Shown: piece after piece, positions 1 through 41,434 of the stretch | How positions within the stretch are numbered: position 1 is the stretch's first letter | Layout of the letters: the number at the start of each line of letters is the position of its first letter | Assembly (NCBI GenBank): GCA_023475035.1 | Contig: JAMCXF010000006.1 | Coordinates: forward strand, 1 to 41,434 | Length of the DNA: 41,434 nucleotides | Direction: 5' to 3' | Source of the DNA: Candidatus Pacearchaeota archaeon | GTDB taxonomy: Archaea > Nanobdellota > Nanobdellia > Pacearchaeales > GW2011-AR1 | The notes under the pieces: model-generated | Databases searched by the model: none | What the model was told of the DNA's origin: nothing | Seen by the model: the letters and a program-made list of their open reading frames with translations, nothing else | Translations under genes and position numbers: made by a program

Positions 1-20
1 CTGTAACCTGAAAAAAATAA

Positions 21-140
21 ATAAAATATAATGCAGAAGTAGCAATAAAAAAAGCAGGAGCAAAAAGTAATTTAGAAAATTTATGTGATTTGGAAGAATT
101 TTTGATTGAAAAAGGATTTTCAGAAAAAAAGGTTGAGTGA
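21..140 (+). pseudogene. C-terminal fragment paralogous to the 146..493 ORF (no ATG; in-frame TAA at 18-20 just upstream)
   Basis: The frame ending at TGA 138-140 reads ...SNLENLCDLEEFLIEKGFSEKKVE. This parallels NNELCDLEKFLIKNDFIRED at the end of the next ORF, and the DNA at 81-120 resembles 440-478. It may be a decayed tandem paralogue, or a gene whose 5' part lies outside the window with a frameshift. Confidence 0.25.
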
Positions 141-145
141 CGAAC

Positions 146-493
146 ATGACTGTAAAAAAAGTTATTTATTCACGGGAATATATTCCTAAATTAGATTCAA
201 AAATATTAGGAATTTGGCCTGATTATATAACAAGTAATGAAGATTTAAAGTTAAGAGATTTGTTAATAAAAAAATTCGGAGGTATTGAGAATATGGAAGA
301 CAGAATAGGAAATTATGAAGGATTTGATGGAAAGACTATCTATAACTTTCATATTGACGGACATGCTTTTGATAAAGAGCCTTATAAAACAAAAGTCGAG
401 ATTAAGAAGAAAGGGGATGAAGAAGTGATTAATAATGAATTATGTGATTTGGAAAAATTCCTGATTAAAAACGATTTTATACGCGAAGATTAA
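146..493 (+). CDS. hypothetical protein
   Basis: Open frame only. The ORF track starts at GTG 137; the first ATG is at 146. No motif recognised. Confidence 0.4.
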   Translation: MTVKKVIYSREYIPKLDSKILGIWPDYITSNEDLKLRDLLIKKFGGIENMEDRIGNYEGFDGKTIYNFHIDGHAFDKEPYKTKVEIKKKGDEEVINNELCDLEKFLIKNDFIRED

Positions 494-1713
494 AATAATT
501 TTTCTTGCATTTCACCTGTCATTGCTTTTCCATATTCACCGTCATATCCTGGCTGGATTTTTATTTTTCCTTCTCTGTTTTTTAAAATTAAGTCAATAAG
601 TTTCTCTCCAACATCTTTTTTTTCAAGTTCTTCTCTTGAAACATTTAATAGTATATTGAATTCATTTCCAAAAATTTCAATTAAAGAGTTATATAAATTC
701 CAGCAACTTTTGGTTTCTATTGCAGTGCCAAGGAATAGCGAAATAATTTCCTGTAAAGGAAGGATTTCGTAAAAGAATTTTGCATTTTCTATTTTGTGTC
801 CTTCGGGAAATGACGCAAGTTGCCCGACTCTGTTATCAACACCAATGGTAAGTAATTTTTTGCATACAGGACAAATTCCGTTTAAATTTCTGCTTTCTTC
901 AGGAGAACATGAAAAATTGCAGTTCCTGTGTCCATCCCAGTGATATTTTCCGTAAGAAGGATCTGTCTCAATAGTTCCAATAAAAGTTTTATTTCGAATC
1001 TGATTAATTATTTCCTGATACGAATCTGCTTTTTGAAAAATTGTAGCCTCTCTTCCTAATCTGAATGGCCAGAAACTATGTGCATCAGAAAAGCTGACGA
1101 TTGCTTTGTCGCCAAGCTCTTTTATTCTCCAATTCATTTCAGGATCAGAAGACATTCCTGTTTCAATTGCATGTATGTTTTCAATTTGTTCCTTGAAACA
1201 TTCTTTTAGAGAATCAAATCCTGACATGCTTCCAAAAATTCCAAACCAAGGTGTCCAGATATGTGCAGGAATTATTTCTATGTCCTCAGAAATTTTCATC
1301 ATTTCTCTTACAAATTCATCTCCAGGGATGCTGAATATAGGTCTTCCATCATAATCTCTTCTCCCTCTTGTATCAAGGTATAAATTAATTTTTTCAGCAG
1401 TTTCAATGTTTGGAACAAGAAGCACAAGGTGGATTCTTCTTCCGCGAGTTTGCGTGTATACTAAAGAGATTTCTCCTGTGATAATAAAAGGAAAATCGCC
1501 AAGATAATAAAAACCATTTTCTTCCCGCAATTTTTCTTTTATTTCTTTTAGCCATAAAGGATGAGTAAAATCTCCTGTCCCCAGTAGATTAAGTCCTTTT
1601 ATTTTAGCCCATTTGACAAGGTTTTCAAAGGTAATGTTAGTGCTGCACGCTCTGGAAAATCTTGAATGAATATGCAAATCAACAAAAAGAATTTCATTAA
1701 AGTTTAATTTCAT
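490..1713 (-). CDS. PHP-domain nuclease, endonuclease Q (EndoQ)-like
   Basis: PHP-type metal motifs are present in order: VDLHIHSRFS, GTGDFTHP, PAHIWTPW, IETGMSSD, SFSDAHS..LGRE. A central Cys cluster follows (HRNCNFSC...CPVCKK, Zn-ribbon-like), then a C-terminal helical part ending GYDGEYGKA. The order matches Pyrococcus EndoQ as I recall it. No search was run. Confidence 0.6.
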   Translation of the reverse strand: MKLNFNEILFVDLHIHSRFSRACSTNITFENLVKWAKIKGLNLLGTGDFTHPLWLKEIKEKLREENGFYYLGDFPFIITGEISLVYTQTRGRRIHLVLLVPNIETAEKINLYLDTRGRRDYDGRPIFSIPGDEFVREMMKISEDIEIIPAHIWTPWFGIFGSMSGFDSLKECFKEQIENIHAIETGMSSDPEMNWRIKELGDKAIVSFSDAHSFWPFRLGREATIFQKADSYQEIINQIRNKTFIGTIETDPSYGKYHWDGHRNCNFSCSPEESRNLNGICPVCKKLLTIGVDNRVGQLASFPEGHKIENAKFFYEILPLQEIISLFLGTAIETKSCWNLYNSLIEIFGNEFNILLNVSREELEKKDVGEKLIDLILKNREGKIKIQPGYDGEYGKAMTGEMQEKLF

Positions 1714-1764
1714 GAATAAGAATAATAAAATTAATTAATAAAGATTATTATAAAAAATAAAAAA

Positions 1765-3543
1765 TTATTTTCGTTTCTTCTTCCCTAAAACAACTCCGCC
1801 GCCAATTATTGCAGCAAGAATAACTGCTCCTATGACTATCCAAACCCATAAAGGTATTGCTGTTGGTTCAGGAGTTGGAGTAGGTGTTGGTGTTTCTCCT
1901 CCAGATACTACTGCTGTAGATGCTGGAGCAATTCCAAAGTAGCTGAAACTTGTTACTTCAGAAGTGTAGTAGTAATAAGTAGCATCTTCGCTGGCATAAG
2001 TTGTTGTAAGTTCATTCCATTGGTCTGCTACTTCATCATATTTGTATAGAGATACATCTTCTTTAGCAATCCCTTGTGAATCAACCCAAGACTTTTCAAC
2101 ATAAGTTTTTACTGTTGCTTTGCTTAATTTATCAGCCAAATTCTGAGTATTAATCTGCAGGTATTTGTAAGCATTATCTAATGTAACTGTAACAGCTGCA
2201 GGTGCAGATTCATATTTATTTACAGTAATCTTAACGTTACTTGCAGTTGAAGTTACCTGTACTTGAATTTCCGAAACACCAGAGCCACTTGCAAAGTTGC
2301 TTACAGTTGCTGGACTAGCAGCAGTTATCTGACTAACAGTGCTTACTGAAGTTGTCGAAGTTCCCCCAGATGTTCCTCCTGATGAGCCACCAGAAGTTGT
2401 GGTTCCCCATACAGTATATGTAGCTGTAGCAGTTCCAGTATTTCCTGCATAATCGCTAAAGTAACAAGTTTGAGTAATCTCTCCTGAATCTGTTGTTGTA
2501 GGAGTTGCATTGTAAACCTTACCAGAAGTTCCTCTTGAAAGATTTAATCCTGAAAGACCATCTGTAGCAGTACATGCACAAGTAACAGTGCCACCAATGT
2601 AAATATCATCAGTAGGAGTACATGTGAGAGTTCCGCTTGGTGCGGTATTATCAAATGTCAAGTTACCAACAGATATTGAATTGTTAATGTTTCCTCCACC
2701 ATCTCTTACCCAGGCAGTAATGTTATAATTAACTCCATCAGCAATACCGCTGGTATCTAAACTGTAAGACCAGTAATTATTAGATGTCGAAAGATTTGTA
2801 GCTGCATAAGTTGCAACTTGTGACCCGCTCATATTTGTAAGATTGAATATAACACTCATATTTGTGGTAATACCCATATCCTTAGCAGTGACATTTAATA
2901 GTAAATTTCCAGACCAATTTGAGTGAGATATGAAATATCCATCTGAATCATATATTGAAAAATTAACCATATAAGGAGCTATACTATCATTAACTACCAC
3001 AGTAACATTTGTTTCATTATATAATAAATTAGTAAATGCTTCTGAACGGTCGTAAATAAATCTAACTGTAATGTTATATTTACCAGGAGTTCCTGCTGTT
3101 AAATTGAACCATAAGAAAGTATAGTTGCTATGTCCTGTAGAGTTAATAAGGGATGTATCAGCAGTTGTTGCATTCCAACTTAATTGGTCAGCAGTGTTCG
3201 AAAAGTAAATAGGAGTCGTTGTACTGATGTTTCCTGTACCGTTTGATCCAGCAGTGAAGTTAAAAAATCCCCAAAGAGTAATGTTAATTCTTGTTATATT
3301 TTTCATTCCAGAAATATGGCTTATACTAAAATTGTAAATGTAAGTAACATTTTGATTAGCTGAGATGATATTTTCATCTGTAAAATTAAATTGTGAACCA
3401 GATCTATTAGTAACATTGATAGTTCCAATAACTGTTCCTGCAATTACAAATTGAGAAATGAAAATAATAGAAAGAGCTAATCCGCAGATAAGAACAAAAT
3501 CAATTAGATTTTTTCTGCTTACCCCTTTTTTATTCATCACCAT
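1765..3543 (-). CDS. secreted/surface glycoprotein candidate (S-layer-like) with a PGF-pre-PGF-like domain, Thr/Pro linker and C-terminal TM anchor
   Basis: N-terminal signal or anchor (MNKKGVSRKN + hydrophobic stretch). Roughly 30 N-x-S/T sequons by manual count. Ser/Gly/Thr low-complexity tract SGGSSGGTSGGTSTTS. The segment AYKYLQINTQNL...VEKSWV...VSLYKYDE..WNEL.T...YYYYTSEVTSFSYFGI resembles the archaeal PGF-pre-PGF domain. The C-terminus is TPTPTPTPEPT + IPLWVWIVIGAVILAAIIGGGVVLG + KKKRK. Confidence 0.7.
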   Translation of the reverse strand: MVMNKKGVSRKNLIDFVLICGLALSIIFISQFVIAGTVIGTINVTNRSGSQFNFTDENIISANQNVTYIYNFSISHISGMKNITRINITLWGFFNFTAGSNGTGNISTTTPIYFSNTADQLSWNATTADTSLINSTGHSNYTFLWFNLTAGTPGKYNITVRFIYDRSEAFTNLLYNETNVTVVVNDSIAPYMVNFSIYDSDGYFISHSNWSGNLLLNVTAKDMGITTNMSVIFNLTNMSGSQVATYAATNLSTSNNYWSYSLDTSGIADGVNYNITAWVRDGGGNINNSISVGNLTFDNTAPSGTLTCTPTDDIYIGGTVTCACTATDGLSGLNLSRGTSGKVYNATPTTTDSGEITQTCYFSDYAGNTGTATATYTVWGTTTSGGSSGGTSGGTSTTSVSTVSQITAASPATVSNFASGSGVSEIQVQVTSTASNVKITVNKYESAPAAVTVTLDNAYKYLQINTQNLADKLSKATVKTYVEKSWVDSQGIAKEDVSLYKYDEVADQWNELTTTYASEDATYYYYTSEVTSFSYFGIAPASTAVVSGGETPTPTPTPEPTAIPLWVWIVIGAVILAAIIGGGVVLGKKKRK

Positions 3544-3561
3544 CTTTTATGTAACTAACCT

Positions 3562-3578
3562 CTATATCTAAGATATAG
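3562..3578. promoter_or_regulatory. perfect 8-bp inverted repeat CTATATCT-A-AGATATAG in the promoter zone of the surface-protein gene
   Basis: Read directly from the sequence. It lies about 19-35 nt upstream of ATG 3543, where the TATA box is expected, so it may be an operator overlapping the core promoter. Confidence 0.3.
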
Positions 3579-3686
3579 AATTTTACCCTTTATAAATGTT
3601 TTTTTTTCAGGAAAAATTATTTGCAGAAAAAATTTCAGTAAATATTATTTTTCCGTCGGTGAAAAATATTTTTGGGAACGAATAAA

Positions 3687-3695
3687 TTTTTAAAT
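3687..3695 (+). promoter_or_regulatory. TATA-box-like element (TTTTTAAAT) upstream of ndk
   Basis: A/T box centred about 25 nt upstream of ATG 3716. The same spacing recurs at many genes in the window, implying leaderless or short-leader mRNAs. Confidence 0.4.
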
Positions 3696-3715
3696 GCAAA
3701 AATCTCTGAACAATT

Positions 3716-4198
3716 ATGAAAGAAGAAAGAACATTAATTTTGATAAAACCCGACGGGCTTGTTAAAAGTTTAACAGGTAATATTATTTCAATGTTATCCG
3801 AAGCTAAACTAAAAATCGTTGGTGCAAAAATTGTGAAAGTTTCAAAAGAGCTTGCAGAAAAACATTACGGAGATTTAAAAAATAGTCTTATAAAAAAATT
3901 CGGCGAGGAAAAGGGAAAGCTTGTCTTCGAGAATACATTAGAATATCTTCAGGGAAAATTTCACACTGACAGAGTTTTAGCGATGGTGTATAAAGGAAAA
4001 GATGCCGTCAAAAAAATACGGGAACTTGCAGGAGAAACAAATCCTGAAAAAGCGCCTCCGACGTCAATTAGAGGAAAATACGGAAGAATCCATTCAGAAA
4101 CAAAAGTTTTCGAGAATGTAATTCACTGTTCTGATTCTCCTGAAAATGCCGAGAGAGAAATTGCGTTGTGGTTTAAGAAAGATGAAGTTGTAGAATAA
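3716..4198 (+). CDS. ndk: nucleoside diphosphate kinase
   Basis: ERTLILIKPDG at the N-terminus, the active-site His context NVIHCSDSPENAEREIALWF, and a length of 160 aa. Confidence 0.9.
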   Translation: MKEERTLILIKPDGLVKSLTGNIISMLSEAKLKIVGAKIVKVSKELAEKHYGDLKNSLIKKFGEEKGKLVFENTLEYLQGKFHTDRVLAMVYKGKDAVKKIRELAGETNPEKAPPTSIRGKYGRIHSETKVFENVIHCSDSPENAEREIALWFKKDEVVE

Positions 4199-4390
4199 TT
4201 ATAATTCCTTTTCTAGTTTAGATGAATAATCATATTTCCAGCAATCATAAAATTTAGGGCAATCAGAGTAGCAGGTATCTGAATCAGAAAGACAACAAGG
4301 TGCAATAACACTTTTTGTTTTGTCAGATAAATCCCTTTTCATCTCTTCCAATTCTTCATTAGTTCTTTCCCTATAATTATTTTCTGACAT
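4199..4390 (-). CDS. small Cys-rich hypothetical protein, translationally coupled to radA
   Basis: ATG at 4390 lies 1 nt after the radA stop (TAA-A-ATG); the ORF-track start at 4414 would overlap radA. The protein carries five Cys in PCCLSDSDTCYSDCPKFYDCW and an acidic N-terminal half. Confidence 0.4.
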   Translation of the reverse strand: MSENNYRERTNEELEEMKRDLSDKTKSVIAPCCLSDSDTCYSDCPKFYDCWKYDYSSKLEKEL

Positions 4391-4391
4391 T

Positions 4392-5399
4392 TTATTTATC
4401 GTCTTCGTCGACAACTCCTTTTTCAGTCACAAAGAAAACGCATTCGTTGTCCGGAAGATTTGGCGAATCAATTAATTTTGAAACTCTGCTTCCCTGCTTC
4501 CCTCTTCTCAAATACATTCTGTAAGTTGAAGCGTGTCCGACAATGTTCCCACCAACAGCTGTCGTAGGGTCTCCGAACATTTGTGCAGGATTAGCCATTA
4601 CCTGATTTGTTACATAAATAGCAATATTATGTTTCTCACAAAGACTCATCAGGTTATGTAAATATTTATTCAGCTTGTGCTGTCTGTCTGCTAATTCTCC
4701 TCTTCCTGTAAACTCTGCTCTGAAATGTGCAGTCAGAGAGTCAACTATCAAAAGTTTGATTGGTTCTCCGTTGGTTATCATTTCAGAAATTTTTTCCAGC
4801 AATAAAATTTGGTGGTCTGAATTAAATGCTCTCGCAACAAAAATGTTTTTCAAAACTTTTTCAGGATTTGCTCCGATTCCCTCGGCAATTTGTTTTATTC
4901 TCGCAGGTCTGAATGTTCCTTCTGTGTCGATGAAAACACATTTCCCGTTTGCTCCTCCGCTTTCAACAGGAAGCTGAACTCTGACTGCTAATGTCAAACC
5001 AAGCTGAGTTTTCCCGCTGCCAAAAGCGCCGTAAGCTTCAGTTATTGATTTTGTTTCAATTCCCTTTCCCCCCAGAAGATTGTTCAGGCTTAAACTTCCT
5101 GTCGTTATATGCATAATATCTTCTCTCCTCTTTTCAAACTCTGTTCCGTCGACAAAACCCAAATCAAGCATTTTTCTTGCAGCCTGAATTGCTTTTCTCG
5201 CAACTGCTTCCCCGACTCCTGCCTTGTCAGCAAGAGTAGCAGTGCTGGTGACAGCAAGACTCATCAAGTCATAGATTCCTGCAGCCTCAAGTTTCGCAGC
5301 AACAGCAGGCCCAATTCCAGGCAAGTCTGTTAACTGTGGCTCTTTTCCCTCTTTAATTACCACCTCTTTGTCCTCTTCTTCCTCAGACTTTTTTGCCAT
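4392..5399 (-). CDS. radA: DNA repair and recombination protein RadA
   Basis: N-terminal HhH (LTDLPGIGPAVAAKLEAAGI), Walker A (GAFGSGKTQL), Walker B region (KLLIVDSLTAHFR), and 335 aa overall. Confidence 0.95.
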   Translation of the reverse strand: MAKKSEEEEDKEVVIKEGKEPQLTDLPGIGPAVAAKLEAAGIYDLMSLAVTSTATLADKAGVGEAVARKAIQAARKMLDLGFVDGTEFEKRREDIMHITTGSLSLNNLLGGKGIETKSITEAYGAFGSGKTQLGLTLAVRVQLPVESGGANGKCVFIDTEGTFRPARIKQIAEGIGANPEKVLKNIFVARAFNSDHQILLLEKISEMITNGEPIKLLIVDSLTAHFRAEFTGRGELADRQHKLNKYLHNLMSLCEKHNIAIYVTNQVMANPAQMFGDPTTAVGGNIVGHASTYRMYLRRGKQGSRVSKLIDSPNLPDNECVFFVTEKGVVDEDDK

Positions 5400-5420
5400 A
5401 AGAAAAATATTCGTCTTCGG

Positions 5421-5430
5421 TTTATAAAGA
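5421..5430 (-). promoter_or_regulatory. TATA-box-like element (TCTTTATAAA on the minus strand) upstream of radA
   Basis: Located 22-31 nt upstream of ATG 5399. Confidence 0.4.
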
Positions 5431-5510
5431 TTATTTGGATTTCAGACATATATTGGAGAATTAGAATAACTTATAAAGGAAAAACAAAACTTGCTATGTT
5501 AAATATAAAT

Positions 5511-5520
5511 CTTTATAAAT
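5511..5520 (+). promoter_or_regulatory. TATA-box-like element (CTTTATAAAT) upstream of the 5541 ORF
   Basis: Located 21-30 nt upstream of ATG 5541. Confidence 0.4.
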
Positions 5521-5540
5521 AATAATTTTTCAAAGAAAAT

Positions 5541-5996
5541 ATGAAATATTCATTAAACGAAATCTTGAGAAGGGTAATCAAAGACGAAAATCATAAAGAA
5601 ACAGGAATTTGGAGATTAGATTCAGACTACAGAGGGGGAAAATTGAATATCCAAGTCGAAGGTTCAGAAAAATTAAATGAAAAATATTTTGTAAGTAGTT
5701 ATATGACTTATAATTATTATAACGATAAAAAATTTTATGATGAATTTATAAAAGAATTTGGAAATCTGAAAATAGAAACTTCACAAATTAGAGGAATGGG
5801 ATATTTCCCGACAATTGCAGGATATGAAGCAATTGTTTCAAATTTGAAAACATTAAATCCTGATTATTTAATATTTAAAATGCCTGTTCAGGAAAAAGCT
5901 CCTTCAGGGAAAATAATAATTCCACAGGGAAAAAATGAAGTGTTCACAAATTTAATGATAGACATTGCTAATTTCTTGGAACAAAAATACAAATAA
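5541..5996 (+). CDS. hypothetical protein
   Basis: Clean 151-aa ORF with a promoter-like box. No motif recognised. Confidence 0.5.
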   Translation: MKYSLNEILRRVIKDENHKETGIWRLDSDYRGGKLNIQVEGSEKLNEKYFVSSYMTYNYYNDKKFYDEFIKEFGNLKIETSQIRGMGYFPTIAGYEAIVSNLKTLNPDYLIFKMPVQEKAPSGKIIIPQGKNEVFTNLMIDIANFLEQKYK

Positions 5997-6944
5997 CTAA
6001 TTTGATTCTAATTCATTAATCAGAGAATCAGCATCTATGAGTTCAATTCCTCCGATTATAAACTCAGGAGTGTTGAACATTTTATTGTTTCTCATTGCGC
6101 CGTGAAAAATCATTTCTTTTCCAAGAAGATTTTCTTTTTGCACCATTAGTTCGCTTGGATTTTCCAGTTCAGTGATTCCCAAATCTTTTAGATTGTCGTG
6201 AAAGGATACAGCTCTTATTGTTTCTGTTCCGTCATCAAGAATCACATTCATTAATGCTCTTTTTTCTCCTGCAACTTTCCCGTGTTCAGCACAGGTAAAA
6301 TTTCCATTTTCCTGAATTGCTTTTTTCCTGCAGGTAGGGCATACATAAAAAAATCTCGGCTCAAAAGACTGGACAACAAAAGCTCTGACTTTCGCATTGT
6401 CTAAATTTTTCAGTTCAGAAATTTTTTTCATTCTGAAAACTTTTTCATTATTGACTTCTCCAATTACAGCATTTGTTATTTTAAGTTCAGAAAAGCTCCC
6501 TAAATGTAATTCGTTTTCTCTCATTGCACCATTCACAATTTCAACAACAATACCTTCCCCTATTTTCCCCGTCTCAAGAAGAGAGATGTGATTTGTGTCC
6601 CACAAAACAACTTTTATGTTTGAAGTATCATCAGCAATGAATAAATTTGCAACTTTTCCGTCATCGCCTTTTTTCGTCTTGAATGTTCTTACAGGAGAAG
6701 TTCCCATTATCTTTCCTACAGTATTCACCTTTCTCATTCCGGGAAGAAGTTCTTCTATTTTCAGTGTTTCATTGTCAAAAGATATTCCAAGTTCTGCAGC
6801 TACAACCTGTGCTGCCCCTTCTCTGCTGATTAATCCTGAAAGTTTTGCTCGTTTAGCCTCGATTCTTCTTTCAATCTCATCTTTTTCAACCCCTGCTTTT
6901 TTAGAAATCTTTTCGACAATCCTGTCATAATTTTCCACCACCAT
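5997..6944 (-). CDS. replication protein A-like ssDNA-binding protein (OB folds + Zn ribbon)
   Basis: N-terminal helical module (ISKKAGVEKDEIERRIEAKRAKLSGLISREGAAQVVAAELGI), two OB-fold-like segments, and the Zn ribbon CPTCRKK...FTCAEHGK. This is typical of archaeal RPA/RFA. Confidence 0.7.
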   Translation of the reverse strand: MVVENYDRIVEKISKKAGVEKDEIERRIEAKRAKLSGLISREGAAQVVAAELGISFDNETLKIEELLPGMRKVNTVGKIMGTSPVRTFKTKKGDDGKVANLFIADDTSNIKVVLWDTNHISLLETGKIGEGIVVEIVNGAMRENELHLGSFSELKITNAVIGEVNNEKVFRMKKISELKNLDNAKVRAFVVQSFEPRFFYVCPTCRKKAIQENGNFTCAEHGKVAGEKRALMNVILDDGTETIRAVSFHDNLKDLGITELENPSELMVQKENLLGKEMIFHGAMRNNKMFNTPEFIIGGIELIDADSLINELESN

Positions 6945-7003
6945 TTCAAGAAAAAATTATCAATGTTTTTAAGTATTTTCGTGGAAAGGAATATGATTAC
7001 TAA

Positions 7004-7015
7004 AAATTTATAAAC
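7004..7015 (+). promoter_or_regulatory. TATA-box-like element (AAATTTATAAAC) upstream of the aEF-1beta gene
   Basis: Located 21-32 nt upstream of ATG 7036. Confidence 0.4.
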
Positions 7016-7035
7016 AATCTTTTTTTCCCTAATTT

Positions 7036-7311
7036 ATGGCAATCGCAGCAGTAAAAATTAAAATTATGCCGACTTCTCCAGATGCAGATCTAAGTCAGAT
7101 TGAAGAAAGTGCAAAAGGTATAATCGAAGGACTAGAAGGCAAAAACTGCACTTTTACAGAAGAGTCAATTGCATTCGGGTTAAAAGCAATAATTGTAACT
7201 TTTGCTTGGCCAGAAGAGATTGAGCTTGAAGAACTGGAAAATGAATTGGGCAGTATTGAAGAAGTTAATTCTGTTCAGGTAATGGATATAAGACGAGCAT
7301 TTGGCTCATAG
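7036..7311 (+). CDS. translation elongation factor aEF-1 beta
   Basis: AAVKIKIMPTSPDADL...IAFGLKAIIV...VNSVQVMDIRRAF, 91 aa. It matches the archaeal EF-1beta pattern. Confidence 0.85.
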   Translation: MAIAAVKIKIMPTSPDADLSQIEESAKGIIEGLEGKNCTFTEESIAFGLKAIIVTFAWPEEIELEELENELGSIEEVNSVQVMDIRRAFGS

Positions 7312-7372
7312 TGAAAAATGATTATTAATAGGCTGATGAGTCAAGTGGGAGCAGGGGCATTTGGTTCTTAAA

Positions 7373-7681
7373 ATGAAAGATATAGTTGATGGAATGGATT
7401 CTAAATGGAAGAAAAAGACTCTTGAGAATTTAACAGAAATATTATTTAGACAGAATCTACTAATTAAAGACGCAGTAATTTGCGGAAGATTAAGTATAAC
7501 AGAAGATACAAATCTTTCAGAAGATCTGAAATTAAATGAAAAAGAAAGAGAAGAATATACTTATGCAGTATTAATGCAAACTCTCAGGCATTACCATCCT
7601 GACAAAAGGCTAAAAAAAATAAAAACAATCGGCGATTATATGAATTATCTGGCAAAAGAAGAGATTATGAATCGGAGATAA
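7373..7681 (+). CDS. hypothetical protein
   Basis: Open frame. The first ATG is at 7373; the track starts at TTG 7361. No motif recognised. Confidence 0.45.
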   Translation: MKDIVDGMDSKWKKKTLENLTEILFRQNLLIKDAVICGRLSITEDTNLSEDLKLNEKEREEYTYAVLMQTLRHYHPDKRLKKIKTIGDYMNYLAKEEIMNRR

Positions 7682-7711
7682 TTATAAAAAATCGTTCTTC
7701 CAATATTTAAC

Positions 7712-8362
7712 ATGCTCTCAGAAGAAGAAACAGAAGAGATAAAGAAAAAAATTACTTCTCACATAGAAACTAATTTTCCTCCTGAACAGATTTTGTCTGC
7801 AAGAAGTCAGATTGAATCAATGAATTCTGAACAGCTTGAAAAATTTCTTGAAAAGAATAATATAATGATGTCTGACGAGAAAAAAGATGAATGTGTTTTC
7901 TGCGCAATTGCTTCAGGAAAAATAGGCTCTGTAAAAATAGGGGAAAATGAAAAGGCAATTGCAGTCCTTGACATAAACCCAATTTCAAAAGGGCATTCTA
8001 TGGTAATTCCGTTCGAGCATAATGACGTCGCTCCAAAAGAAGCAATGAGTCTTGCAGAAAAAATTTCCAAGGAGATAAAGAAAAAATTTTCACCGAAGAA
8101 TGTGGAATTTTCAAAATCAAAATTATTCGGGCATGAAGTTATAAATATACTTCCGGTTTACAAAGATGAAGATTTTAATTCAGAAAAATCGCATGCAAGT
8201 ATGGAAGAACTTGAAAAAATAAAAGAGGAATTAGAAAAAGAAGAAAAAGAGGAAGAAGAAAACAGCCGTGAGCAGAATTTTAAAGGGAAGTTTACAAAAG
8301 AAACCGATAAGGTGTCTTTTGAAGAAGAGAAATTTTTATGGTTGCCAAAAAGAATTCCATAA
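7712..8362 (+). CDS. HIT-superfamily-like protein with a degenerate histidine triad, an N-terminal extension and a Glu/Lys-rich tail
   Basis: CVFCAIASGKI and NPISKGHSMVIPFEH match the HIT fold. Where H-x-H-x-H-x-x is expected, the sequence is GHEVINIL, so only the first His is retained. Confidence 0.65.
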   Translation: MLSEEETEEIKKKITSHIETNFPPEQILSARSQIESMNSEQLEKFLEKNNIMMSDEKKDECVFCAIASGKIGSVKIGENEKAIAVLDINPISKGHSMVIPFEHNDVAPKEAMSLAEKISKEIKKKFSPKNVEFSKSKLFGHEVINILPVYKDEDFNSEKSHASMEELEKIKEELEKEEKEEEENSREQNFKGKFTKETDKVSFEEEKFLWLPKRIP

Positions 8363-9181
8363 ACTAATTTGCAGAATTTCGAAAATAATAAAAATAATAA
8401 GGCTTATCAGGAAAACAGGAGAAAAAGGAATTCCTTCTCTTATTCTCACTTCCTTGAATTTCCCCATTATTTCTTTTATCTCTCTTTTTGTTACCCCATC
8501 CCATTTTGCTTTTATCATTTTCTTTCCAATTTTCAAATCAGAATAAAGCCAGTCTCCCTCGCGAAGATTTTTTGTTTTTATTTTTCTGATTATGCACGTT
8601 TCATCAACTGCCTTTGAATATATGTAAAGATAAGAGACAATAAAAATCATTACTCCAAGCACTAAGAATAATTTTTCAAAAAATCCTATGATAACAAGAA
8701 TGATGCTTGCAAGAATAATCAGACACATTATTTTTTTATTTTTCCTTAGCAGAACAAAAAATTCTTTTTTGAAAGCTCTGAAATTTTTGGCGCATAAATA
8801 AATGCTTGTTATTATAGTGTATAAAAATCCTACCGACAGGAATATCAAAATAAAATTAAAAAAGGAAGAAAAAATTGCAGACATCATCGGAGGAGCGAGA
8901 ACTGCTCCCAGTCCAATCATTAATTTGGCATCACCGCCTGCAAAAACTCTCGAATAATAAAGAACATTCCCCAAAACAAAAAATACCCCAAAACCAATAA
9001 GCCCGCTGTAAAAAAATTCAAAATCCGCATTAAATAATGAAAAGAAAAATCTGAACCCTAATGCAAATATTATAAGTGCGAAACTAATCCAGTTATCAAT
9101 TTCTTTTGTTTTCAAATCCTGTATTACAGCGAATACAATAAATAGTAATCCCAGAAGCCATAAAAAAATCACCTCATACAT
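8336..9181 (-). CDS. A24-family prepilin/preflagellin peptidase (PibD/FlaK-like)
   Basis: Polytopic membrane protein with two Asp motifs: AVIQDLKTKEIDNW and VFAGGDAKLMIGLG (GxGDxK-like). A soluble insert plus terminal TM follows, as in archaeal A24 peptidases. It is the last gene of the pilin operon. Confidence 0.8.
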   Translation of the reverse strand: MYEVIFLWLLGLLFIVFAVIQDLKTKEIDNWISFALIIFALGFRFFFSLFNADFEFFYSGLIGFGVFFVLGNVLYYSRVFAGGDAKLMIGLGAVLAPPMMSAIFSSFFNFILIFLSVGFLYTIITSIYLCAKNFRAFKKEFFVLLRKNKKIMCLIILASIILVIIGFFEKLFLVLGVMIFIVSYLYIYSKAVDETCIIRKIKTKNLREGDWLYSDLKIGKKMIKAKWDGVTKREIKEIMGKFKEVRIREGIPFSPVFLISLIIFIIFEILQISLWNSFWQP

Positions 9182-9210
9182 AATATAAAATAGGAAATTT
9201 GATTTAAAAA

Positions 9211-9324
9211 TTATGCCTTAACTTCTGTTCCCCTATACTTTCCGCCAGCTCTGTAAGGATGTTTTTTCTTTTCTTTCTTCTTAACTTTTTTCTTGTTCCT
9301 TTTTTCAGAGAATCCGTAATCCAT
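9211..9324 (-). CDS. possible 37-aa lysine-rich mini-protein (not in ORF track)
   Basis: My translation is MDYGFSEKRNKKKVKKKEKKKHPYRAGGKYRGTEVKA. The ATG lies 4 nt after the stop of the 9329..9787 gene, on the same strand and upstream of the peptidase. It could also be a chance ORF in A-rich DNA. Confidence 0.25.
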   Translation of the reverse strand: MDYGFSEKRNKKKVKKKEKKKHPYRAGGKYRGTEVKA

Positions 9325-9328
9325 CTTA

Positions 9329-9787
9329 TTATTCAGCAGGTATTATGCAAATTTGTCCGTTAAGATTATTTGCTAAAGCGCTGACATCATATTTTGATGC
9401 TGTTCCAGTTGGAGCTAATATTGCTGCTTTGTCGTCTATTAATATTGACTCGCAGGATAAATCACAATTTATTGCTGAACATTTTTGTATTGTGTATTGC
9501 GTAAGCTGAGGAGAGTTTGCTAAAACTGCACAGCTTGTCTTTACTGAAAAGTCTTCTTCGTTAACTCTCAAAGTTCTTTCAGCAGAACAAAAAGCGAATT
9601 TCTGACTTAAACTGCAGGCACTTGCGCATTCCTCAACAGTCGAATCAACATTTGTAGGGCTGATAATATTTTTGAAAAAACTCCATCCTGTAGAAAATCC
9701 TAAAATTAAAACAACTAAAATTACTAATCCAAGTATAAGAAGAATAATTGTATTAGTGCTTAACTCTTGTCCTCTTTTATTTAACAT
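9329..9787 (-). CDS. pilin-like protein with class III signal peptide, Cys-rich ectodomain
   Basis: MLNKRG/QELSTNTIILLILGLVILVVLILGF has a basic n-region, Gly, then a hydrophobic helix. The remainder contains about 9 Cys. Confidence 0.6.
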   Translation of the reverse strand: MLNKRGQELSTNTIILLILGLVILVVLILGFSTGWSFFKNIISPTNVDSTVEECASACSLSQKFAFCSAERTLRVNEEDFSVKTSCAVLANSPQLTQYTIQKCSAINCDLSCESILIDDKAAILAPTGTASKYDVSALANNLNGQICIIPAE

Positions 9788-9826
9788 ATTTAGATTACGA
9801 TTATTTTATTTAAAAATGTTTTTGTA

Positions 9827-10153
9827 TTAAGGAGACTGATAATTTACCGAAAACAAAAGAACTTCTTTGCTCCAGAATAAAAAACCCTCTGTCATATTTT
9901 TTCTAAGATGCAATCCGTCAGGACTTTCTCCGTTGAAAATTTTTTCTTCTGCCTGCATGTTTATCTCATTGACCATTCCTATTCCCACAAAAGAATTTCT
10001 CGTCTGAACCATTGAATTAAAAAAACTGAACATTGCAATTCCACAGATTACTATTACTCCGATTACAAGAATTGTTATGGGTATATCTCCCGAGCGATTT
10101 CGCGGAAAGAGGGTCAGTGTCATGCGAGCGGGGTCGCGAGTAGTTTTATTCAT
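9827..10153 (-). CDS. pilin-like protein with long conserved leader (MNKTTRDPARMTLTLFPRNRSG/DIPITILVIGVIV...)
   Basis: ATG at 10153 overlaps the upstream stop (ATGAATAA). The leader is encoded by GC-rich repeat copy A and is followed directly by a hydrophobic helix. Confidence 0.6.
   Translation of the reverse strand: MNKTTRDPARMTLTLFPRNRSGDIPITILVIGVIVICGIAMFSFFNSMVQTRNSFVGIGMVNEINMQAEEKIFNGESPDGLHLRKNMTEGFLFWSKEVLLFSVNYQSP
10087..10141 (-). repeat. 55-nt GC-rich direct repeat, copy A
   Basis: ctcccgagcgatttcgcggaaagagggtcagtgtcatgcgagCggggtcgcgagt. It is identical to 11312..11366 except at position 10129 (C versus T). 35 of 55 positions are G/C by manual count, in a visibly AT-rich window. 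Confidence 0.95.
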
Positions 10154-10418
10154 TATTCGCTTCCTCCAGAATATTGTCAATGATTTCTTTGTTTAAATTT
10201 CCTGCAAGCTGATGGCTGAATGAAGTTTTTTGATTTAATGATTCTGTCTTTTCAGCAACATCAAATTGAATGCTTAAGGTTTGAATAATTTTTGTCTTTG
10301 AAATTAAGATTGAGATGTAAATAAAAACAATCAAAATTCCGATAATAATTATTGTTGCAATTATCCATGAAACTGTTTCACCAATCTGCCCTTTCTTGTC
10401 TGATTTAGATCTTAACAT
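10146..10418 (-). CDS. small pilin-like protein (class III signal peptide)
   Basis: MLRSKSDKKG/QIGETVSWIIATIIIIGILIVFIYI. It overlaps both neighbours (14 nt and 8 nt). Confidence 0.55.
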   Translation of the reverse strand: MLRSKSDKKGQIGETVSWIIATIIIIGILIVFIYISILISKTKIIQTLSIQFDVAEKTESLNQKTSFSHQLAGNLNKEIIDNILEEANNE

Positions 10419-10932
10419 TTTTTTCTGATTTCCTCACTACTGATAAAATTTTTATTATATATTGATTGTTAAGATTGTCGAGGGAATAAAAACTTTTTTC
10501 AACGCATTGTGCAACTCGTTCCTCTTCCTTGTTTTCTTGCAGTTCACAGCTAAGAAGCCATTTGTTATTTCCTTTTTTTAAATTAAAAACAGCAGAATCC
10601 AAATTATTTATGGTGTAAAAATTAACTTCAGTATAATATTGTTCTTCTTCCCATTCATCTGAGGAATTAAAATTGAGGTGGCATCCTTCAAGAAAATTTT
10701 GTTCTGCTCTGAATTCGCCGTTGGAGATTAAATTTCCGTTCATTTTTCCTGCATAAGAAATGCAGTCAGCAATTTGGTTTATCAAAAGATTTGCTTCAAT
10801 TTCTCTTATGTCATACGGACTTCCGTAAAAAATGTAAACCATTGCAAAAATTCCCCCTGCTACAATTATCAAAATCGCAAACCAGTATATTGAAACTACT
10901 TTATCGCCTCGTTTATCTTTTTTTATTCCCAT
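10405..10932 (-). CDS. pilin-like protein (class III signal peptide)
   Basis: MGIKKDKRG/DKVVSIYWFAILIIVAGGIFAMVYIF. Its start overlaps the upstream stop as TAATG. Confidence 0.55.
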   Translation of the reverse strand: MGIKKDKRGDKVVSIYWFAILIIVAGGIFAMVYIFYGSPYDIREIEANLLINQIADCISYAGKMNGNLISNGEFRAEQNFLEGCHLNFNSSDEWEEEQYYTEVNFYTINNLDSAVFNLKKGNNKWLLSCELQENKEEERVAQCVEKSFYSLDNLNNQYIIKILSVVRKSEKNVKI

Positions 10933-11381
10933 TATCTATATCCGTTTATTTTAATTACATAATTATTTTCAGGGAAGATATCAGGATAAGCAGTAACATC
11001 AACATCGTTAAAAAAAGAATATTCATATCCGCCTTTCTCGCTTAATCGGACTGTCACAATATTTCTGTCGCTGTCAATTTTCACAATATCTTCTCTTTGC
11101 AGCCCGTTTTTTTCAGCGAGGACAAAACCTTCTTTCATGTTCAGTATCATTTCTGTCACAGGTTTTGAAGAATCAATTAATAGTGCAATATTTTTTGCAT
11201 AACTTTGCTCAAGAACAATTGCTCCGCTTCCCTGCCTGAATAAAAAAAGCATAAGTATTGAAATAAAAAGAATATTCAGAATAAGAAATATTATATTTTC
11301 AACAAGAAGAACTCCCGAGCGATTTCGCGGAAAGAGGGTCAGTGTCATGCGAGTGGGGTCGCGAGTTCGTTTATTTTTCAT
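10932..11381 (-). CDS. pilin-like protein with long conserved leader (MKNKRTRDPTRMTLTLFPRNRSG/VLLVENIIFLIL...)
   Basis: I prefer the ATG at 11381, which avoids overlap with the 11389 stop; the track start is 11414. The leader is encoded by repeat copy B. The predicted mature N-terminus VLLVE has Glu at +5. Confidence 0.6.
   Translation of the reverse strand: MKNKRTRDPTRMTLTLFPRNRSGVLLVENIIFLILNILFISILMLFLFRQGSGAIVLEQSYAKNIALLIDSSKPVTEMILNMKEGFVLAEKNGLQREDIVKIDSDRNIVTVRLSEKGGYEYSFFNDVDVTAYPDIFPENNYVIKINGYR
11312..11366 (-). repeat. 55-nt GC-rich direct repeat, copy B
   Basis: 54/55 identical to 10087..10141, in the same orientation and 1225 nt away. Confidence 0.95.
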
Positions 11382-11388
11382 TTTATTT

Positions 11389-12261
11389 TCATGCCAGAGT
11401 TTTAATTGATTCACAATTCAATAAATCATAATCATCAGTTGCAATTATTGAAGGTGTATAATATTGCTGTCCTGATTCTCCTATGACAGTTGTTCCTATG
11501 AAATGCCCGCCGACGCCTCCCACGACTGCAACAACGATTATTACTGGAATAGCAACTCCTGCAACTGCCAAGGCTAATGTTGCAATTCCTGCTCCTGCAG
11601 CAGCCCATTGCCCGACGCTGATTTTGCTGTATACTCCCATTGTAATTGAATAGTGCTTGTTGAAATCTATTTCTCCAAATGCAGATTGATTAGTCAGGAG
11701 TGTTTCTTCAATTGCCTGCGAATTTTTAAGTCCGTTTAAGTATTCAAGATAACTTTTGCCTTCTGAAATTTCTGTAGTAGCAAGATAGTTATAAAACGCA
11801 TTTTGTGAAATTTTATTGTCCTCGAAAATTTGGCCCATGCTGTCATCAAAAGTAATCTGCGAGCAGATAGAACAATAAAGCTTAGGCAAAAGTTCTTCTC
11901 CAAGATAATTGACTTTCCCTTCGCCGAACATCCACCAGCAGTCAGCCATTTCATTTGCCAGTATGTCATAAGTTTCAGTGTCACTGGTAACTTTTTTCAC
12001 ATCAAAACTCCCGCTCATTTTTTCACAGCTTCCGTCTTCAGTAAAACATAAATAACTTGTCTTACAGTTCAACGGAATTGATTCTCCTGGAACAACATTG
12101 CTTCCTCTCGTAAGAACAGAATTATGGCAAACTTCTTTTTCAGTTGTCGCTCCAAGATTTAATCGGAATATAAAAAATAAAACAACTGCAAAACTTGCAA
12201 TTAGAATTATAAGTAATACTATTTGCTGTGTTGTGATGTCCCCTTTTTTATTGTTGATCAT
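11389..12261 (-). CDS. large pilin-like protein with an additional C-terminal Gly/Ala-rich hydrophobic segment
   Basis: Internal start MINNKKG/DITTQQIVLLIILIASFAVVLFFIF at 12261, with GGAG 5-8 nt upstream; the track start at 12327 adds a Cys-rich, unlikely extension. The ectodomain is Cys-rich. The C-terminus carries WAAAGAGIATLALAVAGVAIPVIIVVAVVGGVGG. Confidence 0.55.
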   Translation of the reverse strand: MINNKKGDITTQQIVLLIILIASFAVVLFFIFRLNLGATTEKEVCHNSVLTRGSNVVPGESIPLNCKTSYLCFTEDGSCEKMSGSFDVKKVTSDTETYDILANEMADCWWMFGEGKVNYLGEELLPKLYCSICSQITFDDSMGQIFEDNKISQNAFYNYLATTEISEGKSYLEYLNGLKNSQAIEETLLTNQSAFGEIDFNKHYSITMGVYSKISVGQWAAAGAGIATLALAVAGVAIPVIIVVAVVGGVGGHFIGTTVIGESGQQYYTPSIIATDDYDLLNCESIKTLA

Positions 12262-12407
12262 AAAACTCCTATTTGCTTTAGCACAAAGTATAATCCTGCA
12301 AGAGCCAAAATAAAGAAAGCAATCCAAATTATATATTTTATTATTTCATCAAGGCTCATTACGCAAAAACCTCCTGTTTTTGTGTTTGTGGCAAATTTCC
12401 TGTTTAC

Positions 12408-12950
12408 TCATTTTTTCGTTATTTGTATTTGTTCATTTATTTTTTGAATTAAAATCTGCACTCCTGTTTTTTCAATTCTTATTTTTTCAAATTTGGCAAG
12501 ATTCGGAATATTTGTGCATACACCTTTGTCTTCGCATCTTTTTAATTGCCAGTCAAAAAATTCAAGAAGAGTTCTTTCGCAAATACATAAGCAGTTTTCA
12601 TCGAGACAGGAATTTGGTTTTGGTTCTTCTCCAACATAACTAAAGAGAAGCCATTCAGAGGGATTTGGTATTAAAATTCCCTCGCTGCTGTATTCTCCCC
12701 CGCTGTTTATTCTTTCAACTTCAGGAACAATGAGGTTTTTAATGCTTGCATCAGCTTCTTTAAGTTTCTGTTCGCCTGTGACATTAAAATAAATTGCAAC
12801 TAAAAGATAAACCAGAAAGACAATGCAAATTACAGCAATTATTACTTTTAATGTTTCTTCCCCTAATAAAAATCCTCTGCGATTTTTTGGAAAAAAATTG
12901 CAAAGAGAAAAACTCTTGTTTTGACCTTTTTTGTTTTTAGTAATTTTCAT
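12408..12950 (-). CDS. pilin-like protein with long leader (…CNFFPKNRRG/FLLGEETLKVIIAVICIVFLVYLL)
   Basis: The leader motif FPKNRRG parallels FPRNRSG of the two repeat-bearing genes. The predicted mature N-terminus FLLGE has Phe+1 and Glu+5, as in bacterial type IV pilins. Confidence 0.6.
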   Translation of the reverse strand: MKITKNKKGQNKSFSLCNFFPKNRRGFLLGEETLKVIIAVICIVFLVYLLVAIYFNVTGEQKLKEADASIKNLIVPEVERINSGGEYSSEGILIPNPSEWLLFSYVGEEPKPNSCLDENCLCICERTLLEFFDWQLKRCEDKGVCTNIPNLAKFEKIRIEKTGVQILIQKINEQIQITKK

Positions 12951-13105
12951 CTTATTAAAACTCCAAATATCTCAGGAGGAGAAAATCCCCTAAAAAATTC
13001 TAGGATTTGTTCCTTGAAGAAAAAATAAAGCCCAACAGCAACTGCTACAACTACAAGAATTCCCAAAATTATTTTTATCAATTGTTCTGTTGTTAATTCT
13101 GCCAT
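12947..13105 (-). CDS. 52-aa single-TM mini-protein (not in ORF track)
   Basis: My translation is MAELTTEQLIKIILGILVVVAVAVGLYFFFKEQILEFFRGFSPPEIFGVLIR. Its stop overlaps the next ATG (ATGA) and its start overlaps the previous stop (TAATG). Confidence 0.4.
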   Translation of the reverse strand: MAELTTEQLIKIILGILVVVAVAVGLYFFFKEQILEFFRGFSPPEIFGVLIR

Positions 13106-13254
13106 TATCTTCCTCCAAAAATTTCTTTTATTCTGTCAATGAATTCAAATCCTTTTCCTCTTAACAAAAAAATGCTAATCATTATTATCGCAAGAATTAT
13201 CAATCCAATCAAAAGCCACGGAAGATATTCGGAAATCACACCTTTTTTTTTCAT
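13105..13254 (-). CDS. 49-aa pilin-like mini-protein (not in ORF track)
   Basis: My translation is MKKKG/VISEYLPWLLIGLIILAIIMISIFLLRGKGFEFIDRIKEIFGGR. It has a class III-like KKKG followed by a hydrophobic helix, and is the first gene after a TATA-like box. Confidence 0.4.
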   Translation of the reverse strand: MKKKGVISEYLPWLLIGLIILAIIMISIFLLRGKGFEFIDRIKEIFGGR

Positions 13255-13276
13255 TATTAAGAAAATGTTTAAGGAA

Positions 13277-13286
13277 TTATAAATTT
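13277..13286 (-). promoter_or_regulatory. TATA-box-like element (AAATTTATAA on the minus strand) ahead of the pilin gene string
   Basis: Located 23-32 nt upstream of ATG 13254, in the short gap after the platform-protein stop. Confidence 0.35.
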
Positions 13287-13289
13287 ATC

Positions 13290-15446
13290 TTAACTCAAGT
13301 TTCCAAGCACAATTGATGTCAGGAAGAATAATGCAAGAACAGACAAAGTTGCAGTTACAGCATAAAGTCCTATTCCGGCTTTCAGATTTAATCCTGTCTT
13401 GTTTGTTCTTTCAAGTTTGTCTTCTCCCGAATCAATTATAACAAGAGCACTCGTAAGGATAAATATTATTTCAATAATATAAATTCCGATTATTATCTGA
13501 AGCAGATAAGGAGGAATCATTTTAGTCATGTCAAAAATATTTAATATTGCATTAAGATTGCCAACTCCTGCAATTGCCTCTGCTCCTCCAGCCTGAGCGA
13601 TATTTAATTTGCTTAAAATTCCAGTTATCATCGCTGCAAGTCCTATTACAACCCCTGATAATAATGGCGCAAGGAAAGTCATGTTGCTTTTCATGTCAGA
13701 AATAATTTCTGCAAGCATGTCTCTTAATCTATCAGTGATTTTGTTTATGTTTTTGACATACTCTGAAATGCTTATCAAACTTAATGCTGCAATGTTCAAT
13801 CCTTTCTTTGCGGATTCAACAAGAATTCTCATGCTCGTTGCAATTAATTCAGAAGGATAATATGCGATTGCTCCTCTCTTCTCGTCGAAGATTGCAGTTT
13901 CAACAGACATTCCCATTTGCATGACGTTGTAATTAACTCTTCTGAAAAAGTCTTCTGTTTTCAGTCCTTTGGTTGCTTCTGCAACTTTGCTGAATGCAAG
14001 TTCAGGAGGAACTCCGTTTCCGATTCTGTTTCCAAGCTGGAATAAAGAATTGTTAAATTCAACTTCAAGCTGTTTTGTTTTTTCTCTTTCCTTGATTAAT
14101 CCTTTTGTTTTATTTTTGAATGCTATTGCAAAAAATAATGCAACACCTACTGTGAAAAAAATTCCGAATATCAAAGCGCCAATTCCAAAAGGCCCTGCTA
14201 AATTTCCTCCTATGTCTATAAAACCAAAAAAAGATTCGCTTCCAAAAAAGCTCAATCCAAGTTCATCAAATGTGTAATCATTTTTTAATCCGATTGCAGG
14301 AGCAAGTGGCGACTGGAAAAATAAAGGTAAAAGCCCGATGACAAAAAAAGGAATGCAAATTAAGAAAGCATTTAGATAATGTTTCTTGTCTTTGTAAACA
14401 GGATAAAGAGGATTTCTTTCAATGAGTTCTGTTTCTCCGTATCCTCCTGGTCTCAGGGATAAAACTTTGTCAGTAAGATAGAAAACAAAAAAAGGAATTA
14501 TCAAATTAAATAAAATCATAACGTGATACCATTTTAAGAAATCTCCAACCATTGCTGAAGCAAGAGGAAGAAGAGCAAGTCCCAAAGTTGGAAGGACAAC
14601 TCCAAGCATGTAAACATTTGTCAAAGGACTTCTTACTTCATGAGTGAATTTAAGCATCTTGTCGTAAACTCCGTCAAGAACTACCTGCAATGCTTTTTCC
14701 AAAGTAACAACTCTTTTTCCGTCGTCAGGTTCAAACAGACTGCTTTCAATCAGATGAAAAGATTCAATAAATTCTGTGGAGTAATCTCTCCATATTTCTA
14801 GATAGTTATCAAGACTTTCTTTTATCGTGGAAAATTTCCCCAATTCAACATCATAAAAAACTTTTTTGAAATCAAGCGCAAGAGGATATTGAAGATGCTG
14901 TGAAGCAAAAGAAATTGCTCTTTCCAAGTTAGGGGTATGTCTCATATAAACGACAATGTACAAAATCGCAGGAACCATTTGTGATGATGCTTTCAGTCGC
15001 CATCTGTTCGCAAGCCTTTGAGGATATCCGTTGATAAAATAAAAAAGAAATAATCCTGCAAACATTAAAAGAACAAAAAAGAAAATAGGAAACTCCTGAG
15101 TGAAAAGCATTATTGCTACAGAAAGCAAAAGCCCAGCGAGGAAAACTCCGAAAAAAGAAACCATTGCAAGATTTATTGGCTGCCAAGGTTCCAAATCAAC
15201 ATGCGCAATTTCAAGATATCTTTGAACCTTTGCCTGTTCTTTTTGCGAAATCTTAAGTTTGATAATTCCTCCAAGGCTTCTGCACCATTTTTCATATCTT
15301 GTAAGTTCAGGAGCAAGTTCTTCCTTGAATGTCGAATAACTCTGGCTGTAATTTACTTTCTCAATATCCTGCGTAGTTTTTATGCTCTGTTCAATTCGGG
15401 CAGCATGTTTCTTGAGAATATCATCAATGTTGGGTCTTCCGTCCAT
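13290..15446 (-). CDS. polytopic membrane protein, probable FlaJ/TadC/PilC-like pilus assembly platform
   Basis: 718 aa with a cytoplasmic N-terminal domain, then two blocks of multiple TM helices separated by soluble segments. It sits between the secretion ATPase and the pilin genes. Family membership is inferred from architecture and context, not from a recognised signature. Confidence 0.6.
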   Translation of the reverse strand: MDGRPNIDDILKKHAARIEQSIKTTQDIEKVNYSQSYSTFKEELAPELTRYEKWCRSLGGIIKLKISQKEQAKVQRYLEIAHVDLEPWQPINLAMVSFFGVFLAGLLLSVAIMLFTQEFPIFFFVLLMFAGLFLFYFINGYPQRLANRWRLKASSQMVPAILYIVVYMRHTPNLERAISFASQHLQYPLALDFKKVFYDVELGKFSTIKESLDNYLEIWRDYSTEFIESFHLIESSLFEPDDGKRVVTLEKALQVVLDGVYDKMLKFTHEVRSPLTNVYMLGVVLPTLGLALLPLASAMVGDFLKWYHVMILFNLIIPFFVFYLTDKVLSLRPGGYGETELIERNPLYPVYKDKKHYLNAFLICIPFFVIGLLPLFFQSPLAPAIGLKNDYTFDELGLSFFGSESFFGFIDIGGNLAGPFGIGALIFGIFFTVGVALFFAIAFKNKTKGLIKEREKTKQLEVEFNNSLFQLGNRIGNGVPPELAFSKVAEATKGLKTEDFFRRVNYNVMQMGMSVETAIFDEKRGAIAYYPSELIATSMRILVESAKKGLNIAALSLISISEYVKNINKITDRLRDMLAEIISDMKSNMTFLAPLLSGVVIGLAAMITGILSKLNIAQAGGAEAIAGVGNLNAILNIFDMTKMIPPYLLQIIIGIYIIEIIFILTSALVIIDSGEDKLERTNKTGLNLKAGIGLYAVTATLSVLALFFLTSIVLGNLS

Positions 15447-15499
15447 AATTCACCTCAGTATGTTAAATAGGAATATAATTATAAATGTTTTTAGAAAAA

Positions 15500-15988
15500 T
15501 TATTTTTTATTTTTTCCTCTCAAATAAATAAATGCAAAAAATGAACCGCAAAGAAAAAAACATATAGCAAGCCATTTTGTGTCTGCTACCCCAATATTTC
15601 CGACAGCATTCCCTGTCAGATTAGAGGACACAAAAAAAAGGGCAAGAGTAAGTGCAAAGACTGAAGAAAATCCTAAAAATTTTTTTTCAAGTCCACCTTT
15701 AATTCTTTCAAGTCCATGAAGAAGTTTTTTACGTTCTGCAGTTATGCTTGCACGCTCTTTTTCAATCTCTTTTATTTCTTCGCCCCCCAAATATCTTCGG
15801 GCATGTTTAAGAGCATTATCATAAGCCATTTCAGCTTTCGGAAGATTTTTTGTGCGGTTCCAATATTCTCCAGCTTTTCTCCAGGATTCAATTATTTTGG
15901 CAGGAGATTTTCGCGCTCCCTTCATTTCTTCATAATGAGCTTCAGATTCGTACTGTTTTGCCTTTTTTGAATATACGTCTTCAACCAT
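15500..15988 (-). CDS. hypothetical membrane-anchored protein (helical N-domain, two C-terminal TM helices)
   Basis: Open frame between the ATPase and platform genes on the same strand. No motif recognised. Confidence 0.5.
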   Translation of the reverse strand: MVEDVYSKKAKQYESEAHYEEMKGARKSPAKIIESWRKAGEYWNRTKNLPKAEMAYDNALKHARRYLGGEEIKEIEKERASITAERKKLLHGLERIKGGLEKKFLGFSSVFALTLALFFVSSNLTGNAVGNIGVADTKWLAICFFLCGSFFAFIYLRGKNKK

Positions 15989-16023
15989 GATTAATTAAAT
16001 AAGAATAACTTTAAATAATTTAT

Positions 16024-18306
16024 CTAAAACTTTTTTGTCTTTACTTCATTGTTTAACCATTTCTGCCACTCAGGGAAAACTCTTTCTCCGAGAGGCAATC
16101 CGATTTCCTGTCTTACTTTGTCAGATATTTCATGAAACACGTGATTGGATAATGTGTTAAATCCCGATTCTAAAATTTTGCTGTATCCAGTTTTTTTTGC
16201 AACGTTTACTATTTCCTGTTTTATTTTTCCTCTTAATAAAATATTATCATAAATAGCATCCCAGTTTCCAGCCCATCCTTTTACATTAGACGCAACGCTC
16301 TTGATAACCTCGCTGTCTCCGTTAATCAAATCAGAGCTCGGTTCTAGTTCATCTTTTTCAATGTTATAATTAAGCAAATCAACAAATCCTTTTTCTAATT
16401 GGGGGTCTTGTTTCCAGTGCTTCCTGACTTCAGAAACTTGCACGACTCTTTTTATTGAATGAAGTCCGTCAGCAGTTTTTATTGGATTGCATACGACGAT
16501 TAAATCTGTTGCCTTGAAACTCGTTGCTGGAACTTCCAAATCATTTACAACTCTGTCAAAAACTCCGTAAGGAGAAGCTCCGTGAATTGTTCCTGCAACA
16601 ACATTTGCCAATGCTCCAACTCGCATTGCTTCATAAAGAGCTTTCGCCTCAACACTTCTTACTTCACCGATGATTAAACATGAATCACCAAGTCTCAAAC
16701 TGGTTCTTATTCCGTCGTCAGCAGAAACTTCTGTTGTCGTTTTCAAAAGTGCAGAACGGACTTTCATTCTCAAAATATCATATTCTAATTTTCTCAGAGA
16801 TTCAACAGGAAGTTCAAGAGAGTCTTCAATTACAATAATTCTGTTTTTAGGAATAATTTCAAGCATCAGGCTTCCGAGAAGAGAAGTTTTACCTGAGCTT
16901 CTCGTTCCGGCAACTAAAAGAGTTCTTGCTCCGTCGATTAAAAAGCTAAGAAGTCCTGCAGTGAAAGAATTCAACATTCTGTTATTTACATAAAGAGGAA
17001 GTGTCCATGGCTCTTCTCTGTGTCGTCGTATTGCATACGCAAGTCCGTCAGGCGAAAGAGGATTTTGAATGATAGCAATTCTCGCTCTTAACTTCCCGAT
17101 TTCCAATTGAGTATCAAGAATAGGATTCGCTTCATCCAATGGCCTTCCTGAAATCATTCTGAATTTTGCAGCCCACGAGTCAATATCTGACTGGCTTGGA
17201 AGAATATTAGTCTTGCATTCATCATAGTCTTGATGCCTGACATAAATGTTTGTCATCGGAATAGGCGCGTTCAGCATTATATCCTGTAATTTTTTATCCT
17301 GAAGAATTACTTCAACAAGCCCAAACCCGATTGTCTGCCTGACAAGTATCGTCGCAAGTTTGTTCAGGTCAGCATAATTAAGTTTTATTCTCTGTGTCTG
17401 CGACAAATCCTGAAGCAAGTCTTTTGCAATGTTAAAAAAAACATTTCTTATTCTTTCCACATCAGTAAATTCTTCGGCTTTCGGCTGGTGTTCAATCAAG
17501 ACTCCTCTCGCAAGATTCAGAAGAATATTGTAATCTTCGTCAAGAGAATTTTCAGGGGGATTGATGTGATAAATTAATTTTGATTCATCTTTTCTTTTTA
17601 AAATTGTGACTGTTGAAGTATCAAAATCTTCTCCGACAGTGTATTGGTCAATAATCTCCGCGTCCGCAGGTATGTCATAAACTAATCTCGTAAAAGTAAA
17701 ATTTGGAATTACATCTGGTTTCAGAATTTTGTCATAAATTGTTCTGTCTCCTTTTTTGTATCCTTCAAAGTAAGGAATAAGCTTTTGTATTATTGAAGTG
17801 TTTTCAAGAAGCGACAAAATTTTTTCAAGAAGGTGAATATAATTTTCTATGTCATTTCTGTATTGCTGTTCTGCCCTGTCAAAAAGAATTTTTGTTTGAA
17901 TAATAATTTTTTTGATTTCAAAATATGCAGAAACAGGATCTTGCCTTAGTAAAAATAAGAAAGAAAAAATTTCATTATATCTTTGATTAAAATAAGGGCC
18001 GTTATTCGAAGTAAGTTTTTCATGCGACAAAATTTTTTCCTGTCTCAAAAGATAAACATAAAGATGCGCGATTTCAAGGAGGAGCATCGTTTCCTGATTG
18101 TCATAATTGTAATTTTTCTGCTGTGCAAAAATAATTCTTGAAACTCCCGGATTTTCAATTAGCGCATCAATCGTTCTCGACATCACTTCAGGATAATCAG
18201 CAAGGCTGGGAACAAAAGGAGCCCCAAGATAATTGATATGAAGAACATCTTCTCCTCCTTCTCTTCTTACTTCATAAGAATATAATTTCTCCTCTTTAGA
18301 TGGCAT
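16024..18306 (-). CDS. type II/IV secretion-family ATPase (FlaI/PilB/VirB11-like) with a long N-terminal region
   Basis: Walker A (LLVAGTRSSGKTSLLG), Walker B (RIIVIEDSLEL), IIGEVRSVEAKALYEAMRVG, and a His-box-like AGTIHGASP. 760 aa. Confidence 0.9.
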   Translation of the reverse strand: MPSKEEKLYSYEVRREGGEDVLHINYLGAPFVPSLADYPEVMSRTIDALIENPGVSRIIFAQQKNYNYDNQETMLLLEIAHLYVYLLRQEKILSHEKLTSNNGPYFNQRYNEIFSFLFLLRQDPVSAYFEIKKIIIQTKILFDRAEQQYRNDIENYIHLLEKILSLLENTSIIQKLIPYFEGYKKGDRTIYDKILKPDVIPNFTFTRLVYDIPADAEIIDQYTVGEDFDTSTVTILKRKDESKLIYHINPPENSLDEDYNILLNLARGVLIEHQPKAEEFTDVERIRNVFFNIAKDLLQDLSQTQRIKLNYADLNKLATILVRQTIGFGLVEVILQDKKLQDIMLNAPIPMTNIYVRHQDYDECKTNILPSQSDIDSWAAKFRMISGRPLDEANPILDTQLEIGKLRARIAIIQNPLSPDGLAYAIRRHREEPWTLPLYVNNRMLNSFTAGLLSFLIDGARTLLVAGTRSSGKTSLLGSLMLEIIPKNRIIVIEDSLELPVESLRKLEYDILRMKVRSALLKTTTEVSADDGIRTSLRLGDSCLIIGEVRSVEAKALYEAMRVGALANVVAGTIHGASPYGVFDRVVNDLEVPATSFKATDLIVVCNPIKTADGLHSIKRVVQVSEVRKHWKQDPQLEKGFVDLLNYNIEKDELEPSSDLINGDSEVIKSVASNVKGWAGNWDAIYDNILLRGKIKQEIVNVAKKTGYSKILESGFNTLSNHVFHEISDKVRQEIGLPLGERVFPEWQKWLNNEVKTKKF

Positions 18307-18380
18307 AAAAAGAAAAAAGCGAAGAAGTTTAAAATATTTTGTATAGCAAACAATTTAAACTTCTCATTCATTAGTTGGTT

Positions 18381-18728
18381 ATGGCTCAGGAGCAGACAGA
18401 TTATGCAGGACAATTTCTTGGTGATATGAATTCCAAAGTCAGGGATATTGAAGAAAAACAAAAAATAGCAAGAGACAGAATCTTATTGATTGGACAGAAT
18501 CTTATTGAAACAAAAGAAGATTTGAACAAAAAAATGCTCGAACTAAAAAAAGATGTTGAAACAATGAAGCAAACATTAGGAAGATTATCTTCTTTTATAG
18601 AAACAATATCAAGTGAAGTTTCAAAATTTGCAAAAAAAGAAGACTTGGAAATCCTCACAAAACAGGCAAAGATGTTTCAGCCTATGGATTTTGTAAGAAA
18701 AGAAGATTTAAAAAAATTAAAAATTTAA
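18381..18728 (+). CDS. coiled-coil hypothetical protein
   Basis: First ATG at 18381; the track starts at TTG 18375. Heptad-rich, charged sequence. It is divergent from the pilus ATPase gene. Confidence 0.5.
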   Translation: MAQEQTDYAGQFLGDMNSKVRDIEEKQKIARDRILLIGQNLIETKEDLNKKMLELKKDVETMKQTLGRLSSFIETISSEVSKFAKKEDLEILTKQAKMFQPMDFVRKEDLKKLKI

Positions 18729-18764
18729 TAATAAAATGAAATCAAATAAAAAGAGTGATACAAT

Positions 18765-19442
18765 ATGGGAACAATAGATGATGTGATGGCTTTGAAGAGG
18801 CAGGGTTTTTCTGACCAGGATATTGTAAATGAATTATCTCAGCAGGGAGTTTCTCCGAGAGAAATAAATGATGCGTTGAAACATGCGCAGATAAAAAATG
18901 CAGTTGCAGATAATGATTATAATCAGGGAGAGAGTATGGAACCCTCAATAATGCAGGGGGAAGAAATGATGGCTGCTCCTGCTCCGCAGGATATGGGTGC
19001 AGAATATGTTCCGCAGGAAGAGCAGCAGTATTATCAGGCAGGAGGAGAAGGCGGAGGTTATGAGCAGTATGCTCCTGCACCAGCAGCGGTTGATACAGAC
19101 ACAATAATAGAAATTTCAGACCAGATTTTTGCTGACAGGATAAAAAAGTTCCAGAAAGTTTTGGAAGCAACGTCAGAAGCAGCAATTCTTCTCCAGTCGA
19201 AATTTGAGAATCTTTCAGAGAGATTAAAAAAAATAGAAATGACTATTGACAAACTGCAGATTGCAATTCTTGAAAAAGTCGGCTCTTACGGACAGAATCT
19301 TGAAAGCATAAAAAAAGAAATGTCAATGATGGGCGATTCATTTTCAAAAATGGTTTCTCCGAGAGAATCAAGAAGGCAGATTGAAACTTCTGAAGAGGAA
19401 GAAATGCCTGTTCAGAAGAGAGCGATTTCACGAAAAAAATAA
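18765..19442 (+). CDS. hypothetical protein: small helical N-domain (UBA-like by eye), Q/E/G/A/P low-complexity linker, C-terminal coiled coil
   Basis: N-terminus is VMALKRQGFSDQDIVNELSQQGVSPREINDALKHA. The linker is locally GC-richer (about 18950-19110). The coiled-coil tail is KFENLSERLKKIEMTIDKLQIAILEK. Confidence 0.55.
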   Translation: MGTIDDVMALKRQGFSDQDIVNELSQQGVSPREINDALKHAQIKNAVADNDYNQGESMEPSIMQGEEMMAAPAPQDMGAEYVPQEEQQYYQAGGEGGGYEQYAPAPAAVDTDTIIEISDQIFADRIKKFQKVLEATSEAAILLQSKFENLSERLKKIEMTIDKLQIAILEKVGSYGQNLESIKKEMSMMGDSFSKMVSPRESRRQIETSEEEEMPVQKRAISRKK

Positions 19443-19452
19443 TTAAAATTTT

Positions 19453-20016
19453 TTAGTCTCTTGCGTAAGCAGGAATGTAAGCAATATCTTTTTTCTCTTG
19501 AGGTTTTCCAGCAGAACCAACTACAACAAAGATAAATAATAGGATTACAATTCCAAGAATTATGGCAGGGAAATATTGAGCCCAAAAGTCTGCTGACTGC
19601 CATCCTGACTCTCCTGCAGATTGAAGAATTATTAAACCAATTATCAAAACCCCAATTCCAAGAAGAATATAGTTTATTACTTTACTCTTAGCATCAACAA
19701 AAAGTCCGACAATAATGAATATTGCGAGAATGATTGCAAGTCCAACTCCTACTCTTGGGAATATCTGTGCAAAAAAAGTCGGGACAAAATCAAATTGCAA
19801 AGACATAAATGCAACTGCAAGCGCGATTATTCCGTTTACAGCTTTATTGTCTTTGAATATTTGTGTTCTTGTCAAAATACCGAAGACAAGTGCAAAAATA
19901 AGCATGAAAGGAAGAAGATAACTGAAAAAACCAAGTGCTTCCCATTTAGCAAGCAATTCCCCTATAACTCCTTCAGAAAGTCCAAAGGCTTGAAGCATCA
20001 TCATCTCTTTTAACAT
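19453..20016 (-). CDS. multi-pass membrane protein, paralogue of 20060..20572
   Basis: About 5 TM helices. YLLPFMLIFALVFGILTRTQIF aligns with FLLPFLLVFFVVFAILEKTKLL in the neighbour. Confidence 0.55.
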   Translation of the reverse strand: MLKEMMMLQAFGLSEGVIGELLAKWEALGFFSYLLPFMLIFALVFGILTRTQIFKDNKAVNGIIALAVAFMSLQFDFVPTFFAQIFPRVGVGLAIILAIFIIVGLFVDAKSKVINYILLGIGVLIIGLIILQSAGESGWQSADFWAQYFPAIILGIVILLFIFVVVGSAGKPQEKKDIAYIPAYARD

Positions 20017-20059
20017 AGAGAAAAATGTGAAAATATCTTTAAATATTTATCTGTCAAAA

Positions 20060-20572
20060 TTATTTTTTTTCGCCAACACCTTTTAGAACTAAAGCAAGTG
20101 CAATTGCAATCACGATTAAGAATATTGCATTAGTAAGAATTGTTCCGCCAATTCCTCCTGACAAAAAGTTTTGCAGATTGTCCCACAAGCCTGTTGCCCA
20201 TATAAGTGCAACCACGAAAGCAATAGCAACAATTATTCCCAATCCCCATTTCATCCAGTTCGCAGGTTTGAATCCTTTCTCATCTCCAAAGATAAATCCC
20301 CAAATTAAAAGAACAACAAAAACTGCTACCAAAGTTACTGTCAAGAATAATATCAAATTATTTACAACGAGAACAGGATAAATTGCTCCGACAAAAATCA
20401 GTCCAACTACAAATGCTGTAAGAGCGTGAATTTGTTTTTTCTCACCAAGAAGTTTTGTTTTCTCGAGAATTGCAAAGACTACAAAGAATACTAATAGAAA
20501 AGGCAATAAAAATTTAGAGATTACATCGTACTGCAAAAAAGTTATTACTCCTGTTGTTGTTTCATTTGCCAT
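20060..20572 (-). CDS. multi-pass membrane protein, paralogue of 19453..20016
   Basis: As for 19453..20016: tandem, on the same strand. Confidence 0.55.
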   Translation of the reverse strand: MANETTTGVITFLQYDVISKFLLPFLLVFFVVFAILEKTKLLGEKKQIHALTAFVVGLIFVGAIYPVLVVNNLILFLTVTLVAVFVVLLIWGFIFGDEKGFKPANWMKWGLGIIVAIAFVVALIWATGLWDNLQNFLSGGIGGTILTNAIFLIVIAIALALVLKGVGEKK

Positions 20573-20620
20573 AGTATATTAATTAGATTAATACTTATAA
20601 ATCTTACTTCTGTTTTAGAA

Positions 20621-20899
20621 TTATACCAAGTCTTCAGGAATTTCTTCAATGTTAGAATCTGGATTTGGCAAGGCAGCTCTGTTAATTAAGAAAACATCTC
20701 CAACAGCCTTTACAAATTGGTGCGGGATTATAACTCCTCTTGCTCCGCCAATCATAGAAATAACACTTCCGCCGACTTTTATTCTCCAGCCGTCGATTCT
20801 GTTGTCAGAAAGATTAGCTTCTTCTATTTCTCCGAAGAAATCTCCTGAATCAGTATAAACCTTGTTTCCGATAACTTCACTTATCTTTTTTATTCTCAT
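20621..20899 (-). CDS. PRC-barrel domain protein
   Basis: From the internal ATG at 20899: MRIKKISEVIGNKVYTDSGDFFGEIEEANL...IDGWRIKVGG...GVIIPHQFVKAVGDVFLI. This is the typical small archaeal PRC-barrel pattern. The upstream part of the track ORF is low-complexity A/T-derived sequence. Confidence 0.65.
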   Translation of the reverse strand: MRIKKISEVIGNKVYTDSGDFFGEIEEANLSDNRIDGWRIKVGGSVISMIGGARGVIIPHQFVKAVGDVFLINRAALPNPDSNIEEIPEDLV

Positions 20900-20975
20900 A
20901 GGTAAATTTATTTGGTTGTATTTAAATAGTTTTCCATAAAATAAAATATAAATTTTTTTAGGTATAATAGAGGAT

Positions 20976-20987
20976 AAATTTATAAAA
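20976..20987 (+). promoter_or_regulatory. TATA-box-like element (AAATTTATAAAA) upstream of the 21008 gene
   Basis: Located 21-32 nt upstream of ATG 21008. Confidence 0.4.
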
Positions 20988-21007
20988 AAAACAAACATAA
21001 AAATTGT

Positions 21008-21652
21008 ATGTTAAGCAAAAAAGAGATATTCCCTATTCTGTTGGTAATCATAATCATAAGTTTCTCAGTGAGCTTGTCATTGGACATGGTTGAAAACTGG
21101 CAATTAATCGGAGGGACTGTTCTTGCTGTGTCTCTTGTTCTTCTTGCAAACATTTTCACGAAAAAAATTGTCGCATATCTTCTTGATTCAGAAATAGAAA
21201 TGAAAATTTGGAGTCTTGAAAGATATGGACTTCGCCCTGCTCAGCATTTCAAAAAACCTTTTCCTATCGGAGCTTTTCTTCCGTTGATTTCAAAATTAGT
21301 TTTATTCCCTTTCAAAAGTATGGTATGGATGGCATCGTTGGTTTTCGACGTAAAGCCAAGAATTTACAAGGGAGCAAAACGGCACGGATTGTATACTTTT
21401 TCAGAAATAACAGAGTCCCATCTCGGATTAATTGCAGCATCAGGAATTGTAATTAACTTAGTTCTTGCTGTAATTGGATATTTCCTCGGCTTCCCTCTTT
21501 TTTCAAGATTGAATATTTATCTTGCTTTTTTCAATATTCTCCCTCTTTACGAACTTGACGGAAACAAAATATTTTTCGGAAATTTAATAATATGGAGCTT
21601 CCTCGCAGCATTAGTTTTGATAGGAATGCTCTTCGCTATTTTTGTGATTTAA
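21008..21652 (+). CDS. membrane protein, site-2-protease (M50)-like but lacking HExxH
   Basis: FFNILPLYELDGNKIF matches the M50 N-x-x-P-x-x-x-LDG motif. No HExxH is visible; FTKKIVAYL occupies the position where HExxH is expected. Confidence 0.45.
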   Translation: MLSKKEIFPILLVIIIISFSVSLSLDMVENWQLIGGTVLAVSLVLLANIFTKKIVAYLLDSEIEMKIWSLERYGLRPAQHFKKPFPIGAFLPLISKLVLFPFKSMVWMASLVFDVKPRIYKGAKRHGLYTFSEITESHLGLIAASGIVINLVLAVIGYFLGFPLFSRLNIYLAFFNILPLYELDGNKIFFGNLIIWSFLAALVLIGMLFAIFVI

Positions 21653-21660
21653 TTGATAAG

Positions 21661-23226
21661 ATGGAATTTTTAGAAAAGATTACTCCGAGAGAATATCAGC
21701 AAAAAATATTTGAAAGATGCAGGGAAAAAAACTGCCTCGTCGTTCTTCCTACAGGACTGGGGAAAACATTGATTGCTCTTATGCTGTCAATCGAAAGAAT
21801 GAAGCAGTTTCCAGGAGAGAAAGTTCTTTTTCTTGCCCCCACAAAACCTCTTGTCGAACAGCATCTTGATTATTTCAAAAAACATCTTCCCGAATTATTT
21901 GGAGAGATGAATTTATTTACAGGGCAGATAAATGCTGAAGCGAGAAAAAAACTCTGGCAGAACACCGACATAATTTTCTCAACTCCCCAGTGCATTGCAA
22001 ATGATTTGAAAAACAGATTGTATGACCTGAAAAATGTCTGTTTGTTAATTGAAGATGAAGCTCACAGATGCATAAAAAATTATGATTACAATTTTGTTGC
22101 ACAAAAATATAAAGAACATGCACAGCATCAGAGAATAATCGGAATGACTGCTTCTCCTGGATATGACAAAACAAAAATCAAAGAAATTTGCAAAAATCTT
22201 TCAATAGAAGAAGTTGAATTAAAAACAAGAGATTCCGACGATGTTAAACCCTATTTGCAGGAATTGGAAATTGAAAAAAATGTTATTGACTTCCCTGAAG
22301 AGCTTGATTCAATCAGGCAAAATCTGAAAAAATTATTTAATTCTTATATTGAGGACATAAAGATGCGCGGAGTTTTTTGGGGAAATGCTTCAAAGATTGG
22401 ATTGATAGAACTTCAAAAAAAATTAATGTCAGCCGTTTCTCACGGAAATAAAAATTATAATTATCTCCTCGCTGTTTCTTCATGCGCAATTGCGGTAAAA
22501 CTCCAGCATGCACTTGAACTTTTAGAAACGCAGACTCTTGCAAGCTTCAATGAATATTTAAAAGAATTGTTCAAGCAGGCAGTCGACAAAAAAAGCAAAG
22601 GGATTGTAAAGCTTGTCAGCAAGCCTGAGTTCAGTTCTGTTTACATAAAATCAAATGAACTTCTTGCAAAAGGAATTGAGCATCCTAAAATTGAAGAATT
22701 AATCAAAATAATCGACATTGAAAGATTCAGGAATGAAAAATTAAAGGTTATTGTGTTTACTCAGTTCCGAGATACAGCATCGGTGATTTCTAAAAAACTG
22801 AATATGATTGAAGGGATTAATTCAAAAGTTTTTGTGGGGCAGGCAAAAAAAGTTTCGTCAAAAGGAGAGAGCACAGGATTGAATCAAAAAGAGCAGAAAA
22901 AAATTATTCAGGAGTTTTCATCAGGAGAGATAAATGTTTTATGCGCGACTTCAATTGCAGAAGAAGGGCTTGATATTCCCGAAGTCAATATAGTCATTTT
23001 TTATGAATCAGTTCCTTCCGCAATCAGGAAAATTCAGAGAGGTGGAAGAACAGCAAGATTAATGGCTGGGAAACTCATAATGCTCATCACAAAAAGCACG
23101 CGCGATGAAAGTTTTTATTACGTCGCAAATGCCCGTGAGAAAAAAATGCATAAAACAATCCAGGAGATAAAAGATGATTTTGTAAATGGAAAAAAAGATT
23201 TCGGTGATGTTCAGAAAACTTTGTAA
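21661..23226 (+). CDS. hef: Hef/FANCM-type SF2 helicase (helicase part only)
   Basis: Start at MEFLEKITPREYQ (21661); the track extension overlaps the upstream gene. Motif I VVLPTGLGKT, motif II IEDEAHR, GMTASPG, VIVFTQFRDT, ATSIAEEGLDIPEVN, motif VI QRGGRTAR. Confidence 0.85.
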   Translation: MEFLEKITPREYQQKIFERCREKNCLVVLPTGLGKTLIALMLSIERMKQFPGEKVLFLAPTKPLVEQHLDYFKKHLPELFGEMNLFTGQINAEARKKLWQNTDIIFSTPQCIANDLKNRLYDLKNVCLLIEDEAHRCIKNYDYNFVAQKYKEHAQHQRIIGMTASPGYDKTKIKEICKNLSIEEVELKTRDSDDVKPYLQELEIEKNVIDFPEELDSIRQNLKKLFNSYIEDIKMRGVFWGNASKIGLIELQKKLMSAVSHGNKNYNYLLAVSSCAIAVKLQHALELLETQTLASFNEYLKELFKQAVDKKSKGIVKLVSKPEFSSVYIKSNELLAKGIEHPKIEELIKIIDIERFRNEKLKVIVFTQFRDTASVISKKLNMIEGINSKVFVGQAKKVSSKGESTGLNQKEQKKIIQEFSSGEINVLCATSIAEEGLDIPEVNIVIFYESVPSAIRKIQRGGRTARLMAGKLIMLITKSTRDESFYYVANAREKKMHKTIQEIKDDFVNGKKDFGDVQKTL

Positions 23227-23240
23227 AAAATTACATAAAT

Positions 23241-23250
23241 CCTTATAAAA
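23241..23250 (+). promoter_or_regulatory. TATA-box-like element (CCTTATAAAA) upstream of the IMPDH/GMPR-like gene
   Basis: Located 21-30 nt upstream of ATG 23271. Confidence 0.4.
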
Positions 23251-23270
23251 AATAATTTTCTAAAAAGTAT

Positions 23271-24317
23271 ATGGCTCGGATTATCGGGAAAGGTTTTTCT
23301 TTTGACGATGTTCTTATTGTTCCGAAATATAATAAAATTCTTTCAAGAAAAGATGTTGATTTGAAAACAAAAGTTACAAGGAATTATACAATTAAAATCC
23401 CAATTGTCGCGGCAAATATGGATACAATCTGCGAAGCAAAAATGGCAATTGCTCTAGGAAAACTTGGAGGGCTTGGAGTTATTCACAGATTCATGACAAT
23501 TGAAGAACAGGCAAGACAAGTTGCAGAAGTCAAAAGTTATGGATTAATTTGTGCTGCGGCAGTCGGTGTTAAAGATGTTGAAGAAAGAGCAGAAGCTCTT
23601 GTAAAATCAGGATTGGAAATTCTCGTAATAGATATTGCTCACGGACATTCAAAATATGCAGGGAAAACTCTTGATTATCTTAAACAAAAATATCCTCACA
23701 TAGATGTAATGGCAGGGAATATTGCAACAAAAGATGCGGCAGAATATTTTTTGTCAAAAGGAGCCGACGCTGTTAAAGTGGGAATTGGTCCAGGGTCAAT
23801 GTGCACAACAAGATTAATGACTGGCGCAGGAGTTCCTCAGCTGACTGCAATAATGGATGTCTACGAAGCAACAAAAGGAGAGATTCCGATTTGCGCCGAC
23901 GGCGGAATAAAAAAACCTGCAGATATTGTGAAAGCACTGGGAGCAGGAGCAGATACAATAATGTCAGGATATATTTTTGCAGGAACAGATGAAACACCTG
24001 GAGAGATAATTGAAATGAACGGAAAAAAGTTAAAGCATTACAGAGGTTCAGCAAGTTATGATGTTGCAGTAAAAAAGGCAGAACTCGACGGAGAAGCAGA
24101 CAAAAAGATAATCAGCATCGAGGGAGAAAAAACATTTATTCCTTACAAAGGCCCTTTATCTCCGATAATAGAAAAATATCTTGGAAGTCTTGCATCAGGA
24201 ATGACTTACATCGGGGCAAGAAATATGAATAGCATTATTGGAAAAGCAGATTTTATAGAGATAACAAATTCAGGAAGAGAAGAAAGCAAAGCAAATGGAG
24301 TTTTAAAATGCGAATAA
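23271..24317 (+). CDS. IMP dehydrogenase/GMP reductase family protein without a CBS subdomain (GMP reductase-like size)
   Basis: GFSFDDVLIVPK, PIVAANMDT, the catalytic loop VKVGIGPGSMCTTR, and ADGGIKKPADIVKALGAGAD. 348 aa, with no CBS pair insert. Confidence 0.8.
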   Translation: MARIIGKGFSFDDVLIVPKYNKILSRKDVDLKTKVTRNYTIKIPIVAANMDTICEAKMAIALGKLGGLGVIHRFMTIEEQARQVAEVKSYGLICAAAVGVKDVEERAEALVKSGLEILVIDIAHGHSKYAGKTLDYLKQKYPHIDVMAGNIATKDAAEYFLSKGADAVKVGIGPGSMCTTRLMTGAGVPQLTAIMDVYEATKGEIPICADGGIKKPADIVKALGAGADTIMSGYIFAGTDETPGEIIEMNGKKLKHYRGSASYDVAVKKAELDGEADKKIISIEGEKTFIPYKGPLSPIIEKYLGSLASGMTYIGARNMNSIIGKADFIEITNSGREESKANGVLKCE

Positions 24318-25405
24318 CAATTTCAGGTTTTCCAGGCGCAGGCAAAGGAACTTTGAGAAAAATGCTTTCTGAAGAATATAATATTCCTTCATTTTCTGTC
24401 GGAGATTTAAGGAGAGAATATGCATCAACTCTTGGTATGGAGATTCAAGATTTCAATAAATTATCAGAAAAAGAACCTATATGGGACATTAAAGCTGATG
24501 AATACCAAAAAGAATGGGGAAAAGAAAAAGAATTTTTTATTTTAGAAGGAAGATTGTCTTATCATTTTTTTCCTGAATCAATACGAATCTTTCTCGAAGT
24601 AGATGAAAAGACAGGGGCAGAGAGGATTATTTATGCAAATAGAAGCTCTGAAAAAAAATGTTCCCTTGATGAGCAAATAATCGCAAACAAAAAGAGATGC
24701 GAAAGTGATATTGAGAGATATTCAAAAATTTACGGAATAAAAAATTGTTATGATGAAAATCAGTTTGATATAATTGCAGACACTACAGAGAGAAACCCCG
24801 AACAGATGCTAAATTTAATCAAAAAGAAAATAATCGACTACAATCAAAAAATGAATCCTTTGACATTTTATATCGGACATCCGACGAGATTGAAAGGAGA
24901 TAAAGAATTTTTAAAAAGGCTGGAAGAATTTTCAGGAAAGTTTAATCTAAAATTTTTCAATCCATTTATAGACAATAAAGCAGAAAAAGAAAATTCTCTT
25001 GGGGAAAAAAGCTACAAGGATTTTGCTGAAGAAGAAGCTAATGCAATGGCAGAAGGAGATCTTATAGGAATATTGGACAAAAAAGTAATTGGAGGGATTT
25101 TTTTCTACAATGGAGATTTTACTGTCGGGACACAGATGGAATCATTAACAGCTTTTCTTGCTGGGAAATTAAACTTGATTGTAACGCCAAAAGGAGAAAA
25201 AGAATTTCTGAGATATCATCCCTTTTTCAGATATCTGAAAACAGAAATTTTCCCCGACTTTGAAGATATGGAGAAATATTTTTCCAAAAATCGCAACGAT
25301 TTGTTTATAAAATTAAGAGAAGTGCGCGAGAGATGGAATAAAAATCCAATAACGAAAAAATTATATCATGAAATGATGAAAAATAAAGTTTATCTGGGAA
25401 GATAA
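24308..25405 (+). CDS. fusion: archaeal-type cytidylate (CMP) kinase + nucleoside 2-deoxyribosyltransferase/Rcl-like domain
   Basis: The N-terminal half has MRITISGFPGAGKGTL (P-loop), ILEGRL and ERYSKIYGI, as in archaeal cmk. The C-terminal half has DLIGILDKKVIGGIFFYNGDFTVGTQMESLTAFLAGKLNLIV, resembling the G-T-x-x-E...GK core of the deoxyribosyltransferase fold. There is a 10-nt overlap with the upstream gene. Confidence 0.7.
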   Translation: MRITISGFPGAGKGTLRKMLSEEYNIPSFSVGDLRREYASTLGMEIQDFNKLSEKEPIWDIKADEYQKEWGKEKEFFILEGRLSYHFFPESIRIFLEVDEKTGAERIIYANRSSEKKCSLDEQIIANKKRCESDIERYSKIYGIKNCYDENQFDIIADTTERNPEQMLNLIKKKIIDYNQKMNPLTFYIGHPTRLKGDKEFLKRLEEFSGKFNLKFFNPFIDNKAEKENSLGEKSYKDFAEEEANAMAEGDLIGILDKKVIGGIFFYNGDFTVGTQMESLTAFLAGKLNLIVTPKGEKEFLRYHPFFRYLKTEIFPDFEDMEKYFSKNRNDLFIKLREVRERWNKNPITKKLYHEMMKNKVYLGR

Positions 25406-25916
25406 TTAATAAAATCCTTTGATGTCTTTATCTTTAGTAGACTTTGCTTCTTCAATCCATGTTTCAATTAAAAATTTTTCTGTTGTTCCATCAGCCATTC
25501 TTATGACAACCTTTTCAATTCCGGCATTAATAATTGCTTTCTGACATCCCTTGCAGGGATAAGAATCTGAAAGTCCTGTTCTGTCTCCGGAAAATTCTCC
25601 GGCAATATAAATTATAGAACCAAGAGTTCCTCCGTTATTTCTTGCAGCGTTTACAATTGCATTAACTTCAGCATGCATAGGTCCTGCCCTGCAAAAATCG
25701 TAACCTTTTCCTGCTTCTTTTTTGTTTTCATTTTTCAGGCAGCCATAATCAAGGCAATTAGGCGCACCTCTCACAGGGCCATTATAACCTGTAGAAATTA
25801 TAGAATCGTCTTTCACAATAATTGCTCCAAAATGCCCGTCGATTGCAAGTGCTTCGCTTGCTCATCTCAAGAGCAATATTCAGGTAAAAATCGTCTTTGC
25901 TAGGTCTCTTTTCCAT
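25406..25916 (-). pseudogene. dCMP deaminase (ComEB/DCTD-like) interrupted by a 1-nt frameshift
   Basis: The N-terminal frame reads MEKRPSKDDFYLNIALEMSKRSTCNRR. The downstream frame reads (H)FGAIIVKDDSIISTGYNGP...HAEVNAI...PCKGCQKAI. Removing one G from the CGGG run (complement of 25835-25837) gives an uninterrupted 169-aa protein: 511 nt minus 1 is 170 codons. Confidence 0.8.
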
Positions 25917-25976
25917 AATAAAAATAGTTTTTAGTTGTATAAAAACATAATTAAACTGCAATAGATACGTCAAAAA

Positions 25977-26675
25977 ATGAAAATAGTTAACACAAAACCA
26001 ATTTTTAACATTTTTTCGAAAAAAACAGAAAAGCCTAAAGTTGAAACAGAAAAGCAAAAAGTTATTGCAGATTACAGAGAAAAAAGTTCTCTTGTTGCTT
26101 CTGAATTAATTTCTCTTGGAATTGAAGTTGAATTTAGGGAACTGAAAGTAGCAGATTATCTCGTGAATAATGTCGCAATAGAAAGGAAAACAATTTCAGA
26201 TTTTATTTCCTCTATGATTAACCAAAGAATCAAAAGGCAATTAGAAGAAATCCAGCAATACGAAAAAAAATTTTTGATAATTGAAGGAATTGATGAGCAG
26301 GAACTTTACAGCGACGATTCAACAGAAGGAGTCAGTGCAAATGCAATAAGAGGTTTTCTTCTTTCAATAATTCTGAAATTCCGGATTCCTGTTATTTTTA
26401 CAAAAAATTTTGAAGATACGGCAAGGTTCATAAATGTCCTCGCGAGAAAAAAAGAAAAAGAATCTTCGCTGAATGTTTCAAAAAAGACACTGAATAAAAA
26501 AGAAAGAATGCAGTTTATTTTAGAAGCATTTCCTGGAGTTGGCCCAAAAACAGCAAAAAAACTTCTTGAAGAGTTCAAAACAATAAAAAATATTATGAAT
26601 GCTTCAGCAGAAAATTTGGAAAAAGCTATAGGAAAAAAAGCAGAAGTTTTCAGGATTGTTGGGGAAGATTATTAA
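25977..26675 (+). CDS. ERCC4-type structure-specific nuclease (XPF/Hef nuclease domain + HhH2)
   Basis: VIADYRE...LKVADYLV..VAIERKTISDFISS (ERCC4 ERK-x3-D signature) and the C-terminal (HhH)2 segment ILEAFPGVGPKTAKKLLEEFKTIKNIMNAS. Confidence 0.85.
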   Translation: MKIVNTKPIFNIFSKKTEKPKVETEKQKVIADYREKSSLVASELISLGIEVEFRELKVADYLVNNVAIERKTISDFISSMINQRIKRQLEEIQQYEKKFLIIEGIDEQELYSDDSTEGVSANAIRGFLLSIILKFRIPVIFTKNFEDTARFINVLARKKEKESSLNVSKKTLNKKERMQFILEAFPGVGPKTAKKLLEEFKTIKNIMNASAENLEKAIGKKAEVFRIVGEDY

Positions 26676-26898
26676 GCAAAAATTTCATAATTTCATCTTC
26701 ATAAAATTTGTCAATTCTCCATATCAAGGTGGAAGGTCTCATATTTCGCTTGTCAATAAATTGATAAATCATTCTGACAATTTCCCCACCATAATCTCCA
26801 TTGAAAGAATTTACCCAGTCAGTAAATTGAACATATGATTTATTGTTATAATTCTCTTTTGCCTGAGAAAGAAGTTCTTTTATTTTTTCTTCATACAT
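26650..26898 (-). CDS. hypothetical protein
   Basis: 82-aa open frame whose 3' end overlaps the ERCC4 gene by 26 nt (convergent). No motif recognised. Confidence 0.4.
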   Translation of the reverse strand: MYEEKIKELLSQAKENYNNKSYVQFTDWVNSFNGDYGGEIVRMIYQFIDKRNMRPSTLIWRIDKFYEDEIMKFLLNNLPQQS

Positions 26899-26951
26899 TA
26901 AAATATAATATGTTTTGCTTTGTTTTTAAAAAAATAGTTATGAGAAAATGT

Positions 26952-26968
26952 CTTTTGCAATGCAAAAG
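26952..26968 (-). terminator. hairpin CTTTTGC-AAT-GCAAAAG between the LigT-like stop and the next start
   Basis: Perfect 7-bp stem read from the sequence, followed on the minus sense by a T-rich stretch. It could alternatively be a palindromic protein-binding site upstream of the 26898 gene. Confidence 0.25.
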
Positions 26969-26996
26969 TTATATAAAACTTGGTTGTCTTTATTTT

Positions 26997-27533
26997 TTAT
27001 ATTTTTAACCTATATGTTTCAAGATTTTCATAAATCGGTCCTGGTCTTCGCACAACAGATTTTTTAAGATAAAATTTTTCTATTATAAAGTTCATTTTAG
27101 GTATTTTTATTTTGTTTAATTCAGCAAAAAATTTCTTGTCATTTTTTATTTCTTTAATTCTTGCGATTGTCAGATGAGCCATGAATCTTTTCTCCTTCTC
27201 GAATAATGTCTCAAGTTTTGAATCAATTTGTTTTTGTAATTCGTCGCAGTTTGTCATGTGAAGCCAGATAATTAATTGTTTCCTGTATCCTCGTCGATTA
27301 TCGAAAAAACCAATGGAATCAATATCAGTTCCAAAAGAATTAATCTTAATTTCTCTCAATTTATTTTTTATTTTTCCCAGTTTCTTTTCATCAACTTCTC
27401 CTAAAAATTTCAGTGTTAGATGCAGATTTTCTTTTTCAGTTATTTTTCCTTTGAATTCAGGCAATTTTTTCTGAATGTCAATTATTCTCTCTTTGATTTC
27501 TTCAGGAATATCAATTGCAATAAATGTTCGCAT
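26997..27533 (-). CDS. 2H-phosphoesterase: 2'-5' RNA ligase / RNA 2',3'-cyclic phosphodiesterase (LigT/ThpR-like)
   Basis: Two H-x-T-x motifs, NLHLTLKFLG and MAHLTIARI. Start at MRTFIAIDIP (27533), 1 nt after the upstream stop. Confidence 0.8.
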   Translation of the reverse strand: MRTFIAIDIPEEIKERIIDIQKKLPEFKGKITEKENLHLTLKFLGEVDEKKLGKIKNKLREIKINSFGTDIDSIGFFDNRRGYRKQLIIWLHMTNCDELQKQIDSKLETLFEKEKRFMAHLTIARIKEIKNDKKFFAELNKIKIPKMNFIIEKFYLKKSVVRRPGPIYENLETYRLKI

Positions 27534-27534
27534 T

Positions 27535-28350
27535 TTATAATAGTTCAGCAAGAATTTTAGCGCCAAGTTTTATTGTAATATTTTCTTTTTTTCTGTCTTC
27601 TTTTTCATTAATTTCAACAATGTCAACTGCTCTCAAAGTTTTAATTTTTTTTATTCGCTGAATCAGATAAATAAATTGTCTGCTTGTCAAACCACCAACT
27701 TCAGGATAGCCAGTCGAAGGAGCAAAAACAGGGTCAATAACATCAATATCGATTGAAACATAAAGTTCCTTGCCGTTTGAAAATTCCATTATCGTATCAC
27801 AAATATCAGGCAAATCTTCGGTAAGAGAATTCATTGAAATAGTTTTTATTTTATTTTCTTTTATGAATTTTATTTCTGTTTTTTCTATATTTCTCGCTCC
27901 GACAATCAAAATATTTTCCGAGGGAAAACCCTCTTCGACTAATTTTCTTACCCATTCCTCATGTGTGGGTTCTTTCATTGGTTCCATGCAGTCGGCGTGA
28001 GCATCAAAAATAATCAGACATGGTTTTCTTTTCTCATTTTTGCAATTTTTTAAAAAGGCCTTAACAATTGGATAACTTATAGAATGGTCTCCTCCTAAAA
28101 AAATTGTCTTTGGTTTCGTTTCAAAAGTTTCGAGAGAATTCTCATAAATTAATTTTCCTGTCAATTCTAAGTTAGAATTATCGAGGTGGATTTCTTCCAA
28201 ATCAAGCAGATTTGTGTCAATTATTGTTCCTTGTTCATTGCTGTGAATTTCTTTCAATGATTCGATTATTGCATTTCCTGCTCTCTCGCATCCTTTTGTT
28301 TTCCCGATGCCATTTATTCCTGGAACTTTTACGATGAACATAAAGAACAA
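27535..28350 (-). CDS. arginase/agmatinase-family ureohydrolase (agmatinase-like)
   Basis: Mn-binding motifs are present in order: FLGGDHSISYP, IIFDAHADC, VSIDIDVIDPVFAPSTG. Confidence 0.8.
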   Translation of the reverse strand: MFFMFIVKVPGINGIGKTKGCERAGNAIIESLKEIHSNEQGTIIDTNLLDLEEIHLDNSNLELTGKLIYENSLETFETKPKTIFLGGDHSISYPIVKAFLKNCKNEKRKPCLIIFDAHADCMEPMKEPTHEEWVRKLVEEGFPSENILIVGARNIEKTEIKFIKENKIKTISMNSLTEDLPDICDTIMEFSNGKELYVSIDIDVIDPVFAPSTGYPEVGGLTSRQFIYLIQRIKKIKTLRAVDIVEINEKEDRKKENITIKLGAKILAELL

Positions 28351-28379
28351 TAATCAAAGAAGTTTTTAAGATTTCTTAA

Positions 28380-28568
28380 TTAAATACATTTCTTGAAGCT
28401 TTGAAAACAACCTTTGACTGCACAATGAAGCTCAGAATAATATAAATAAATTCCAATTGAAATTGCGGCAACTAAGAGAATAATCAAAGAGAAAATTATA
28501 ATATTTCTTATTCTATGTTTGTTATTCTTACCAAAAATCTTGTTACAAAACCTCATCATCTTTTTCAT
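28380..28568 (-). CDS. small single-TM hypothetical protein
   Basis: 62-aa ORF with a basic N-terminus, one TM helix and a Cys-containing tail. Support is weak. Confidence 0.3.
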   Translation of the reverse strand: MKKMMRFCNKIFGKNNKHRIRNIIIFSLIILLVAAISIGIYLYYSELHCAVKGCFQSFKKCI

Positions 28569-28599
28569 GATACAATAAAAGAAAATAAGTTTATAAAAG

Positions 28600-29799
28600 C
28601 TATTCCGGCACCAAAGCCAAAAAGCTGTGTTTTTTTATTTTTGCAATTTCTTTAACATCCTTCAATTTGACTTCAGAAATGTTTTTTTCAAATTCGTAAA
28701 ATTTGTTTGCATTGCCGTCAATTTCATACAAAAGAAGATTGATTAATTGTGATTGAGAATCTTCCATTCCGATGTGATAATTTCCGATTAACTGTTCTTT
28801 TACCTGATTGAGCTCTTTTTCAGTAAGCCCATCAGCAACTTTCCTGAATTCCTCAAGAATTATTTTTCTGACAAGTTCCATATTTTCCTTCGTAGTCCCG
28901 ACAAAAATTATGTTATATGCAAAAAGTTTGTTTATGTTTGAGTCTCCTTTCACAGAATAAGCGAGATTCCTTTTTTCCCTTATCTCGCTGAATAGCCTCG
29001 AAGACATTCCTCCTGCCATCAAAGTTCCAAGAACTTCTGCAGCATAACTTTTCTTTTCTGAAGACAACGGAACATGATAAGCAAGAACAAGATTAACCTG
29101 ATCAATTCCTTTTCTTTTTTCAATTCTTGACGAATTTTTTTTAGAAAAATTAAGTTTAGGAATTTTTCCTTTTATGTTTCCGAAATTCTTTTCTGCAAAT
29201 TCTACAATTTCATTAAAGTCTGCATCGCCGACAATTCCAAGAATCAGATTATTCGGCTGATAAACTTGCCTGAATTTCTCAACAATTTTTTTTCTGTCAA
29301 TGGATTTCATTGTGTCATAAGTTCCAATCAAATTTTGCCCGAGAGTTCCGGTGTATAACTCTCCCTGTATGCTGTCAAGGACATGAATATGAGGATTGTC
29401 CTTTCTCATTTTAATTTCTTCAAAAATTACTTTTCTTTCTTTTTCCAGTTCTTTTTCGTCGAATAAGGGATTTTTCACCATGTCGCTTAAAACTTCAAGG
29501 GCAATTTTCAAATGTTTGCTCGGCATCTTGCACCAGTAAGCCGTTATTGTCTCGTCAGTAAAACCATTCAAATCTCCTCCGTTCTTTTCAATCTCTTCAG
29601 CAATCTTTTTTGCATCTCTGCTCGGAGTTCCTTTGTAAAGCATATGTTCTATAAAATGAGAAATGCCTTTTTCAGAAAGAGTTTCATTTATTCCTCCGTT
29701 TCGCACAGCAAAAGCAACGCTGACAATAGGAAGATTTCTCTTTTCAAAAATTATAGTCATGCCGTTTCTTAGAACTTTTCTGTAAAATTGTGGCTTCAT
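28600..29799 (-). CDS. M16-family (pitrilysin-like) zinc peptidase
   Basis: Inverted zinc motif HFIEHMLYKGT (HxxEH) near the N-terminus. 399 aa. Confidence 0.85.
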   Translation of the reverse strand: MKPQFYRKVLRNGMTIIFEKRNLPIVSVAFAVRNGGINETLSEKGISHFIEHMLYKGTPSRDAKKIAEEIEKNGGDLNGFTDETITAYWCKMPSKHLKIALEVLSDMVKNPLFDEKELEKERKVIFEEIKMRKDNPHIHVLDSIQGELYTGTLGQNLIGTYDTMKSIDRKKIVEKFRQVYQPNNLILGIVGDADFNEIVEFAEKNFGNIKGKIPKLNFSKKNSSRIEKRKGIDQVNLVLAYHVPLSSEKKSYAAEVLGTLMAGGMSSRLFSEIREKRNLAYSVKGDSNINKLFAYNIIFVGTTKENMELVRKIILEEFRKVADGLTEKELNQVKEQLIGNYHIGMEDSQSQLINLLLYEIDGNANKFYEFEKNISEVKLKDVKEIAKIKKHSFLALVPE

Positions 29800-29829
29800 A
29801 AGATAGAAAAAAGTATTGAATATATAAAA

Positions 29830-30606
29830 TTATTTGTTAAAAACCAAATACCTTTCGCCCCCGAGTTCAAAATCATCCAATAGATTAAAATGTTCTTTGA
29901 CAAAATCAACAATCCAGTTCCTTTTTGCCCTGAATTTCTCTCTGCTCCCCAAACTTCTTGTAGCAAAACTTACAACAATTTTATCAGCAATTTCAGCAAT
30001 TTCAGAAATCAACTCTTTTGAATAATTCGGCTTCAAGCTTTCAAGAGCATCAATAACCTTAAACAAAAATACAATCCTCGGTTTCTTTTCTTCTTCAATT
30101 GTTTTCTTAACTTTTTCAGTTTCAAATAAACTTAGATGAATTGCTCTGGCATTTAATTTTTCTTTTCCAAAATAAAAATTCATAAGTTCAACAAGCTGTC
30201 CGACAGATTCAATTGCAGTGTATTTTTTTTTCCTGCCCAAATAGTCATATGAAAATCCATTAATTCCTGCTCCCAAATCAATCACACTTGCAATTTTTTC
30301 CTCTCCAAAAATTCGGCTGTAAATTTTTCCATAATAAGGAAGCCTCTCGCGTGTTGAGATATGCTTTCTTAAAATCCATTCAGTATCTTTGTTCTTCAAT
30401 GACAAAAGTTTTTGGCTGATAAATGCGCTAAAAACCTTCCTCAGTAATTCTTTTGTCAGTTTGATTTTTTCATCGTCGCTGGCTTGTATTTTTTCATAAT
30501 GGCTAAATGCATTTTCAATATCTTTTTCAGGAAGCTGGGAAAATTCTCTTTTCTCGCGTATTTTATCCAAAAGTTGCTTGTTCATAAAATATTTTAAGCC
30601 CAGCAA
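29830..30606 (-). CDS. SAM-dependent methyltransferase resembling the FmrO/Arm/Rmt 16S rRNA m7G1405 methyltransferase family
   Basis: LRKHISTRERLPYY, the SAM motif VIDLGAGINGFSY, FLFKVIDALE, and VVSFATRSLGSR. These parallel HASTRERL, LDxxCG, FK..P.LE and SFPTRSLGGR of Sgm/RmtB-type enzymes as I recall them. An alternative start is at 30585 (MNKQLL). Confidence 0.55.
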   Translation of the reverse strand: MLGLKYFMNKQLLDKIREKREFSQLPEKDIENAFSHYEKIQASDDEKIKLTKELLRKVFSAFISQKLLSLKNKDTEWILRKHISTRERLPYYGKIYSRIFGEEKIASVIDLGAGINGFSYDYLGRKKKYTAIESVGQLVELMNFYFGKEKLNARAIHLSLFETEKVKKTIEEEKKPRIVFLFKVIDALESLKPNYSKELISEIAEIADKIVVSFATRSLGSREKFRAKRNWIVDFVKEHFNLLDDFELGGERYLVFNK

Positions 30607-30622
30607 GTTTAAAAGTTATATC

Positions 30623-31537
30623 ATGGCATCAACAAACCAGTCTCCATTTTATCAAAAAGCAGAAGAAAAGTTTTTAGCAGCGCAAACAGATGAAGAAAGG
30701 ATTACTTATTTGGAAGAAATGATTAGAGAATGCCCGAAGCATAAATCTTCCGAAAAAATGCTTGCTAATCTTAAAACAAGATATATCAAGTTAAAAAAGA
30801 AAATAGAAACTGAAAAGAAAACAAAAAAGTCTTCAGGAAAAGTCGGAATAAAAAAAGAAGATTTGCAGGCAGTTATCGTAGGAAAAACAAAAACAGGAAA
30901 ATCCTCGTTAATTTCTCTTCTTACTAACGCAAAACCAGAAATATCAAGTCATGAGTTTGCAACAAAAACTCCTGTTATTGGGATGATGAATTATAATGGA
31001 GTTCCAATCCAGTTAATAGAAGTTCCAGCAATTGAATCTGAATATTATGACAGAGGAATTGTAAACTCAGCAGACACGGTTTTGATTTTAATAACTGATT
31101 TATCGCAGATTTCAGAGATTGAAAAAATAATTGAAAGAGCCCCGGGCAAAAGAATAATTCTCTTCGGGAAAACAGATTTGCTTTCGGAAAATGAAAAAAG
31201 AAAAATTTCTGCAACTCTGCAAAGCAGAAAGTATAATTTTCTTTTAATCTCTTCAAAAACAAAAGAGAATATTGAACAGTTTAAGGAAAAACTTTTTCAG
31301 AGTTTTGGAAAAATAAGAATTTACACAAAAGAGCCGGGAAAGGAAAAATCAAATCGCCCGATAATTTTATTGCCTGATGGTTCAGTAAGAAAGGTTGCAG
31401 AAAAAATCCTGAAAGGATTTTCATCAAAAATAAAAGAAACAAGAATCTGGGGACCAAGTTCAAAATACCCCGGACAAGTTGTGGGGTTAAATCACAAGTT
31501 AAAAGATATGGATATCGTCGAGTTTAAGACGAGATAA
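30623..31537 (+). CDS. DRG/Rbg-like GTP-binding protein with C-terminal TGS domain and divergent G motifs
   Basis: N-terminal helical segment typical of DRG, and P-loop VGKTKTGKSSL. The G3 position reads IEVPAI rather than DxPG, and G4 reads GKTD rather than NKxD. The C-terminus GQVVGLNHKLKDMDIVEF is TGS-like. Start at ATG 30623. Confidence 0.65.
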   Translation: MASTNQSPFYQKAEEKFLAAQTDEERITYLEEMIRECPKHKSSEKMLANLKTRYIKLKKKIETEKKTKKSSGKVGIKKEDLQAVIVGKTKTGKSSLISLLTNAKPEISSHEFATKTPVIGMMNYNGVPIQLIEVPAIESEYYDRGIVNSADTVLILITDLSQISEIEKIIERAPGKRIILFGKTDLLSENEKRKISATLQSRKYNFLLISSKTKENIEQFKEKLFQSFGKIRIYTKEPGKEKSNRPIILLPDGSVRKVAEKILKGFSSKIKETRIWGPSSKYPGQVVGLNHKLKDMDIVEFKTR

Positions 31538-31592
31538 GTTGAATGCGTCAAATTAGATTATTGATAGGCGACTTTCAAGTTATCGAGTAGCG

Positions 31593-32609
31593 TTAACCAT
31601 AAGCTTCCTTTTCTAATTTTTCAAGAATTTTCCGTTCCTTTTGAATTGGTTTTATTATTTCAATAATTTCATTTGCAACTGCATTTTTCAAATCAAGAGG
31701 ATGAAGTTTTTTCGCAACAAAATCTTTTTCAACTTCTTCATAACTTTTGTATTCCAAATCTCCTCCGTATTTTTTATCTCTTTTGATAATAAATTTCTTG
31801 TTGTTGTCTTTCTTGATTGTCATTATCACATATTTCAAAAAAGCCATTACTCCATTATCAGGATTTCCTGCAACACAATCAGCATCATTAACTTTTTTTC
31901 TTATTATTTCTTCATCATCAAGAAAGTCTATTTTTGTTTTGGAATCTGAAGATGACATTTTCTTTCCTACGAGTCCTGGAATCAAAGGATTCATGATTTC
32001 AATTCTTCTTTTGTATCCTAGTTTAGGAAGATTTTCCCTCGCTAAAACCATAATTTTCCTCTGGTCTGTTCCGCCAAGCTGACAATCAACCTCTAAATAT
32101 TGCTCGTCCATCGCCTGCATTATTGGATAAATAATTCCTGAAAGTTTCGGATTGTCTCCCATTTTAACAACATCAGAAGCAGCCTTTGTCGCATCGTGAA
32201 CAGAAACATGAGAAGACATTTGAAGAACATCATACATATATTCTGGTTTAAGCTGCATTTCGCTTCCCTGAATAATTTCAAGGTCCTTGATATCAACGCC
32301 GATTGATTTTATGATTAAAGGAATAATCTTTTTGTAGTATTCATATCTCTTGTCCACAATTTCCCAGCTAACATTGTCTAAGGCAGCATGCAAATCCGCC
32401 AAAAGAATTTTTACATGAAAACCTGCTTTCAATAAGTCAGCAATTTTCAGAGCAGGAAATAAATACCCAATATGAGGCCTTCCTGTAGGTGCAGTTCCCC
32501 AGTAAACAACAGGTTTTTTCTTTTTTTTGAGAAGTTCTTTAAGTTCATCCTCTGTAATTATTTCTTCAGTATTCCTCTTGATAAGCTCAAGTCTTTTCTC
32601 AACATCCAT
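31593..32609 (-). CDS. tyrS: tyrosyl-tRNA synthetase, archaeal type
   Basis: Near-colinear with M. jannaschii TyrRS from memory: IKRNTEEIITEDELKELL, PTGRPHIGY (HIGH), LLADLHAALD, IYPIMQAMD, KMSSS, GGDL...SYEE, LHPLDLKNAVA. Confidence 0.93.
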   Translation of the reverse strand: MDVEKRLELIKRNTEEIITEDELKELLKKKKKPVVYWGTAPTGRPHIGYLFPALKIADLLKAGFHVKILLADLHAALDNVSWEIVDKRYEYYKKIIPLIIKSIGVDIKDLEIIQGSEMQLKPEYMYDVLQMSSHVSVHDATKAASDVVKMGDNPKLSGIIYPIMQAMDEQYLEVDCQLGGTDQRKIMVLARENLPKLGYKRRIEIMNPLIPGLVGKKMSSSDSKTKIDFLDDEEIIRKKVNDADCVAGNPDNGVMAFLKYVIMTIKKDNNKKFIIKRDKKYGGDLEYKSYEEVEKDFVAKKLHPLDLKNAVANEIIEIIKPIQKERKILEKLEKEAYG

Positions 32610-32684
32610 TCAAAATAGAGAAATCAATGATTATTAAAACTTTTCCACATATAAAAATAAAAACTATTTCCTGATTTTTTCTCT

Positions 32685-33878
32685 ATGATTTTAGGAATTT
32701 TAATTTCAATCCTTTTTGGAGTTCTTGCAGGAACTTTCACAGGGCTTGCTCCGGGAGTTCATATAAACATCATCGGGGCAATTTTAATAAGTTTATCAGC
32801 AACAATTTTCTCAGGAATTGAACCGATTTATCTGATTTTGTTTGTGGCGTCAATGGCAATTGCCCATACATTCATTGATTTTATTCCTTCAATTTTTCTT
32901 GGCTGTCCTGACACAGAAACTCAGCTCTCAGTTCTTCCAGGACATGAATTGTTAAAAGAAGGAAAAGGGTATGAAGCAGTTTTGCTCACAGCTTACGGAG
33001 GATTGATTGCAGTTTTCATTTTTGTTTTGATTGCTTTCCCGACAGCATTTTTAGTTTCAAAAATTTACGAAACAGTTCATTCAGCAATGTTTTGGATTTT
33101 GCTTGCAACTTCATTGATATTAATATTTACAGAAAAAAAGAAATTCACTGCATTTTTTGTTTTGGTTATTTCAGGAATTTTTGGATTATGTGTTTTAAAT
33201 TTAGAAATTAAAGAACCTCTTCTTCCTCTTCTTACAGGATTGTTTGGAAGTTCTCTTCTTGTAATGAGCATAAAGAACAAAATAGAAATTCCAAAACAGG
33301 AAATAACAAAACCAGATTGCAAACTTTTCAGGCCAATTCTTGGCTCATTGATTGCTTCTCCTTTGTGCGGTTTTCTTCCAGGACTTGGAAGCGGACAGGC
33401 AGCAGTTTTGGGGAATGCTATCTCTAAAACTGAAAGAAAAGGATTTCTTGTTCTCGTCGGTGCAACGAATATTCTTGTGATGGGCTTGTCTTTTGTTTCT
33501 TTGTATGCAATTTCCAAAACACGGACAGGAGCAGCTGCAACAATTCAGGAAATTATTGGTGTTCTTTCCTGGAAAATCTTATTGATGATATTATTTGCAG
33601 TTTTAATAAGCGGTGTGATTTCTTTTTTATTGGCAAAAATTATTGCAAAGTTTTTTTCTCAAAAAATAGGAAAGATAAATTATGCAATTCTTTCAATTGT
33701 GACTCTTGTTTTTCTTGCAGTTATTGTTTTATTCTTTTCTGGAATTATTGGACTCTTGATTCTTTTTGCGTCGACATTGGTGGGAATTTATTGCAACTCT
33801 CTTCCTGTAAAGAAAACAAATATGATGGGATGCCTGCTTATTCCGACAATGATTTATTACTTCTTGCAAATTTTTTAA
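32685..33878 (+). CDS. polytopic membrane protein, TctA/DUF112-like (tripartite tricarboxylate transporter large subunit family)
   Basis: About 10 or more TM helices, with repeated G-x-x-x-G-L-x-PG-x-G motifs (GTFTGLAPGVH, CGFLPGLGSGQA). Family assignment is tentative. Confidence 0.45.
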   Translation: MILGILISILFGVLAGTFTGLAPGVHINIIGAILISLSATIFSGIEPIYLILFVASMAIAHTFIDFIPSIFLGCPDTETQLSVLPGHELLKEGKGYEAVLLTAYGGLIAVFIFVLIAFPTAFLVSKIYETVHSAMFWILLATSLILIFTEKKKFTAFFVLVISGIFGLCVLNLEIKEPLLPLLTGLFGSSLLVMSIKNKIEIPKQEITKPDCKLFRPILGSLIASPLCGFLPGLGSGQAAVLGNAISKTERKGFLVLVGATNILVMGLSFVSLYAISKTRTGAAATIQEIIGVLSWKILLMILFAVLISGVISFLLAKIIAKFFSQKIGKINYAILSIVTLVFLAVIVLFFSGIIGLLILFASTLVGIYCNSLPVKKTNMMGCLLIPTMIYYFLQIF

Positions 33879-33931
33879 AAAGAAAAGATTTATTTACTTT
33901 TTTTTGTTAATAAATAAAAGGAGGTGAAAGA

Positions 33932-34327
33932 ATGGCAACTGAAAAAGAGATGAATCAGTCTAGTTTCATAAAGATTGCTAAAGAAATCAATGCTTATGCC
34001 GAAATCATTAAATCCAGGCAGAATCAAAAGCAGGTTATAATGAATGATTTTGACAAAGAACGTGAAAGATACAAAGCTGGAAAGATTTCAAAAGCTTCTC
34101 TTGCGTCTTCTGTTCCAAGAGTCAGGAAAGAACTTCAGAGACTTAACAAAGACATAAGAAGAAACATAATGCATCTTAACAAGACTGCAGACAGAGCAAA
34201 AAGATTTGCTACAAGTCAGACACCAAAGAATTTCCAGGTTTCTTTATCGGGAATAAATCTTGCTGGTGGGAAGAAAAAGAAAGCAGTTCATAAAACTAGG
34301 TCTCGAACAAGAAAGAGAAAGAGATAA
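33932..34327 (+). CDS. basic coiled-coil hypothetical protein
   Basis: Strong SD-like AGGAGGTGA 5 nt upstream of the ATG. The tail is highly basic: GGKKKKAVHKTRSRTRKRKR. Confidence 0.5.
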   Translation: MATEKEMNQSSFIKIAKEINAYAEIIKSRQNQKQVIMNDFDKERERYKAGKISKASLASSVPRVRKELQRLNKDIRRNIMHLNKTADRAKRFATSQTPKNFQVSLSGINLAGGKKKKAVHKTRSRTRKRKR

Positions 34328-34360
34328 ATAAATTTTTTATTTTTTTATTTTTTAAAATTT

Positions 34361-37300
34361 TTAAAAGTAATCTGCAATTGATTTTTGTTTCTCAAGTTCT
34401 TTCCCGAACACACTGTCAATATTGTCCTTGAGAATTTGCAGATTTTGTTTTATATAATTTGAAAGATTATATTTGTCAGCGAGATTTAATGCAGGTTCTA
34501 AATATTTTTTTATTCCACCTTCATTGATTGTAAAAATAATTTTCCCTCCGCATTTCGGGCAGATTCCTGTGAGAGGAGGACGTCGCATTATTTCATTACA
34601 GGCAACACATCTGAATCCTTGCATCGAAAATTTTCTAAGATTACCTTTCAGGTCTTTTAAAAAATGCCTTTCAATAATCAGCCTCGCAGCATCAGAAGTA
34701 TTCACTGCTCTGATTTTTTCCACAAGCCCCATTTGATGGTCAACTTTATCCTGCATTGTTTCAAGAAGTTTGTATGAAGAGCAAAGAACACCGTCGTTAA
34801 AATTAGATGTATTATGCGTATGCCCGATGCCTACAAAAGGATTTTTCCCCTCTTTCAAAAAAGATTTTACAGTAGGAATAATTTTCATTTCAGAAGAATG
34901 TTTTTTCTGCTCTGCAAGCTGGTAAAGTTCAAGAGGATATTCAGAAGTTAGTTCCAAGTCAAGAATCTGGTCATCAACTTCTCCTGCATCAATTTTTCCA
35001 TTGAGAACTAAAGGCGCATCCTGAGTTCCTCCTCTATGTCCTGGAAGGAATTTTCGTGAAAAATTAATCAAGACATCTCCAAGAAGCATCAGCGCAGCTT
35101 CATCTCCGTCGCAGTCTCTTCTTATTGCAGCATGCATGTAAGGAGAAGCAAAAAGTCCAAGAGTATTTGAAAATCCTATAAACCTGCAAATTACTCCTGC
35201 GCAATTATGTGGCGCCATGCAAACTCCAATTTTCCCGACTAAGTCTTCTCTTTTTTTAACATTGTAAATTGGCTCCATTCCGTAAAAATTTTTCAGAAGA
35301 GAATCAATAAAATTGCAAGTTCTTATAAAAACATCGTCGGCTCTTTCATCCATTGATTCAGAATAACTTGGAAGAATAACATCATGAGGCATAAGTTCCA
35401 GAATTTGATTTTCATTTTCCAAATCATTCCCGTAAATATCTTTGTCATATCCCAGTTCCTTTACTTTTTCAACACTCACAAAAATTTCCTTTGGTTTGAA
35501 AGAAATAATTGGAAGTTCTGTTGCATCAAATCTTATTGTTCCGTCTTTATTTACCTGCAAGTCATATTTCGCTCTTATAATTCCCTTGCACAAATTTTCA
35601 ATGTCATGATTCTGTGAAGAAGTTCCCCTGATTCCTTTAATTAAAGGAGGAATGTCAGATTTCTCAATTTTTAATTTTTCAATGGCTTTGTTAAAAAAAT
35701 GCTTTATGTCCAAATCAAAAAAATGATAAGGCTGAGAGTTGTTATGTTCCTTGCATATATCTGTTGATAATTTGTCGCAGTCTCTGCAATAAAAAAGTTT
35801 TTTGCATTCAGTTCCGCAATCTTCACAGAGAGAATAAATTGTGTTTTTATTGCAAATAGGGCAGTAATAAGTGGGAAAAGTATTTTTTATTGTTCCCTCA
35901 TCATACGCTGCCTGAACGCTTCTTAACCTCCCTCCTTCTTTTCCGACAGGAAATAGTATATTAGGACTTCCGATAAGTTTTCTTAATTTTGCTTTTTCAG
36001 GTCTTCCCATTCTCGCACCAATAAAGTCTCCTGCTTTATCTTTGATGACAAATTTAGAAACAGAGTTTAATATTTCAATAACAGAATTTTCAGAAACAAA
36101 TTTTTTTTCATCAATTTCAGCCAAGTTTATTTTTTCAAAGTCAGAAATATCAATTCCGAGATTTAAAAGTAAAGCTTTGCTGTTTGTTTCGTTAAGAACA
36201 ACATTCTCGATTGTTACATCGTGTTCAACACCTAAAAGCTCCAAAGCTCTTTTTGCAATTCTGAACTTTTCCTGTTCTGTTCTGCCGTAAGGAAAAATTA
36301 ATTTTCCGTCGATTCTCGAATTTTTAATCCATTTGATTAATTCATAAAATTCTTCTTTCGAAATTTGTGTCCAGTAAAAAATATAGGAAGGATGCAAAGG
36401 AATTTCAAATTTAGTGCTTATCTCAATTGCTTGTTCAAGAGAAACATTAAAGCAGTCAATATTTTTTTCTGCATCTGCATCTTTTTTTCTTAGTTCAAGT
36501 TTCCACCATTCTTCAACATATCCCGGCTTGAGAAAATTGGAATTTCTGTTTGCAACGTCGCTGAAAGGGAACAAAATATCTCCAAGATAGATTATTTCAT
36601 CAACATCAGGATACATTTTTTTTGCTTCTTCTTTTGTTCTTGGTTTTTTGACGCTGCCGTTAAATAATTTTACAATAGGCCCGTCAATAGAATCACAGGG
36701 AGTTACAACACACCCTTTCGTCGGTTTTTCTATTTTCAGTTGAGTTCCGATTGCAATAAAATTGTCAGTAATAGCCATTGTTGCAGGATGCATTGAGGTT
36801 GCGCTGAATCCTGACACTCTTCCTCTTCCGTATCTGAATCTGAAAGCTCCTGATTGTGAAGGATGCCCGAATACAGGTCTTCCGGCAACTAAATCCTTGA
36901 TATAAGTAGGAGAATCATCTGTTTTTCCAGTATCTCTTTTTTTGTGAAGTTCAATATAACCGTCTAGAAAATCCCAGTCAGAAAGTTTGAATCCCTTAGT
37001 TCTCAAAGCAGAAACATATCTTTTTATCTTCGCTGCCTTCTGAGCAAGTCCTTCACCAAAAGTCAGGCAGAAACCGCTTCTGATAAAGTTTGTCTCAATT
37101 CTTGGAAGATTCTTGTGATTTGAAACTTCAATTTTTTCAGATGCATCTCCATTGATTTGGATAGGAATGTTTTTTGCAATAAATGCAATTTCATCTTCTG
37201 TAGGCATATATTGAAGATTGGTAATTCTTTCATGATAATCTGTCAACTCAGTCACAGAACGTTTTACTTCTTCTTCTGTCGGGTCATATTTTGCAAAACC

Positions 37301-37816
37301 AAAAATCTCCCGCAAATGGTCAATGATTACTAAAGAGAATGCAGCGCCGGTTCCTCCTGCACTTCTCACAGGCCCAGAATAAAAAGCAGATAAATACTCT
37401 TTATCGTCGTGGGTTTTCATTATTCTGATTTCAGTCAATCCTTCAATTGGAGAAGATACAACTCCTAAAGTAGTGTATGCAAAAGCAACTCTTGCTCCTG
37501 CATCAATTGCCTGCAACAGCGACGCAAATTGGCAAAATTTTTGTTTTGCAACTTCTTCGGCAATTTGAATGCAAACTGCAGGGTCTAGTTTTCCATATTG
37601 TTTTTCCAGTTCTAAAATTCTTTCTGCAATCCCGCTTTTTTCCATCTGAGGATAAATTGTTGAAATCAACCCGACTACTTTTTCCGCCATGCTCATTGCA
37701 AGAGGAATTTCAACTTTGTTTAAGGGGTCTAAATTTTTAGCTCTTGCCTGATTTGCAACATTGTAAATTTTTTTAACTTCTTTGTCTAAATTTAAAAAAT
37801 ATTGACTAGTATCCAT
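34361..37816 (-). CDS. polC: DNA polymerase II (PolD) large subunit DP2
   Basis: 1151 aa. Zn-finger clusters CPICNK...CEDCG...CRDC and CVACN...CPKCGG. The N-terminus is typical of DP2 (YF..L..E..+IY..A..AR). A canonical PIP box, QKSIADYF, forms the extreme C-terminus. No intein-sized insertion is present. Confidence 0.93.
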   Translation of the reverse strand: MDTSQYFLNLDKEVKKIYNVANQARAKNLDPLNKVEIPLAMSMAEKVVGLISTIYPQMEKSGIAERILELEKQYGKLDPAVCIQIAEEVAKQKFCQFASLLQAIDAGARVAFAYTTLGVVSSPIEGLTEIRIMKTHDDKEYLSAFYSGPVRSAGGTGAAFSLVIIDHLREIFGFAKYDPTEEEVKRSVTELTDYHERITNLQYMPTEDEIAFIAKNIPIQINGDASEKIEVSNHKNLPRIETNFIRSGFCLTFGEGLAQKAAKIKRYVSALRTKGFKLSDWDFLDGYIELHKKRDTGKTDDSPTYIKDLVAGRPVFGHPSQSGAFRFRYGRGRVSGFSATSMHPATMAITDNFIAIGTQLKIEKPTKGCVVTPCDSIDGPIVKLFNGSVKKPRTKEEAKKMYPDVDEIIYLGDILFPFSDVANRNSNFLKPGYVEEWWKLELRKKDADAEKNIDCFNVSLEQAIEISTKFEIPLHPSYIFYWTQISKEEFYELIKWIKNSRIDGKLIFPYGRTEQEKFRIAKRALELLGVEHDVTIENVVLNETNSKALLLNLGIDISDFEKINLAEIDEKKFVSENSVIEILNSVSKFVIKDKAGDFIGARMGRPEKAKLRKLIGSPNILFPVGKEGGRLRSVQAAYDEGTIKNTFPTYYCPICNKNTIYSLCEDCGTECKKLFYCRDCDKLSTDICKEHNNSQPYHFFDLDIKHFFNKAIEKLKIEKSDIPPLIKGIRGTSSQNHDIENLCKGIIRAKYDLQVNKDGTIRFDATELPIISFKPKEIFVSVEKVKELGYDKDIYGNDLENENQILELMPHDVILPSYSESMDERADDVFIRTCNFIDSLLKNFYGMEPIYNVKKREDLVGKIGVCMAPHNCAGVICRFIGFSNTLGLFASPYMHAAIRRDCDGDEAALMLLGDVLINFSRKFLPGHRGGTQDAPLVLNGKIDAGEVDDQILDLELTSEYPLELYQLAEQKKHSSEMKIIPTVKSFLKEGKNPFVGIGHTHNTSNFNDGVLCSSYKLLETMQDKVDHQMGLVEKIRAVNTSDAARLIIERHFLKDLKGNLRKFSMQGFRCVACNEIMRRPPLTGICPKCGGKIIFTINEGGIKKYLEPALNLADKYNLSNYIKQNLQILKDNIDSVFGKELEKQKSIADYF

Positions 37817-38405
37817 ATTCCTTCAAAACCTTTTTCCAGGTTTTTGTCCTATTTATTTTTGGGTTTAAATTTTCACTTTTATTCCATGGATAATCTCCGA
37901 ATAAAAAAGTGTCAATTCCTCCTTTAGCACATTGAGTGCAATATTCAAGAGTGTCATCTATCATCAGAAGGATTCCATTTTCACGACAAAGTTCAGTTTT
38001 TGTTTTTCCGCAATTTTTTCTTTTTGAATAATGATTATATGAATAAAATACATCTGAAAAAATTCTAGGAAAATTTTCTTCAAGCAAAAGTTCAGTATCT
38101 TTTTTTAAAAAATCAGGACAGGATGTGATTAAGTATATGTCACTTTTTTCTTTAAGAAGACTAAGAGCAGAAAAAGCATCTTCAATAGGAGGGATATGTT
38201 TGAAATATTCACTTTGGTAAAAAGAATCAACAATTTGTATGACTTCCTCGAGGGGTTTTTGTAGCACGTAATCAAAAGAATATTTGATAAAATCCGCCCG
38301 TGTTATTTTTCTTTCGAAGTTTTCATTATTGTACAAAATAAAGTTTCCTATAAAATCGACTATGGTATCATGAAGGTCAACTCCTATTTTTTTGTTATAA
38401 ATCAT
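37806..38405 (-). CDS. HAD-superfamily protein, 5'(3')-deoxyribonucleotidase (NT5C)-like
   Basis: Start at MIYNKKIGVDLHDTIVDF (38405). The layout is NT5C-like (LITS...K..W...FP...IDD...). Motif I reads D-L-H-D-T, with His at the Asp+2 position. It overlaps DP1 (11 nt) and DP2 (11 nt). Confidence 0.55.
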   Translation of the reverse strand: MIYNKKIGVDLHDTIVDFIGNFILYNNENFERKITRADFIKYSFDYVLQKPLEEVIQIVDSFYQSEYFKHIPPIEDAFSALSLLKEKSDIYLITSCPDFLKKDTELLLEENFPRIFSDVFYSYNHYSKRKNCGKTKTELCRENGILLMIDDTLEYCTQCAKGGIDTFLFGDYPWNKSENLNPKINRTKTWKKVLKEYGY

Positions 38406-39987
38406 TTTCTTTATCCTCCTTCTTGTCTTCAAAATCAAGCATCTTTATCGCTCTTGTTTTAAGATTAAAAATAGGCACCTTGCAAAAGTCAGGTTCATTT
38501 CCCATTTTTTCCTGATAAGGAGTTTTGCTTTCCCACGAAGATGTTGAAATAGTAAGAATATTATTATAATAAGAAACCGCGCTTTTGTGAGTGTGTCCCG
38601 ATACAAAAATGTCAGGAACTTTTTTTATGATTAAATTATCTTCTTCAGAAGGGAAATACTGCACAGAAGCATGTGTTGGAGCAAGATGCCTGTTTTTCAG
38701 AAGGTAAGCCATGATTTTGTCAGGTGATTTCACAGCCTTGCCAAGAATAAGTTTTGGAATGGAGTTGGCATAAAAATGATAAGAAACCCCGTGATAAGTA
38801 AGAATATCAAAACCGGAAAAATTTTCCGAAGAACCAATATTCACATAAGAAGGATTTCCTGTAAAAGTCACATTTTTTAGATTGTACAAACTCCAGGCGT
38901 ATCTTTCATTAAGCAATGGCTGCGGTTCCATAAGCCGAACACCGTCGTGATTTCCAGGAGAGATGATTATGTTTATATCTTTCCTGATTTTGCTGAGCAG
39001 GTTTGAAAGCCCTAAGAATTGCTCTTCTATGTCATCTATTTTCAAGTCTCTTTCCTGATTAGGATAATTTCCAACGCCTGAAACAATATCTCCAATAAGA
39101 AAAAGATATTTTATTTTTTCAGATTCAGGAGTGTTTGGAACCTTTCCGTTAAGATAGTTGACAAATTTCAAAAAATTTTCTTCGAGAAACAATTTGCTTC
39201 CAAAATGCAAATCGCCTAAAAACAAAACATTTTCTTCAACAGGCGATTTTTTTCTCTCGGCAATTGACGCATCTGGAAAGACGATATCATTTGCAAAAAT
39301 AATTTCCCTATCTCCTACACCGCTAAACCCTAGAATTGAATCAGAAGCAACTTCTTCTGCTTTTTCATAAAGAATCTTGTTGTTGTTATTTATCAAAACT
39401 TTTATCTTACCTGTCAAATCCTCGACTTCAAAAATCATATTTTTATTTTTAGTGATTGTCTTGTTTGAAACAATTCCTATTATTGAAAGATTCTGCCTGT
39501 TCCCTGAAATTTTATTAATTGAAACAAGATTTTTCAGCGAAGAATTTGCCTGCAGTATTTTTCTTATTTCCAGGAGCCTGTTTCTGAAATATTTTATAAA
39601 ATCCCCAACTTCTATTTTTTTGGTAGTCAAACCAAGCACCGAAGACAAAACTTTAACATTAGATTCATTTTTATTTTCTTCTTTCGGGATAGTGTAAGAA
39701 GAAACTTGATGCCCTTCAATTTCAATGCTTAAGCCAAGTTTTATTTTTAGACTTTCTAAATTCTGCTGATTTTCTTTCGGCAATGTTGAAATAATCTGAA
39801 ATACTTTTTCTTTATTCTGGCTGAAAAGTTTTTGCGTTATAATTCTCTGGTTTGTTGAATCTTTGATTCTTTCAATAATTAATTTTGCAGATTCCACATC
39901 GCTGTCATTAAGCATGTTAAGAACTTCATTATCCAATAAAAAACCTTTTTCTAGACAAAATCTTAATATTTCAGGTGTGTTCTTCAT
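38395..39987 (-). CDS. polB: DNA polymerase II (PolD) small subunit DP1 (calcineurin-like phosphoesterase / 3'-5' exonuclease)
   Basis: Mre11-like phosphoesterase motifs FLGDLHFGS, LIGDIVSG, PGNHD, SGHTH, preceded by an OB-fold-like region. 530 aa, adjacent to DP2. Confidence 0.9.
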   Translation of the reverse strand: MKNTPEILRFCLEKGFLLDNEVLNMLNDSDVESAKLIIERIKDSTNQRIITQKLFSQNKEKVFQIISTLPKENQQNLESLKIKLGLSIEIEGHQVSSYTIPKEENKNESNVKVLSSVLGLTTKKIEVGDFIKYFRNRLLEIRKILQANSSLKNLVSINKISGNRQNLSIIGIVSNKTITKNKNMIFEVEDLTGKIKVLINNNNKILYEKAEEVASDSILGFSGVGDREIIFANDIVFPDASIAERKKSPVEENVLFLGDLHFGSKLFLEENFLKFVNYLNGKVPNTPESEKIKYLFLIGDIVSGVGNYPNQERDLKIDDIEEQFLGLSNLLSKIRKDINIIISPGNHDGVRLMEPQPLLNERYAWSLYNLKNVTFTGNPSYVNIGSSENFSGFDILTYHGVSYHFYANSIPKLILGKAVKSPDKIMAYLLKNRHLAPTHASVQYFPSEEDNLIIKKVPDIFVSGHTHKSAVSYYNNILTISTSSWESKTPYQEKMGNEPDFCKVPIFNLKTRAIKMLDFEDKKEDKENDL

Positions 39988-39995
39988 GATTATAA

Positions 39996-41201
39996 TTAAT
40001 AATTTAACGCATCTGCAATAATTTCCTTGGCCTTTTCAGTAATTTCTTTAGTAATTGCAAGTTTGATTTCCCTCATTCTCCCGCCCCGTCCTTTTGAGAT
40101 AACATTAACAGTAATAATTCCAAGCATGTCAAATTCCTGTATTATGTCGCTGACTCTTCTTTGCGTCAGGATTTCAAGATGATTCTTATTGCATAAATCT
40201 CTGTAAAGGTTGTAAACCTCTCCTGTAAAAATATGATTATTCGGTTTCTCTGAAAGAGCAATTATTGAACTTAAAACAATCTGGAATTGTTTCGGTTCGG
40301 TTTTAATGACGTCAAGAATTTTGTCTTTCTCGATTTTGTTATTGGCTTCGTCTATATGTTTGAATAAAATTTTTGTCGAGTTGTCTCTTTCTGCTAATTC
40401 TCCTGCAATTCTTAGCAAATCTAAAGCTCTTCTTGCATCACCATGTTCTCTTGCAGCCAAAGCAGCGCATTTTGCAATAACTCCTTCCTGCATGATTCCT
40501 TCCTTGAAAACATCATTCGCTCTTTTTGTAAGAATATCCTGCAACTGCATTGCATTATAAGGAGGGAAAACAATTTCCTCTTCAGAAAGAGAACTTTTGA
40601 CTCGAGGGTCTATTTCATCTAAAAAAGTAAGATTATTACTTATTCCAACAAGACAAATCTGTGATTTTGTAAGTTCTGAATTTAATCTTGTAAGATTATA
40701 AAGAAAGTCATCAGAAATTTTCTTGGCTGTCTGGTCTATTTCGTCAAGTATAAGAACAACAGTCATTTTTGTCGAATCAATTGTATCAATAAATTTGTCA
40801 TAGACAGATTGTGTAGGAAGTCCTGTTGCAGGAACCTCGCCTCCGAATTTTTTTATAAGTTCTGCAAGAATCCTGTATTCTGTATCAGAAACTTTTTTTA
40901 GTTTGCAGTTAAGATATTCTATTCTAAGCTCAAAATCAGAATCTTTCTTGACTCTTTTTATTAATTCATTTTTAATATATTGTATTGAAAGAGTCTTCCC
41001 TGTTCCTGTCTTTCCATAAAGAAAAAGATTGCTCGCTCTTTCTCCTCTTAGAACAGGCGCAAGTATCGAAGCAATTTGATTTATTTGCTTATCCCGATGA
41101 GGAATATCTTCAGGCTGATAACTGTTTTGCAATAAAGATTTATTTTTGAAAATTCCATTGTTATCAAACGCTTCAAAAATTTTGTCAAGTTCACTCCCCA
41201 T
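39996..41201 (-). CDS. cdc6: Orc1/Cdc6 replication initiator
   Basis: AAA+ Walker A (LFLYGKTGTGKT), Walker B (VLILDEID), sensor region GDARRALDLLR, and a C-terminal winged-helix segment. Confidence 0.95.
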   Translation of the reverse strand: MGSELDKIFEAFDNNGIFKNKSLLQNSYQPEDIPHRDKQINQIASILAPVLRGERASNLFLYGKTGTGKTLSIQYIKNELIKRVKKDSDFELRIEYLNCKLKKVSDTEYRILAELIKKFGGEVPATGLPTQSVYDKFIDTIDSTKMTVVLILDEIDQTAKKISDDFLYNLTRLNSELTKSQICLVGISNNLTFLDEIDPRVKSSLSEEEIVFPPYNAMQLQDILTKRANDVFKEGIMQEGVIAKCAALAAREHGDARRALDLLRIAGELAERDNSTKILFKHIDEANNKIEKDKILDVIKTEPKQFQIVLSSIIALSEKPNNHIFTGEVYNLYRDLCNKNHLEILTQRRVSDIIQEFDMLGIITVNVISKGRGGRMREIKLAITKEITEKAKEIIADALNY

Positions 41202-41281
41202 TTTATCCTCTCTTGTTTATTGCAGCCTCTTATTTTAAATTATATTATTCTCCAAAGGTCATTTTACACTCACACTTCTAT

Positions 41282-41293
41282 TTCCAATGGAAA
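41282..41293 (+). repeat. ORB/mini-ORB-like dyad TTCCAATGGAAA
   Basis: A single-base variant of the archaeal origin recognition box core TTCCAGTGGAAA as I recall it. The arms TTCCA/TGGAA are perfectly symmetric. Confidence 0.5.
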
Positions 41294-41380
41294 ATTGAGT
41301 ATATATAAATATCCCCAACGAGAATTATTATTTTAATTATATAAAAAATTATAACCACTAAAAAAGAAAAACGCCTTTAT

Positions 41381-41392
41381 TTCTTATGGAAA
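41381..41392 (+). repeat. second ORB-like element TTCTTATGGAAA (right half conserved)
   Basis: Same orientation, 99 nt downstream of the first. It shares T-TGGAAA-T/A-T. A weaker third candidate, TTCTCCAAAGGTC, lies at 41248-41260. Confidence 0.35.
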
Positions 41393-41434
41393 TTCATTTA
41401 ATTATATTATTTATTATAATAAAAAAATTTAACA

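Follow-up and report, generated by a model that had tools for sequence, protein, structure and literature searches.

The mobile GC clusters of yeast (Saccharomyces) mitochondrial DNA are GC-rich sequences of 30-80 bp dispersed in a very AT-rich genome, which vary between strains and occur singly or in tandem. Occasionally they are inserted into the coding sequence of rps3/VAR1 and change the size of its product, and 'byps' bypass elements are derived from them (PMC4464245). Rickettsia palindromic elements (RPEs) are found in frame in many unrelated genes, are translated with the host protein and are apparently tolerated (PMC10969869). MITEs and REP-type repeats are small, multicopy sequences of non-coding origin with variable presence and occasional in-frame fusions; the archaeal MITEs listed in the same review come from Sulfolobus, haloarchaea and Desulfurococcus, and DPANN archaea are absent from that list (PMC10969869). 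In this study, we analyzed a repeat pair in a 41,434-nt stretch of Pacearchaeota DNA (hereafter the window), for which the yeast GC clusters and the RPEs appear to be the closest analogues. DPANN archaea have tiny, gene-dense genomes with scant intergenic space. The two window copies are probably insertions of a dispersed 51-nt, GC- and CpG-rich, coding-compatible selfish repeat family of Nanoarchaeia (Pacearchaeota, Woesearchaeota and related DPANN), no description of which was found in a limited literature search.

The window search recovered the direct repeats of the preliminary description at 10087-10141 and 11312-11366, which are 1225 nt apart and identical at 54 of 55 positions (0 chance matches expected). 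Their single difference, GCT in copy 1 and ACT in copy 2, changes Ala to Thr. Both copies lie on minus-strand genes and encode TRDP(A/T)RMTLTLFPRNRSG, and the block ends at the Gly that precedes a hydrophobic helix; translation agreed with the earlier reading of this Gly as the prepilin cleavage residue, a site which is predicted. The lack of similarity past the Gly was likewise borne out, as BLASTP gave only compositional matches in the hydrophobic segment. The block had been described as GC-rich with atypical Arg, Pro and Leu codons, and the counts agree. The copies hold 35/55 and 34/55 G+C, compared with a mean of 18.4 (sd 4.2) for 55-mers of the window (GC 33%), and form its two highest G+C peaks. 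GC content is ~61% in the two type A copies of the window and averages ~56% over type A units, and 8 CpG are present in the 51-nt element against 19 per kb of window. Among codons of the window genes, CGC and CGA account for 3% and 5% of Arg, CCC and CCG for 7% and 13% of Pro, and CTG and CTC for 9% and 5% of Leu. Composition and codon usage of the element are thus foreign to the host.

The 55-nt block consists of a 51-nt element of 17 codons (copy 1, 10091-10141; copy 2, 11316-11366; minus strand) and the host tetranucleotide GGAG (10087-10090, minus strand; counterpart at copy 2, 11312-11315). Read from the sequence itself, GGAG comprises the -1 Gly codon (GGA) and the first base of the codon after it; the 4-base match between the two host genes is a coincidence, and its GG is invariant across filled and empty sites in the alignment. 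The element has the ends 5' ACTCGCGACCCCGCTYG and 3' CCGCGAAATCGCTCG and a variable centre of ~20 nt. It is not palindromic and has no terminal inverted repeats, its ends sharing CGCGAnnnCGCT as a direct motif. Copy 1 (ACTCGCGACCCCGCTCGCATGACACTGACCCTCTTTCCGCGAAATCGCTCG; nhmmer E=8e-17) codes for TRDPARMTLTLFPRNRS; in the gene at 9827-10153 it follows codon 4 (Thr) and precedes the -1 Gly codon. Copy 2, identified by repeat search and nhmmer, sits in the gene at 10932-11381, after MKNKR and before the -1 Gly codon, and its excision leaves MKNKRG/VLLVEN (the slash marks the predicted cleavage). These two are the type A copies visible for this genome, of which one 41-kb contig was covered. A related AT-rich unit of 51 nt, type B (GGTCAAAAC…AAAAATCGCAGA, coding for GQNKSFSLCNFFPKNRR), occupies the same leader position at 12876-12926 (minus strand) in the pilin-like gene 12408-12950, whose orthologue in L001 lacks it (MNKRA/FLLGEE); L001 and L004 carry type B units in further pilin genes, and P0005 has the unit at the peptide level only.

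The host genes are predicted archaeal type IV pilin or class III signal peptide proteins, an assignment drawn from leaders, hydrophobic N-termini and gene context. Nine pilin-like genes form a run on the minus strand at 9329-13254 (13105-13254, 12947-13105, 12408-12950, 11389-12261, 10932-11381, 10405-10932, 10146-10418, 9827-10153 and 9329-9787). They and their orthologues share a short basic leader, Gly or Ala at -1 and a hydrophobic helix of ~20 residues from +1, and none of the 7 pilin-like proteins tested matched a Pfam pilin family above the curated cut-off. Pilin-like gene 1 (9827-10153, minus strand, 108 aa) has its predicted cleavage Gly at position 22, followed by DIPITILVIGVIVICGIAMF… (P0001 begins MTLTLFPRNRSG). 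Its AlphaFold model places a helix from residue 23 after an unstructured leader at low confidence (pLDDT 58), so that a fold search was unjustified. Pilin-like gene 2 (10932-11381, minus strand, 149 aa) has the mature N-terminus VLLVENIIFLILNILFISIL, as judged from its leader and comparison of orthologues, and belongs to a family of 778 representative clusters; leaders are mostly 5-10 aa in the 52 parseable N-termini among its top 150 matches. A peptidase, an assembly ATPase and a platform membrane protein are co-located with the run, all on the minus strand. The peptidase gene at 8336-9181 (Peptidase_A24, PF01478, E=4.9e-13) encodes a prepilin (class III signal) peptidase, the enzyme expected to remove the leader together with the extension coded by the element. 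The pilus assembly genes at 13290-18306, assigned by Pfam and synteny, comprise a polytopic membrane protein of 718 aa (13290-15446, no Pfam match), an ORF of 162 aa (15500-15988) and a T2SSE-type ATPase (16024-18306, PF00437, E=4.3e-14). Synteny of the pilus locus is shared with six relatives (L001 and L003-L007).

In related Pacearchaeota, the leaders of the orthologues of either gene are short and of the ordinary kind (e.g. MMKNKKG/D and MKSKKG/T), and in silico removal of the 51 nt restores a similar leader to both genes. Filled and empty sites were aligned at the DNA level, copy 1 with the orthologues in L004, L005 and L007. Among the relatives of gene 1, 10 of 13 are short-leadered (e.g. 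MMKNKKG/DIS); inserts are found in P0009, which has two tandem copies, and in P0005, which has the AT-rich type. Empty orthologues of gene 2 were found in L003 (MKSKKG/TILIEN), L004 (MTKRG/TILIEN) and L007 (MKKG/AILVEN), with type B in L001 and another leader extension in L005. A concern raised earlier, that the pair might be an artefact of assembly, did not hold, as the two copies have different flanks and the independently assembled L001 has the element in the same gene.

A search of other genomes for the repeat and a count of its contexts, as had been suggested, located the element in at least ten other Nanoarchaeia (Pacearchaeota and Woesearchaeota) genomes or metagenomes; the DNA-ascertained sites number 26. 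When 185,579 species genomes were scanned with the pattern, 12 matches were obtained in DPANN MAGs, one genome carrying 4 on 3 contigs and another 3 on 3 contigs, and a metagenome scan added further matches; six pattern matches in contigs of 63-72% GC were dismissed as chance. Since the DNA pattern demanded intact ends and missed variants such as ACTCGTGACTTCGC, the apparent invariance of the ends is partly a matter of ascertainment, and the family is wider than the sample. A tripled peptide-profile search, useful without being a census, returned 4 proteins at E≤10.

At least 19 of the 26 sites are in coding sequence. Pilin leaders make up 12 of the 26, with 3-4 more recovered by peptide search, and in all pilin-leader copies the element follows the -2 codon and directly precedes the -1 Gly/Ala codon. 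The other copies are in frame inside non-pilin genes in either orientation, adjoin tRNA genes or form tandem arrays. In non-pilin genes the element is antisense in at least six of the seven sites examined. It is read antisense and in frame as GERFRG…AGSRVG in PheT beta (one site in 3 genomes), MnmA, a 408-aa gene and a 427-aa gene, and as SERFRG…ERGRE in a RadA-like gene; a 309-aa gene holds it in sense in an alternate frame, and a 122-aa gene holds a sense-oriented tandem pair. Alignment of the MnmA with PDB 2der breaks exactly at the element, where ~30 extra residues are present. Of the PheT orthologues, 59 of 61 are without an insert at the element site and two have decayed remnants. A near-identical pair also occurs outside the window: in RBG_19FT_COMBO_34_9, two pilin genes located on separate contigs hold copies with a single difference in 51 positions. 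The preliminary description had argued from the sharp identity boundary and the odd composition for an event at the nucleotide level rather than ordinary paralogy, and this core inference was right. Of its more specific proposals, a recently acquired module comes closest to the findings, with the correction that 'pilin leader cassette' does not describe the module, which is present also in PheT, in MnmA and other genes and beside tRNA genes. By its own account, the cassette-exchange idea would fail if the repeat were a dispersed generic one unrelated to pilin genes, and this holds in part; the element is dispersed, and with nearly half of its sites in pilin leaders it is not unrelated to pilins.

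Conservation resides in the DNA and not in the protein, because the tandem copies of L001 read identical 5' ends in different frames (TRDPA and SRPRS). Neither of these L001 units is a multiple of three alone, and their sum is 93 nt. Tandem arrays are found in L001, L013, L014 and L044. Unit lengths are 45, 51 and 63 nt, with differences that are multiples of three. Sense frame 1 is open in 24/24 units and three further frames are open in 22/24, and four open frames of six are barely above expectation at 56% GC (estimate ~0.5 per frame). Persistence inside protein-coding genes would follow from a length divisible by three, either of the single element or of a whole tandem array, and would be aided by four of the six frames being usually stop-free.

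At three tRNA-flanking copies, 12 nt of the tRNA 3' end are duplicated, with the element and a spacer enclosed between the repeats. Pilin and other coding sites have no target-site duplication, and the flanks of 30 copies contained no consistent target motif except that A is favoured before the element. The 8-kb loci around the matches yielded no partner transposase. With neither these features nor terminal inverted repeats, it is from its distribution that the element appears to be mobile. The 1/51 difference between the window copies would reflect recent copying within the genome, whether through transposition-like insertion or through gene conversion among copies, and both copies are probably recent.

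In pilin genes, insertion would take place at the -2/-1 junction of the class III signal peptide. Lying in the sense frame before the -1 Gly/Ala codon, the element would therefore be translated as a leader extension, …TRDPA…PRNRS-G/, with final codons (R-N-R-S) that mimic the K-N-K-R motif of native leaders. Compared with archaeal class III signal peptides, such a leader is longer by 17 foreign residues and has Ser instead of Lys/Arg at -2. The product of the adjacent A24 peptidase gene would cut after the Gly and the extension would be discarded, so that the mature pilin would be unchanged. Extended pilin leaders are not mentioned in an archaeal type IV filament survey.

Compared with the systems introduced above, the element is like the yeast GC clusters in being a short GC-rich repeat of an AT-rich host with tandem arrays and optional coding insertions. 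The yeast clusters are palindromic and mostly intergenic, whereas the element has no hairpin beyond chance and is mainly in coding sequence; it also has a codon-exact preferred site in signal peptides and resides in an archaeon, not an organelle. The likeness to RPEs is in-frame residence, here in PheT, MnmA, the RadA-like gene, the 122-, 309-, 408- and 427-aa genes and 12 pilin genes. RPEs are ~100-150 bp, palindromic and bacterial, whereas the element is 51 nt, non-palindromic and archaeal, and unlike RPEs about half of its copies are in a peptide predicted to be cleaved off. MITEs share with it dispersal in multiple copies and variable presence between relatives, and the element differs from them in having no terminal inverted repeats and no consistent target-site duplication at coding sites.

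A stronger version of this explanation is that the element represents a new archaeal mobile-element family adapted to coding sequence, with a true target preference for the class III -2/-1 junction and the discarded leader as a safe harbour. We regard this version as possible and somewhat short of an even chance. Under it, leaders would grow by repeated insertions of type A, AT-rich type B and other unit types, the leaders of L043 reaching 79 aa. If true, it would be the first report of a selfish element targeting a cleaved signal peptide.

The strict leader position and the K-N-K-R-G mimicry could instead reflect selection for a functional leader extension and not neutrality. In that case, selection would have favoured the 17 residues (…TRDPA…PRNRS) as a pro-peptide module of DPANN pilins that might, for instance, modulate processing or A24 peptidase recognition. 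Recombination would have carried the module from one pilin gene to another, with copies in other genes as accidental spill-over. This reading would account for the concentration in pilin leaders at a constant codon junction and for the element 3' end, which imitates the x-N-[KR]-x-G motif that is invariant in native leaders. It would also fit the retention of FPxNRxG by type B at a shared position in four pilin genes, and the repeated additions of L043. We nevertheless consider it unlikely, as the 5' half is conserved as DNA regardless of reading frame, near-identical copies (2/51 differences) are antisense in PheT, most orthologues fare well without the element, and the codons it uses are atypical of the host. 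The element is more probably selfish or neutral.

Exchange or deletion of mature pilin domains by gene conversion or recombination between the direct repeats, as proposed in the preliminary description, is improbable. The spacing and near-identity of the window repeats, the similar pair in two pilin genes of a second genome and the reported association of yeast mitochondrial GC clusters with recombination (PMC4464245) all invite it. However, gene order and content between the two copies are the same in five syntenic relatives, element present or absent, and no hybrid genes were seen. The element is also carried by single-copy housekeeping genes, for which domain exchange would be meaningless. 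Recombination between the two window copies is possible, and none was observed.

Removal or skipping at the RNA level, by a bulge-helix-bulge mRNA intron or by translational bypass like that of the yeast mitochondrial 'byps', would give a mature protein without the 17 residues. Such bypass elements provide a precedent (PMC4464245), the element stands out as GC-rich from an AT-rich genome and has conserved ends and a variable centre, its exact excision gives the textbook leader MKNKRG/V…, and an element recognized by structure could work in both orientations. A bulge-helix-bulge intron has two 3-nt bulges and a 4-bp helix across its junctions and is unconstrained in length and frame. Against this, the frame is open, with no stop, at every intragenic site examined, including 93-nt arrays of non-triplet units. 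Neither single-sequence nor consensus folding revealed bulge-helix-bulge-like or other conserved pairing, and Rfam gave no match at gathering thresholds or at E≤1. The best hand-built pairing, GCGA:UCGC, has irregular loops and relies on flanks that differ between sites, and the bulge-helix-bulge intron was therefore rejected. Overall we find removal at the RNA level improbable.

Least credible is a structured or protein-bound cis-regulatory RNA coordinating translation of both pilin genes, as had also been proposed: a GC-rich sequence with a small invariant GCG-AAAU-CGC hairpin in the 5' part of two adjacent genes invites it, but fold z-scores lie between -0.7 and +0.6, fold energies as RNA or DNA on either strand are no different from those of shuffled sequences, RNAalifold of 22 copies found only this 3-bp hairpin with 0 compensatory changes, the proposed CUCGCGA/UCGGGAG helix has its outer tested pair broken in 15/22 copies and 0 covarying pairs, and many copies are antisense to the host gene or deep within long genes.

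Two other origins were considered and rejected. An origin from a tRNA or tRNA fragment was dismissed, as ARAGORN found nothing in the window and the T-arm likeness of GGGGTCGCGAGTTCG is confined to copy 2, where it is due to flanking bases. A viral origin was dismissed with 0 pattern matches in 2.9 million viral contigs.

As an insertion of a probably selfish repeat family, the element would exemplify how selfish DNA persists under gene-dense constraints, through in-frame readability and accumulation in a discarded peptide. It could serve as a marker for strain-level variation and as a natural experiment on what the archaeal prepilin peptidase accepts upstream of its cut site. Apparent leader diversity is inflated by the element, and predictors of class III signal peptides could fail on such leaders. 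Gene callers are also misled: the NCBI start of gene 1 is an ATG within the element. An SD-like GGAGG is located upstream of the first ATG of gene 1, and likewise in the empty orthologues.

The 55-nt direct repeat given in the preliminary description (10087-10141 and 11312-11366) was confirmed, with a single-base difference between the copies and zero such pairs expected by chance. Each copy sits at the 5' end of a pilin-like gene on the minus strand, one in gene 1 (9827-10153) and the other in gene 2 (10932-11381), and encodes the peptide TRDP(A/T)RMTLTLFPRNRSG; otherwise, the two proteins share only compositional matches in the hydrophobic helix. Within the window, which is from a Candidatus Pacearchaeota MAG and has 33% G+C, the copies are the top two 55-nt G+C peaks (35 and 34 of 55, versus a mean of 18.4 and a standard deviation of 4.2), and the codons originally judged atypical were indeed rare, CGC and CGA accounting for 3% and 5% of Arg, CCC for 7% of Pro and CTC for 5% of Leu. 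The 55-nt block consists of a 51-nt element, type A (10091-10141 and 11316-11366, differing at 1/51 positions), plus host GGAG. The inserted unit corresponds to 17 codons (ACTCGCGACCCCGCTCGCATGACACTGACCCTCTTTCCGCGAAATCGCTCG) and is rich in CpG, with 8 in its 51 nt compared with 19 per kb for the window as a whole.

Genes 1 and 2 are part of an archaeal type IV pilus locus. Besides nine small genes carrying class III-type leaders, it encodes a T2SSE ATPase (16024-18306), a membrane protein of 718 aa and an A24 prepilin peptidase (8336-9181), and the order of its genes was matched in six related contigs. Short ordinary leaders such as MMKNKKG/DIS and MNKKA/DIP (slash, prepilin cleavage site) were found in 10 of 13 gene 1 relatives, and the leaders of gene 2 orthologues read MKSKKG/TILIEN, MTKRG/TILIEN and MKKG/AILVEN. 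When filled and empty genes were aligned as DNA, the difference was a block immediately before the invariant Gly codon, and removal of the element from gene 2 yields MKNKRG/VLLVEN, a textbook leader. The element in both genes is an insertion, not an ancestral leader held in common. Its last residues, R-N-R-S, are similar to the native K-N-K-R preceding Gly. Every one of the 14 leaders in the gene 1 family alignment has Asn at -4 (x-N-[KR]-x-G/A, then cleavage and D); this residue may belong to the motif that the peptidase recognises in this lineage, and the element provides its equivalent (R-N-R-S-G).

The NCBI start of gene 1 (product P0001, locus tag M1416_00435) is an ATG inside the element (10121-10123; MTLTLFPRNRSG…). 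The true start probably lies 10 codons further upstream, because the ATG there (10151-10153) has an SD-like GGAGG and equals the start of the empty orthologues. In L003, a related 499-kb NCBI contig, an N run located exactly at the beginning of the gene 1 orthologue (~6975-7000) could be an assembly break at a repeat.

The pattern CTCGCGACCCC-N(10-40)-CCGCGAAATCGC was used to scan DNA of one genome per species, which gave 12 matches in Pacearchaeota, Woesearchaeota and Nanoarchaeota MAGs, at most four per genome (on three contigs); a metagenome collection supplied more element loci and viral contigs none. Six matches in contigs of 63-72% G+C were discarded as chance matches. An nhmmer profile recovered extra copies, more diverged and tandem. 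A peptide-profile search contributed four further cases, three in pilin leaders and one at a non-pilin N-terminus, and DNA confirmed the latter and two of the leaders; locus L043 contained one additional leader copy. These copies have variant 5' ends, beyond reach of the DNA pattern. In RBG_19FT_COMBO_34_9, the copies in two pilin genes located on separate contigs differ at 1/51 positions, and copies from different genomes and different genes differ at as few as 2/51. In a sample that the pattern biases toward intact ends, such similarity is consistent with copies having arisen or been homogenised recently within genomes, and the element may also have spread between lineages.

The 26 distinct, DNA-ascertained sites comprise 12 pilin leaders, 7 other genes and 7 intergenic or unresolved locations. 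All 12 leader copies are in one sense frame, immediately before the -1 Gly/Ala codon, and all 7 in other genes are in frame. Antisense copies read GERFRG…AGSRVG in PheT beta (one site in three genomes), MnmA, a 408-aa gene and a 427-aa gene, and SERFRG…ERGRE in a RadA-like gene; in sense orientation, the element is read in a third frame within a 309-aa gene and is present as two tandem copies within a 122-aa gene. The alignment of MnmA with PDB 2der is interrupted around the element, where MnmA has ~30 extra residues. Protein similarity was used to sample 61 PheT orthologues: 59 lack an insert at the β-hairpin concerned and two retain decayed remnants; therefore, the element in PheT is derived and able to decay. 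In the PheT gene of locus L011, another GC-rich insert, in frame but unrelated to the element (GGGGGGTGGGGCGGGCGGGGCGCGATAGGCTCAGAC, read as GGWGGRGAIGSD), lies ~250 nt upstream of it in gene sense; this insert is missing from PheT of loci L015 and L031.

The element has conserved ends and a variable centre, CGCGAnnnCGCT being present in both ends in direct, not inverted, relation, and units measure 45, 51 or 63 nt. All 24 standard units are open in sense frame 1, and 22 of the 24 in three further frames. The gene 1 orthologue of the related contig L001 contains two tandem copies with identical 5' ends in different frames (TRDPA, SRPRS), singly not multiples of three and jointly adding 93 nt. 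The element is conserved as DNA, and the preliminary description was right to propose an event at the nucleotide level. The evidence is best explained by a repeat that is dispersed, compatible with coding and probably selfish. Within pilin genes, it would be translated as a leader extension and then removed by the peptidase; its strict leader position could result from target preference or from selection. Neither a transposase nor inverted repeats, a consistent target duplication or a target motif turned up in the loci around the copies.

Among the earlier explanations, a recently acquired module comes closest, with copies also present in PheT, MnmA and other genes. Swapping of pilin domains between leader cassettes is not supported. 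Neither is a structured mRNA element: the element is not palindromic, its fold energies equal those of shuffled controls (RNA and DNA, either strand), RNAalifold on 22 copies gave only an invariant 3-bp hairpin, the helix proposed earlier has zero covariation with its outer tested pair broken in 15/22 copies, and no tRNA or Rfam match was obtained.

Yeast mitochondrial GC clusters are mobile, GC-rich repeats of 30-80 bp in an AT-rich genome, forming tandem arrays and optional within VAR1 (PMC4464245), and Rickettsia palindromic elements are selfish DNA inserted in frame into many genes (PMC10969869). Unlike either of these, the present element has no palindrome, and it is also set apart by its size, its host and its codon-exact preference for a cleaved signal peptide. 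No prior description was found in a limited literature search.

A second, AT-rich 51-nt unit, type B (GGTCAAAAC…AAAAATCGCAGA, encoding GQNKSFSLCNFFPKNRR), occupies the same -2/-1 leader position in four different pilin genes: at 12876-12926 (minus strand) in the leader of the pilin gene 12408-12950, in another pilin gene on L001 (4798-4850), in a third of the related contig L004 (7347-7400) and in a pilin leader of locus L019 (2077-2119); P0005, a gene 1 family protein, has the unit at this position. Its copies are 85-90% identical to each other, share only the 3' part with type A (…AAATCGC…GG) and fold into two small hairpins (z = -1.7). In L043 (3370-6210), several pilins of the operon have greatly lengthened leaders of up to 79 aa, the longest ending …ICDPARLSLTLIPRNRRG/DKILSVYWF, and other repeated units (NEFAHSF…, PPKEEK.YSQT) common to two genes suggest additional insert families. 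Together, the type B units and these long leaders make the pilin leader junction look like a general hot spot. The gene 2 orthologue of the related contig L005 (5758-6213) has the leader MKKIKRGFFQKKNKKGSSNILLEN, neither type A nor type B, which looks like a duplicated K-rich leader or another short insert.

In three unrelated DPANN genomes (L017, 1647-1905; L012, 7776-7946; L022, ~6390-6650), a copy of the element follows closely downstream of a tRNA gene, in antisense orientation relative to that gene; the order is tRNA, 28-53 nt spacer with its own palindrome, element, and a repeat of the last ~12 nt of the tRNA directly after the element (TCGGGGCCATTT, CTATCCGGGACG, CGGCGGGGGCAT). Such an arrangement resembles the attL/attR sites of a very small integrated piece, or else a duplication of a 12-nt target. 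Two contigs of one metagenome, L038 (~640-720) and L039 (~1990-2060), share a ~40-nt hairpin repeat (AGTGGGTTCTTTTRAAAAAAGAACCTAACATGGTAGAAAAC) located 60-110 nt upstream of the element copy in each.
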